From Vairimorpha necatrix (Eukaryota), in NCBI GenBank assembly GCA_036630325.1, contig CP142728.1, forward strand, positions 1,178,001 to 1,242,000: a stretch of 64,000 nt of DNA, in the 5' to 3' direction. Both the position numbers and the translations under genes were made by a program. The stretch's first letter is position 1, and each line of letters begins with the position of its first letter. Of the stretch, positions 1-64,000 are shown in pieces. Under the pieces are notes generated by a model, which was given only the letters and a program-made list of their open reading frames with translations, was not told where the DNA came from and ran no database searches.

Positions 1-1004
1 ATGAGATATATCTGTTTTTAAAACTAGGTGAATTCGTCGTAATTGTAAACTCTGAAGATGCTTAGTAGTTGACTGGAAAAGGCGTATATAAGTGTTTATG
101 TAATTAAAAATTTTAACTGCGAAGAAAATGTCTCGGCAGTAATGTCAAGCATATCTAGCCAAATTAAATGTCTTGATATGAGCACTTCGTCGTGAAAGTT
201 TTTTATTAAATTTTCATTTTTCACAAATTTTTTTTTGTCTTAAAAATATAGAGGTCGACTCGGCTTAATTAAATTTCCACTATTTTTTTCCAACTATCAA
301 CAAGAAAATTGGTTGTTTTAACTAATTTACCAATATAGCTATGAATAAAAAATTTGATTATAAATAAATTTAATTGATCACATTTCCATTCATATCCTGA
401 TCTGTACTTCTTAAAATTTTTATACATTGTATTAGATTGATTTTAATATCATGTTTATTTATAAAAAAGCATACGCCAGTCAACTATATAATAAACACAT
501 AGAAGTAGGCATTAGAGAGGCAAGACGTGAGATACGGATGATCATAAAATCGACAATATAGCTATAATAAGTAATCACAATATAAACGAGCTCTTACAAT
601 TACTTCGATTTTGGGCTTTATAAAAATAAATTTAGCCTTGCAAGAAAATAATATGCGTTTTTTGATTATATAATAAAAGTAAAGCAAATTCAAGAAGGTC
701 TGAATAAATATGTTCATATAAAAAGATTTTTCGAGTGCAGGAGATGCTTCATTAATAAAGATATGTACTAAAGAAGAGGCTTATGTAGAATGGACGTTAT
801 TAAACATTACCAGGTAGTTAAAAGCTCGAATTTTAGACCCAATAATTAAAATAAATGTGTATATATATATATATATATATATTTTCTAGCAAATATAATC
901 GTATAAAATGCTGTTGTTGATTGATTATTAAAAGTACTGTAAAAATATACGTAGACAATACAAGTCATTTAATGTATATGGAATTTATATGTTCAATGTT
1001 TTTA

Positions 1005-1754
1005 TTAGAAAAGTTTATAAAGTATCAATGATTGTAGAGATCCGCCCAGTATTCCTCCTGCAAATTGAGCTAATAGATAAATATACCAATTATCCCATAT
1101 TCCTGATAATATCATAGGACTTAAAACAATCCCAGGATTAAAAGCTCCACCAGAACTACCAAGGCCAATTAAAGCACAGAATCCTAATGTAAATCCAATG
1201 GCCAAGGGGGCTGTAGTCTTCCTCCCTTCTGTTAATTGTTCGTCAGGGTCTAATTGATCCCCTTGTTCATCTTTGGGAGGGCTATAAGGATTTACTCCTA
1301 CAGCAAAAGCCACATACACTAGAATGGCAGTAAGAAATATTTCGGTAGCGAAAATATTCCCTCTATCAACATCATCTGATACTCTCTTGGGTCTAGCTAT
1401 ATCTAACTTATTTCTATATTTCCCTGGTAAACATGCTACAGAGCAAAGGCCTGCTATAATAAATCCGATTATTTGGAAAATTATAAAACAAATGCCTTTT
1501 AGAATTCCCAATTTTCCTAAACAAATAGCAGCAAATGTTATGGCCGGGTTAAAATGTGCTAAACAAATATCGCAGAAAGAATAAATGACGGCCAAGCCAC
1601 TAAAGGCAACAGTAAGGGCGACTATGACAGGAGCAGCAGCTTGACCAGTTTGTGTAGAGGCGATTATAGAAGTAAAGACAGCAAATCCAAAAATGAAAGA
1701 TGCGAACATTTCTCCAATATTTGCTTGGAGTTGTTTTATGACCCTTCTTACCAT
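1005..1754 (-). CDS. AQP: Aquaporin (MIP family)
   Basis: Six hydrophobic segments with HFNPAIT and AFNPGIV loops (NPA/NPG). Confidence 0.95.
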   Translation of the reverse strand: MVRRVIKQLQANIGEMFASFIFGFAVFTSIIASTQTGQAAAPVIVALTVAFSGLAVIYSFCDICLAHFNPAITFAAICLGKLGILKGICFIIFQIIGFIIAGLCSVACLPGKYRNKLDIARPKRVSDDVDRGNIFATEIFLTAILVYVAFAVGVNPYSPPKDEQGDQLDPDEQLTEGRKTTAPLAIGFTLGFCALIGLGSSGGAFNPGIVLSPMILSGIWDNWYIYLLAQFAGGILGGSLQSLILYKLF

Positions 1755-2154
1755 ATTGTTTATGCAGTAATTTTCTTTTTATAAATCCATCAGTGAATTT
1801 GTTTACTAAGACAAACAAACTGTAAAAAGAAAGATCTAAATTTATTACATGTTATAAAGTAAAACTATAATAAACATACTAATTATATCAAAAATTACTG
1901 AATTCCAATCTTATGCATTTAAATTAAAAATAGAAGAATTAATCTTATAGATTATATAAATATATGTATGATCAAATAAAAAAATAAAATTTTGTTTATT
2001 GATATGCTAGTCTATATATTTTTAGAAGCTTGTTTACTATTGTGGCTTCAATCAGTTTAATTGTTTCCTTTTTCCGACCCCTTTAAAATGCGTTTTACTT
2101 AGTTATTTTTTCTCCTTTTTTGATGTCTTTTTCTTCTGAAATTCCCCCTCTAAA

Positions 2155-3126
2155 ATGAGACCCTTTTTTTCTTTTATAAATCCACTAAGCTTTTATTTAC
2201 TTCTTTTATTGCAAAATTATCTTGTGAAAACTTCACAATCTTTTTTCTTTTGTACTGTTGGTGTCATTCCTCTATTGATCTACCTACTACTTGTAAAAAG
2301 CGCCTTTAATAGAAAATCAGTCACATTCAAAATATTATTTTTCAGTTTGATTCTTCCTCTTCTGGATTTTATATCTCTATATTTTTTATTTAATTGTATG
2401 TTAAATTATTCTTCTTATATTGTCATTTCTCTTACAGGTCTACTTTTTATTTTTATTCTAACTAGTACACTTGCATTTGATATCGCTATTAATTTATTAA
2501 GTTCACTTGTAGTTCTTTTTACATTTGTAAAGGTCTTAGAATATGAAGTATTTGGAAATATGGATGACTACACATTATACAGTACAATAACAAGTCAAAC
2601 TAGTGAAAATTACTGGGCGGCTTTCATTATTTGTATTTTTAGGATCGGGTTACAAAGAAACGCTTTCTATAATGAAAATTCCCAAATTGTCAATCAGATG
2701 AGCATCTTCTTTTTTATGATTTATACTGCTTTTTATCTTTTTATAGACATGAAAAGTACAATCAGAGAAGGATATTTTGGGAATCAATATAATTATTTGA
2801 CATTTATAAGCATTTTTTTAAGTATATTGTGGCTATTTTCGCTTGATAAATTATCAGGTAAAATGTGTCATAAATATATTATCACATGTATAGGTATCTT
2901 GTGTATTTATTTTATATTTCCGAATTTAGAGCTTTTTGGTGTAAGCAGAATTGAGTCGTCATTGTATTTTATCTATTTGACACTTTTTATCATACTCATT
3001 TCATTATATTGTTTTTTACAGGTAAATAAATATTACAATATTGAAATCTTAAGACAGAGAAGAGAGAACAATAATGAAACATCAGAAGGTAGAATATTTA
3101 CAAATGATGTTTTTTTAGCATTCTAA
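2155..3126 (+). CDS. Multi-pass membrane protein, function unknown
   Basis: 323-aa ORF with many hydrophobic segments; CCCCC motif just before the ATG; stop followed by AATAAA. Confidence 0.75.
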   Translation: MRPFFSFINPLSFYLLLLLQNYLVKTSQSFFFCTVGVIPLLIYLLLVKSAFNRKSVTFKILFFSLILPLLDFISLYFLFNCMLNYSSYIVISLTGLLFIFILTSTLAFDIAINLLSSLVVLFTFVKVLEYEVFGNMDDYTLYSTITSQTSENYWAAFIICIFRIGLQRNAFYNENSQIVNQMSIFFFMIYTAFYLFIDMKSTIREGYFGNQYNYLTFISIFLSILWLFSLDKLSGKMCHKYIITCIGILCIYFIFPNLELFGVSRIESSLYFIYLTLFIILISLYCFLQVNKYYNIEILRQRRENNNETSEGRIFTNDVFLAF

Positions 3127-3310
3127 TAAAAATATAAACATAAAAAAATTTAAAATACAATAAAAATTTTATCGTGTTTTTGTAAGCATATAAAAAGTTT
3201 ATACAGGGAAAACCTCCAATATTTTGTAAATTTAATAGAATCAAATAATTAGATTTCATTTTTTCAGTTGAAAAAATTTATAAATTAATATTGTAAAAAT
3301 TTTTATTTTT

Positions 3311-3796
3311 TTATAAATGATTTTTTAATAAGTTAACACATTTATCATGAAATGATAAAACTTCCTCTTCACTTAAAAACTTATTCTTTGGTATTTCAAA
3401 TCCCAATTTCCCACAGAAATCACAAACAGTCGTCTCAAAATTGAAAAATTTTACACTTTCTTCTAATAAATCATTATGTCTTTTTTTTATTAGAAATTCA
3501 TTTAGCTCTGTATTTCCCGTATTCACAGAAATAAATCCATGTTTTTCATGTTTAATTAGTTCAATATTCCCTATTGTATATTTTATAAAATCTCCGTCTT
3601 TATCTTCTTTGACTTTAACAATTTCATTTTTATTTCTGAAAACATTCTTAAGTTTTATAAAATTTTTATGGATGTTTAGAAGATTATTTTTAAAATGATC
3701 AGATGAATTATAAACAGTTTTGAAAGTATTAAGAGATTTTAAGAAGTCTGATATGTGACAATTAAGAATATCTTTTCTATTAAAATTGGCGTCCAT
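3311..3796 (-). CDS. Hypothetical protein, possibly Mediator subunit Med27-like
   Basis: 161-aa ORF; C-terminal CDFCGK-x(n)-FHDKC resembles the Med27 C-terminal zinc site (CxxCGK...FHDxC). The product call is tentative. Confidence 0.5.
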   Translation of the reverse strand: MDANFNRKDILNCHISDFLKSLNTFKTVYNSSDHFKNNLLNIHKNFIKLKNVFRNKNEIVKVKEDKDGDFIKYTIGNIELIKHEKHGFISVNTGNTELNEFLIKKRHNDLLEESVKFFNFETTVCDFCGKLGFEIPKNKFLSEEEVLSFHDKCVNLLKNHL

Positions 3797-3870
3797 GGAA
3801 ATGAGGATAATACAAAAAACAAATGTAACAGCATCCTTATTGATCTATATTTGAATTTTGTATTTTATAT

Positions 3871-3944
3871 GCTCTGGTAGCTCAGTCGGTTAGAGCGTCG
3901 TGCTAATAACGCGAAGGCCCTGGGTTCGAATCCCAGTCGGAGCA
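3871..3944 (+). tRNA. tRNA-Ile (AAT)
   Basis: Cloverleaf: acceptor gctctgg/tcggagc, anticodon arm tcgtg-ctAATaa-cgcga, GTTCGAA T-loop, followed by a T-run. Confidence 0.96.
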
Positions 3945-4130
3945 ATTTTTTGTCTAATGAACATGGATGGTGTAGGTTTTTTATTTTTTAAAACTAAAAA
4001 CATTTAAACTAATCATATTATGATGACATTTTTGTATAAAACTAGAAGTTTTATTCTAAATTTAAATCAGCCAAAAAAACTATGAAATCTAGGTTAAAAA
4101 CATTAGTATAGATTTTTTAAATAATTTTTT

Positions 4131-4781
4131 TTAATATGAATTATATGAAGTGTAACTTGAAAATATTAAATATAAATATCTAAACCATAGTAATTGACTT
4201 CTATGGTAGGTCATCATCTTCATGACGCTAAAATAATCCTTAAAGCCTAATATAAACTCTCTTTCACCTAACAAATAATTACAAAAATATTTCTGGAAGA
4301 TATTTTGACTTTTTAAATACATCGTCTCAATTGGAAATTCCTGACTAAACTTTTTTGCTGCTTCGTAACACGACTTGTGATTTTTATGACCTGAGACGCC
4401 ACATTGATCAAATGTTATTAAAATATAAAATGGGTTTATAAGGCAATTATAAGTTAATACATTTGTAATAACTTGTATATCCCAATCTTCATTATCAAAT
4501 AAGTTATACATAGTCAAGTCCCAATTATAATCTAGACAGAGAGATTTTAGTTCGTTTTCTCTTGTATAATCCCATTTAAATAATGTGTCACCTTTTGATA
4601 GACACAAGATGTGGATTTTGGATTTGAGGTTTAACAAAGTAGGAGCGAAAAACATTGATTCGTCGTCTGGGTGAGCAATCAATAAACAGTAGTTTTTATT
4701 AGCAGGTACATGAGAAAAAAGGAACCTTTTATAGTTTCTAAGAGTAAAAAACACGAAAAAAACAGACAAAAATATTATCAT
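4131..4781 (-). CDS. GPI12: GlcNAc-PI de-N-acetylase (PIG-L)
   Basis: AHPDDE, ITFD..GVSGHKNH and HRSQLLWFRYLY motifs; N-terminal TM; ATG at 4781 follows a CCCC motif. Confidence 0.93.
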   Translation of the reverse strand: MIIFLSVFFVFFTLRNYKRFLFSHVPANKNYCLLIAHPDDESMFFAPTLLNLKSKIHILCLSKGDTLFKWDYTRENELKSLCLDYNWDLTMYNLFDNEDWDIQVITNVLTYNCLINPFYILITFDQCGVSGHKNHKSCYEAAKKFSQEFPIETMYLKSQNIFQKYFCNYLLGEREFILGFKDYFSVMKMMTYHRSQLLWFRYLYLIFSSYTSYNSY

Positions 4782-5040
4782 AAACAAAAGAAGGGGAGAA
4801 GCATAAAATTCATATATATATATATGTTGTTTTCTTTTTAATATTAAAATTGAATTTGATTTTATGAAATATATATGATAGTTATAATGTAAAAATTAAA
4901 TTTAGCAAGCAATGATGGCAATGTATATGGAGGCATATGTCTACTACTCTTTACACGGCATTGCTGCATATGACTTAAATATAACGACGAAAACCCAAAT
5001 TATTTAGTTTGAAATGGCCATTTGAATTGTAAAAAGATAA

Positions 5041-5042
<2 letters not shown>

Positions 5043-5074
<32 letters not shown>
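5043..5074. repeat. (TA)n microsatellite; others at 860-882 and 20933-20968
   Basis: Perfect TA runs. Confidence 0.95.
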
Positions 5075-5077
<3 letters not shown>

Positions 5078-5139
5078 GATTTATATATTTTTGTATCCCT
5101 CTATACAATCAGTATTTGCTTTCATGCCTCCTTACTTTT

Positions 5140-5450
5140 TGCTTGTAAGTAAGAGGATGGAAGAACCCTTATATAGAAATCTGAAGGACTTGGACCTTGA
5201 TCGTCATCTGACTGATACTGTAAAATTATTACTAAAAAAAAACAACCCCATAAAATTTGATGACAGCAAGCTCTGTTATATTCATTAGACCTTGGCTAGA
5301 AAAACATTTTTTATTTATACCTCAATTCGTGTCAAGTGACCTCACAGCGGAAATATTTGACATAAGGGTCTCTCAATCAAGAAAGATAGAGAGACATTAT
5401 CTGTATATCGCACACGACTCCTTACACCGCCACATTATCAGCCCGGCATA
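5140..5450 (-). mobile_element. Old 5'-truncated copy of the tRNA-headed SINE (3' part only)
   Basis: Aligns by eye with 6588-6922 (gtaagagg..gaaccctta, tttatacctcaa, gacctcacagcgga, ctccttacac, cagcccggc). Ends are approximate. Confidence 0.8.
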
Positions 5451-5816
5451 ATAAATCATACAAATTGCGTTTATAAATCTAAATAACAGCTTATGAAAGT
5501 ATTATAATTCGTGTAACATTATTTATGATAACTGCCCAATATAACAGAATACAAAGAATTAAATTGAGATGTTATATTTTGCTTGTATATTCATATTTGA
5601 CAACTTAACAATTTATTCTATGAAGTATTATGCAATACATATATATATATGATTTATAAAAAAATATCTAAACAAAAGCATTTTTACTTTCGTTTTTTAT
5701 ATGATAATATATTCTTTAAAAACAAACAATTTCATTTTAATGGAAATATTAAAATTGATTTTTAAAAAATAAACTATATTAGAAAACTCATACAATAATA
5801 AATATAAATGGTACCG

Positions 5817-6095
5817 GAGTTTCCAGGCTATAAGATCCTTATAAAAGAGACCATGGATCTCTTTTATGGGTGTATGTCTTCTATTGATATAAAAATTTGA
5901 AATTTTTTTTATTTTTTTTGAAAATTTACCCCCATAAAAAAAATCTTACACTCTAAAATAAAAATTAAAAGGATTACAAAAATTGCGTGAAAATAATGGC
6001 AACATAAGTATGACTGCTCTCGAGTTGCAGATTACTGTCAAGTTTTCAGGTTAAGAGATCCACTTATAGAAGAGACCATGGATCTCTTCTACTAG
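5817..6095. repeat. Two ~50-bp direct repeats, each containing a perfect hairpin
   Basis: ataaaagaga-ccatgga-tctcttttat (5841-5867) and tagaagaga-ccatgga-tctcttcta (6067-6091). Confidence 0.8.
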
Positions 6096-6585
6096 TATAA
6101 AAAATCCATTTCAAAAAGTCGTAAAATTCGACTTTGGGGTGGATCTCTTACCCGTAAACCCCCGTGATAATAATAAGGAACTTATCTGAAGACTTGCTTT
6201 TTAATTTTTGACCAAATTCACCGATATTATTTCTTTTTTTACTACCGTATTTTTTATCTTAATCGATTATTTGACGCACTCTCTACTACTTATAAAGGCC
6301 ACTACAAAAAGAACTCAATTTAAGTATTTTTGTTTTTAATTTTGTTAACATCCTTTTTACGACCACCTTATCTACAATAAAGAAAATATTGATAGAATTA
6401 TGAATAAATTTTTTTTTAATTCTGTAGGGAATTTCTATCATTTGATCCATCTTTGGCAGGCATTGTATTTGAAATTGTTTCATTCTTATCAGTAAAATCG
6501 TTATCATATTTCCTCATACACGTTTGTATCTGGGGCTTTCGTCCCATAACTTGAAAGAAAACTTATTTGTAGCGGGGGGGGGGGG

Positions 6586-7372
6586 TTCTTGCAAGTAAGA
6601 GGCAGGGAGAACCCTTACATAGGGACCAGGGGGATTTGGGTGTGATCCTCATCCAACTGGTACTGTGGAATTTTACTCACTAAAACTCCCTTCATACAAC
6701 TTGCCGGCGCGCAACCTCCGCCGTATCCATTGGACTTTGGCTCCAGGAGAACACTTTCCATTTATACCTCAAATCGCGCCCAGAGAGACCTCACAGCGGA
6801 TATACTTAATGGCATGGTTATCTATAACCCCGAGGAGAGACATAATCGTACTGATTCAAAGGTCCCTACAATCATCTGTATTTCACACACGGCTCCTTAC
6901 ACGACCACATCCCCAGCCCGGCGTTTTTTTTTTATTGGGCTGCGTTGACCACCAGTCTCCCACTAGTTTCGGCCACCGTGTTACAGAATCATGTAGTATA
7001 GGGTCCACGAGACCTTCTATTGCCCTACTTCGTCTAGTCTCTTAGTTCGCTCTAGGATCCCATCTAGAGTGCACCAGCCATGGGCGCCAACTAGGCTGTA
7101 CCCATTAGATACCTTTATGTATCATTAAGTCACCAAAGGGCGATACTGCTTTTTGGCTTTGAGGTGCGTTTCTACACTAGATGCTAATCCCCTTGTGGCT
7201 GGGCACACACAAGTTTCATTGAATCTACTTAATGATTATCGTGAACATTTTCATCATCTGAGTTGTTCCGACTGCATCATAGAAAGTATAAACAATTTTG
7301 GTGCCCCCGGGAATCGAACCTAGCCATTGCTCAATAGAAGCATTGCATTCTGCCACTGTGCTAAGGGCACCT
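6586..7372 (-). mobile_element. tRNA-headed SINE, full-length young copy
   Basis: Minus-strand tRNA-like head at 7299-7370 with A and B boxes; highly similar to 24420-25189; 13-bp TSD tttgtagcggggg at 6566-6578 and 7373-7385. Confidence 0.88.
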
Positions 7373-8544
7373 TTTGTAGCGGGGGTATGGCGGTGTTATA
7401 ATCATATACAACTTTATTAATAACTACTAACCATTTGTTATTATTATAATGCTTTTTTTAAGATTTTTCTGTGTGTAACGAGTAAGGGGTATTAGATCTC
7501 TCGACTTGTCCTGACACTGAGGATGGCGGGGTCTGCCATGAATAAACAAATATTATTTAGAAAAGAAAATTTAACTAATAATTTTTTTTTTTACTGTCTA
7601 CCGATGTCACATTTAACTATAGCTAAAACTTAACGTTTGAGATTTATATTCTTACTTTGATGCGACTTCAACGGTGTTTATTCACGAAGCAGAGATAAAA
7701 GTAGATTTAACCCATATTTCACTACTCTAAATGCCCAATAGAAGCCGTAAATTTCACCGACATACGCACTCATATAGACACCATCAATGAATAATCTTTC
7801 GAAAGACTAATAGCGGCGACGTGCGAATTTTTTTTATTTAAGAGTTGTGTTTGAATATATATGATTTATTAACTGCAAAACTCCCTTAAACACACCCAGG
7901 TACACTAGAGTATAGTTATTTACATTTCGCGAAGTTTCGGTCTTGGATATTATGTACTGTAGATAGTTTACTTTGATCTTTATTTCATAGATTGAACCAT
8001 GTTATCACAAGTCTTGTTTTCCAACTATTACATATTTTGTAAAGAGAATTTTTATACAACGAAAAAATTTAGGATTTCTTCCTTAGAGTATATTGTGAAT
8101 GTTTGTCGCGTCCAAACTAACCACCTCACCTTTGATTATTTAAACAAGTTGATAATACTGATCTGGTTCAAACTCTTTTATTAGTTTAAAAGTGGATATT
8201 TCTTAAAATATTATAAGTATACTTTTTAATTTCTTTATAAGGATGTTGCCATAGCCTGGCGCAGTGGTTACGACTCTCTTGACTTTTTGGACATAGATTT
8301 AAATTCTAAAGGTATAAAAATTACTTAGCCGTTGACAACTTAAATTTTAGCCAATTTTTTCTATAATAAGCCCAAAAATATTAATGTATTTGTAGGTTTA
8401 TTTACATCATTTGGATCTGAAAACGTTTAAATTTAGCAGTGAGTTTAAAAAAATACCAAAAGTCCTCGATAGGGACGCAGTAGCATTCTAAATATATATT
8501 GAAAATTGTTTTTTGAGTTAATTTATCATAAAGCTCAAATATTA

Positions 8545-9745
8545 ATAGCACAGCTTTCCCCGGTATCGCTCATGGGATTCAGTTCTTCACAAACTTTGGG
8601 TTTTGTGGAATTATTTATTTTTTTCAACTTCAAACTTTAAGCTTTATTTCACTTTGTAGACACCATTTTTTAACAGTCGACATATTCGCTAACGCGCTTA
8701 CAGCTCTGGCCTTTATCTCCTCTACTGCATCCTCTTGATCGTATCCTCGTCGTCGTTCCAAGATATGGACTCTAGAGTCTTCTTCATCACAATAGACTGG
8801 ATATATGCTTCAAGATAGAGTTATATTTTCAGCTCCCTGATGTATTTTCTGTGATATTTGGACACAACTCCTATCCATGTCATTACATAAGGAACTATTC
8901 TTTTCCGGGATTTATGAATTAGTCCCAGTTCATTTGCAAAGAGGTCAGATTTTCTTTGTTTTCCATTCTCAACTATAGTAAGTCGATCCTGGTTGATTAT
9001 ACCTACTTCAACTATTAAAATTTCTTTCTTCTTCTCAAACACAAGAATATCAGGATTGCTATGGGTCACCTTTATATTAGTGGATATTCTCGTATCTACT
9101 CTTATTTTGCAAGATCATTTTCCATGATCTCTTGTACTGTTTGTCCACGTATTTTCTTTGTCTTCTTAACCCATATTTAATACATAGTAAGAGATGAATG
9201 CATCTAACTACCTCGTTGTATCTTTTCATATAATTAAAACCTAGCATTCGTTCACTTTGGGTAACTAAATGATCTATGCTCTTCCTATGAGATCCACAAC
9301 GGGAGATTGTCCCGCTTGTCCACAAAAAATATTCCTATCCTGTAGGAAGTAGTAAATTTCTTCGGATCTAGCCTGATTGTTTCTTTCGACTAGCTAAGAA
9401 GAAGAGTCCCTAATGCTTACTAAATCATTGATCCTAGCTTTTAACAACTTTCCATACTTTTTCTATATACCAATTTTGTTGTGAAGTGCTTCTTTTTGAG
9501 ATTCTATTTGCATCTTCTCGGTTATTTCTCCTACAAAGCTATACTCGATCCTTAGATACTCGTATATTGTAAACAAGTTGGATTTGTTCTCTGCTTCTAC
9601 TTTAAGTATCACTGCCCGTCTTAGTGAGCTATTACTAGATCCATCTAATGAGTTATATACATATATTCAGAAGCATATTTTCGCTTTTATCTTCGATACT
9701 TATGAAACTTCTTCCCATTTCGGATCTAGGTTATACATATATATA
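8545..9745 (-). mobile_element. 5'-truncated, frameshifted RLE-type non-LTR retrotransposon (R4/NeSL-like)
   Basis: Fragments in order: PRSEMGR (RT thumb), degenerate CCHC knuckle (SIDHLVT), KRYNEVVRCIH, NPDILV..IVEVG..KQRK (PD-(D/E)xK endonuclease), PYVMTWIG. Ends are approximate. Confidence 0.85.
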
Positions 9746-10635
9746 TTTCATACAAAAACTATGATATTATTTTTTTACTTTTTAGAATTATAAATCTATT
9801 TTTTCTTTTATCTTTTTTCACTTTTTAGGAGCATACAATTAATTTATGGAGATTTCTGCTTGAGTTGCCTCAATATTAAAATTTAAACATTTATTAGAAG
9901 GTTTAATTTTTTATCCATTAAAATCTATTTTTGTATTCTAATACACTTTGTGCTGATTTAAGATTGTTATCTATTTTGAATTTTTCGTATTAAATTAATG
10001 ATTTAATGGTGTCCTATATGAATAAACTCATTTTTTTATGGTTTAAAATTGTAAAACTAAGTTCCAAAAAGGCGTCCGCACTATTTTTATATTTACCAGA
10101 AAAAAATTTAAAGAGATTCATCATCTAAAAATGGTAAATGTAAAAAAATATAGTGTTTTTTATTAATTTAAAATGTAAAAATTCATTTCGTTAATTATTT
10201 ATCTATTTATAAACAAATTTTATCAAATCAAGAAACACAAAAGTGTTTTTTTGATTAATTTATATTTTGTCCTAGTCAATTTTCAATCAAAATAAAAAAT
10301 AAAAATGCAAAAAACTAGTATATTCGTTTATCAAAGTGAAACAAGACATCTACATCTGCAATTTAAACAAAATAAAAAAAATCGATTGTATAAAAAAGTA
10401 GACAATGTTTAGTAATGTCAAAATGCTAAAAAATACGCCAAGATTTAACTGAAAGCACTTCGAAATCTGAAATCTACAGCATTTAATACTTTATCTATTC
10501 CACATTTTTCTGACACACATTTCAATACTTTAATTTTAAAACGAAAAGAAAAAAAATTTGCATTTCATATTCCATATATGGCTAATTACAAAATTATCTT
10601 TTTTTGTATAAAAATAAAAACTTGTGTTACACCCC

Positions 10636-12384
10636 ATGAATATGTTAAAGGTGTTATCATTTATCGTGTTTACTACACAAACTAATAAATTGATACTAAA
10701 CAATGCATTTGAATATACCATAAAAAAATTTGAAAGTGGCGATTTTTCAAAATGTGATAGCACTAAAAAGTATGCAAGTGTATTTATAGAGTATTTTACA
10801 AATGAAATTAAATCGCACATTGCATATTACGATGAAAAAGGTATATCAAGAGATAAAAGTTTTTTGCTAAATTGCAAGGACAAAGCTTTAGACGTGATGC
10901 TTGAAGAATATTATACACTATTGAAGGACAATTTAGATTTTGAGAGTTTTGAATCAATCGTTTTGGTTTATAATGAAAGGGATTTAGAATATTGTATTAA
11001 TACAGAAACACAAATTTATTTGACGGATTTTATAAGCGAAATCAGAAGAATAAATAAGCAACGAGAAAAAGGAACTTTGTTTTTTCAAAATATTTGTATT
11101 GACGAATATTGTGTGGAAACTAAAATTTGGGAAATGGTCTTTAATAAATATGTTTCAGGAGGCAATACAGTTATTTGCGGATACAATAAAAATGATGAAT
11201 GTGACGGAGACGATATTTTTATGAGTATTTTGTTTGGAATAAACATAGGAAATGTTAAATATTTCTTTGAGATAAATGATAACGAATTATCAGATATTAT
11301 AAGTACTAAAAATATATTTATTGATAAAATGTTGGAATTGAGTTGTGGTTTAATTGGCGTATCCAAGGAGTCTTTTCCTATGTTAATGGGAAATAATTTA
11401 GAAAGCTTTATCTTTAGACATTTAAAAGATAACAAAGGTCACTATCCATTTTATTTTAGTTTATTAAAAAATAATCAGTTTATGCTTTCAATGAAAAAAA
11501 AATTAATTGAGTTAAACAGGTCAGTAATGGCCATTGAAAACGGAAATCTTGTAGAAGAAGAAAAAGTTGAAAGGAATAAAATACAAAAAAGGATATCCGA
11601 TATGTGTAATATACCCAATGATAAAAATTGTGAGGAAATTGTATTGCTATATTTTTTACTTAAAAAATACAATGGAATAGAACTTATCCTTCAACGAATT
11701 TTTGAAGAACCAAGTTCGGCGGATAATAGCATATTTATAAATTTATTGTATAAATTAAATTTTATCGAAAATGATGATACAAATATGAAAACGTACCAAG
11801 AAGAAATTAATAGGTTTAAAAAGCCAGAAATAATAGATTCCATTCTTAAAAAATTGTATGAGTGTAGTGATGAGGATTTTTATATTTTTAATATTTATTT
11901 GTTTGTTTTTGCAGAAGTATTTATTAATAAATATGAACCAACCGATGAAGTATTTATTAATAAATATAATACAACCGATGAATTATTTATTACTTTGAAA
12001 AAAATTAGTAATTGCATTAAAGATAAAAGTAATAGAAACAAGATCAATTCAATCACAACGAAAGATACATTTAATTTGGTCGAAATAATGAAAGAAATAA
12101 GAATAAATTTTGACGAAAATTCACAAGCCTTTAGCTATGAAAACATTAGTATGATAATATCTTCATTTACAGAACCAAGTTCAAACAAAATTTATGTCTA
12201 CAAAACAGAATCTTTAACAAAATTAAGAGAACTTTGTGTTTTTGAAAATGCCAAATTTGAAGGAGTAATAGTAGAAAAATTATGTGAAAAGGTTAAAGCC
12301 ACAATTATAAAAAAAGAAGAAAAAGAAGACGAACCTAACAAGGATGAACTAGGCAAGGGTACACAAGAAACGAACGAGAACTAG
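10636..12384 (+). CDS. Hypothetical protein with possible signal peptide
   Basis: Long ORF; likely start ccccATG at 10636; short hydrophobic N-terminus; internal 33-bp duplication (EVFINKY twice). Confidence 0.8.
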   Translation: MNMLKVLSFIVFTTQTNKLILNNAFEYTIKKFESGDFSKCDSTKKYASVFIEYFTNEIKSHIAYYDEKGISRDKSFLLNCKDKALDVMLEEYYTLLKDNLDFESFESIVLVYNERDLEYCINTETQIYLTDFISEIRRINKQREKGTLFFQNICIDEYCVETKIWEMVFNKYVSGGNTVICGYNKNDECDGDDIFMSILFGINIGNVKYFFEINDNELSDIISTKNIFIDKMLELSCGLIGVSKESFPMLMGNNLESFIFRHLKDNKGHYPFYFSLLKNNQFMLSMKKKLIELNRSVMAIENGNLVEEEKVERNKIQKRISDMCNIPNDKNCEEIVLLYFLLKKYNGIELILQRIFEEPSSADNSIFINLLYKLNFIENDDTNMKTYQEEINRFKKPEIIDSILKKLYECSDEDFYIFNIYLFVFAEVFINKYEPTDEVFINKYNTTDELFITLKKISNCIKDKSNRNKINSITTKDTFNLVEIMKEIRINFDENSQAFSYENISMIISSFTEPSSNKIYVYKTESLTKLRELCVFENAKFEGVIVEKLCEKVKATIIKKEEKEDEPNKDELGKGTQETNEN

Positions 12385-12862
12385 GGAAAATAAATATTAT
12401 TCTATGAATTTTACTAATATGACTAGAAGTTAGTTAAAAGTCAAATTTATATTTATAACTTATAGTAATTTTTTCTTTTTATCATACATTTAATTCAATA
12501 ATTACAGGGTAAAATTTTTATATAATATAAAAAATTTTTAAAGCCCCTTAATAATAGGAAAAGAAAAAACGATCTTTACCGATTTACGACTTTGTTTTAG
12601 TATTGGTTAAGATGAAAACAACCTATTGTTATAATATTGGATATGGTTGATTCATATTGTAAACCCCCTACATTCAATATGAAAAAAAAGGTACAGCTGA
12701 CATACTAAGCTGCTTAGGTGATAGGTCAAAGCAAAATACTTTTAAATAGAGATCGTTTTTTTAAAAATTTAGTTGGCAGTGCAGACCATTTGACGTTTCA
12801 AGAAATTTTTAACGAGTTAAATACACGAACAAATGTAAATTTGACCATATTAATAATATTAA

Positions 12863-12943
12863 AGGTGTTTAGCCAAGTGATCTAAGGCTCTGGAATCAGG
12901 CTCCAATCCGCAACAGGGCGTGAGTTTAAATCCTACTTTCACT
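12863..12943 (+). pseudogene. Degenerate tRNA-Leu(CAG)-like sequence
   Basis: D-arm agccaagtgatctaaggc, anticodon arm ctgga-atCAGgc-tccaa and long variable arm are present; T-loop is mutated (gtttaaa) and the acceptor stem does not pair. Confidence 0.7.
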
Positions 12944-13619
12944 TTTTTTTTAATACGAAAATTAGATAACTGAGCTTAGAATACAACTCAAACAAAAGAA
13001 GAGCTAGTTAAGATGATTGTTGGTAGCATCAATGACATCAAAACTTGTTTTGATAAGAGGAAGCCTCTACTTGTAAGAATAGAGTTCTTAGACAAGATGA
13101 TTGTACAACGATATATCGTAGTACAGAAAAGGAAAGGCTTGTAAGCCAGAACAGATCTAGAGAAATCTAGAAGGAAAAAAACACACTTTTACCTGGGGGA
13201 GGTATGGCATGCTGCTGATGCCGTAGCATTTACACTGAACTAGTTAGATTCTTAACTGACGAGGGGTCAGGCGTGGAATTCTCTTAGAACCCTGTTGAAC
13301 GCAGGTCGCAGACAGGAATGTTTGTGGTTCTAATCCTAAAAAATACTCTTTTCCTACAAGCAAGGCCTTTATGGTATGCTGGTGTGGATCACAAGTTATT
13401 GGCTGTTGAAGTTTTTATTTGCTAAGTGGCTTTTCTTTAATAACAGCAAAGTTTTTTAGTTTTTTTTTTTTTATGCAAAGTAATCCTTGAACGTCCTCAT
13501 TGTAGTGTTAACAACAACTATAAGAAAAATCCACATTCATTTAAAAACATAAATGTAAGCTCAAGAAGTGTCATCACAATAAATTCTCTAAGTCCTGACT
13601 CAACTCCTCCGTGTAATGC

Positions 13620-14440
13620 TACATAAGGTAGTGAAAATTTACATAAGCAACACAATATCTTGAAGCTATGAGTCTCATCCGGCTTATACTGTGAGATTCT
13701 TACTTGCTGTGATTTTTTCAGTAAGACTTGTCCGATATTAAGCTCCATTGTATCTAATGGACTTTGGCACTAGAAAATATCTTCCCATCTGTGCCTTAAA
13801 TCGCGTCTAGAAATATCTACAACCAAAAAAATTATCACAAATGAATAGGAGGATCGAGAAGAGATATCCATTTGCTTACACCAAACGTCCCTTTAGTCAT
13901 CTACACAGTGCACAGTTCTCTTAGAACTCTAGTTTATCAATTTCGCTTTTTAGGCTCTTTTATCGATGTCTCCCACAAGTTTTAAGCTGTGTTACATAAT
14001 TTATTGAATAGGGTCTACGAGACCTTCTTGTCATACATCCTCTGTTTCTTTAATTATGCTTTTAGGAGTTGCGCCAAAATGCACGAGCCAAGATCTTTTT
14101 CTTAATTCAATACTCTTTTGTATGATAAAGCGAAGTAAATCTCTAGTAATTCCGAATCGTAGTCGACGTTTAAACTAGACGTAGTTCTTACGTGGCAAGA
14201 GACAGCTAAGTTTTGACAACCAATGTACTGGTAGGTGTTGGAATAAAAACATGAGATTATTAAAAAACAACGACACGATGTATTTGACATATTTGGAACT
14301 TTACAGTTACCGTAGATAAACTACGTAATTTAAAATGATTCGACCTTTATTCAGAGTAAAAACCTTTTACATGCTTTTCGAGAATCGAACTCTGTTCTTC
14401 ATGTATCATCATAATGCATCTGAACACTAAGCCACAAGCT
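13620..14440 (-). mobile_element. Old diverged near-full-length SINE copy
   Basis: Collinear matches to the young copies (ctcatcc..tactgtgagatt, tggactttggc, aaatcgcg, gtctcccac, atagggtctacgagaccttct); decayed tRNA-like head at ~14372-14440. Confidence 0.7.
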
Positions 14441-14796
14441 TTTAGTTTGATATTTATTCTAGCATCTATAAAAGCAATAAATAAAAAATTTCCCCGAAAA
14501 ATTAATTTAAGAAAAAATATTTCTCATTCAGAAAAGCATTTATTGGAGGCTTCTTATCAATATTGGCCAGTTATTAGGATTTTAAGCTTAGGTTGAATTA
14601 AATTGAAAATTATTCAATATGATAATGGTTTTTAGTTTTTAAACAAGCAGGAATTAAGACATATTTAAATATTCTTTATTATCAATAAAAGACAATATAG
14701 TTAATGAAAGCTTATAAATTAATTCAAAATAAAAGACCGATTTTAAAATACAAAATGATAAATTTTCACGTTTCATTTATGTTGACAAAATTAATT

Positions 14797-15219
14797 TTAA
14801 TCTTTTTTAAATTTTTGTATAGTTTTATAAATAAACTCATAAATTGCACATACAAGTATCAAAATGTATAAAACACACCACCAGTAACTATAAAATATCA
14901 ATAATTTAACTATCATGCAAATAACAAGACTATCAAATAAAAGTGAAGGGACTCCTTTACCAGATAGAGATGTGCCAGGGTCTACAAGTTCTTCTATCTT
15001 ACCAGATTTTATTATTTTTGGTGTGCTAATTTTAAATATGCAGAAAATGACAAGTAGTTCTGGAATGCTTGACATTACAAATTTGTATAAATCGAGCCTG
15101 TTATTAAAGTAGTAAAGAATTAATACGAGGACATTAAAAAAAGATGTACTCATTACAAGTGTCTTTTTGATAAAATAATTTGATTTGTGTATTGCTTTGT
15201 TCAAATCACTGCCTCTCAT
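14797..15219 (-). CDS. SND2: SND2/TMEM208 family ER-targeting protein
   Basis: Small TM protein with LVDPGTSL..G...LFD pattern; likely ATG at 15219 after CCCC. Confidence 0.7.
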   Translation of the reverse strand: MRGSDLNKAIHKSNYFIKKTLVMSTSFFNVLVLILYYFNNRLDLYKFVMSSIPELLVIFCIFKISTPKIIKSGKIEELVDPGTSLSGKGVPSLLFDSLVICMIVKLLIFYSYWWCVLYILILVCAIYEFIYKTIQKFKKD

Positions 15220-15514
15220 TGGGGATGTAAAAAAACAAAGCATAAAATTATGAAAGTAAAACTTTTTGATATGGAAAACGAGTCTAGCATAAATTCATGC
15301 AAAAAACTATAAATACAGAATTCTCGCATAAATTTATGAGTGGAAAATCATAGCATAAATTCAAAAACATACACAAAATTAATTTGAAGTGTTGTGCCCG
15401 ATCAAATACTGACCAATCATATTTTTACAAATAGACAAATTTTCAAGCCTGCTACAAGATTTTGAAGATAAAATATGTGGAAATTAAGAATTTAAACTTA
15501 TTATTTTTTATTTT

Positions 15515-15781
15515 TTAACATCCTCCGACTTGCATAGCAGAAACTTCTAATTCGTCCCCTTCCTCCATATTTCTCATGTCAGGGGTCTCTTCTAGTCCCA
15601 GCACTTTGCCATTAAATGTCAATCTAAGTTCCTCTGGATTTTTATGAACATTATCAGCAAATGTTTTCAATATTTTTTTAAAAGGGATGTTTTTCTTTAC
15701 TTTTATCTCCAGAGTCACTCCTTCTTGGTCTTGAATTTTAAGAGTAATTTTTTCCTGGTCCTTATTTTCTTGTTCATCCAT
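15515..15781 (-). CDS. SMT3: SUMO
   Basis: Ubiquitin-like, ETP...MEEGD.LE and C-terminal QVGG-C. Confidence 0.95.
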   Translation of the reverse strand: MDEQENKDQEKITLKIQDQEGVTLEIKVKKNIPFKKILKTFADNVHKNPEELRLTFNGKVLGLEETPDMRNMEEGDELEVSAMQVGGC

Positions 15782-16180
15782 AACAAGGGGGTAAAAAAAT
15801 TTCTTTTAAGTTTAATAGACAAATTAATATAAAAATACATTCAATGAGTTGTTTTGGATGTTATTAATATAGACAAAATATAACAGTCTTTTATATATAT
15901 TTAGAAAAGAGAATTGTAAGTTAAGGGTATAAAAATTAAAATTTGACATAAGAGATTTTTTGGTGTCAAAATCACGAGTGTACAGAATAAACTAGTGTGT
16001 TTTATTCCCAATGAAACCGTCAATCTCTGTAATTTGATTTTATTTAGACACATCTAATTTCTAAAATAAATTACGAGACATTAAACAAATCTCTGTGGAC
16101 TTTCAAAGAATAAGATCAAAATTATATTTTTTCTTAATTTTCTATAAAAAATGTCATTCCCGCACCCTTACAAATAAGAA

Positions 16181-17665
16181 ATGATAATTTTTATCAAAGG
16201 ACCAACAGAACGAAAAAGATTAGAAATAAACTCCCATGACAAATTATATAAAAAAGTCCAAGAAGCTTTCAATATAGAATCATTTAATTTATCATACGAC
16301 GAAGATAATCAAAACAAGATCGATGAGAAATCTACAATTCCAGAACTAAACCTAAAGCAAGGTATGACTTTATATTTACACTATGAAATAATTAAAAAAG
16401 ATATAAAACGAGAAAAAGATGATTTTATGTGCGACCACGCGTCAAATGCAATGTGCGCGCACTGTGCCCCTTTGGATCCCTGGGATGCCAAATATTTAGA
16501 AGATAAAAAGATCAAATATTTAAGTTACAATTCGTATAAAGAAATGTGTAAATATAAAAACCAGGATTTTATAATGGAAGATTATTCAGTGAAGAAATGT
16601 ACTGATCATAATAGAAATATTAGATGTGTAAATTGTCAAGAGAAAGATATCTTATTAAATCCTCAGAGATACAGAATGGTAGACCATGTGGAATTTGATG
16701 ACTCAAATATGGTCCAGAATTTCATAAGAAATTGGAGAGATACAAGAAGACAATATTTCGGAATATTAATTGGGAAATATAAAAATTATGATTTGGTCCC
16801 TTTGGGAAGGAAAGCACTTGTCTCTGGAATTTGGATACCAGAACAAGAAAATTATCCAGACGGGTTTGTAATAAATGACAAATTTGAAGATGACTTTTTA
16901 TTGGACACAGGTCTGGAAATCTTAGGCATGATTTATACAGATTTAATATTTGATGGACAAATGACAAGTTCAAAAATGAAAGACGATTTATTTTTGTCTT
17001 CACTTGAAGTCGATTTTATTTCAAAAATGCAATTTATGTTTCCTAATTTTGAAAATAATCAACTTTTAAATTCTAAATTTGTCACAATCGTAGCAACTTC
17101 AAATCAGAATAATGAGATAGAATTAATGGAATACCAAGTCAGTTCTCAATGCATGGCTTTAACAAGAAATAATTTGATTTTGCCAACTTCTAATCCGAAA
17201 TTATTTTACACAGAAAAAAATATTTTTTATAAAATTTTACAAGAAGACGGAACATTGAAAAATGTCAAGGCTGAGCCTTTTTTACCTGTTGAATATTTTA
17301 TTGTAAGATTGACACATGGAAATAAACAAAATCCTCTATTTTTAAATAGTGATTTTATAAATAATACGATTTCTAATAAGAAATTGGCAGAATATTTTAA
17401 TGAAGAATATTCTATTGAGAAGTTTTCTAATTTCAATTTGTTAATGAAACTTAAAAATAGATTTCGAAATTTCAATAAATTCTTAAAATGCATAATTGAG
17501 AAAAATCAAGAAGATTTTGATAAATTTCTACAAGAAGAAGAATTTCAAAATTTTATTTTGGAATTGAAAAAATATTTCAAAAAAGCTTGGGTTTGTAAAG
17601 CGTGCACTTTTATAAATGAGCAGAATTTAGAAAGATGTGAAGTATGTGAAACAGCAAATATATGA
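16181..17665 (+). CDS. NPL4: Nuclear protein localization 4 (Cdc48 cofactor)
   Basis: CDH...MCAHCAPLDPWD zinc finger, QRYRMVDHVEF, GMIYTD and PVEYF motifs; C-terminal NZF finger. Confidence 0.95.
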   Translation: MIIFIKGPTERKRLEINSHDKLYKKVQEAFNIESFNLSYDEDNQNKIDEKSTIPELNLKQGMTLYLHYEIIKKDIKREKDDFMCDHASNAMCAHCAPLDPWDAKYLEDKKIKYLSYNSYKEMCKYKNQDFIMEDYSVKKCTDHNRNIRCVNCQEKDILLNPQRYRMVDHVEFDDSNMVQNFIRNWRDTRRQYFGILIGKYKNYDLVPLGRKALVSGIWIPEQENYPDGFVINDKFEDDFLLDTGLEILGMIYTDLIFDGQMTSSKMKDDLFLSSLEVDFISKMQFMFPNFENNQLLNSKFVTIVATSNQNNEIELMEYQVSSQCMALTRNNLILPTSNPKLFYTEKNIFYKILQEDGTLKNVKAEPFLPVEYFIVRLTHGNKQNPLFLNSDFINNTISNKKLAEYFNEEYSIEKFSNFNLLMKLKNRFRNFNKFLKCIIEKNQEDFDKFLQEEEFQNFILELKKYFKKAWVCKACTFINEQNLERCEVCETANI

Positions 17666-17837
17666 AATAAATTAAAAAAATTCATAAAGAAGTTTATTTA
17701 ATTTATTGTTTTATATATAATAAACTTAATTCTGAACATTCCTTGTCTTAAACACATTTTAAAAATAATTTTATTTTTTTTGGAATTTTCTTGAATTTTT
17801 TTTTCTATAAATTTTTTACCCCCGAAACAAAATAAAA

Positions 17838-19049
17838 ATGGCACATGATCCAGAAGGTTTATACGCAGTCTTGGGACTTCAAGCAGGAGCGAGTATTGAA
17901 GAAGTAAAAAAAGCTTTTACTAAAAAACAAAGAGAATGTCACCCCGATGGGCCACAATTCAAAGCAGCTTTAAGGAAATGCAAAACAGACGAGGAGAAAG
18001 CCAAAGTAGAAAAAGAATTTAAAGAGAAATCTTCAAAATGCAATCAAGCAAAAGCAGTGCTTTTTGATGAGAAAAAGAAGCAACAGTACGACATGGGCAT
18101 TACTGGCGACTTTAGCTTTGGGGAAGGCGCCAGTGACATTTTCGATATTTTCTCTCAATTTACAGGCGGCTCTCGTAGGAATCAAGTGCATAAAGTTCAA
18201 GACATTGAGTACGAGTTTAATGTTTCTTTCCAGGAGTCTTTTATGGGGAAAGTGTCTTCTTTTAATGTGAAAGTACAAAGAGAATGTGGTAAATGTCATG
18301 GGAAAGGAGGAGACAATGTAGAGACTTGTAATACTTGTAAAGGAAAAGGGAAAGTAGAGCATCATAGAAGATTAGGCCCACTTATTACAGTACAAGAGAG
18401 CGAATGCCACACTTGCCGGGGGACTGGTCAAGTGATAAAAGGCAAAGTGTGCCAAGAATGTGCAGGCTCGCAATACGCGCAAACTAACGAAAACATTAGC
18501 GTGAAAGTCGAGCCAGGAGTGAAAAATGGAAGGAAATATGTTTTCACTGGTAGAGGAAATCATAAAAAAGGATGTGTACCAGGGGATATTGTGTTAATAG
18601 CCAGTATTACTAAAGATCCAAAATTCAAGAGAGTTGGAAATCATGTCTATTGTAAAATTGACATCCCTTTGTACACCGCCCTCACTGGCGGCCAAATTTT
18701 ATTTGACCACGTAAACGGGAAAAAACTGCAAATTTCTGTAAACCCTTTCAAAGATCTAAAAAAATGTATTATTGTAAAAGGAGAAGGCTTTAAGATTGAG
18801 AATAGTAACTCATATGGTGATCTAATTTTAGATCCAAATATAGTTATAGATCGACATATTAATAAAGATAAATTAGCAGATGCACTTAATTTTATACCAG
18901 CGCAAATTAACAATCCTGCTTCAATAAAAAAACAGTCAGAATTTGGAACTATGCCAAGTGAACAAGAACAAAGAGAAAATTACGAATCTGAAGATTTCAT
19001 GGGTGGGGGTGCAAGAGACTTCTTTGGTAAATTTAGTGGATTTTTCTAA
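17838..19049 (+). CDS. Type I DnaJ/Hsp40 (Ydj1-like)
   Basis: J domain with HPD, DIF motif, four CxxCxGxG-type repeats and C-terminal domain. Confidence 0.93.
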   Translation: MAHDPEGLYAVLGLQAGASIEEVKKAFTKKQRECHPDGPQFKAALRKCKTDEEKAKVEKEFKEKSSKCNQAKAVLFDEKKKQQYDMGITGDFSFGEGASDIFDIFSQFTGGSRRNQVHKVQDIEYEFNVSFQESFMGKVSSFNVKVQRECGKCHGKGGDNVETCNTCKGKGKVEHHRRLGPLITVQESECHTCRGTGQVIKGKVCQECAGSQYAQTNENISVKVEPGVKNGRKYVFTGRGNHKKGCVPGDIVLIASITKDPKFKRVGNHVYCKIDIPLYTALTGGQILFDHVNGKKLQISVNPFKDLKKCIIVKGEGFKIENSNSYGDLILDPNIVIDRHINKDKLADALNFIPAQINNPASIKKQSEFGTMPSEQEQRENYESEDFMGGGARDFFGKFSGFF

Positions 19050-19651
19050 ATATAAAAATAAATTTAACTTTTTAAAAAAAAATTATTTTTTTTTAAATTT
19101 TGACACTTTTCAATATTTTTGTTGACTAATAAATTTTTACTTTTTTATTTAAAAATTTTTAAATTTTTTGAAGAAATTATAAATTTGATAAATTGATAAA
19201 ATTTATATAAAAAAAAGAAACTAAATTTGCATTTTGAATTTATATTTAAAATCTATATTAAAATTTTAAGAGATACATTTATAGACAAATAAAATTTAAA
19301 AATCATTTGAAATTTTATTTTTTAAAATAAATATTTTTTTACTATAAAGGCATTCTGAATTAATTTGTAAATAATTTTATTTATTTAAAAATAAAATTTA
19401 CATTTATTGAAAAAATAGAATGTTTTATTCAAAAATATCTTTCAGAACAAAATTCTATCTTAATTGTAAACAATAAAAATTTATTCTTTATTTGTTTACA
19501 AAATTCAATTTTTTTTTATTTTAAAATAAAACTCATATTATAAAGCAAAATGTACAATTATAATCTTAATAATGATAGAATGTCTTTTTTTATCTTCAAT
19601 AACCTTTTCTCAAATAAAATTACTAGTAAAAATTTTTATACTCCCTTTAAA

Positions 19652-20806
19652 ATGATTGACCAAAATTGTGACGAAATAGAAATTTTAGAAGAATACAATA
19701 TTTGGAGGAAAAACGTGCCATATTTATATGATTTAATGTTCTCACATGCTTTACAATGGCCATCTCTTTCAATACAATATTTTCCAGAAAGTAAACGTGA
19801 TGAAAAAAAAGAAAAAACATCTCAGAGACTGTTGATCACTACAAATTCAGAAATGACCGAACAAGAATATATTCATATTGCTTCTGTAGAATTTCCCGAT
19901 AAATATGACGAAGTTCTTAGTGATGACTGTGGTGGAGATTTAAGTTTTAAATTTGATCAATCTATACCAGTTTCGGCTCCAGCTAATATTGTGCGATACA
20001 ATCCCCTGGCTTTTCATTTATTGGCTGCACGATTTGATAAAAGCGAAGTTCATATTTACGACTACACTAAACATTTAGCATCAAGTACTACCGCCGAACC
20101 AGATATCATTTTAAAAGGACACAATGAAGGCGGATTTGGTTTGTGTTGGAATCCAAATATCGTCAATGAATTGTCTACGGCGGGAGATGATAAAATGATC
20201 TGCGTTTTTGATGTGCCCGAGTCGTCAAATGAAGCCACTTGTAAAATTAAACTCAAGAAACATACAAAGACAATTAATGAAATATCTTATAATTATTATA
20301 ATGACTCCATTCTGTGCTCGGTAAGTGATGATAAATCTATTATTATTTGGGACACAAAGACTAAAAATCCTTGTTCTATAGTAAAAGAGGCTCATGACTC
20401 TGATATTTACTCAATACATTGCTCGCCGTTAAATTCATTTTTTCTTTGTACCGGGTCAGAAGACAATTCAGTCAAAATTTGGGACATGAGAAATTTAAAT
20501 AGACCAGTGCAGAAATTATTGTCACATTCTAAAGGAGTGGGCAAAGTTCAATGGTCCCCGCATTCAGAAAGTGTATTGGCTTCTGCTAGTAAAGATAGGA
20601 GAGTTTGTCTTTGGGACTTGTCCCTTAGTGGGAACATTTTATCAAAAGAAGACGCCAAAGATGGGCCACCTGAGCTAATATTTTTACATGGTGGGCACAC
20701 TTACAATGTCTTTGACATATCTTGGAATCCTGCTGAACCTTTTGAAATAGCCAGTGTCTCTGAAGATAATATTTTACAAATTTGGCAAGTACCAGAAAGA
20801 GAATAA
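19652..20806 (+). CDS. Histone-binding WD40 protein (RBBP4/HAT2/MSI1 family)
   Basis: EEYNIWRKNVPYLYD..HALQWPSL and DGPPELIFLHGGH motifs; likely ATG at 19652 after CCC. Confidence 0.93.
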   Translation: MIDQNCDEIEILEEYNIWRKNVPYLYDLMFSHALQWPSLSIQYFPESKRDEKKEKTSQRLLITTNSEMTEQEYIHIASVEFPDKYDEVLSDDCGGDLSFKFDQSIPVSAPANIVRYNPLAFHLLAARFDKSEVHIYDYTKHLASSTTAEPDIILKGHNEGGFGLCWNPNIVNELSTAGDDKMICVFDVPESSNEATCKIKLKKHTKTINEISYNYYNDSILCSVSDDKSIIIWDTKTKNPCSIVKEAHDSDIYSIHCSPLNSFFLCTGSEDNSVKIWDMRNLNRPVQKLLSHSKGVGKVQWSPHSESVLASASKDRRVCLWDLSLSGNILSKEDAKDGPPELIFLHGGHTYNVFDISWNPAEPFEIASVSEDNILQIWQVPERE

Positions 20807-20926
20807 AAATATGTTTTGATTTAAATTTAATTTAACTACTAGTTTTAAGATTTACTTTATTTTATTAGTCGTTATATAACGGAATTAATAAAAATTTTAT
20901 CATGTATAAGGACAAAATAACTATTA

Positions 20927-20971
<45 letters not shown>

Positions 20972-21108
20972 AATTTTCACTTATAATAGCATTTATCAAA
21001 ATTGTAATATATGATAGCTTACACATTAGTGTTGCGTATTTATATCTACACATCTTTAAAATAATCTCTTTGTTTATAGATTTATCTTAATTTGTTTTTA
21101 CCCTAAAA

Positions 21109-21924
21109 ATGGATCTAAAATTTTTTTTTACAATAGACGATTTCGAATTGGGCAAACCTCTTGGCCGTGGTAAATTTGGTGAAGTTTGGATGGCCAAAGA
21201 AAAGGAAAAAGGCTACATCGTTGCACTAAAAATAATAAAAAGAAATTCAATATTAACAAAAGAAACTGCAAAACAAATTAGAAGAGAAATAGACATCCAT
21301 AGAAATCTAAAACATGAAAATATTCTTAGAATGTACGGATATTTTTATGATTCCGAAAGATTATATTTAATTTTAGAATATGCCGGTAAAGGTGAATTTT
21401 TTAAGATTTTAAACGACAATAACGGTAAATTTTCTGAAAAATCTACATCGATTTATATTAAACAATTAATCAAAGCATTGATTTATATGCACAAAAACGA
21501 CGTAATTCATCGTGATATAAAACCAGAAAACTTACTTCTTGGATCTGACGATAGATTAAAATTGGCTGATTTCGGGTGGGCGGTAAAAAATAAAGACAAA
21601 AAACGAATGACTTTTTGTGGAACTCTAGAATATTTATCACCAGAAATGTTAAATAATGAAATACATGATCATAATATAGATATTTGGTGTCTAGGAATAT
21701 TAACTTATGAATTTTTAGTAGGTAAACCACCATTTGAAATTAAACCGCGATCTTTACGCGAAGCAAGACGTAAAATTGCAGCAGGTGACATTGCTAGACC
21801 GAATACGATGAGTGCTATTGCTTTTGATTTTATAGAACAATTATTAGTAAATGATAAAAATCAAAGAATGACACTTAATGGAGCACTTAATCATGTGTTT
21901 ATTACTAAACACAATAAAAAATAA
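21109..21924 (+). CDS. IPL1: Aurora kinase
   Basis: DDFELGKPLGRGKFG, IHRDIKPENLL, ADFGW and RMTFCGTLEYLSPEM motifs. Confidence 0.93.
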   Translation: MDLKFFFTIDDFELGKPLGRGKFGEVWMAKEKEKGYIVALKIIKRNSILTKETAKQIRREIDIHRNLKHENILRMYGYFYDSERLYLILEYAGKGEFFKILNDNNGKFSEKSTSIYIKQLIKALIYMHKNDVIHRDIKPENLLLGSDDRLKLADFGWAVKNKDKKRMTFCGTLEYLSPEMLNNEIHDHNIDIWCLGILTYEFLVGKPPFEIKPRSLREARRKIAAGDIARPNTMSAIAFDFIEQLLVNDKNQRMTLNGALNHVFITKHNKK

Positions 21925-21959
21925 ATGTAAAATTATAGAAATTTTTTTTGGTTTCCCCT

Positions 21960-23141
21960 ATGAATGATTTTGAAACAGTAAAAAAATATTTTATAAATAT
22001 CGATTTTGATATTGTAGATAATTCTGAAGTATTAGATAACGTGTATAAAGAAATAAAAGGATATGAAGAGAAATTAATTTTAAATCTTGAATCAGTTCCA
22101 AATTTTGAATTATTAGTTCAGAAAAGCAATATTCAACAAATAGAAAAATTTTGTAAAAATATCAATATTCATTTTTTATCATTAAAAAAAACTGGTTCCA
22201 AATTTTTAGAAGTTCTTTATACGAAAATTCATGAAACAAAAGATGTTAAAAATGATTTAATTTATAAAAGTGCTTTTTCTCCTATAGTTGACAATTTTAA
22301 AGAGATTTTCGTTGATAAAAATGGAACACATGTGATCAGAAAATTTTTTATATGTTTTCATAGCGAAAATTTACAAGTTATGAATAATTTTAAAAATGAC
22401 ATTATTGAAATATTAGAAAATAGCATTTCTATTGATGTTTTAATTACGATAATCCACTATTTAAAAATTGTTCCTTCTAAAAAGGTACTAAGAGTTCTTA
22501 TTAGAAAATTTTTTAAGCCAGAATACATTTTTAACAAACTTTACACTTATATTTTTGAAGATATAATAAATTTAATAGATGAAAAAAGTTTAAAATTGAT
22601 TTTTGAGACTATCAAACCACATTTTAAAGAATATATGAATGACAAATTCGGGGTATTTTTAATTCTAGCTTTAATAAAGAATTTTCCGAATGAAACAGAG
22701 TTTTATTTTTCTCAATGTGAAATTGGTATGAAAAATTCTAATGTACTGCTAAAAGTAACTGAAAATTTTTGTAAACTTAAAAAAATCGAAAAAGTCCAAG
22801 AAATTTTGACTAATTTTTATGGATTTAAAAATGATATTTTTAAAAATTTTTTATTGAACCACACAGAATCACCAGATACTAAGTATATAAATTTAGTTAT
22901 TTTATTTATGGAAATGGATTTGTTTTATGTCAACGAAGATTTTACAAAATATTTTAAGGCTGAATGGGCACACAAGAAATTCGGGCTCAGTTTACTTTTA
23001 GGATTTTTTGAAGGTGGTGCTGACGATAAATTAAAATCTACTTTTGCTAAGGAACTGAATTTAAGTAGTGGATTAAATAAAAAGAAAGAAGGCAAAAAAA
23101 TTTTCAGTCTCGTTAAATCGTACAAGAAATATATAAAATAA
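21960..23141 (+). CDS. Pumilio-repeat-like protein, possibly Nop9
   Basis: DKNGTHVIRK and DKFGVFLI resemble Puf repeats; ATG at 21960 after CCCC. Confidence 0.55.
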   Translation: MNDFETVKKYFINIDFDIVDNSEVLDNVYKEIKGYEEKLILNLESVPNFELLVQKSNIQQIEKFCKNINIHFLSLKKTGSKFLEVLYTKIHETKDVKNDLIYKSAFSPIVDNFKEIFVDKNGTHVIRKFFICFHSENLQVMNNFKNDIIEILENSISIDVLITIIHYLKIVPSKKVLRVLIRKFFKPEYIFNKLYTYIFEDIINLIDEKSLKLIFETIKPHFKEYMNDKFGVFLILALIKNFPNETEFYFSQCEIGMKNSNVLLKVTENFCKLKKIEKVQEILTNFYGFKNDIFKNFLLNHTESPDTKYINLVILFMEMDLFYVNEDFTKYFKAEWAHKKFGLSLLLGFFEGGADDKLKSTFAKELNLSSGLNKKKEGKKIFSLVKSYKKYIK

Positions 23142-24102
23142 ATTTAATTTGAAGAAAATATTATATAATACGTATTTACTTCTTTAAAACATTAGCAATA
23201 ATTGTAAAATTACAATTAATATTTGTATATAATTGAACAACACAGTCTGAAAGTATTAAATAATGCATTTTAAGGAAATGTTTTTAAGTCTAAGATTTAG
23301 TATTCGGTGTAGATATTTAAAAATAGTTCAATAATAGCAAGTTTATTAGTAGCTAAATTTCGTTTAGTTTTGTTTTAGTATGATCTCGTTGAACGCACAA
23401 TGTATTTAATTATACAGTAAATAGATTAGATTTATAGATATTTTTATAAACATACACAGAAAAAAAATTTAGAGGCACTTGTAAGTTTCTATTAGATTTA
23501 TTAGCACAAAGACATTTTTATAACAAGTTTAAATTGAAATATTCGTTCGATTTTTAACACCAATTAAAAAAAAAATTCTTTAAAATTAAACTTGGGTTAT
23601 ATTGTGATTTTACTTGTATATGAAGATTATAAATATTATATTCTAGAGAAATATCGAATGAACAATGAAAAGATAATATATTTTTAATTTTTGATATTTT
23701 ATAAGATAAAGGAAATGATAACACTATGGAACTTTACTTAAAGATTTGGGGTTGTCCATAAAAATTAATGGCATATAGTACCATAATGTGTAAAGGAATT
23801 TGCTACCATTTGTATTTTAAACCTAAGAAGATTACTCAAGTTTGTAAAACGAGCAAATATATATAGTAAATGCAATTTTTAAAGTCGCGAAGCATTCCGA
23901 GAAAACTTCATAAATGTATCTACAAAACCATTTTTTTTTTGCGAAGTGTCTTGGCATAGATTCTCATAAAAAGTAAATGTGCCAAATAGAGAAAAGTATC
24001 AACTATTGTAAATATATTGTGTTTTTTGCTACAACTTGGGCAGTCCGTTTATATCCGATTACAGTTTGAGTCAAAATGTACAATTTGATACGTAATGAAT
24101 TA

Positions 24103-25310
24103 TTTTTGCAAGTAAAAGGCAAGGAGAAACCTGACAAAATGACCAAAAAATATACGTATGATTCAAGTTTAACTAGTATTTTGAGTTTCTTACGCACTAT
24201 AATTTCATCCATATAACTTTTTGAATTAGTATATCTCCTATCGTTCGGCTTTGCTTAGATTAATCGGTTACCATCTATATCACTATCTATAAGATTCACC
24301 TGAAAGTATCTTATCATATACGGGATTAATAACACAGGAGAGATAGTACCGTACTGGCACAACCCCCCCCCTTTCAACTGAATCTCAGAAACCCATTTTT
24401 AATGGACTGCGTTGACCACTTTTTTTTTGCAGTAAGAGGTAGGAAGAAACCAGAGAATTTTAGCTGTGATCCTCATCCAATTAGTACTGTGAGATTCATA
24501 CTCATTAAAACTCCCTCCATACAACTTGCCGGTGCAGCAAGCTCCGCCGTATACATTAGACTTTGCTCCAGGAGAACACTTATTATTTATACCTCAAATC
24601 GCGTCCAGAGTGACCTCCCAGCGAATATACTTAACGGGCATGGTTATCTATAACCTGAGGAGAGACATCATCGTACTGACTCAAAGGTCCCTACAATCAT
24701 CTGTATCGCACACACGGCTCCTTACACGACCACATCCCCAGCCCGGCATTTTTATTGGACTGTGTTGACCACCAGTCTCCCACTAGTTTCGGCCACCATG
24801 TTACAGAATCTTGTAGGATAGGGTCCACGAGATTTTCTATTGCCCTGCTTCGTCTAGTCTCTTAGTAGGCTTTAGGATTCACTCTAGAGTCCTCAGCCAT
24901 GGGCTCCAACTAGCCCGTACCCATTAGATACTTTTATGTATCATTAAGTCCCCACAAGGGTGATACTGTTTGGCTAAGGGGTGCGTTTCTACACTATATG
25001 ATAATCCCCTCGTGGCTGGACACACACAAGTTTCATTGAATCAACTTAAAAATCATCGTGGACATTTTCATCATCTGAGTTGTTCCGACTGCATCATGAA
25101 AAGTAGAAACAATTTTGGTGCCCTTGGGAATCGAACCCAGCCATTGCTCAATGGAAGCATCGCCTTCTACCACTGTGCTAAGGGCACTTTGCGTTGACCA
25201 TTTACCTTCTGTCAATTTCGACCACTGTGTTACAGAATCCTGTAAGATATTGTCCACGACACCTTTTATTTCTTTATTTCGTTCAGTCTCTTAATTAACC
25301 TTATAAAATT
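24103..25310 (-). mobile_element. Old SINE copy split by insertion of a younger copy (pieces 24103-24418 and 25190-~25310)
   Basis: ttgcaagtaaaaggcaaggagaa matches the SINE 3' end; similarity stops at tgcgttgacca and resumes at the same motif after the young copy. Confidence 0.75.
24420..25189 (-). mobile_element. tRNA-headed SINE, full-length young copy
   Basis: tRNA-like head at 25116-25187; A9 tail (T-run 24420-24428); 11-bp TSD tgcgttgacca at 24408-24418 and 25190-25200. Confidence 0.9.
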
Positions 25311-25379
25311 TATGCATGATAAATTTAAATAAAAACATAATAAATTTTTAGAAATAAAATTCGTTTCTTAATTTTTTAT

Positions 25380-25979
25380 TCAAATAAGTTTTTTGGTCTT
25401 AAAGAAATTTCTCAGTTGTTGTAACAAGTACACTTCCACAAATACGTAAATACACAGCACAAAAGAAGACAATACCATAGCCAAAAAGAACATTTTCTTA
25501 TTCTCTTGTTCCACTAGTGACATTTTCCTTATTAATCTGTCAATGTGATCATTCATTTCTTGCATAACATTCCCAATTTTAGTCAGGGAATATGTGGCGG
25601 GTTCAACTCTGACTTGTTTGGCCACATCTTTCCTGAAAGTATCAAATTGTGTCTCAAAATGCACTTCTAGTTCAGAAGTATGTTTCTTTGATTTCTCTGG
25701 CCAAGATGGTATAATTGTACAAATTAGATCTTTGTTGTCAGTTACATTAAATGAGAAATCTTTTCTCTCATTTTTATAAATTTCTGTCTCGAAATATTTG
25801 TGGCCGTCTTTTGTTATTATTGAGATTTTGAAGTCTCCATAAGAAGAAAGTGTTGGTTGGAAATATCCTTTACAAATTTGGTCGCCAGTAACGTCAAAGA
25901 CTATTTCTCGCTTTTTGGTTGTTTCATTAAACATGAGGATTTCACAAGATAAATTTGTAAGAAAAAGCAGAAAGAACAT
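25380..25979 (-). CDS. p24/emp24/gp25L family cargo receptor (Erv25-like)
   Basis: Signal peptide, GOLD-like region, coiled coil, TM and LRNFFKTKKLI tail; ATG at 25979 after CCCC. Confidence 0.9.
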   Translation of the reverse strand: MFFLLFLTNLSCEILMFNETTKKREIVFDVTGDQICKGYFQPTLSSYGDFKISIITKDGHKYFETEIYKNERKDFSFNVTDNKDLICTIIPSWPEKSKKHTSELEVHFETQFDTFRKDVAKQVRVEPATYSLTKIGNVMQEMNDHIDRLIRKMSLVEQENKKMFFLAMVLSSFVLCIYVFVEVYLLQQLRNFFKTKKLI

Positions 25980-26103
25980 TTTAGGGGTAGAAAAAAAAAC
26001 AGAAGAAAAATAAAAGCAAAGTCGAGATTTATTTATTCCTACATGGATTTTTAATCTTACAATCCAATGTCTAATATACATGCTTATGAATTATATAAAT
26101 AAA

Positions 26104-29100
26104 TTATTTTAAGAATTTTTTGGTTTTGTTGTTTATTAAAATATCTTCCTGTAAATATTTCACATATTCCTCCTCTTCAAATATGAGGACTTTTTTCCTA
26201 TTTGATATTTGTAAAATATCAAATAAAGAATAAAATTCATTCTCATTGTTTCTACAAGTCAAAAATATAATGAAAATATTTTTATCTGTCATTTTCGCAT
26301 CTTCTAACGTGACAATACAAATACTATTTTCTTCTATCTTTTTAATATCATGATGAATCTTCTTATTCATATTCTTTCCTTTCTCTAAATTTATAAGAGC
26401 ATGTCTTGTTTTTAATTCTTGGTTTAATAATTTGTAGTCCGATTTTGATCTGCAAATTAACAAAACTGGTCTGTCAACTTGACAATATTCTAAAGAAATA
26501 TTGATAAATTGTCTTATAAATTCCTTATAAGAAGAAATATGTGACACATAGAACTCGATATTCAGTAAATATTTCCCACTAAGAATCATCTGCCCAGAAC
26601 TAGAAGATTGTCTTCTTATGACGTCATCTACTAATTTCAAGTGGGCGCATTCTGAGTTCAAATTTAATAGCGAAATTTCTTGATTCTTTTCTGTACAGAA
26701 ATGGTATCCAGTAAGTAAGAAAAAATCCAAAGAATTGTTTATTTCTACGGGAACATGTGCTTGATGAAATTTATTATTTTCTATGTCATAAATTTCTACT
26801 TTGATTATTTCGTCTTTTGTCTTGTTTACGTAGGTAGTTAAATTTCTGTAGCCTTTTTTTATAAAAAATGGCTCATTTTGATCAAATAAAATTATCCAAA
26901 AAGATTTAAAATTTTCTGATCTAAAAGTTAATTTGTAAAAATTTTTACATTTTTCAATTTTAATAATAAAATTTTTTCTACTACTACTAATAGAAGAAAT
27001 AAAGTTATTTCTACTATAATTATAAGTATTACTACTATAATTATGAGTATTACTACCATTATTTATATTTTTCTTGTATTTAAATTTACTTGAAATTTTA
27101 AGTGAAATTAATAATAAATTCCATCTTTTTAAATGTTCTAAAAATTCTAAAAATCCATCAAAAATTCTTTCTATATTTTTCCCTATAAAACTTAAATCAC
27201 ATTTTAAGGCAAAATTACTCACAGGATATTTTTTCATATGAGCATGTGTCAAAATAAATAATTTAAAATCTACATCTTTCTGAAAATTATTAAAACTTTG
27301 TTCATTTACATTAGTACTTAAATTTACAAGTAAATTCATATTTGATCCCATTTCTATTAAATGAAAATCCTCTTCTTCTCTATATTGTATATTCCGAAAA
27401 TCTTTATTTTTTAATGTTAATTTTATGACGTCATCTTTTGAAATTAAAAAATCCAAATTTTCTAGCCATGAAATTATCGTCTCATGATCTAAATAATAAA
27501 AAGAAGAAATTCTACCAAACACAGTGGAATTAAAATTCCACTGTGTAAAATTATTTGTATCATTTTTATTAATGTTAATCAATTTACATTCTTCTAATCT
27601 TTTTATAGAAAGATAAATATATTCAGAAAGAACAGTGTCTTCATTATTTTTATCTTCTTCTTTTAATCCATAAAAACTTGGATTTTTTAACATTCTCAAA
27701 TACATGAAAGTGTTTTTAAACCAAATTAAACCATCAGAAATATTATTAATATTTCTTAAATAAATTTCTGAATTCATGAAATTTACTACATGTTTTAAAA
27801 GACGACTTTCAATTTCTTGATTATTTTTTATCATTTTTAAATAATTTCCTACTTTTTTATATTCTGTCATTAAAATTGCTTCACCTTTGATTTTAAATTG
27901 TGGTCTGCCTGCTCTACCAAAAATCTGGAAAATGTCTAAAATTCCTAAATCTTTAAATTTGCCTAAATTTGAATCATAAAAAAGTGTGTTTTTTATTATT
28001 ACAGTTTGAGCTGGTAAATTTACACCCCAAGCTAAAGTACTCGTACATACTAAAATATCAATTTCGCCTTTTTTGAATTTATTTTCCATATAAAGTCTTA
28101 TATTTCTTGGTAAACCTGCGTGATGAACTCCCAATTTGTAAGTTAACAAATATTCTAAAATGTCATTTAATTTGCATTTATGATCTAAATTTGTTATAAA
28201 ATCAGGATTTATTAATAATTTGGCTGTATTTATAGTTTCATACCTGGAATTTACAAATACTAGAATTTGTTTGTTATTCCTTCTAAATTTGTTTATTAAT
28301 TCTAAAAAAATTTCATCAATTTGTTTTTTCTTTAAATTTTGATAAAAACCAATTATCGATGTTTTAAGTGGAACTGGTCGATATTTTTGATCAAAATTAA
28401 AAATTTTATCTGTTTTTAAAAATTTTCCAACATCTTCATAATTTGGTAAAGTAGCTGACAATCCTAAAATTCTAATATGTTTTTGTTTTAATTCTATAAA
28501 TCTAAAAATTCTACTTATTATGGCTTCTAAAACACTACCTCTGTCGTCTTGTAACATGTGAATTTCATCAATAATTACTAAATTTAAAAAATTTTGAAAA
28601 ATATTATCAAGTTTACGAGTGTAAGCGTCAAATTTTTCTGGTGTACAAATTATGACGTCACTGCTTATTAATTCTTTATTTGGTATTTCTGTGTCACCTG
28701 TAAATTCTATAATTTTATGATTTTTCAATTTATTTTTATATTTTTGAGTTATTTCACTTGCTAAAGCTTTCATTGGCACTATGTAGACGATTTTAGATTT
28801 GTCTTTTTTTAGAGCTCTCAAAATGCTTAAAAATGCCACATCTGTTTTCCCAGACCCTGTCGGAGCAGAAACTAGGAAATTTGAATCTGTTTTATAAGCA
28901 CAATGAAATATTTCTGATTGTACAGGATTGAATTTAGAATATTCGAAATATTTTGAATCTTCTCCTGTACATTCTACAGATATGAGATTTTTTTCATTTA
29001 TTTCTATTGTTTTAAATTCTGGTAGACAAAATTCTACATAATTTTTATGATTTTGACCATTTTCATCTTGAAAATTGAAAAAATCTCTGTGTTGACAGAT

Positions 29101-29250
29101 TTTTTCAATTTCTTCAATATTTTCATAACCAAATAGTTCTAATAATTCTTCTTGATAAGTTTCCTTTTTTAAAGCGTGTTTTATCATTCTGGTTAATTCG
29201 AAAGTTGTAATGTTTAATTTTTCAGAAAGTGATTTTATGATTTCCTCCAT
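26104..29250 (-). CDS. Ski2-like DExH helicase with Sec63 domain, Slh1/ASCC3-type
   Basis: APTGSGKT, DEIH, LSATLPN, TSTLAWGVNLPA; DLGILDIFQIFGRAGRPQF fits ASCC3/Slh1 better than Brr2. Confidence 0.85.
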   Translation of the reverse strand: MEEIIKSLSEKLNITTFELTRMIKHALKKETYQEELLELFGYENIEEIEKICQHRDFFNFQDENGQNHKNYVEFCLPEFKTIEINEKNLISVECTGEDSKYFEYSKFNPVQSEIFHCAYKTDSNFLVSAPTGSGKTDVAFLSILRALKKDKSKIVYIVPMKALASEITQKYKNKLKNHKIIEFTGDTEIPNKELISSDVIICTPEKFDAYTRKLDNIFQNFLNLVIIDEIHMLQDDRGSVLEAIISRIFRFIELKQKHIRILGLSATLPNYEDVGKFLKTDKIFNFDQKYRPVPLKTSIIGFYQNLKKKQIDEIFLELINKFRRNNKQILVFVNSRYETINTAKLLINPDFITNLDHKCKLNDILEYLLTYKLGVHHAGLPRNIRLYMENKFKKGEIDILVCTSTLAWGVNLPAQTVIIKNTLFYDSNLGKFKDLGILDIFQIFGRAGRPQFKIKGEAILMTEYKKVGNYLKMIKNNQEIESRLLKHVVNFMNSEIYLRNINNISDGLIWFKNTFMYLRMLKNPSFYGLKEEDKNNEDTVLSEYIYLSIKRLEECKLININKNDTNNFTQWNFNSTVFGRISSFYYLDHETIISWLENLDFLISKDDVIKLTLKNKDFRNIQYREEEDFHLIEMGSNMNLLVNLSTNVNEQSFNNFQKDVDFKLFILTHAHMKKYPVSNFALKCDLSFIGKNIERIFDGFLEFLEHLKRWNLLLISLKISSKFKYKKNINNGSNTHNYSSNTYNYSRNNFISSISSSRKNFIIKIEKCKNFYKLTFRSENFKSFWIILFDQNEPFFIKKGYRNLTTYVNKTKDEIIKVEIYDIENNKFHQAHVPVEINNSLDFFLLTGYHFCTEKNQEISLLNLNSECAHLKLVDDVIRRQSSSSGQMILSGKYLLNIEFYVSHISSYKEFIRQFINISLEYCQVDRPVLLICRSKSDYKLLNQELKTRHALINLEKGKNMNKKIHHDIKKIEENSICIVTLEDAKMTDKNIFIIFLTCRNNENEFYSLFDILQISNRKKVLIFEEEEYVKYLQEDILINNKTKKFLK

Positions 29251-30976
29251 TTAGCCCTGCATAAACAATATTTTTTAAAAATGCAAAGACAAAGCTAAAA
29301 AAGCAGAGCCTATAAATAGAATACGGAACAAGACCGAAATATAAAGTGAGAACGAGGCTGACGAACTGTGCGTATCTCTTAAGAGAATGCGAAGAGGAGA
29401 ATTTATTCTATATAAACAAAGCATTACAAATAATTTTGAAATTGGTTGTACATATAAGTACAAGCATTATAACTAAAAAAATCAACTGTACAAAAAAAAC
29501 AAAGATTAGGTATAAAGCTTTTTATTATTTTTTCAAGAAATAGATATAGATAAATTTAGATATTAAGTTATCTTGAATATTTTTATAATAGAAGAAAAGA
29601 CACAACGAGGTAAATTGTTGTATATCTCTCTTTTTATATTATTGTCACACGACATCCTTCCTGTATCTCCTACGATAAATATAGGTTTCACGGCCGTGAT
29701 TCATCGACTGTAATATATCTAGTCGGCCGAGCCGCCATTAACTTATACGGGACGAATCCTAAAGAATCTGTTCAAAGCTTCAATATCCAAGTCTGGAAAT
29801 GCGCATAGAGGATAACTGCACCTTTGATGGATGACAAGTTTGATACATATTAAAAATAAAACAAAAAGGATAAATCTTCAACATTCCCTCGGGACCTGAG
29901 AAAAGCAAGAGTCAATAGACATTTGCAAATACAAATTATTTTAACACGCAGAGCACCTAAGATGTTTCAACTACAAGAACATATAAAAATTAGAAGATTA
30001 GTGGACACTCAGTACAAGAGATCATGGAAAATGAAACTAGAATGAGCAGATAGAAATAGATGTTCTATGCTATATAAGCTAGATATTACATCTATAAATA
30101 ATTGAAAATATAATATCAAATATAACAATGTAAAGCTTAAAAAATTCAGTTATGAGCAATACATAAATTAAGACAAAAATAGACTATATTAAATTGGCAT
30201 GGATAGTGAAAATAACACAGAAAACAATAAACGAATTAGATTGAGATACAATTTTTAAGGCAGCAAAGAAAAAACAGTTATTTTACCTGTAGTAAATGTA
30301 AGTATTAAAATACAGAACGAAAAAAATATAAAGGAACTATAATCAACTGAGGCTTTAAATCATGTGTACCTTTTGCTTGAAAATTGTAAAAAAATATTAA
30401 AATTATCTTCTGGTAGTTGCTGCATGATGTTGACCAAGCAACTAAATTGTCCTAAAGATGCTCATCAATTTTGTTGCGGCGAAGCATTTGTAAGCTAAAC
30501 TTAGAGTTGTTCAGCAAATAAAATATCTTGAAAACATACAGTATAATTTCAAACCACTAGAAAACTTTTAATTTCAATTGTAAAAATTTTCCATTGAGGT
30601 AATTAGCCTCAATACACATACATTTTATGTCTTAACCACAAGTTCCGCCAGTTTTTGGTATGGTCTATGTGTCAAATATGCTATAAAATGTGCTTATATT
30701 GCTCTATTTAAGGCTGAGAATAAGTTAAATACAAATAGAAACGAATTTAGTTGATTTCATGTCATGTTAAAAACACAATGCATGTTTTAGTACTGTAAGC
30801 ATTAGATGAATATTCTACATTTTAGGAACTGTTAAACTTATAAATAACTATCTGAAATGTTTAATAGAAGATATGGATAAACTAGCTTCTGTTGCAGCCT
30901 ACACAATTAATAAAATATTTTTTACAAATATGACGCAAATGCGATATTTGAAATACATAAAAAATTTTATTTTTTT

Positions 30977-31903
30977 TTACTTTTTAATTAATATTTTAGA
31001 TATTCCTAAAAGATACAAATATATAAAACATATAAGCCCGTATCTAAAATGTATGAGGTACAAAGCCAGTGCCAGAAATATTCTCTCATTCTTAAACATT
31101 AATATTACAGGACATAAAACAGGTATAAAATAAACCAAACACAAGCTGAAAAATGTTATAAAAATATTCCCTGTTTTGCTCTGGTCTACCCAGTCAAGTA
31201 AATGGCACAAAAAGGTCAAAATAGTAAAAATCAAGAAATCATTAATATCGAGATTAGTCTCCAAAAAAGGAATATAAAAATATTTCCCTGAACTAAAAGA
31301 CTCAATATTATTAATATTCCTTAAAAATGTAAAAAACTGCTTAATATTCTTCCTAGAATATTCTAATTGGATATTAAGACTAAATCCAAAATTGAGATCT
31401 GGTTGATAAACTAAATCGTCAATTTTAAATCTATACTTATTAGGAAAATAGAATCTGGAAATACTAGCCAAATCTGAATTTGGCTGCGTATTTCTTAATA
31501 AATTAATACTAGTAAAATTCTCATCTCCAAATGAGAGATAAATTACGGTAAAATATTTGGAATATAATTTACGAGCAAATGTCAAGACTATCTCCCTGTA
31601 AGAACATTTAAAATCTTTTATTGATCCATAAATTAAGTCGAAATAAATTAGATCTTTCGGGTCGCAGAGGATTAAAATGGTATTGGCTGGGGATTTTATA
31701 GAAGAAAATTCGTCTATAAATTTCTTAGGTAGAATTTTGTAAGGATATTCTAACTTTTTAAATAATAAATCATTAGAAGAGACATTTGTGTCTGAAGGTT
31801 TCTTGAAAATGAAGAGTGTGGCAAGAAATAATAAAATGAATTGTATACAATGTTTTTGTTTGTAAACAACATGTTTATATTTTAGCAAATATTTGACAAG
31901 CAT
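30977..31903 (-). CDS. Reduced GPI transamidase subunit Gaa1-like
   Basis: N-terminal TM; QPNSDL (compare Gaa1 LPNLDL); NINNIESFSSGKYFYI (compare LNNLLExFHQSFFFYL); C-terminal TMs. Confidence 0.6.
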   Translation of the reverse strand: MLVKYLLKYKHVVYKQKHCIQFILLFLATLFIFKKPSDTNVSSNDLLFKKLEYPYKILPKKFIDEFSSIKSPANTILILCDPKDLIYFDLIYGSIKDFKCSYREIVLTFARKLYSKYFTVIYLSFGDENFTSINLLRNTQPNSDLASISRFYFPNKYRFKIDDLVYQPDLNFGFSLNIQLEYSRKNIKQFFTFLRNINNIESFSSGKYFYIPFLETNLDINDFLIFTILTFLCHLLDWVDQSKTGNIFITFFSLCLVYFIPVLCPVILMFKNERIFLALALYLIHFRYGLICFIYLYLLGISKILIKK

Positions 31904-32359
31904 GTCTTTTTAGAAAAGGGCAAGATAAAAAAATCTTTGGCCACTTAGTTCTAGCCAAAATGGATCAAGGCTTCAAATAACGTCAATATATAAAATTAAA
32001 ACAAATGATCTGTAAACTGTAAAAAACAGAATTACAATTTTACACATCATTATAAAAACAAATAAATAGACAAATTATAAGAAAAATAAAAAAAATCAAC
32101 AAATAATTTAATTTAAAAATACAAATAAATAACCTTAAATTCAATTTATGTTTATATAGTCATGTAAACAAATAAAAAGCCTAATTAAATAAGGAACTTA
32201 ACAAATATCTAATTTAATTTAACCTTGAAATAACTAAAATTAAGACGTTATTTTGAGAGATTTAAAAACAAATAGATTTTATATTTTTTAAAACCTGAAA
32301 CATAGCGCACCAATTAAATCGATTCTTTGTCTATAAAAAAGATTTTTTTTCTAGAAATT

Positions 32360-33343
32360 ATGGGTTACAAGGTCGGTATAAATGGATTCGGACGAATTGG
32401 TAAATTAGTCTTTAAAATTCTAAGAGATCGAGGAATAGAAGTTCCTCTTGTAAATGATCCTTTCTTGGACATTTCTTACATGTATTATCTTCTAAAATAC
32501 GACACTGTCTATGGAAATGATTCGAAAGTCGAAATAAAAAAAGATAAAATTTTTTACAACAACAAAGAGACAACTTTATCTACTTGTAAAAGTCCTTCGG
32601 AGATAGAATGGAAGAAATATAATGTGGATTACGTCATAGAATGCACTGGCGTATTTAAAAATATCGAAGATTGTGAATTACACAAAGATGTAAAAAATAT
32701 AATAATTTCTGCGCCAAGTGAAGATGCGCCAATGTTTGTTTATGGAGTAAATCATGATAAATACAACGGCGAGCGTGTTATAAGTAATGCCAGTTGTACT
32801 ACTAATTGTCTAGCACCTTTGGCTAATATAATTAATAAACATTTTGGTATTGAAGAAGGACTGATGACAACAGTACACGCCGCGACAGCGACTCAGAAGA
32901 TAGTTGATGGAATAACTAAGAAAAATAAAAGAGACGGGCGAAGTGGAATGCAGAATATTATACCTGCTTCTACTGGGGCAGCAAAGGCAGTAGGGAAAGT
33001 TATACCAGAATTGAATGGAAAACTTAATGGAATGGCCATGAGAATACCAATACTTGATGTAAGTGTAGTTGATTTGACAGTGAGATTGAAAAAGAAGACG
33101 AGTCTTGAAGATATAAAAAATGTTTTTTATGAGGAAAGCGAAAAGATACCAAATGTTTTAGGAGTTACTGAAGAAGATGTGGTAAGTTCTGACTTCATAA
33201 AAGATGAGAGAAGTTGTATTTTCGATTTTAAAGCCAGTATGCAAATGGGCGACAAATTTTTCAAATTGATTGCGTGGTACGACAATGAATTTGGATATGC
33301 GACACGGATAGCAGATTTAGTTGACTATGTTTCTAAGAAATAA
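32360..33343 (+). CDS. GAPDH: Glyceraldehyde-3-phosphate dehydrogenase
   Basis: INGFGRIG, SNASCTTNCLAP and WYDNE motifs; ATG at 32360. Confidence 0.98.
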   Translation: MGYKVGINGFGRIGKLVFKILRDRGIEVPLVNDPFLDISYMYYLLKYDTVYGNDSKVEIKKDKIFYNNKETTLSTCKSPSEIEWKKYNVDYVIECTGVFKNIEDCELHKDVKNIIISAPSEDAPMFVYGVNHDKYNGERVISNASCTTNCLAPLANIINKHFGIEEGLMTTVHAATATQKIVDGITKKNKRDGRSGMQNIIPASTGAAKAVGKVIPELNGKLNGMAMRIPILDVSVVDLTVRLKKKTSLEDIKNVFYEESEKIPNVLGVTEEDVVSSDFIKDERSCIFDFKASMQMGDKFFKLIAWYDNEFGYATRIADLVDYVSKK

Positions 33344-33575
33344 AAGGTATGTTTTTGTAAAAAAAAATTTAACAAATATTTTTTAATAATTTAAAAGTTT
33401 AATAAAACAATATGGCAAATGTTTACTACAATATTACATTGAAACAAAATTTATCATTTTCAATGCTAATAATAATCATAGTATTAAAATTTTGTTTAAT
33501 TTTAAAATATTGAATTTTTTGTTTGTAATACAAAAAAACATTGTTTGGTGCCAAATTCCCCTTCTTTAAACCCCC

Positions 33576-35021
33576 ATGGAACAAGAAATTGATGATCTCT
33601 TCATTTCTGACAAATCTGTAGACTATACAGACAAATCAATAGAAGATCTAAACAAAAACATAGAAAATTTTAAAACTATAATTCCTTATATAGATCTTAT
33701 AAAAAATAAAATATCATCTGTAGATACAAATTTTGAATTGTATAATGTAAAATTAGAAAAATTAGCTACTGAAATGAAAAATATTGAAGAAGAAAATACA
33801 AAATTAGAAAATGAAATTTTTTATCAAACATCAATATATGAAAATTTGAAAGATTTATTATTAAAATTACAACTAAAAGAAGAACATTTCATTACTTTAG
33901 AAACAGAAACATTTACAAATCAAGGATTAGTAAAAATTGAAGAAGCTATTGAAAATTTGGAAAACTTTTCAGCTGAAAACTATACGATAAGAGTAGTCAA
34001 GGAGAAAAAAAATCGGATAAATGAAACTTTGGAAAAGTTTTATAAAAAATTTGTTGGTTATATAGCAAATTTGTTGGAAAACGAACAAATTGGTACAAAT
34101 TTCCAGGTTCATACAGAATTATATAAAAAATTAGAAAAATATAAATTTTTATATAAAATGTCAGAAAAATATGAAAAAAATTATACAAATCTTTGCGATT
34201 TGTATATTAATTATTCTAAAGTAAGATATAATGCAGAATTAACAGAATATCTAAAGCGCTTACTTGATCTTAACAAAGAATCAAAAAAACCAGAAAATAT
34301 CGAACAGACAATTAATACGATATTTGAAACTTATAAATTATTGATACACGTAGAATCAAATTTCTTAAAGAGTATGTCTATAAAAAGAGATATAAAAGAA
34401 ATTTTTAATAATTCAAATCAGAAAATTGTAAATTTTCTAAAAGATTTATACTTCATTTTACCTTTAGAAACTGTTTGTTACACAAATAAAAACTTAGAAG
34501 AAAATACTGAAAACGAAGAAATTTTTTATAAAAATTTTATAGAAGATCTAAAAATCTCTGTGTTAGGAAAATTAAAAAAACAATTTTTACAAAAAGAGGC
34601 GGAATTACGAGATAAAGAAAAAGGAATTGCAAGGTTTAAAAATTTTATAAAGCTGAGTAAGATGGAAGATTTTAATAATATTTTGTATAGAATTAATATT
34701 TCGAGAATACTTAGGTTAGATAATGAATCTAATATTTGGGATATAATTGATAGTAAAAGGGGACTATTCGAAATAAATTATAAAACCAATGATGATATTT
34801 ATAAAGAAGCTGATAAAGAAATAAATAAAAGATTAGAGAAATCTGTGATAGATTTCGTATTTGAACATGGGGAATTAAAAAGACAAATTAATTATTTGAA
34901 AAATGGAATAAAAGGATCTGCTATTTTTGTAAAGAATATGAAAGAACAAGTGTATGAAATAATAGAAAATAATCTGAATGATAAAGAAAAAGAAGAAGTA
35001 AAGAGTATACTTCTAGAATGA
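33576..35021 (+). CDS. Coiled-coil protein, likely exocyst Sec3
   Basis: MKNIEEENTKLE...Q..IYENLKDLL resembles the Sec3 coiled coil; cccccATG start. Confidence 0.6.
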   Translation: MEQEIDDLFISDKSVDYTDKSIEDLNKNIENFKTIIPYIDLIKNKISSVDTNFELYNVKLEKLATEMKNIEEENTKLENEIFYQTSIYENLKDLLLKLQLKEEHFITLETETFTNQGLVKIEEAIENLENFSAENYTIRVVKEKKNRINETLEKFYKKFVGYIANLLENEQIGTNFQVHTELYKKLEKYKFLYKMSEKYEKNYTNLCDLYINYSKVRYNAELTEYLKRLLDLNKESKKPENIEQTINTIFETYKLLIHVESNFLKSMSIKRDIKEIFNNSNQKIVNFLKDLYFILPLETVCYTNKNLEENTENEEIFYKNFIEDLKISVLGKLKKQFLQKEAELRDKEKGIARFKNFIKLSKMEDFNNILYRINISRILRLDNESNIWDIIDSKRGLFEINYKTNDDIYKEADKEINKRLEKSVIDFVFEHGELKRQINYLKNGIKGSAIFVKNMKEQVYEIIENNLNDKEKEEVKSILLE

Positions 35022-35462
35022 ATAAATTATTATTGTATAATATTTGGCAATTAAAAACACTATTATTAACATTAAAACCTAGTCTATATGGTTTTAGTAT
35101 TCAAAAAAACTTCTTGTCAAAGATGTAAATGTTTTTTTTTATTTTAAACCAATTAGATAATTTTTTTAAGGATAAAAATATTTTTACAATATTTGATTTT
35201 ATTGAAAAAAAACTTTACCTAATTTAAAAATCATTTACTCATTACACAATAGATTTATTTTATAAAAAATTGTTATATGTTTACTTTTATTTTGATTTGA
35301 AATTTTTTTTGTTTTAAAACAAACAAATTGCTGATTTGTTTCAACTATCAATAGACCACATTTCTGTAAATTCCAATTATAGATTAGTTCCTATATTTTA
35401 GTTTGTTATGTTACGTGTAAAAAAACAAATAATAAATATTTTTAAAAAAAACTCTCTTTTTA

Positions 35463-37538
35463 ATGTGCAACTTTGATCATCTCTTAAAAAAACTTCATGA
35501 AGCTCTGCCTAAAGTAACTGGACTAGAAAAAGAAAGTATACAATACAAAATCAATAAAATTGAAGAACAAAAAAATGATTTCGACAATAATTTTAATATT
35601 TCCACATGTAAACTTGTCACAAGTGATCAATTACAGAACAAAATTTTAATTGAAAAAAACTTAATAAAAGGTTATCGTAAATTAATAGAAGAAGACAGTC
35701 TTTTATATCAAGTAGCTAAAGACAGATTAGATATAAGCAAATATAAAGTACTTACATATGAAAAGATGCTTAATAAAATTACGCCATTTTTTAATAGTAA
35801 ATTTGAAAAGGTTTACGGATGTGTAGAATTCGAATTTAATAAATTCGAGTTCGATCCAATTTTCGAAATCGAGAAAGTTCATTTCTACGTTGATTCGGTC
35901 TTAAGAGTTATTTACGATATTGATAAATCAACAAATAAAATCTTAGAATTGACATTTGAATGTGGTACTGAAGTCGAAATATTTTTAATAAGTGATTTTT
36001 CTATAATACTAGGATCAATATTAATACCTTGCGATTTCTTTATTGACAAAGAGAATACATTTATAAATATAGATTTCGGGAATTTTAATTACATTTACAC
36101 TAAGGTAACATTTAAAAAAGAGATAAAATTAATAAGAAAAAATGCTGGTGTTGTTTGTGCATATAAAAATGGTCATGGTCTTGAAACACAAGGCGTATAT
36201 TCTCCAAAATTATGTGGTGTATGTCATACATTTTTACCAATGTTTATTAGTTGTTACAAATGTTTTAGATGTAAATTTGTTTGCCATAAAAAATGCTCAG
36301 ACGTCATACTTTTTGCGTGCAAAATGGGCAACGTAGAGTCAAAAACACTTTGGCACAATAATTATGGAATATCGCATACATTAGAAAAAAAAGATTTAAG
36401 TGGGTTTAGATACTGTTACCATTGTGGGGAAAGAATACATGACCAATTTGTATTAAATTGTACTAGATGTGATCATTCTTTTCATTTATCGTGTGAAGAT
36501 TTTTTATTTGATTCGTGTCAACTTGATCTGAATTTGCGAACTATAATGTCGAAATTCATACCAAAAAGATCTAAAATTAATTATAACGAACAGAACTATA
36601 AAATACAAGACTTTCAATTATTAAGAACTTTGGGTAAAGGCAATTTTGGTCGTGTCATAATCGCCAGATATAAAGGCGAAGAAATTGTTGCTCTAAAAAT
36701 TATTAGGAAAGATCAAATGGTTTGTACCAATGAAGCCAAATATGTAGATATAGAACGAAAAGTTTTAAAAATTGGTACACAATGTCATCATCCTTTTCTA
36801 ACACACATGTATTATTGTTTTCAAGATAAAAAAAATATTTATTTTGCTCTTGAATATTTGTCAGGAGGTGATTTGTTCCACCACGTGTCAAAAAAAAAAT
36901 TTTCATTGAAAAATATAAAACTTTTCGCGTGCGAAATTCTAATGGGATTAGAGTTTTTACATAAAAATGAAGTTATTTACAGAGATTTGAAACTTAATAA
37001 TATTTTGTTGACTAGAGATGGACACATAAAACTTTGCGATTTCGGTCTCTGTAAAGAAAATATGAAGCCTCAGAATATTACATACACATTCTGCGGGACA
37101 CTTGACACTATTGCACCTGAAATAATAAAAAATGAAGGATACACGAATTTAGTAGATTTGTGGTCTTATGGGGTGATTTTATATGAGTTGTACACTAAAA
37201 CTCCACCTTTTTCAGGTATTACACATAGAGAGATTTGTAAATCTATTACTGAATCAGAGCCCGATTATAAAGAAGGTATTCCCGAAGATGCAGTAGATTT
37301 GATTAAAAAATTATTAGTTAAAGATCCCAGTAAAAGAATAACATTAAATGAAATGAAGACTCATAAGTATTTTGATGGAACTAATTGGAATGATGTTTTT
37401 AATATGAAGATTACTCCTGATTTTATACCAGGTAGTTGTATATCTAATTTTGATAGTGAGTTTATATCAGATTTGATTTTATTACCTAAGAGTAATGAAG
37501 CTGAACAATTTGACGAATTTTTCGAAAATATTAAATGA
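35463..37538 (+). CDS. PKC1: Protein kinase C
   Basis: Pseudosubstrate LIRKNAG, two C1 domains and AGC kinase domain (LGKGNFG, HPFL, YRDLKL, TFCGT). Confidence 0.93.
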   Translation: MCNFDHLLKKLHEALPKVTGLEKESIQYKINKIEEQKNDFDNNFNISTCKLVTSDQLQNKILIEKNLIKGYRKLIEEDSLLYQVAKDRLDISKYKVLTYEKMLNKITPFFNSKFEKVYGCVEFEFNKFEFDPIFEIEKVHFYVDSVLRVIYDIDKSTNKILELTFECGTEVEIFLISDFSIILGSILIPCDFFIDKENTFINIDFGNFNYIYTKVTFKKEIKLIRKNAGVVCAYKNGHGLETQGVYSPKLCGVCHTFLPMFISCYKCFRCKFVCHKKCSDVILFACKMGNVESKTLWHNNYGISHTLEKKDLSGFRYCYHCGERIHDQFVLNCTRCDHSFHLSCEDFLFDSCQLDLNLRTIMSKFIPKRSKINYNEQNYKIQDFQLLRTLGKGNFGRVIIARYKGEEIVALKIIRKDQMVCTNEAKYVDIERKVLKIGTQCHHPFLTHMYYCFQDKKNIYFALEYLSGGDLFHHVSKKKFSLKNIKLFACEILMGLEFLHKNEVIYRDLKLNNILLTRDGHIKLCDFGLCKENMKPQNITYTFCGTLDTIAPEIIKNEGYTNLVDLWSYGVILYELYTKTPPFSGITHREICKSITESEPDYKEGIPEDAVDLIKKLLVKDPSKRITLNEMKTHKYFDGTNWNDVFNMKITPDFIPGSCISNFDSEFISDLILLPKSNEAEQFDEFFENIK

Positions 37539-37744
37539 TCTTTACTTATTTAGAATTGAATTGTAAAAAAATCTTTTATTTTGTCATTTAAATAATTTGT
37601 TGTATTTTTTTTAAATTGTAAAATTTTTTTTTTATGATTCGTTATTTTTTATCATAAAAAACATATAATGAATTTAAACTATAGTATTAATAGGATTTTT
37701 TTTAATGTATAGTTCAATTTATATAGACATATGTAAAAACAAAT

Positions 37745-37995
37745 TTTTTTTATTGTATAATAATTATAATGGACATATATAGGTTCTCTAAAATTTCAAT
37801 TGTAAAATTATCAAATAATTTTTAATTGTATAATAATTATAAATAGACATATTTAAATGTCATTAAAATTTTTATTGTATAATAATTATACATGGACATA
37901 TATAGGTTCTCTAAAATTTCAATTGTAATATTGTCAAATTTTTTTTATTATATGTAAAATTTTTGTTGACATATATAAATGTTAATAAAAATTTT
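37745..37995. repeat. Degenerate tandem repeat, ~123-bp period
   Basis: attgtataataattata..atggacatatataggttctctaaaatttcaattgtaa occurs at ~37752 and ~37875, with a related subunit between them. Confidence 0.8.
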
Positions 37996-38162
37996 AATAA
38001 TAGTGTCTAAAATTTTTATTTAGTTAATTATATATAGACGTTTAACATGTATTTTAGTAGAAATGTTGTTTAAATTTTTTTTTACATATATAATCACGAT
38101 GTGGTTTATTTTTTGGAGTATTTTTTATTGATCTATTATAAAGCGGGTTTTTTTTGTTTTAT

Positions 38163-38966
38163 TTACACCTCTTCATAGTTTTTATTAGAATACCTACAAT
38201 AAGGACATCTAGAAGATTGTTCACACAACCATTTATCTACACATGTCTTATGAAAATAATGATTACAAAACAATATTCTCAATTCTTCATCATCATCATA
38301 TACCTCAAAGCATATCAAGCACGAATCTTCTTTTTGTTCTTTTATATCTTTAAATTTTATAACTTTAAATCTTTCTAGTTCTATTTCTGTTACTATTGGG
38401 TTTACTGTCGAATAAGCCCCACATATTATAAATAATATACTAGTCATACATATAAATATTACTAGTAGACATGTATAAATCCCAAATCCATTTACATATG
38501 ACACTACTTCTTTTTTATTATATTCCATTACTATTTTAGATCTATTAAATATCATTATTAATATTTCTTCACTTATTTCTTCGTCTAGTAAGAAATAGTT
38601 TTCTTCGCTTGCGTATAACGCAAGTTTAAGATACCATCTTTCTAATATAACTTCTTTTCTTATCTTTTTATTAGTTAGATAGAATATTGTATTACATTTC
38701 GGGATTAAAATGTTTATATTGTCTAGTGTTATATTTGGACCAATGAAGAGACAAGTCTCTTCTGGAGATGAAGGCAAATCTTGTGAAGATCTAGTGACTA
38801 TCTCGTTGTCTATTTTGTCTATATAAAAATAATTTAGAATTTTGAAGTCTCCATTTTTATTGTGGAGACTTAAGAGAGATTTGTAGTGGAGACTTTGTAC
38901 AGTGGACTCGAAGAATGAAGAGGAATTTAGTGATATGTACCATGATAAATAATTTAACAGGGACAT
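38163..38966 (-). CDS. Membrane-anchored RING-H2 E3 ubiquitin ligase
   Basis: TM followed by CLIC..CNHYFHKTC..W..CPYC; first ATG at 38966. Confidence 0.88.
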   Translation of the reverse strand: MSLLNYLSWYISLNSSSFFESTVQSLHYKSLLSLHNKNGDFKILNYFYIDKIDNEIVTRSSQDLPSSPEETCLFIGPNITLDNINILIPKCNTIFYLTNKKIRKEVILERWYLKLALYASEENYFLLDEEISEEILIMIFNRSKIVMEYNKKEVVSYVNGFGIYTCLLVIFICMTSILFIICGAYSTVNPIVTEIELERFKVIKFKDIKEQKEDSCLICFEVYDDDEELRILFCNHYFHKTCVDKWLCEQSSRCPYCRYSNKNYEEV

Positions 38967-39397
38967 ACTTTGTTTATCAACAAACAAAATTTAAATAAAC
39001 TTGAAAATAAACAATATAATAAGATTTTATAAATTAAAATTAAATTGATTTTAAAATACATTTTAGTCTGTATTATGTAAAATATTTTGCATAAATTAGA
39101 TTTTATTATAAATATTTTAAATTTGCATAAATTATATTTTAAGTTAGTATAATTTTATTATTAATTTTATTATATTAAAGATGTAGTATCTTAAATGTAA
39201 TAATTTATTAAACTACATCGTGCTAATTAATTCAATTGATATTTTAATAGCATAAATAAAATACAATTTGCATAAATAAAATATAAAATTTACATAAATA
39301 AATATAAAATGCATAAATAAATATAATATGTATAATTATAAAATGCATAAATAAATATAATTTCAAATTGTGTTTTTCTCATACCCCCCTTTTTATT

Positions 39398-40009
39398 ATG
39401 AGTTCTTCTTATAAATGCCAATATTGTAAATCTCAAGTTCTTGATAATTATTGTTCATCATGCAGATCACATTTCATTTTACTAAACAACAATCAGAAAT
39501 ATGTTTCTGTAGACATGGACGATCTTGATTATCTTTCTCTTTCTGATAAACTCTGCCCTTCTTGTACTATTTATTACAATACTCAAAATTATATTATATG
39601 TTCATCATTTATTGATTATTTTAAGAAGTTGAAGTTTTGTCACAAATGTAAAAATGATAATTCCAAATTTATAAGAAATATGTTTTATAAGAATTTCTTA
39701 TTTTATAGAAGATTGAGTTGTTTTAGTAAGAAGTTTATAATTTTTTATTTATTTTTGTTTTCTTTTTTTAATGAGTTTTTGGTTTTTTATATTTTTAGTT
39801 TTTTTATTAATTTTAAGTCTTTTGGTTTTTTTGAAAATTGTTTTTTAAATATTTTGGGCTTGTTTAGGAAGTACAAGTTTTTTAGATTTTTTTATTTATT
39901 TTTTGTGTGTTTTTTTATGAAGAGAAAGAAGAGGTTTCTTTTTCATATGCCTATAAATTTAGAAAAGTCTGTTATTTTAGACAAGCACATTAAAGATCTA
40001 AGAATATAA
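39398..40009 (+). CDS. Cys-rich membrane protein, possibly Ima1/TMEM201-like
   Basis: Four CxxC pairs then hydrophobic segments; ATG after CCCCCC. The family call is tentative. Confidence 0.55.
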   Translation: MSSSYKCQYCKSQVLDNYCSSCRSHFILLNNNQKYVSVDMDDLDYLSLSDKLCPSCTIYYNTQNYIICSSFIDYFKKLKFCHKCKNDNSKFIRNMFYKNFLFYRRLSCFSKKFIIFYLFLFSFFNEFLVFYIFSFFINFKSFGFFENCFLNILGLFRKYKFFRFFYLFFVCFFMKRKKRFLFHMPINLEKSVILDKHIKDLRI

Positions 40010-40281
40010 AACTTTTAATATATCAATATCTTATACGTATATATTATTTATAAATATATTTTAAGTATAGTCTTATATCTTAAACGTATAGTCTTAGATC
40101 TTATTTATAATATCTTATACAATGTATCTTATACGTATAGTCTTATATCGTTTTTAAAATATCTTATAGATCTTTTCTTATACAATACATATAATCTTAG
40201 AACTTATACAATACATCTTAATTATAATATCCTATACAATACATCATATTTATAAATATCTTATATAATGTATCTTCCCTT

Positions 40282-43200
40282 TTACATTATGTTATTTATG
40301 ATCATATTAATTATCTCCAATTTGACTTCTCCTCCTTTATTTATTTTATATTCTAATAGTGCCTTTTTGACTATACTCCTGTTCTCATATATTAAATAAT
40401 TATATATTAAATAATTCACTACTCTTTCTTTATCTTCTTCTTTTATAAATTCATAAATCTCATTTATTCTTTCTATACTCTTTATATTATTCTGACTCAT
40501 TAGTACACTAAGAAGTCTGTCATATTTCTTTATATTTTTATAAGTTACTTCTACTATATTTTTATAATTCTTCTTCTCTATTAATACTTGTAATTCATCA
40601 TCTTCTAATTTACTAAATACTTTCTTGTATAAATTTATATCAGTTTTGTTTGTATTGACTAAATATAAATATATTATATTTATATTAAATGTACTCAGAT
40701 CTAAATTCGGAATATTCTGGAGGAGATAAATTATTCCTTCTTTGTATTCTGAGATATTATTTATGAGATGGAGGAGAAGAGTCCTCTTCTCCTCCTCACT
40801 TAATATTTCCAGTATAGTGAGATTATTAGATAATTCTTTCTTGTACATGAGGAGATTGTAGACATGATTGGGATTATCTTTTAATATTTGGATATTCAAA
40901 TTATGACTCAAATATTCATAAACGAAATCTCTATCTTTTTCAATTAGTAAACCCACTAAAACTTCACTAGATTTATTATCAAAACTAGATATACTAGATA
41001 TATTAGATATATTATCTAAGACTATATTAGTTGTATCTAAATCTATAAAAGATGTATTAGTTGTATTAGACTTATCTAAGACTATATTAGTTGTACTAAT
41101 ATTAGATATATTGTTTTGGGTTAGATATTCCTTCGTTTCTTGTATTAATTTATTCTTCTTTATTCCTTCTACTAATAGTAAAGGGTATATCTTCTTATAT
41201 CTCTTACTATATTCATAATCTATTATTCCTGAATATTTACTAATTAATTCACTTATCACATTACTCGCTATATCTTGAATATCTTCATAATATAAATCAA
41301 GATATCTTAAGATATCTTGATATATTCTCTTAAGGAGTATATTATAATTCTCTACTTTGTTCTTTAATACTTCTGTGACTCTTTTCCTTATTAAAGCATT
41401 TGTATCATATTTATAAATATAAAGAACTGTAAGAACATTATCATCAAGTGTATGATGTAATATTTCTATACATGATAATCTTGTACTTATATTTATAAAT
41501 GATTCTCTTATAATAAATTCTTCTACTTGTTTCGTCTTTATTAATTTCTTAAATGCTTCTACTGCTATCTTGTTCTCTCTGGAAATATAAATCTTCTTTA
41601 GTACGGGGAGGAATTCCTCTAAATATTTGTAGAAGATTTCTAAGTCAAAAGCATAAGCCAAGAAATTCGGCCTATTTATCAGGGGCTCATTTTCCTTAGT
41701 CTTTTTCCTGAATATTTTCTCATTTAAAATATCGTCATTTATGATTTTTAATATTTCCACTAAGAAATATCCAACTCTTAAATCTTTATCAATATTTTCA
41801 ACCAATAAATCTAATTCATCATCTATTATAAATTTATTATCTTCTATAAATTCGTCTTTTAATTGTTTAATATTTGTTTCTATTAAGTCTCTACATTCTT
41901 TTATATAATAATTATTCTGTATTACAAATATACTCAAAATATTAATTATCTCTTTCTTATAATATTCCTTATTTATCACTAACTTCTCTATCTTACTCAA
42001 TATTATAAATATATATTCTTTATAATCTTTAATATATCTCCTTACTAATTCTAATATAAAATATAAACTTGTATCATCAATCATATAATTAAATTGTAGA
42101 CTCAGAATACTCAGTAGAGTATTCTGAGTATTCATTTTATTAATAAATGACTCAATAATCTGACTCTTAAGATTATTTATCTCTGTATTGATACATTTCA
42201 TATTATTCAGGAGTCTCTTACTTTCTTGGACACAAGATAAATTTGTATCATTAAGTAAACTAATTAGAAGTTTTATGTATGAGAAATCTAAAGAAGAAAT
42301 AAACTTGAGAATGTATCTGAAATATTTGGGATCTAGATCTAAGACATAAACTAAGTACTTATTATTGAGATAGTACATGTAGTCAGAGTCTGCCTTATCA
42401 TTTATATAATGACGTATTAACACGTCACTATATTTATAAAATAAATATAAGCCGTCATTATAGCGAATGTGATAGACGAGATTTAAAAGATAAACTTTGT
42501 CCTCCGTCAAATTATCTAAGTCAGCGAATAAAGCCGTGGCTACCTTATAAATAAGATTATTATCTATATTGTCTTTTATATTTATAATATCTATATTGTC
42601 TTTTATATTTATAATATCTAAATTGTCTTTTATATTTATAATATCTAAATTGTCTTTATCCTTTATAATATCTATATTGTCTTTTATATCATCTTGATTT
42701 TCTCTGTTGTATTTGTTGATTATTGTGTGGATATTCTTCCCTTCTTCAAGGGTACAAGTACTCGGATTTATACTCTGGAAATATCTCCTTGTAAATTTAG
42801 AGTGACTAATACAATACTTAAAGAACAAAGGAGTGTCCTTGACTTTATTATAAATTTCATCTGACTCAAAATTCTCTAAAATAAATATTTTATATTCTTG
42901 AAAATCCAAATTTGAAGTTTCTATATCAAATATTCTAATATCTACACTATTACTAGTATTTATATCTAATCTAGCACTATTAATAGTATTAGTGTTATGT
43001 ATTTGGTCTCTAAGGATCTTATAATATATTCCGCGCTCATCTTCATATTTATTTAGTAAGTTTGTTACAAGTTTGTTTGTAGACAAACAAAGTGCTCTCT
43101 GTATCATCTCATCTCTCAAATATGTATCCTTATATCTTTCTATATCTTCTATCTCTATGTCTCGTATTAAGAAATCATCTGGTATATTCTTAATGTTCTT

Positions 43201-44292
43201 TATATTTCTCTTTAGATATTCTATCATATTAGTATTTACCAGTGTATAATACAAGGACTGGTCTAATACTCCATATGATTCATCAAGAGATATTAATTTA
43301 TCAAGATATTCTGTGTCTTTATAAGTGCAGAGGATTATAATAATTAAATCTAGTAGAAGAATATCGCAGTCTCTATAAAATAAGGACTCTAAATTTATAT
43401 TCTTAATTATGTCTCTAATAGAATTATTTGTATCTATCTTATAGACATTTATATTATAAATATATTCCTTGTTAAGGTTTATGTTAATTTTGTTTCTTAA
43501 ACAGAAATTATATATTTGTAAATGTGGATAATATTTATAATCTCTTACAACTCCATTCTCAAAATACTCTTCTAGTCTCATTTTATTAATTCTCAAATAA
43601 AACTCAAAATCATCTCTTTTCACATATTTAATCAAAAACATATTCTTTTTAAATCCTTGTCTAATCGCATAATCTCTAAAAACTTCATATTTCATTAATT
43701 CTTCTTTAACATTACAAATATCAAATCTTAAAGATTTAATCATCTTTATAAAATATGATATATCCATATCTACTTCTATAATATTTGAGACTATATCTTC
43801 GGGTAAGAACTCTTTATAATAATCAAGAAATCTTGATACTATTTTTGGTACATACAAATTATTTTGTAAATATTTTTTCATTTCTTTGAATTTTGAAAAT
43901 TTATGCTGTTTAGAATTTTCCAAAAATTTATGCTGTTTTAAAATTCGGCGAAAAATAAATACGAAATATTTATTTGTAGAAAACTTTTCAAGAAAAGTTA
44001 AAAGCTTCAAATTATTATTAGAAATAATGTAAGATAATAATTCGGAAATAAGCTTGTCTTGGAAAGGCAAATTGAAATGTAATTTTAAGGAGTAAAATTT
44101 TATGTCATCTTGTTGTAAGAGAGAGGAAATTATGATGGGTGGTAAATATTTAAGGAATCTGAGTTTGTTGTGTTCTAAGATTTTATACAAACAAACTTGG
44201 ATTTTAGTACTTTCGGGGAGTGAGTGGAGATTTTTGGAATATTTTTTTATGAGCAGGGGATTTAATTTTGATGGTTCAAAAAGAAGATTCAT
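40282..44292 (-). CDS. Large helical-repeat protein, likely divergent Gcn1
   Basis: TRLSCIEIL and LYIYKYDTNALIRKRVTEVLKNKVEN..LLKRI parallel the Gcn1 segments IRxSSVQLL and LYxxRSDxxxxVRxAxxxVWKxxVxNTPRTLxEI. Confidence 0.65.
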   Translation of the reverse strand: MNLLFEPSKLNPLLIKKYSKNLHSLPESTKIQVCLYKILEHNKLRFLKYLPPIIISSLLQQDDIKFYSLKLHFNLPFQDKLISELLSYIISNNNLKLLTFLEKFSTNKYFVFIFRRILKQHKFLENSKQHKFSKFKEMKKYLQNNLYVPKIVSRFLDYYKEFLPEDIVSNIIEVDMDISYFIKMIKSLRFDICNVKEELMKYEVFRDYAIRQGFKKNMFLIKYVKRDDFEFYLRINKMRLEEYFENGVVRDYKYYPHLQIYNFCLRNKININLNKEYIYNINVYKIDTNNSIRDIIKNINLESLFYRDCDILLLDLIIIILCTYKDTEYLDKLISLDESYGVLDQSLYYTLVNTNMIEYLKRNIKNIKNIPDDFLIRDIEIEDIERYKDTYLRDEMIQRALCLSTNKLVTNLLNKYEDERGIYYKILRDQIHNTNTINSARLDINTSNSVDIRIFDIETSNLDFQEYKIFILENFESDEIYNKVKDTPLFFKYCISHSKFTRRYFQSINPSTCTLEEGKNIHTIINKYNRENQDDIKDNIDIIKDKDNLDIINIKDNLDIINIKDNIDIINIKDNIDNNLIYKVATALFADLDNLTEDKVYLLNLVYHIRYNDGLYLFYKYSDVLIRHYINDKADSDYMYYLNNKYLVYVLDLDPKYFRYILKFISSLDFSYIKLLISLLNDTNLSCVQESKRLLNNMKCINTEINNLKSQIIESFINKMNTQNTLLSILSLQFNYMIDDTSLYFILELVRRYIKDYKEYIFIILSKIEKLVINKEYYKKEIINILSIFVIQNNYYIKECRDLIETNIKQLKDEFIEDNKFIIDDELDLLVENIDKDLRVGYFLVEILKIINDDILNEKIFRKKTKENEPLINRPNFLAYAFDLEIFYKYLEEFLPVLKKIYISRENKIAVEAFKKLIKTKQVEEFIIRESFINISTRLSCIEILHHTLDDNVLTVLYIYKYDTNALIRKRVTEVLKNKVENYNILLKRIYQDILRYLDLYYEDIQDIASNVISELISKYSGIIDYEYSKRYKKIYPLLLVEGIKKNKLIQETKEYLTQNNISNISTTNIVLDKSNTTNTSFIDLDTTNIVLDNISNISSISSFDNKSSEVLVGLLIEKDRDFVYEYLSHNLNIQILKDNPNHVYNLLMYKKELSNNLTILEILSEEEKRTLLLHLINNISEYKEGIIYLLQNIPNLDLSTFNINIIYLYLVNTNKTDINLYKKVFSKLEDDELQVLIEKKNYKNIVEVTYKNIKKYDRLLSVLMSQNNIKSIERINEIYEFIKEEDKERVVNYLIYNYLIYENRSIVKKALLEYKINKGGEVKLEIINMIINNIM

Positions 44293-44404
44293 TTTGGGGG
44301 TAAAAAATCAAGTAATTATAAAGACAATTTATAGGAATTGATAGATAACATTTTTAGAAGTGTTTTAAGCTTCTGATTTTTTATCTTGTGTAAATATTTA
44401 AGTC

Positions 44405-44519
44405 AATCAGTCTACTAAATATTTCTAATTCAAGACAGTACGTTTTTTAAAATTATATTTAAAAAAATCAGTCTAAAAAATATTTCAATTCAAGACAGTA
44501 CGTTTTTAAAATTATATTT
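44405..44519. repeat. Tandem duplication of ~55 bp
   Basis: aatcagtcta...ttcaagacagtacgttttt..aaaattatattt at 44405 and 44466. Confidence 0.85.
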
Positions 44520-44671
44520 GAGTATCTTTGTCTATTAATATATTTGATTTGAAGTTTTATTTGTACTATTATATCATGTTGGTGTCTTTATAAAATTTAA
44601 TAAATAAACCCCTTATGCTTGTTAACTCCTTCAACATATTATTAGATTTAAGACAATTTTGTAAAATTTTT

Positions 44672-44742
44672 TGCACCAACCGGGAATCGAACCCAGGCTA
44701 ACAGCTTGGAAGGCTGTTGTCATACCACTTGACCATTGGAGC
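44672..44742 (-). tRNA. tRNA-Gly (TCC)
   Basis: The reverse complement folds as a cloverleaf with acagc-ctTCCaa-gctgt and a GTTCGAT T-loop. Confidence 0.95.
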
Positions 44743-44852
44743 TTGATTTTAAAGCTATAAAATTATATAATAAGCACAATGTTTATTAGTGGTATAAAAA
44801 ATAGAGTAATATTGTTAATTTAAAATATTTTTTTTAAACTAAATATTGTTTA

Positions 44853-45797
44853 TTATTCTCTTTTGATTTTTTTAGCATTCTTCTCTTCAATTTCACATTC
44901 CTCAATATTTTCTTCACTTTCGCTTACTGAATCTTCTCTCCATTTTATAAGGAAATTATGAACACTAGGAGGGACCATAACATTCATTTCAATATAATTG
45001 TAATTAATCTTATAACCTCTGAATTCGAAAACATCTTCAGGATTTTCGTCTTCGGAGATGGGCTTTTCTAACTCGGCATTGATTTTAGAAAATTCTTCAG
45101 GTTGAACTTTGTCTTCAGGATTGTCTTCAGTTTCGGCGAGTTTCTCGACCAAAGCTTCAGAAAAAGAGTTTGGTGCATTTTCATCTTTAACTTCTTCTTC
45201 TGCTTCTTCGCTTGTTTCACTGGTTTCTTCAGTTTCTTCCTCAGTTTCGCCTTCGACTGTTTCTTCTTCCTCAATTTCGCCTTCGACTGTTTCTTCTTCT
45301 CCTTCTTCACTTTCTTCTGAATCTTCATCAGTGGCTATTATGTCATCAAAGTTCTCATTGTCATCTTCTTCTTCATTCTCCTCATCTTCCTCAATCTCTT
45401 CTTCACTATCATCATTATAAAGAAGGTGCTCATTAGCTATTCCCGGATAATAAACATCAACTATATAACCTATTCTTATAAACTGTTCATCTTTATATTT
45501 CCCTACAATAATAATAGAAGTAAGTCCAAATAACTTATCATGAGGAATAAGTTTAATTTCAGGCGCATCAGCGTCAAGCGAAAACTTGATATTTCCTTTG
45601 GGAACAGGGAAAATCTCCGTCTCACTTAAAATTTGATCTCTAAATTCATTTTTAACATCAGCAGTATAAATAATCGTAAAAACAACACCTTCTTCTAATT
45701 CTTCTTTACAATGCATTTCTAAGTCAAATTCTAAAGGATCTGTGGCTTTGCGAATTGTCTCTTTTAGTTCAATTTTTTTTAGTGTAAGAAGTTCCAT
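44853..45797 (-). CDS. ASF1: Histone chaperone Asf1
   Basis: DQILS..FPVPKG..KF..ADAP and EQFIRIGY motifs; long acidic tail. Confidence 0.9.
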   Translation of the reverse strand: MELLTLKKIELKETIRKATDPLEFDLEMHCKEELEEGVVFTIIYTADVKNEFRDQILSETEIFPVPKGNIKFSLDADAPEIKLIPHDKLFGLTSIIIVGKYKDEQFIRIGYIVDVYYPGIANEHLLYNDDSEEEIEEDEENEEEDDNENFDDIIATDEDSEESEEGEEETVEGEIEEEETVEGETEEETEETSETSEEAEEEVKDENAPNSFSEALVEKLAETEDNPEDKVQPEEFSKINAELEKPISEDENPEDVFEFRGYKINYNYIEMNVMVPPSVHNFLIKWREDSVSESEENIEECEIEEKNAKKIKRE

Positions 45798-46170
45798 ATG
45801 GTTAAAAAATATTAATTTTTTTTAATAGAAAAATTAACGGGGCAACGGAAAAAAATAACAAATGAATATTTAAGATTAATATGAAACAAAAAAAGATTTG
45901 TGGAGTGTATGAAACATATTGAGGATAAATAAAGTTTTTTTTTAATTTGATAATTGATTTTTTAAATGTCATGAAGTGTCATTAATTGTTTATTTTGGGC
46001 CTTTTAAAAAGGCGGGAAAAGATCAGGAAACTGATCTTTAAGAAAAATCTAAAAATTCATTTAATGAATTTTTTAGAAAAAATTAACAAGTAAGTATTAA
46101 ACTTGAGAATAAATTTGGCTTTGAAGATTTACATGTAATTATTTGCCTGATATCTTTTATTCTAATAGAA

Positions 46171-46685
46171 CTAGCGTATGCTTTCCCGTTTTGAAAACGG
46201 GATTTATTTATTTTGTTTGTGGCATTTACTTCCTCCTTTGTTTTTTTAATCTTCCATTTTTGGTTTGAATAAGAAAAGAAATTGTACGTTTTGAAAAATA
46301 CTTTTTAGTAGCATATAAGGAGTAAAGTTGAGTTAAAAACATTTATGAGTCTCATTGAAATGATTCTGGGAATTTCTAAGCTCAAATTTTGACACCTATA
46401 TTCAACTTTTTCTTTGGTTAATGTTTTTGTGAATTTTTTCTAGAAGGGTTAAATAAATTCTAAAAAACAATTCTGACGATATTTTGGAACTGAGTTGTAC
46501 AGAAATAATAATTAAAACGAAAAAGTATTAACATATAGTATACGCATTTTTAATTATCAAATTGAAACATTAAATCTAAAAACACTATTATAGTAACATA
46601 ATAAGTGCAGAACATATCGTTTAGAAATTTCAAATTGGCAAAAAAGAGGGGTAAAAAATTAAATAAAATTCTTTTATATATATGA
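46171..46685 (-). mobile_element. Non-autonomous Helitron (~515 bp)
   Basis: Minus strand reads A|TCATATATATAAAAG ... tcccgtttt-c-aaaacggga hairpin, 9 nt, CTAG|T; no TSD. Confidence 0.7.
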
Positions 46686-48483
46686 TTTTGACGGGGTTGT
46701 GAAGTTTCTGTTAAAAATCAAAATTAACCTATCAATTTTGTTTAAAAAACAATGATGTGGAAACAAACTTCTTGTCAAAGTTTTAACAATTTTTCCTAAT
46801 TTTTCTTACATGTCAACAGTCAGAAAATCCATACCTGTAGATCATGAAAACATTTCGATTTTTTCATTGTCTGGAGCTTCTTTATTATGAACAAATTTCA
46901 CTTTTTCATGTTTTGTAATAGTAATTTCACTATAGTAACCAGTATAAAAATCCAATTATTTTCACACCTTTTAAATTATAGAATTGAAAAATTTACATCG
47001 TATTTATTAGAATTTGTTTAATAAAATGGATCTACTTCGCCATTTTGTTTGTTCTTTAATTCATTTTATTGAAAGAAAAGCTTGACAAAATATTTTTTGA
47101 TAAATTTTTATCTTTCGCTGAGGAAAGCAAAGAAATAAATAATAAGAAAAACAAACCGCTCTTAATCTTAGCCGGATGTCTTTTGTTGGAACAATGCGAA
47201 TATCTAGTCCATGGATATAATCGTGAAATTATATTTAATAATGTTCAGGAAGCTACCGCAGCAGAGTATTTTGTGAGGAGAATAGCGCATATTATTTATA
47301 TGAATAGTTTTTAATGTTTTTACACGTACATAACTAGTAAGTACATGAAAACAAAATCTAAACGACGAATAAAATATAAGCAAATTTGCCCGATTTATAT
47401 TTTTTAAGTACAAAATAGACTTGTCGTAGATAAATAATGGCTATACTTTTACAATTTTATCTCTTCTAATACCAGATAATCTACACCATAATATGCTTAC
47501 TACATGAAGGTTTCAGCGGAATCTCATCTTTTATCAATCTCTACATTTTCGTTCATGTTATACATTGCGTAACAGTCTTTGTAAAAGTTGAATAATTTTT
47601 ATTCATTTTATTGATTAATAAGACTACAATTGTATGTTTACATTAAGCTTACACCAGTGAGACAGATAAAATATTTTTTTTTGTGTACTCTAATAAGCAT
47701 GTAAATAAAATAGAAATTTTATCAACAAGCTATAATTTTTTTTTAATTTCTTATATAGCAAATACATTGTGTTTACAACACCTTGAATTATATGTTAAAA
47801 ACGTCATGACTCATACATAAGTTTTTGGAGAAACGAAAAGAATTTGATTTATTAAAGCACAAATTGTTGTAAAATAATGTAAAATAATGTAAAATAATTG
47901 CGATAGTAAATTTATATTTATAAATCGTATTCCGATATTTGAACATGCGTATATGGCAAATGTATTATCACAACATACATGTGATGTTTTTCCACAAATC
48001 TATCATATTGTCAATAAATTTAATATAAGAACTATAATGATACTACATCACTTTCAATGTATTAATTTATTAATAGAAACACTTGTCTTTTGACTAATGA
48101 TTTTTATCTGTCAGTATTTAGAATATTATGAGAAAAGCTATACATAGACGTTTTCTGTTTTTGTTTATAAACGAAAAAAATTATTTAAGATCACATTTCT
48201 ATTAAAATCGATTTGCAAAAGTTATACCTAAACATATTCTCGTTTTGTTTATAAACAAAAAATCAATTCGCGAAAATTCTATTCCTATTAGAAATTAATT
48301 ATCGAGTTCTTTTAATTTTTAATATAACAAACAATATTAGAAATGTAATGTCGTTATAAACAAAGTTAAAAGATCTATTTGATTCGAGATCCTTTTTAGA
48401 CAACTATTAAGTCGAAAAAATGCTCTATTATTGCGTATGGATGGTAATTAATATGAAATAAAAAATTAATTTTTACCCAATTA

Positions 48484-49428
48484 ATGTATTTCCACATTCT
48501 AACAGCTTTCTGCTCCGATGTGTTCAATAGTAAAAGCGAGGCGACAGTTTCAACAAACGAAAACCATGACGAGATTGTAGAAAATAAAACCACATCAATT
48601 TGTCATAGACTATTGATTAAAGAAAATATGATTAACAATGCAAAAGAAAACGTCCCTAACTCTGAGAATTTGAGATTTCAAACTTATAAAACGATTGAAT
48701 CGTTTTTAGAATGCGCCTCTAGTTTTGACCTGAACCAAGCACACGTGTTATCCGTTGTATTAGATAAAACGGAGGAAAATTATTTAAAAAATAATATTCA
48801 ATTGAACATAGATCAGGATATTGCTAAATATCTTTATCTTTTAACTAATCTGGGATTTTCAACTTGTTGCTGGAATTCGATAGATTTTTATATTGAAAAA
48901 TCGTCTGTTAGACTCAAAATTTCAAATGAAGACGACCATAATTCATATAGAAACTTACAAAAAAGCATTTATTACTGGACGAAAAATCCATCTATCATTA
49001 TAAATGAATTTTTAGAAGAGTTATCAAAACTAATTTTCAATTCTAAAATAAATGAAAAGGCAAAAATTTTATTATTCTACCAATTGCAATATTGTTATGA
49101 AGCTATGGATTACATTCATAAGCTATTGCCTTTTAGAGAAAATCGTAAAACTTTAAGCACCGAATTACTATTTAATTATATTCATCTAACTCAAAGATTA
49201 CCATTATTACTTTATAATATGAACTTACAAGAAGTCTTTCAGGATTTTTTTAAACTAGTTAATGAGCATTTCAATGAACAAGATCCTGTTTGTGTGGAGA
49301 TTATTGGGTTGGTGAAAGAATTATCTGATAGACTTAATATTACGTATAATGGAGTTAGTAGGTTTATTGAAACAATATCTGCAATGTCGAAAATACTTGA
49401 AAAGGCAGAACATAAAAGTTATATATAA
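48484..49428 (+). CDS. Orphan tandem family member 1, probably secreted
   Basis: 314 aa; MYFHILTAFC leader; shared QLQYCYEAMDYIH.LLP and DPVC motifs. Confidence 0.85.
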   Translation: MYFHILTAFCSDVFNSKSEATVSTNENHDEIVENKTTSICHRLLIKENMINNAKENVPNSENLRFQTYKTIESFLECASSFDLNQAHVLSVVLDKTEENYLKNNIQLNIDQDIAKYLYLLTNLGFSTCCWNSIDFYIEKSSVRLKISNEDDHNSYRNLQKSIYYWTKNPSIIINEFLEELSKLIFNSKINEKAKILLFYQLQYCYEAMDYIHKLLPFRENRKTLSTELLFNYIHLTQRLPLLLYNMNLQEVFQDFFKLVNEHFNEQDPVCVEIIGLVKELSDRLNITYNGVSRFIETISAMSKILEKAEHKSYI

Positions 49429-50919
49429 ACATTTTTATATACAAGATATTTTAAAAGTGTGCATTTTGACATCGATGTTCACTACATTTAGAATTGCAAA
49501 ATTATGCCTATTTTCTAAAGTGTACGGAATAAATTTAATGTTACATTAATTTATTGTAAATTACATACATGACATCTTAAGAACCTTTATAATTTTTATT
49601 AAAAAAGAATTAATAATTGCATATTGATATAATAAATTGTTGTTTATGTTAAATAATCGCAATAATAATTTTATTGTTTTGCATTCTTATTCGAGAAATC
49701 AAAGTAGTTTTTTACACCTGTAATATTTTTAGAATGCACATTTATGTGATTATATTGGTTTTATAATGCAGTTAACATCAAGTTCTTCTGTCAATTCAAC
49801 ATTTTAGCAAACAACTAATCTCGATATGTACATATTATAAGCGGGTGCTCAACATATGAATCTAATTTTATAAGAACTTAAAACTAACTTTTTGCCCGAT
49901 ATTTAACTATAGGACGACAATCAGTAGTAGATATAGACCGTTGTGTTGACTTTACCTCAGTGGCAGATTATGAAATCGGGTTAAATATCCGCGCGCGCCC
50001 TTGCGACTTTCGCCAAATGCTTACACCGACAACCTTCTTTACATCTTCTATGTGCGTATTCGGATGCAACTTTCCTAGACAAAATTATTAATAAGATATT
50101 ATAAATGCATAAGCTACAGTAATTCACTGTGCTGCTCTACAACCGTTATGCATAGTACGACATTAAGTTTATAAAGAGATTGTTTGACATTATTTAGGTC
50201 TATTATCCAATTAGAGAGCCAAAATTTATGAAATTACTGTTAACATTCAAATTTTTTTTTAATGACGTGATCGTGATCCCAAGAGCATAGGCTCAACAAT
50301 GAGTTTATTAATATTATAATATATTTTTACGAGCTAAAAAGAGAAAAGGTCAATTCATTTCTCTGCTAAAAAAAATATATATACTAATTCTTAGAATCCA
50401 ATAAAAAAGTTTAATTACGGAAGCAGTCAAATGCAAAGCATATAAAGAATAATTTATATTGTGTATCAAGTTCGAATAAAGTCGACAAGTGCAACATTGC
50501 CGATGCACAAAAAAATTTAAAGAATATATTTTTATAGCCTTAACACATAAACTCATTTAGATAATATGTACCTGGTAGGTATTAGTTTGACATATTAAGA
50601 GGGTAGCAACAGATTTTAATAAGCTATTAAATAAATTTAGTAACAAAACGTTTTAACTAAACAAGTCTTCTTAGGGCATAGCCCCAAAGCTTAATACTTA
50701 ATTATAAATCATCATTCAATCCAAAATACACAAAATAACCCATATAAGTCGGCTGAACGAGGAAATAATATAAGGATAAAGTTACTCATGTTACCGTTTT
50801 GCCGCCAGTTCCAATTAACTTGTGGTTGAATTAAACAGAGAGTCCATTATGTTAGATTATATGTTATAAATAGTAAATGTAAACGAAAACGATTATGATT
50901 AGCAGTCAAGACATTGTAT

Positions 50920-51300
50920 ATAAGTCGATAAAAAAGTTTAAAGCGTAAGTATGATGTTGGACATAAAGTAGAGAGAGTTAGATGCGGCTGAGTATAAAAA
51001 ATTATGACTACATTTTTTGATTAAATGGAATCGGCCTCATTAATGCACTGTTTTTTCCGTTAGGAGATAATTAAGTGTCTTTTCTACATAAAAAGGACAC
51101 AACAATAAAATGAATAAATTTGAATGCTGTACAGTGGATTACAACAAGTATTTAATGAATTATTTACAGGTGGTCATACAAACAAAATTGAAGGAAATGT
51201 TTATTTGTGAAATATTGAACTCGTAAGAAGAAAAACAATTGTTTTCTAATGTTAATTGCGAACCATGTTGTTAAGAAACTATAAGCAATATTTCCTACCA
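50920..51300 (+). pseudogene. Merlin (IS1595/ISXO2-like) transposase remnant
   Basis: KRKYDVGHKVERV at 50941, KGHNN..FECCTVDYNKY, then TGGHTNKIEGN at 51166, across frameshifts. These parallel Merlin KRKYNRG and HxTVNH..F...TGxHTNxIEG. Confidence 0.75.
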
Positions 51301-51868
51301 GAGGGCAAGTCCAGATGTATACTAAGACTTGCATTCCTAAGGAATAAGTTTTATATTGATAGATCTAATGTAAGACCATAAAGCAATTAAAAGTTGATGG
51401 CCAAAGCCACGCCCTATTATGTAATAGAATCCCCAAAAACGCTTATTTGACAAGTGTTTCTGATTAATAAATATCTTTAACATATCATTAGCAATTATAT
51501 AAACTATATCATGCCCGAGAAGATGCAAAACGACAGCTCAAAAGTCGCAATAAGAATAAAAAACAATATTACGTAGACAAACAAAAGTCGCCCTCACATT
51601 TTCAATGAAGGGCATTGTTAAGTAATTTATTTATTATATTTTCTAGAAATACCATGTTCACCCTCACGAAATCTTTTAGATATTTTCCAATTTTTAAACT
51701 CACAATCATCGCCTTTTCAGCGGACAAATGATCCAACATATGCACGAAAAACTCTCGACAATCAATAATGTTTTTTAAAATGGATTTCCTCTTTATATTT
51801 AAAAAATCAAGGGTAAAAAAAACTTAAAGTGATAAGAAATGCTTCAAAAATCATTTTTTGTTTAATCC

Positions 51869-52807
51869 ATGTTTTTTTATTATTTAGCAGCTATGTGTAC
51901 AAAAATTCCGGCAAATGTTTCAGAACTTCCTAAAACATCAGAAAACAACTTTAATGTCGAAGAACAGCGCAGTACCAAACGTACCATCGCTTTACTACGT
52001 CAGAAACTTCTTAGTAAGAAAAATATAACTGCAGAAGAAGAAGTTTCCACTTATACTGACACCTACAACTGGAAATTCCATCCTTATAAGAAATTGGTTT
52101 TAACATCAAAACGAGTCGACAATAATGAGCCACTTAATTTATCTGTTCAAAAAGAAAAAATAGCGAATAAAAAAATTTTAGAGAATAATATACAACCAAA
52201 TAAAGATCAGACAAATGAAAATATATTCATTCTACGTAAAAAGTTAAGGGAACAAATATATTTATGGGGAAGCAGCGATTCATATCTGAATGTCTCAAGA
52301 ACTTTTTTGCATTTTGAAGATGAAAAAGACCAAGTTCCATATTCGAAATTGAGAACTAAAACGTCGCCTTGGATTTGCACCACGTCCAGTATATTCACCG
52401 ACTTACTAGACCCATTGCATAAGTCAATATCTAAATATAAAATAGACGAAAAAACAAAAACCCGCTTATTGTGCCAATTACAATTTTGCAATGAAATTAT
52501 GGCTTACATTCATAGTCTTTTGCCCGTCAAAGAAAAATGGTTACATCTAAATACGAAATTGCTGTATAGCTATTTACGCATAGTCGACAGATTCCCAACT
52601 CTATTTCATGAGATGAACTTATTTGAAGTCTTCGATGATTTTATTAGATTATTTAGTAAATGTTCTAAAACTAAAGATCCTGTCTATTTAGAAATAGATG
52701 ACCTTATGAGGAAACTGGATGAACGACTTAATATCATTAATAACGGTCTTAATGACTTTATTGAGACAATTAATAGTTTAATCGAAATATGTAAAAACAC
52801 CTCGTAA
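51869..52807 (+). CDS. Orphan tandem family member 2, probably secreted
   Basis: 312 aa; MFFYYLAAMC leader; QLQFCNEIMAYIHSLLP and RFP.LF.EM motifs. Confidence 0.85.
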   Translation: MFFYYLAAMCTKIPANVSELPKTSENNFNVEEQRSTKRTIALLRQKLLSKKNITAEEEVSTYTDTYNWKFHPYKKLVLTSKRVDNNEPLNLSVQKEKIANKKILENNIQPNKDQTNENIFILRKKLREQIYLWGSSDSYLNVSRTFLHFEDEKDQVPYSKLRTKTSPWICTTSSIFTDLLDPLHKSISKYKIDEKTKTRLLCQLQFCNEIMAYIHSLLPVKEKWLHLNTKLLYSYLRIVDRFPTLFHEMNLFEVFDDFIRLFSKCSKTKDPVYLEIDDLMRKLDERLNIINNGLNDFIETINSLIEICKNTS

Positions 52808-54690
52808 AAATTTTAAATAAAAATTAAAAGTTTTGACATTTTCTTTCATGTATGCATATTTCATATAAAATTATAAAAAGTATATCTTTTACGATACATC
52901 ATGGAACTTCAATTATTATATAATGTCCAAATGCCCTCATTATATTTCTTACTCTTTAGTTTTTAATTTCTAAATATTATCATATAGAACATTTTTTAAA
53001 TGTAAAATTTTCTAATCAACTTTTATACGCAATAAAAGTTAGTTTCGGTTGGCGGGTTTTTTTCAAAATGCATGCTCATAGCTTTTCGTAAACAGCACTG
53101 TGATGATAAAAAAAGGTTCAATTTTTAAATTAAAGGTTTAGTAGATAATTCTTAAATGAAAAAAGTGTCTATGATAGAAGTACGGTGATTTATAAAACGA
53201 ACCACGTTTTGTGCAAAAAGATTTACATTCAAAGCAGAAAACATCATAATCATAAAATTAATTTCAATGTATATTTTTTTTTATGATTTTATAGTATAGT
53301 ATAAAAATCGATAACTGTTGTGAAAAATAAATGACAGTAAGCTTTCAGATAGCCCGGAATATCCTACAGATCATGTAACACACTGGCCGGAACACGTGTC
53401 GGCTAATGGTAATCATTGTCAATAGATTGCGCCCATTTGATTAGTAAAGAGGAGATATGTATTTAATACAAATTACATAAAAAAATATTATGTTTTTTAC
53501 GAAACATTTTTTCAAGGCCATTGAGTTCGTTACTCATAATTTGCATCACTGTGATTTTTTTAGCCAAGGTGAGTATAAACAGCGACATATGCTCTAGATC
53601 GAGTAATATGGACAAAAACAATTGTATTATGAGCAGTTTTTTTGTGCGTAGAATTTTACAATATCTATCAAATAGTGCATATAATGACGTACCTCAAATC
53701 GCATATTAGGATTGTCCCGTCATTAGATGCAAAGGAAGTTTAATGAAGCTCGTTTTTTGGTACATCTATTTAAAGACCGAAGATAGTTAAAAGAAAAATA
53801 TTAGAATTAATAAATCAATATAAAAGTAGATTATCTTTTTCAGTACGAAAAAAACGTATGGCAGATGGGCTGCACAATGAAAAACATATTGATGTGACGT
53901 AATCAAAACAAAGTCATGAATTATAGCCCGTAAAATGCCTTGTTTATTTATATAAAGTAGTTAATCAAATTATTAATATTGTTAAGAACAGATTTTTTTT
54001 TTGTGACACAAAGGAACCTAGATTGTTGCTATATATAGACAACAAATATAAATTATGTTCATTAATAATTTCGCACATTCAATATACGATAGTCACGCCT
54101 TTAAAACGGTTAATAAACTTAATATTCAAAAATCAAGACAAACTCTCGACATGTAAATTTTTTACTTCAATATTGGGTCTCATGTGGTATTATTTAGTAT
54201 TTTTTAAAACAATAGAAAAAACGAAAGTAAATATAATTATTCATATGTATTTGTCATTTCGCAGTTTGGCTATTCTGAGCATCATAATACAATATTTATT
54301 TTTTATATACAACAATATAGATAAATTTATTTATACTTAATAAAAACTTTGCTTGAAATATATGAAAAATCTTAGGTGTTTACTTGAAAAGATTTCCTTT
54401 ATTAAAATAATAGGTTGGCAATTTTTTTAGATCAAAATTCATCTTTCTGTGGGTATAAAGTTTTTGCTACTGAGGAATGATTATTTTTAAAGAACATCCA
54501 AACATTATCATTGTTCAAGTTTTGCACAAAAACACAACAAAACAGAAAATTAGGAATAATAAAGCTAAAATTCGTAAGGAATTATTTTCATTAAAATGTG
54601 TAGTAATAGATTTTTAAGTCAAGAGGATGCAAGCATTATTTCGTTAAAATTTAATTAATTATTAATAAAATCATTTTTTACACCCAAACC

Positions 54691-55641
54691 ATGTTTTTTT
54701 ATTTTGTAACAGCTATATGTTCTGAAATCACTGAAAAAAATACTAATGGTTTATCAACAAATGAAATATCAGCGGAGAAAGATCTTAATGTGTATAAAAA
54801 CATTAATACACTATTATGTCATGGAAAAAAGAATAGGAAAGACATAAAAAACTATAAGAATAAAAACTCCTCAGATTCTGGAACAAGTATAAATACTAGC
54901 TTTAATCTGTACAAAAAACGGAATTTAACAACAGAATACGGTTTTAAATGTGAAAAAAATGAATCAAAAGACTTCTTAGCTAAAAAAACGAAAATAGAAA
55001 ACGCGAATATTATAAGTGACAATAGACAATTTAATATTGATCAAACCATTTTTGAATATCGAATTCATATTATAAAAATAAAAGAACTTATTGTTAAATG
55101 GGATTTAGAAGATATCAATATGAAAGTCTCACGAACCAAAATTAAATTTGTAGATAAAACTGACTACGAGATGTATAGACATCTAAAGCAAAGAATAAAT
55201 AAATGGATAATCCCCACATCTACTATGGTTGATGATTTATTATTACCGCTGGATCATTTAATAGTTTATTCGGATATAGATATAAAAACAAAACAATTAC
55301 TATTCTGCAAATTAGAATTTTGTTACGAGGCCATGATTTATGTTCATAAAATATTGCCTACTAAAGAAAATAACAAACAGGTGGGTTATAAGCAATTATC
55401 TAATTATAAGGACATAACTAAAAGATTCCCTGTTTTATTTTTTGAAATGGGCTTAAAAGAAGTATTTCATGATTTCATCAAAACATTTCGTGAAAATTAT
55501 AATCCCAAAGATTTAGTCTGTATTAAAATAGTCTATTTATTGAACGATCTAGAAGATAGACTAAATATGGTTTTTAATGGCTTTGATAAGTTTATTAAAA
55601 ATATTATAAGTATGTCGAAATTACTTTATAAACTAGATTAA
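54691..55641 (+). CDS. Orphan tandem family member 3, probably secreted
   Basis: 316 aa; MFFYFVTAIC leader; KLEFCYEAMIYVHKILP and RFP.LF.EM motifs. Confidence 0.85.
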   Translation: MFFYFVTAICSEITEKNTNGLSTNEISAEKDLNVYKNINTLLCHGKKNRKDIKNYKNKNSSDSGTSINTSFNLYKKRNLTTEYGFKCEKNESKDFLAKKTKIENANIISDNRQFNIDQTIFEYRIHIIKIKELIVKWDLEDINMKVSRTKIKFVDKTDYEMYRHLKQRINKWIIPTSTMVDDLLLPLDHLIVYSDIDIKTKQLLFCKLEFCYEAMIYVHKILPTKENNKQVGYKQLSNYKDITKRFPVLFFEMGLKEVFHDFIKTFRENYNPKDLVCIKIVYLLNDLEDRLNMVFNGFDKFIKNIISMSKLLYKLD

Positions 55642-55957
55642 AATCTATTATTGAATTTTTATTCAAATGTCCTTTTTTATTAGTCTAGTCCAAATTTTTA
55701 CATTAATTTTTAGATTTTATATCAACATTTACTAAGTACTTCAAATTTTTTTAAAAAGGTATATAAAAATTTAACATTATTTAAATTTGAAAAAATATTC
55801 TACAAAGTATATGTTTAATTAATTTGTATTGAGGATTTAAGTAATAAATTTGTTAAAACTATTGAAAATGTTTACAGAATACTCTAACTTTCTAGTCAAC
55901 TTATTTTTATTTATCTTTGCTATATGTATGCTTTTAAGAGAAATTTCTTAATAAGTT

Positions 55958-56181
55958 TGTGGACTGATGGTTTCCCATCAGTCCGAGAAGAATGTTTTAG
56001 ACTAATATTTTTATTATTCTTCATACCCTTCTGGGCATGATTTTCTTTTATAATTTTAGGCGGGAAAATATCACCAATTTCCCTCCAAAAATTATACATG
56101 TAAAGAGGGAGAATACTTACAGCATGGTATTCTCAGATCTCCAGGGTAATCTTAGTATCACCGGAGATCTGTCCCCTGACA
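55958..56181 (-). repeat. 3' LTR
   Basis: Identical by eye to 59743-59966. Confidence 0.97.
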
Positions 56182-59100
56182 CTCCCCCTTTCTTTATCGG
56201 CTCCCAGGTTTCTAGTTCAAAGTCCATCTTCTTTAGGTCTTTCCAATTCACCGAGAACACTTCATTATTAGGGCTTATTATTTCATATGCCCCTTTCTTA
56301 CCCACCTTAGTTATCGTGTATGGGCCCTCGAACTTACTATCCAATTTATTTTTAATCTTGATGAGTGGTTTTCTTCTTAGCACCACGTCTCCTATCTGAA
56401 GTGTCTGTTCTTTAACATCCTTTATTTCACCTTCTCTGGCCTCTCTCTCGGCTTGTAACATAATATCCCGAGTATGCTTTAATCTTTCAAATATTAAAAA
56501 ATTATCTTCCAAATATAAGGTTTCTTCTTCGGGATGTTCCCATGTCATAGGTTTTCGTCCATATAATAGCTCAAAGGGAGAGAGTCCTGTTATTTTTCTG
56601 GGAGAAATTCTGTACGCGTATAGAGCCAGTTCGACGTATTCGTCCCAGTCTTTCCACCTTCCATTTATGATCTTTGCCAATTTGGCCACTAGTGATTGAT
56701 TGGTTCTTTCTACCGTGCCATTACATTGTGGGTGGTAGGCTGATGTAAAAGATTTTCTTATTTTAAATATTCTACATAGTTCTTTGACCGTACTGTTTAA
56801 AAATTCAAGTCCCCTATCTGAAAGAATTTCATTGGGTGGGCCATGTCTACATATAATCTCCTCGAATATAAATTTAGCCACTGTTTTAGAAGTCTTATTT
56901 CTTACGGCTTTCGCTTCGCACCATCTTGTCAAGTAATCGGTGGCGACTATTAGATATATTTTACCATTCTCGGACTTAGGTAGAGGTCCTACCATATCAA
57001 TTCCTACCAGTGAGAATGGATCTTTTAGGCGAATCCTGTGGTGTTCTCTTGGTATTCTTTTTGAATTGAATTTTAAACATACCTGACACTTTCCAATCAC
57101 TTGTTTTATTTCCTCATACATGCCTTTCCATTTGGCTTGGTCAAGAGTTAGAGTGTATGTTGGGAGAGTGCTTCCATGTCCACATTCTTCGTGGCATTTC
57201 AGTATAAGTTCTTTACGACTCTCGGGCGATAGTTCTCGTTCATTTTTATATTTTACTGTGTGAACAAATCTTGTCAATCCGTCAGCTACAACGTTATCTT
57301 TTCCTTTTATGTATTCGATGTCATAGGAGTAATTTTCCAATGTGAGAATCCATCTCATTAGTCTTCCTGTACTTTCTTTATAACTTAGCAGCCATTTGAG
57401 TGCTTGATGATCAGTTTTAATGGTAAAAGTATTTGTAAGATAAATACGGAATTGAGATATGCTCCATATTATCGCCAGGCATTCTTTTTCGGTTACTGTG
57501 TAATTGATTTCAGCTGGATTTAGTTTTCTTGAAATGAAGTATACAGGCATTTCTGTCTCATCGTATACTTGCATTAGCGTTGCTCCTATATAAAGGTTTG
57601 ATGCATCAGTGTACAAGATAAATTTCTTAGTGAAGTCGGGTAGCTTTAAAACGGGAGAGCTCGTAATGATCTCTTTTATTTTCTTAACACTTTGTATGGC
57701 TTCTTCCGAGAATTCAAATTTTCCTTTCTTAAGGCAATCGTAAATAGGAGCCATTATATCTGTGTAGCTCCTTATAAATTTTCTAAAGTAATTTATAAAT
57801 CCAATAAAGGCTCTGGTTTCTTTAAGTGTTGTGGGAATTCTCAAATTTAGACATTTAGTCTGTTGTTCTAACGGTATACTAATACCAGTTTTATTTATCG
57901 TGTATCCCAAGAACTTCACTGTATTCTTTCCGATTTTACATTTTCCGCAGTTGACCCTCAGTTTCAGTTTGTTTAGTATTTTAAAAACCGCTTCTACGTG
58001 TATTAGGTGCTCTTCAATTGACTTCGAATATATCATTATATCGTCCAGGTAAACTTGTACAAATCTATGTAAGTAAGGAGATAATATCGAGTTCATTATT
58101 TTCTGGAATGTAAAAGGTGCATTTACCAGCCCAAATGGCATTCTAACCCATTGGAAAGTTCCTGATCTACTTCTGAAAGCTGTTAGATGCCTATCTTTTT
58201 TTCGAATTCGTATTTGATGGTATCCTGATTCCAAGTCCAAAACTGTAAATACGGACGCTCCTTGAAGTTCTTCTATGGTTTCTTCTACGAGTGGAATTGG
58301 GTAAATCATCTTCTTTGTAATTTTATTGAGTCTCCTATAGTCTATACAAAATCGTGTATCTCCATTCGGTTTTTTTACAAGCACTACCGGAGAAGTATAG
58401 TCTGACTCACTACCCTCAATGAATCCTTTACTTAGGAATTCTTTTACTTTATTTTCGATTATTTCATTTTGTTCCGGCGATCTTCTAAATTGAATATTCT
58501 TTACCTCTGAAAAGTCATTAGTTATTTCAATCGCATGCTCAATGTCTAAGCACGATTGTTGATTATTATCAGAAAATACATCGGGATATTTTGAAATAAC
58601 TTTAATGAATTTTCCCTTTTCATTCTCTGTCATATCTTCTTCTCCAACATCTGCTATTTGAATTTCGGATGCTTTCGCCGTTGTAGTGCAGATAGACTTA
58701 GTTATTTGGGTACTCTTAATTTTATCCAGTATTTTATGTAAGTTTAAGTTCAAGATATCTACTAGGCCAATTATAAGGTCTTCTGGCAGATTCTTGACTA
58801 CATGGGCCTTCAAGACTTTTGTTTTTTTGGTCTTAGGATTTTTTACTAGAAATTCTACTATCCCTTCTGACTTCACTATACCTCCTATTCCTGCTATGGT
58901 CATCGCCTCTTTTTTTGGTTTTAACCCTAATGCTTGGGCTTTATTCCTATTTATGCAGTTAATCTCGGCTCCGGTGTCAATTAGCGCAGCAATTTTTTCT
59001 TTATCTGAAAAAAGATTTATCCTGGCTCGGATATCTGTTGAATTTTTTTTTGTTTCCACTTTACCTATTTTCAGGAGTAATGATGAATTCGAATTTATCT

Positions 59101-59884
59101 GAACTGATTTCTTGTTTATAGTTCTATATTCTTTTTTTTCCTGTAATTGTGTTTCCTGTTGTGGCTTCCTAAATAAGTTTTTTCTTTTCTTTATGTAATT
59201 ATTTATAAAAGTTTCTTTTTCTTCTAGTAGTTCTAATAACTCTATCCAGTCTTGAGTATCGTTGACTGGCTCCTTTAAAGCATCCGGAGAGTTTCTTAGT
59301 ATGGCAATCTTTGATCTTTCAAAGTACTCTGTGTTTCTCTTAGCATACCTCTTTAGGTCATAAGCGTAACTTATAATATCGCTTTCTTTTGGACCTTGAA
59401 CATATAGGTGCATAAACATATCAGTGTTGTCCTCCACTAGTTTCTCCTTTATATATTTTTTTTGGAATTGGGATTTGAACGTCTCGAAGTCTGTTATCTC
59501 TTCGCCCTCGAAAGCCTTATACCATCTTAACGCTTTGCCTTTCAGTTTGGTTTTGGCAATATCTAGCGTCTTGGCTTGTGAATAAACGTCTTCAATTTCT
59601 CTGAACTGAGATAGAAAGTCTTCGGCTTTACTTAGATCTTCGCCGGTAAATTCTGTCCATCTGTTTTGGAGACATAGTTTTTTCATGTAAGAGCAGATGT
59701 CCTCGATCTCATTCATCTTATCCTCTTCACCGTTACCACCAATGTGGACTGATGGTTTCCCATCAGTCCGAGAAGAATGTTTTAGACTAATATTTTTATT
59801 ATTCTTCATACCCTTCTGGGCATGATTTTCTTTTATAATTTTAGGCGGGAAAATATCACCAATTTCCCTCCAAAAATTATACAT
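56117..59884 (-). CDS. Gag-Pol polyprotein (PR-RT-RNaseH-IN)
   Basis: LIDTGA, YLDD, YTDAS, HHCC, and GIDMVGP/SDRG/NGTVER DDE motifs in Gypsy order. The true start may be the ATG at 59716, after the PBS. Confidence 0.95.
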   Translation of the reverse strand: MYNFWREIGDIFPPKIIKENHAQKGMKNNKNISLKHSSRTDGKPSVHIGGNGEEDKMNEIEDICSYMKKLCLQNRWTEFTGEDLSKAEDFLSQFREIEDVYSQAKTLDIAKTKLKGKALRWYKAFEGEEITDFETFKSQFQKKYIKEKLVEDNTDMFMHLYVQGPKESDIISYAYDLKRYAKRNTEYFERSKIAILRNSPDALKEPVNDTQDWIELLELLEEKETFINNYIKKRKNLFRKPQQETQLQEKKEYRTINKKSVQINSNSSLLLKIGKVETKKNSTDIRARINLFSDKEKIAALIDTGAEINCINRNKAQALGLKPKKEAMTIAGIGGIVKSEGIVEFLVKNPKTKKTKVLKAHVVKNLPEDLIIGLVDILNLNLHKILDKIKSTQITKSICTTTAKASEIQIADVGEEDMTENEKGKFIKVISKYPDVFSDNNQQSCLDIEHAIEITNDFSEVKNIQFRRSPEQNEIIENKVKEFLSKGFIEGSESDYTSPVVLVKKPNGDTRFCIDYRRLNKITKKMIYPIPLVEETIEELQGASVFTVLDLESGYHQIRIRKKDRHLTAFRSRSGTFQWVRMPFGLVNAPFTFQKIMNSILSPYLHRFVQVYLDDIMIYSKSIEEHLIHVEAVFKILNKLKLRVNCGKCKIGKNTVKFLGYTINKTGISIPLEQQTKCLNLRIPTTLKETRAFIGFINYFRKFIRSYTDIMAPIYDCLKKGKFEFSEEAIQSVKKIKEIITSSPVLKLPDFTKKFILYTDASNLYIGATLMQVYDETEMPVYFISRKLNPAEINYTVTEKECLAIIWSISQFRIYLTNTFTIKTDHQALKWLLSYKESTGRLMRWILTLENYSYDIEYIKGKDNVVADGLTRFVHTVKYKNERELSPESRKELILKCHEECGHGSTLPTYTLTLDQAKWKGMYEEIKQVIGKCQVCLKFNSKRIPREHHRIRLKDPFSLVGIDMVGPLPKSENGKIYLIVATDYLTRWCEAKAVRNKTSKTVAKFIFEEIICRHGPPNEILSDRGLEFLNSTVKELCRIFKIRKSFTSAYHPQCNGTVERTNQSLVAKLAKIINGRWKDWDEYVELALYAYRISPRKITGLSPFELLYGRKPMTWEHPEEETLYLEDNFLIFERLKHTRDIMLQAEREAREGEIKDVKEQTLQIGDVVLRRKPLIKIKNKLDSKFEGPYTITKVGKKGAYEIISPNNEVFSVNWKDLKKMDFELETWEPIKKGGVSGDRSPVILRLPWRSENTML
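56182..56195 (-). other. Polypurine tract
   Basis: aaagaaagggggag directly abutting the 3' LTR. Confidence 0.9.
59728..59741 (-). other. Primer-binding site, probably tRNA-Leu
   Basis: TGGTGGTAACGGTG lies 1 nt after the 5' LTR and is complementary to a tRNA ending CACCGTTACCA-CCA. The Leu assignment is an inference. Confidence 0.8.
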
Positions 59885-59966
59885 GTAAAGAGGGAGAATA
59901 CTTACAGCATGGTATTCTCAGATCTCCAGGGTAATCTTAGTATCACCGGAGATCTGTCCCCTGACA
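59743..59966 (-). repeat. 5' LTR
   Basis: Identical by eye to 55958-56181. Confidence 0.97.
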
Positions 59967-60334
59967 AAGTTATTTTAAGATATTTTTTTTAGTTATTTAT
60001 AAAAATTTAATGATGGGTTATTAGTTTTTTTTTTCATGTATTAAAGATACAATAATGAATTGTTTTAAATAATGTTCTCATTTTTTTCAAAATGTAAAAA
60101 TTTTAAATTCGGCGAAAACGAATACAAAATTCAAACATTGAATGCTCTTGTAATTTCTGAAAAAACACTCAAAAATTAAGATTTAAAAGTAGAAAATATA
60201 TAAAAGCTACTAAACATGTATAAATATACATCATATAATAGTAAACAGAACAAAAAAAAGCAATGATCACGAAGATACTGAAGTGATTTTGGCCATGTTA
60301 TCCATTAAAAAAAATTTATTTTTTTACCCATTCT

Positions 60335-61252
60335 ATGTTTTTTTTATTTTTTATCAACTATGTGCTCTTACGTCTTTAAGAAAATCTGTAATGTTCTAGA
60401 TTCAACATATAATCAGACTTATGGAACTTTGGGGCATTAAAAATACAGTTACACCAATAAATTATAAGCTCATGATTAAAAAACCATTTGCAACGCAGAA
60501 AAAACTTTCACCGCGAATATTCATACATGTGAAAAAAATCGAAATGACATCAGAGTGTACCTCGGATTTCGACTTGAGAAATTGCCCGACTTATTCTATC
60601 TACCCGAGAGAACCAACGACGAGAAAATATTAAATAGTAACGTACAATTTATTAATGATCGAAAATTTAGATTTATAATTGTCTTTACAATAATTTGAAA
60701 AATTTGATTAGTGAATGGGAAGAAAAAGATTCTAATTTAGAGCGCAATATATATAATATTATTATTGAGGATCAAAGCGATAAATGAAGTATAGACTTCT
60801 AAAGAATAGAATGAATGATTGGATAAGCAATTCTATTATTATAAAAGACGTTTTATTTTGCAAATACTACATTTAATATATAATTCTTAAATAGATAAAG
60901 ATAAGAAATTAAATTTATCTTACCAATTAAGATTTTGCAACGAGTTTATGGATTACGTCTGCAATCTACTGCCTTCTAAGGAAAATATTTACTATGAAAA
61001 TTCCGAGTTACTATTTAATTTTGTCGCATAATTCAAAGATTCACAATTTTATGTTATATAATAAACTTACAAGAAATATTAAACGATTTTTAGGTATTAA
61101 TTACTGAAAATCATGATGTCCAAGATTCTGTTTGTATAAAAATGAAAAATAAAATGGAAGATTTTAATTATAGACTTCATGTTACTTATTATGGTCACGA
61201 TAATTTTATCAAAACAATTAGAAGTTTGTATGAAATGCTTAAAAAGTATTAA
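60335..61252 (+). pseudogene. Orphan tandem family member 4, pseudogene
   Basis: CCC..ATGTTTTTT start; frameshifted pieces YQLRFCNEFMDYVCNLLPSKEN and QDSVC..RLHVTYYG..NFIKTI; same length as its paralogs. Confidence 0.85.
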
Positions 61253-63979
61253 TAAAGCAATTTTAATGATATTTTATTTGCTATAATGATATTATAATCC
61301 GTTTTTATGCAAAAAAACATTTTAAAAGCAAGATAATGAAAAACCATCGTATCTTACAATTTGTCTGAAACCATAGTAAATTAATTGCATAATGGAAGAA
61401 TTAAATTTTAAAAAAAGAACCTTTGCAATTTGTAAGTAATGGAAATTATATAAATGTTTTTATGTTTTTTATTTAAGTTAAAAGCAGCTTATGAAAATAA
61501 ATCTTGCACTCTATTCAAATATGCATTGATGGTAGAAATTCATTATTTTAAATTGAAATAAATTGATTAACAATATTTGTAAAGGCTAGCAAAAATTATT
61601 AGATAAAAAATTCAGTCAAAGTGGTCTAACAGGTATCTACATTGGGATAGTAACACATAAAAAAATATTTTGGTTTGTATCTATTTTTTTGTAATTCGGA
61701 CATTGTAAAATTTTCATATAGAACGTACTAGATATTTATAACTTAAAAAAATTGATACTTTTCTAATTTATGATTACCTCAAAAAAAATTTGTTTATTGC
61801 TTTTGATATTTATGTAAAGATATATTTTTTAGGGAAATCACTCTCTCGTAATATCAATTTAAATGATAAAATTCCAATCAGAGTATAGTTTTTATGTCTT
61901 TATATTTTCTTGCAGGGCTGTTTTAACAACCTCTACAGCCGCGTTTTTTACTCTTACATTTTTTTCCGTTCCTCTCTCCTCTTCAAGTTCCGATTCAACT
62001 TCGTTTCTTCGGCACTGCGCATTGTCAAGCATTCCAAAGTCATTTTGGAATCCTTGTCTGACTGTGATATAGTAAGGGCTTCTAGGCTTGGTCCATTGCA
62101 AAAATGATGGTAGTTTGATTGAAATCATCCCATGTAATTAAAATTATCATTCCTGACTAAAATTTAAAGATTTACAATAATGTGTTTTATATATTCACCG
62201 TTAAATACAAAAAAAATTCTAGCCCCTATACATATAAATATTTTAATGAAAACATATTTTAAACATATTAATTACTAAGAATTATCATCAATACAAAAAT
62301 CTAAATCATATAATTTTAGACTAGATTGTTGATAATCTAATTCAATTTTTAGATAGTTTTTTAGGTGAAAAATACAAGTAAAATAAAAATCAGAAATATA
62401 TAACAGTCGTAATGACATCAAGCCGAAAACCTCTTTATGATTCAGGTAAAGGCCGACATTTATTGATAAAAAGCATTCAAACACATTTCCATTTTTTTGT
62501 CTATTTAGAAAACACTTGTGAATTTCGTTAAAGCGTTGTATTTCATACCTGTAAAAATTATATGGAAATTATAAATTAACACGTTGTTTATAAGAACAAG
62601 TTAGCTCCATATGGCGCTTACCAGAGCAAAAGGTTGTGGTCAAGCAAACATTTTTTATCTTTAAAAACATGAGGGTTAAAGATACAAAGGATAAACTCGG
62701 GCATTGTATAAGTTTTAGGTAAAATCATGTTGCTAGTCGCTATAACTCAAATTTTGAGATTAAATAAAAAACAAAGTATTAGAAGATAGTATAACTATAG
62801 ATTAGAAAACCTTATATATAACTAAGACGATTGCATATCTTATGGGAGGATATTGGTATAAAAAATACTTGGCGAAGTAGTAAATAGGTATTTTTTATTT
62901 TTACTAAAAAAATATAATCATTTATTATTTATAGCTATTTTCATTGTCGCATGTCTAAGTAAATTTTTATTTTGTTGGAATATAATATTTTTCGTGCATT
63001 AAGCTTAAAATTTTTGTACAGTATCATCTTTATATAAAAAAGCACGAAATTTTCGTTATATCAACCCGATAATGTGTAAAATTGGCAGCTAGCAAAAAAA
63101 CATTCTAGAAATCTTGTAAGGAATGAATGATACTAATGTTTTTGATTAACTTAGATTTTGATTGTGGCACACTTATGTGTATATGGTCAACTAATTAATC
63201 AAAAGATCAAGATCTTTGTACTGTAATGCTTTACCATGAAGGTATCAGCATACTTAGTTGAGATATTTCATACTAATCGGCAAAGTGTATGTATGGAAAG
63301 AGAAATATTAAGATTTAAATAATTTATGACCTAAACAATGTTTCGAAATACATATTTTATTTATGCTGAATGTTTCTAAATGCAATAAAGATATTTCTTT
63401 TAGAATTACAAAATTTACAACAAAAGCGATGTTTTTAGTATCGTTTGCATTGCTTATTTTTGAAAAATATTGAAGAAGTTGTTGATAAAAAGATGAGTTT
63501 TTAAAATTGATTTTGGAATTATAATAGTTGTATTTTTAACCATTTTAATAGTGTTAATGATACAATTTAGTTTATTTATATACATAATTTTTACTGTGTC
63601 TGAATGTAATATCGTCGAAAAATAATTATGCTATTACATTTAGGGACTTATGTTTATAAATGAATATATAAAATAATCTATTTTAATCCATTATTTTATT
63701 TTTCATACAAAAAAATTATAATTTTTTTAAGTATTTTTTCTATTTGTACTTATATTTTATCTTTTAATTTTGTGCACTAAATAAAAATTTTACGCCCTAA
63801 ACGATCTTTGATCTTTTTAGATCTGTAAATTTTATCATATCTTCGACGGGAAAAAAATCGAATAAAAAATATTAAGACATTGGCGTAAAGCATGTTTATC
63901 TGTTTATAAAAAAGCCTTATAAAACATTGATAAGCTGTAAACGTTAGTATCATATTTTAGGGATTCTTCTTTTTAAAAT

Positions 63980-64000
63980 AATTTTTTTTACCCCTTAATG
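63980..64000 (+). promoter_or_regulatory. T-run/CCCC motif plus ATG: probable start of a gene beyond the window
   Basis: atttttttta-cccc-ttaATG, the same layout as upstream of many genes in this window. Confidence 0.55.

What the first reader, a model, noticed from the sequence alone, without database searches (positions are those of the whole stretch)
6566..7385. Unannotated ~780-bp tRNA-headed SINE family, five copies in 64 kb
Seen: copies at ~5140-5450, 6586-7372, ~13620-14440, 24103-25310 and 24420-25189, all on the minus strand. The young copies start with a tRNA-like head: gtgccct acceptor, tagcacagtgg A box, ggttcgattcc B box and a non-canonical anticodon arm. They have 13- and 11-bp TSDs, and one has an A tail. 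Known: these are hallmarks of Pol III SINEs inserted by target-primed reverse transcription. Inference: an unusually long SINE with a wide age range, in a group where I do not know SINEs to be well described. tRNA scanners could miscall the heads.
Basis: partly seen in the sequence, partly recalled or inferred. Interest (0 to 1): 0.75.

Follow-up and report, generated by a model that had tools for sequence, protein, structure and literature searches.

The report
Microsporidian tRNA-SINE with LINE-derived structured tail
This is a real, recently active jumping element (a SINE) of a microsporidian parasite, an ordinary kind of element that has hardly been described in this group, and its tail comes from a LINE in the same genome and ends in a folded RNA module that unrelated retroelements also carry.

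Summary
Confirmed: a ~780-nt tRNA-headed SINE in a microsporidian (a protein from this genome is named Vairimorpha necatrix). Five copies lie in the window and at least 155 loci genome-wide. Of the 30 best copies, 25 have 11-18-bp target duplications, 24 of them after an A tail (control 9 of 870). A diverged paralogue shows an empty site. A 7-copy subfamily is 99.2-100% identical. Earlier notes of this scan found the family elsewhere in this genome.

Added here: about 95 nt of the tail match the ORF2 end and 3' UTR of an A-tailed APE-RT LINE of this genome (79%). That LINE also makes ~13-bp duplications, but I found no full-length copy. Both end in a four-way-junction RNA with a tRNA T-arm-like hairpin. 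It covaries, occurs in two circular permutations, and follows Gypsy, Copia and LINE ORFs in metagenomes. It has no Rfam match. Its function is untested; my guess is 3'-end or poly(A) protection. Length is not exceptional for fungal SINEs.

The parts
7373..7385 (-). 13-bp target-site duplication, 5' copy
   Evidence: exact direct repeat with 6566-6578
7299..7371 (-). tRNA-like head: 7-bp acceptor stem and T arm kept in the family consensus, D/anticodon region refolded; source tRNA unresolved
   Evidence: (Rfam tRNA 20.2 bits, cut-off 29)
7353..7363 (-). Pol III A box
   Evidence: sequence; promoter role inferred
7310..7320 (-). Pol III B box
   Evidence: sequence; promoter role inferred
6751..7298 (-). 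non-coding body of unknown origin, not unusually structured
   Evidence: sense frames of the consensus open for at most ~52 codons; z -1.0 on copy L006
6658..6750 (-). block homologous to the last codons of ORF2 and the start of the 3' UTR of LINE B (G000:C6:~721058-724425)
   Evidence: (79% over 99 columns, E 1e-16; 12 of 15 residues)
6601..6694 (-). terminal four-way-junction RNA module (P1 stem, U tract, T-arm-like hairpin, P3, small hairpin P4, U tract); hairpin damaged in this copy
   Evidence: (58.8 bits; the model included a sister copy)
6579..6590 (-). tail: AAGAA plus 7 extra C (A run in most other copies)
6566..6578 (-). 13-bp target-site duplication, 3' copy
24420..25189 (-). second young copy, 88% identical, 9-A tail, 11-bp duplication (25190-25200 / 24408-24418), lacks 13 nt of the module
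24105..25300 (-). older 5'-truncated copy (model ~323-783) into which the young copy inserted
5142..5449 (-). old 3' fragment (model 445-783), 72% identical
13626..14440 (-). very old, probably full-length copy, ~66% identical; head part weakly supported

Best explanation
A non-autonomous non-LTR retroposon (tRNA-derived SINE) that has amplified in several waves. Shown: fixed ends, tRNA head with A and B boxes, non-coding body, A tail, variable duplications, an empty site, a near-identical young subfamily, and a tail related in sequence and fold to the 3' end of an APE-RT LINE ('LINE B') of the same genome. Inferred: Pol III transcribes a copy from the internal boxes, reads through the genomic A run and stops at a T run downstream; ORF2 of a LINE B-type element binds the LINE-derived 3' region, nicks a target with little sequence preference, primes on the A tail and reverse-transcribes the RNA, leaving a 11-18-bp duplication (about 0.65 that LINE B or a close relative is the partner). 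The terminal four-way junction is a general 3'-UTR element inherited from the LINE; I guess it protects or defines the 3' end next to poly(A) (about 0.35), and it may also help ORF2 recognise the RNA.
For: Duplications of 11-18 bp in 25 of 30 copies against 9 of 870 mismatched flank pairs. Truncated copy L029 has its own 11-bp duplication. Empty site in a 71%-identical paralogue of the L015 locus. At least 155 loci on all 12 contigs and both strands, 74 with head and 3' motif in register (from; control patterns 0). Seven of 31 copies form a 99.2-100% subfamily with long A tails. Tail block matches LINE B and reads like the C terminus of the V. ceranae homologue P0002. A 348-bp truncated LINE B copy has an A tail and a ~13-bp duplication with one mismatch. 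Three other non-LTR families examined have T- or AT-rich tails, no SINE match at their ends and no module hit. SINE and LINE B predict the same junction although their last ~65 nt share no sequence.
Against: No full-length LINE B was found: three copies, one 3.4 kb and 5'-truncated inside the endonuclease, one decayed, one 348 bp, which sits badly with a very young SINE subfamily unless an intact copy lies in sequence not held here. The match is only 79%, so LINE B may be a relative of the donor. LINE A has 11 open 1242-aa ORF2 frames and makes a 16-bp duplication at one locus, so it could be the present driver. Five of 30 copies gave no duplication. The lack of T runs in the sense strand is not significant (one T4; P 0.27), and 13 of 63 tRNA genes have only T4 downstream, so the T4 in the module could terminate some transcripts. 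The SINE module alone folds only modestly better than shuffles (11 of 200).
Confidence: 0.88

Rival explanations
1. Same SINE, but now mobilised in trans by the abundant LINE A family (or another LINE) through the A tail alone; the LINE B-like block is a relic.
For: LINE A has 11 open ORF2 frames and a 16-bp duplication at L065; LINE B has no full-length copy here.
Against: LINE A copies end in T-rich tails, share no 3' sequence with the SINE and lack the module; SINE and LINE B share tail type, duplication length and fold.
Confidence: 0.25
2. A multicopy functional non-coding RNA gene (tRNA-promoter-driven structured RNA) that only spreads as a by-product.
For: Acceptor stem and T arm are kept in both head subfamilies; the 3' module is a covarying structure.
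Against: The body folds no better than shuffles (z -1.0) and has no Rfam match at cut-off; copies decay down to ~66%; the module is explained by descent from a LINE.
Confidence: 0.06
3. A non-autonomous DNA transposon (MITE) or a small-RNA-bearing LTR element.
For: High copy number and no coding capacity; MITEs are reported from microsporidia (PMC7313128, passages).
Against: No terminal inverted or direct repeats other than the duplication; duplications vary from 11 to 18 bp and follow A tails.
Confidence: 0.01
4. The 3' module is a self-cleaving ribozyme.
For: Conserved core with two circular permutations, as in some ribozymes (recalled).
Against: No Rfam match; inserted SINE and LINE copies keep the whole module followed by an A tail, which cleavage inside it would prevent.
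Confidence: 0.05

Closest known systems
tRNA-derived SINEs (SINE2) with a LINE-derived tail, as defined in PMC5786205 (part 1 of 5 read)
   Same: head-body-tail plan, internal A/B boxes, tail similar to the 3' region of a LINE, variable duplications
   Different: ~780 nt with a ~550-nt body of unknown origin; the LINE-like block includes the last ORF2 codons; the last ~65 nt keep the fold but not the sequence of the LINE
Long fungal SINEs MgSINE (472 bp), Egr1 (700 bp), mgsr1 (800 bp), EGH24 (900 bp), Foxy (PMC5063351, passages)
   Same: length range, copy number of tens to hundreds, fungal-related host
   Different: no sequence comparison was possible; host is a microsporidian; partner LINE candidate identified in the same genome
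'SINE' class in Nosema bombycis (28,669 bp, 0.18%; PMC3614468 Table 2)
   Same: same family of parasites
   Different: only a line in a repeat table; no sequence, head, duplication or partner described in the passage seen, so identity with this family is untested
ENE poly(A)-binding stability elements of transposons and viruses (PMC12501189 part 1 of 5; PMC7583470 and PMC13541005 passages)
   Same: 3'-UTR position after the last ORF, found across unrelated mobile elements, U tracts beside G-C pairs, poly(A) close by
   Different: U tracts sit in a four-way junction with a T-arm-like hairpin rather than in an internal loop; the 3' U tract is short (2-4 U); two circular permutations; no triple helix shown

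Membership tests
tRNA-derived SINE (SINE2) | 5' head derived from tRNA with A and B boxes | tested here: met
   (27 of 30 heads called tRNA by ARAGORN; best genomic match tRNA-Ala 48 identities over 73 nt)
tRNA-derived SINE (SINE2) | interspersed, multicopy, fixed ends | tested here: met
tRNA-derived SINE (SINE2) | variable-length target-site duplication and empty site | tested here: met
   (25 of 30, 11-18 bp; control 9 of 870)
tRNA-derived SINE (SINE2) | A-rich or simple-repeat tail; 5' truncation | tested here: met
   (A runs in 29 of 30; L029 truncated with duplication)
tRNA-derived SINE (SINE2) | non-coding | tested here: met
   sense frames of the consensus open for at most ~52 codons; two antisense stop-free frames of 100 and 140 aa exist in the focal copy and were not scanned
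tRNA-derived SINE (SINE2) | 3' region shared with a LINE of the same genome | tested here: met
   79% over ~95 nt, terminal ~65 nt similar in fold only
tRNA-derived SINE (SINE2) | transcribed by RNA polymerase III | not testable with these tools
   only contig-level runs were available
tRNA-derived SINE (SINE2) | mobilised in trans by LINE ORF2 | not testable with these tools
   inferred from insertion signature
an already catalogued SINE family | match to a Dfam, Repbase or SINEBase consensus | not testable with these tools
functional tRNA gene | Rfam tRNA score over cut-off and canonical cloverleaf | tested here: not met
   20.2 bits against 29; D/anticodon region refolds
MITE or non-autonomous LTR element | terminal inverted repeats or LTRs, short fixed duplication | tested here: not met
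ENE element (for the 3' module) | U tracts on both strands next to a G-C-rich stem, near the 3' end | tested here: inconclusive
   first P1 pair G-C in 16 and G-U in 4 of 21 parsed sequences; but the 5' U4 was fixed by the search pattern and a 3' UU by the parser
ENE element (for the 3' module) | U-rich internal loop closed by a helix on each side | tested here: not met
   four-way junction instead
ENE element (for the 3' module) | triple helix with poly(A) and RNA stabilisation | not testable with these tools
   needs melting, probing or reporter assays
any Rfam family (for the 3' module) | score over the gathering cut-off | tested here: not met
   element; 12 of 62 metagenome loci searched, 0 matches

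The most novel reading that the evidence does not exclude
The SINE's tail carries an undescribed class of 3'-end RNA element: a circularly permutable four-way junction with a tRNA T-arm mimic and two U tracts that Gypsy, Copia, LINE and SINE elements of diverse eukaryotes (and perhaps an RNA virus) have exchanged or reinvented, and that protects or defines their RNA 3' ends in an ENE-like way; and this is the first SINE-LINE pair characterised in microsporidia.
Probability: 0.4. Interest if true: 0.78.

Novelty: new member of a known kind. Interest (0 to 1): 0.5.

Why it matters
Microsporidia are a model of genome reduction and the TE surveys I searched do not describe SINEs in them; here one family has at least 155 loci in 15 Mb and was active very recently, with a candidate partner LINE. 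Its heads fool ARAGORN (27 of 30, nearly all as tRNA-Met), which can inflate tRNA counts. Young copies are usable as strain markers. The tail module is the more surprising part: a ~90-nt covarying structure shared across retroelement classes is small enough to test directly, and if it stabilises RNA it would add a new kind of transposon 3'-end element.

Tried and rejected
LINE A (ORF1 558 aa, ORF2 1242 aa) and two single-ORF RT families as tail donors: no 3' similarity, T- or AT-rich tails, no module. Source tRNA: Ala scores best for both heads by a small margin, Leu has most identities for the second subfamily; 50 distinct tRNA sequences compared, His, Tyr and Val were not among them, so unresolved. 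Structured body: not supported. Terminator avoidance: not significant. Expression: no RNA holder listed; four runs laid were contigs, three of which cover most of the element with many variants, one only a small part; nothing follows about expression or habitat. Relatives of LINE B in metagenomes: none confirmed, so the LINE 5' UTR could not be compared with the body. LINE clade: not assigned; solved R2 and L1 proteins match about equally. Module in viral contigs: strict pattern 0 hits; the loose pattern gave 12 loci, most of which look by eye like T arms of phage tRNA genes, so covariation of the T-arm-like hairpin itself remains untested. A recalled resemblance to lepidopteran SINE tails found no support in paper text or in 12 supplementary files. 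The fungal SART-1 motif is unrelated (PMC5640933, passages). Tycowski et al. 2016 on transposon ENEs was not held, and one supplement of PMC4202319 was not searchable; either may bear on novelty.

Full report
Setting. The window is 22-38% GC with compact genes and lies on contig C3 of a 15.0-Mb, 12-contig assembly. A protein encoded elsewhere in this assembly is 100% identical to one that the database names Vairimorpha necatrix, so the host is a microsporidian of that group.

Observation. BLAST of the finding against the window and a profile from 31 copies recover all five copies on the minus strand, with no hit in the reversed window. The young copy at 24420-25189 sits inside an older one. 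The focal copy has an exact 13-bp duplication and no terminal inverted or long terminal repeat. The head begins at 7371, where a 7-bp acceptor stem closes with 7300-7306. This copy ends in AAGAA and 7 extra C and has a damaged 3' hairpin.

Family. The genome search gave 327 candidates, of which 40 were scored and 30 fetched. Three motif scans gave 102, 94 and 94 hits with zero control hits. Merging the listed places (100, 94 and 91 after dropping 3 LINE hits) gives 155 distinct loci on all 12 contigs, 74 with head and 3' motif in register; these are lower bounds. Of the 30 best copies, 25 have a duplication of 11-18 bp, against 9 of 870 mismatched flank pairs; five gave none; three copies share a flank and are not independent. 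L029 starts at position 44 with its own duplication. A 71%-identical paralogue of the L015 locus lacks the element and has one copy of the target. Seven of 31 copies carry a variant head, are 99.2-100% identical and have the longest A tails; the other 24 average 95.8%, and window relics fall to about 66%.

Head and body. ARAGORN of 30 heads tRNAs, 26 as Met(CAT), but the focal head scores 20.2 bits against Rfam's cut-off of 29. Both head types keep the acceptor stem while the D/anticodon region folds into one irregular hairpin. The source tRNA is unresolved. The ~550-nt body has no Rfam match, no long sense frame and no unusual folding energy.

Partner. I examined four non-LTR families found by RT searches. 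Only one, LINE B (G000:C6, 1092-aa open frame with RT over the Pfam cut-off and weak endonuclease and zinc-finger hits), matches the SINE: consensus 619-713 is 79% identical to the ORF2 end and 3' UTR (E 1e-16), and the SINE frame gives 12 of 15 of the last residues; the V. ceranae homologue ends in nearly the same peptide. LINE B is A-tailed, and a 348-bp truncated copy has a ~13-bp duplication. Against this: only three copies were found, none full-length, while LINE A has 11 open ORF2 frames and makes a 16-bp duplication at one locus, though with T-rich tails. The species is reported to be tetraploid (PMC10759460, passages), so an intact LINE B may lie in sequence not held here; that is inference.

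The 3' module. The last ~65 nt of SINE and LINE B share no sequence (1998 of 2000 shuffles score as high) yet fold into the same four-way junction (0 of 200 shuffles for LINE B, 11 of 200 for the SINE). A 21-23-nt core pattern found 62 metagenome loci. Of 42 distinct parsed sequences (LINE B included; 5 loci and the SINE consensus did not parse; duplicates dropped), 21 form the full junction, against 14 of 630 with shuffled flanks; 13 are open at P1 and 8 at P3, that is, circularly permuted. On a sequence-only alignment of 14 P1-open examples chosen from these, 89.9% of cells pair and 13 of the 15 pairs outside the fixed hairpin change on both sides (0 of 500 shuffles; slid controls 38-58%). 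The selection favours pairing and the hairpin was fixed by the pattern, so its own covariation is untested. That hairpin is a 5-bp stem with a 7-nt UNNGARU loop; a looser pattern retrieves what look like T arms of phage tRNA genes. Of 64 long frames near the hits I scanned 49: 19 loci have a Gypsy-type, Copia-type or non-LTR protein upstream on the same strand, 16 ending within 160 nt of the core; several are near-duplicates; one locus has a CRPV-type capsid frame with only a partial module. Poly(A) follows directly in four P1-open loci. No Rfam family matches (12 loci searched).

Mechanism. Most likely Pol III makes the RNA from the internal boxes and ends at a downstream T run (first T5 at 29-1293 nt); LINE B-type ORF2 then copies it by target-primed reverse transcription. 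Insertion signature and tail homology are shown; transcription and mobilisation are inferred. Because the module also follows LTR-element ORFs, it cannot be only a LINE recognition signal. Its position beside poly(A) and its U tracts on a G-C stem resemble ENE stability elements (PMC12501189 part 1 of 5; PMC7583470 and PMC13541005 passages), but it fails the internal-loop criterion, so I do not file it as an ENE.

What is in print. Term searches of the main text found no 'SINE' in PMC4202319, PMC7313128, PMC10759460 or PMC13174016; PMC13702014 and PMC11585130 use it only as a category; PMC3614468 lists 0.18% SINE for N. bombycis without description. Supplements searched: 9 files of PMC7313128, 1 of 2 of PMC4202319, 12 of PMC8010984, with no relevant hit. 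Library searches for the family and for the module gave no description; subscription papers and repeat databases were not covered. Fungal SINEs of 700-900 bp exist (PMC5063351, passages). Earlier notes of this scan reported the same family on other pieces of this genome, one mentioning a folded tail module; I tested that lead here.

Verdict. A genuine SINE, a new member of a known kind, apparently uncharacterised in microsporidia, with a plausible partner LINE. The part worth following is the shared four-way-junction tail module.

Noticed in passing
G000:C3:~840100-846500 and L061-L068, L071: LINE A (ORF1 558 aa, ORF2 1242 aa APE+RT) forms head-to-tail arrays in local clusters on several contigs, with T-rich tails; a ~440-bp unit made of a GC-rich hairpin plus the LINE A 3' UTR recurs in the arrays. 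Two of three LINE B copies sit in such arrays.
   Followed up: partly
L069-L084 (e.g. G000:C10:758400-762050): Two further single-ORF non-LTR families (one with a 1199-aa frame), ending in AATAAA plus T- or AT-rich tails.
   Followed up: partly
window 55958-59966: Gypsy-like LTR element with 100% identical 224-bp LTRs and an open 1266-aa frame; no module hit near it.
   Followed up: no
G000:C6:347804-347966 and C9:791339-792941: Extra ~82-nt head-only units in tandem before a full SINE, and a head fragment plus two SINEs in tandem.
   Followed up: no
window 6579-6585: Seven extra C replace the A tail next to a target that begins with a C run, suggesting slippage during priming.
   Followed up: no
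L020-L025, L028: The youngest subfamily has a changed D-arm region identical over 12 nt to tRNA-Leu/Ser of this genome, possibly a recent promoter improvement or conversion.
   Followed up: partly
window 53360-53411 (+): Weak profile hit (E 0.027) to body positions 374-427, a part also retained in the oldest copies.
   Followed up: partly
L159/L160 (one contig): The module occurs twice 6.3 kb apart around a Gypsy ORF, so in that element it probably lies in both LTRs.
   Followed up: no
L211:105-168: Core of the module 32 nt after a CRPV-type capsid frame; the full junction did not parse.
   Followed up: partly
window 6715-6750 and L164, L071: Upstream of the module the LINE-derived block holds a short hairpin with two compensated pairs between SINE and LINE B, overlapping the ORF2 stop region; similar C-terminal peptides end several homologous ORF2 proteins (read by eye).
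   Followed up: partly
window 48457-55641 and ~60874-61135: Cluster of diverged ~310-330-aa ORFs similar to each other.
   Followed up: no
window 37699-37996; 5818-5866 / 6041-6091: A ~120-bp tandem repeat, and a short ~50-bp direct repeat.
   Followed up: no
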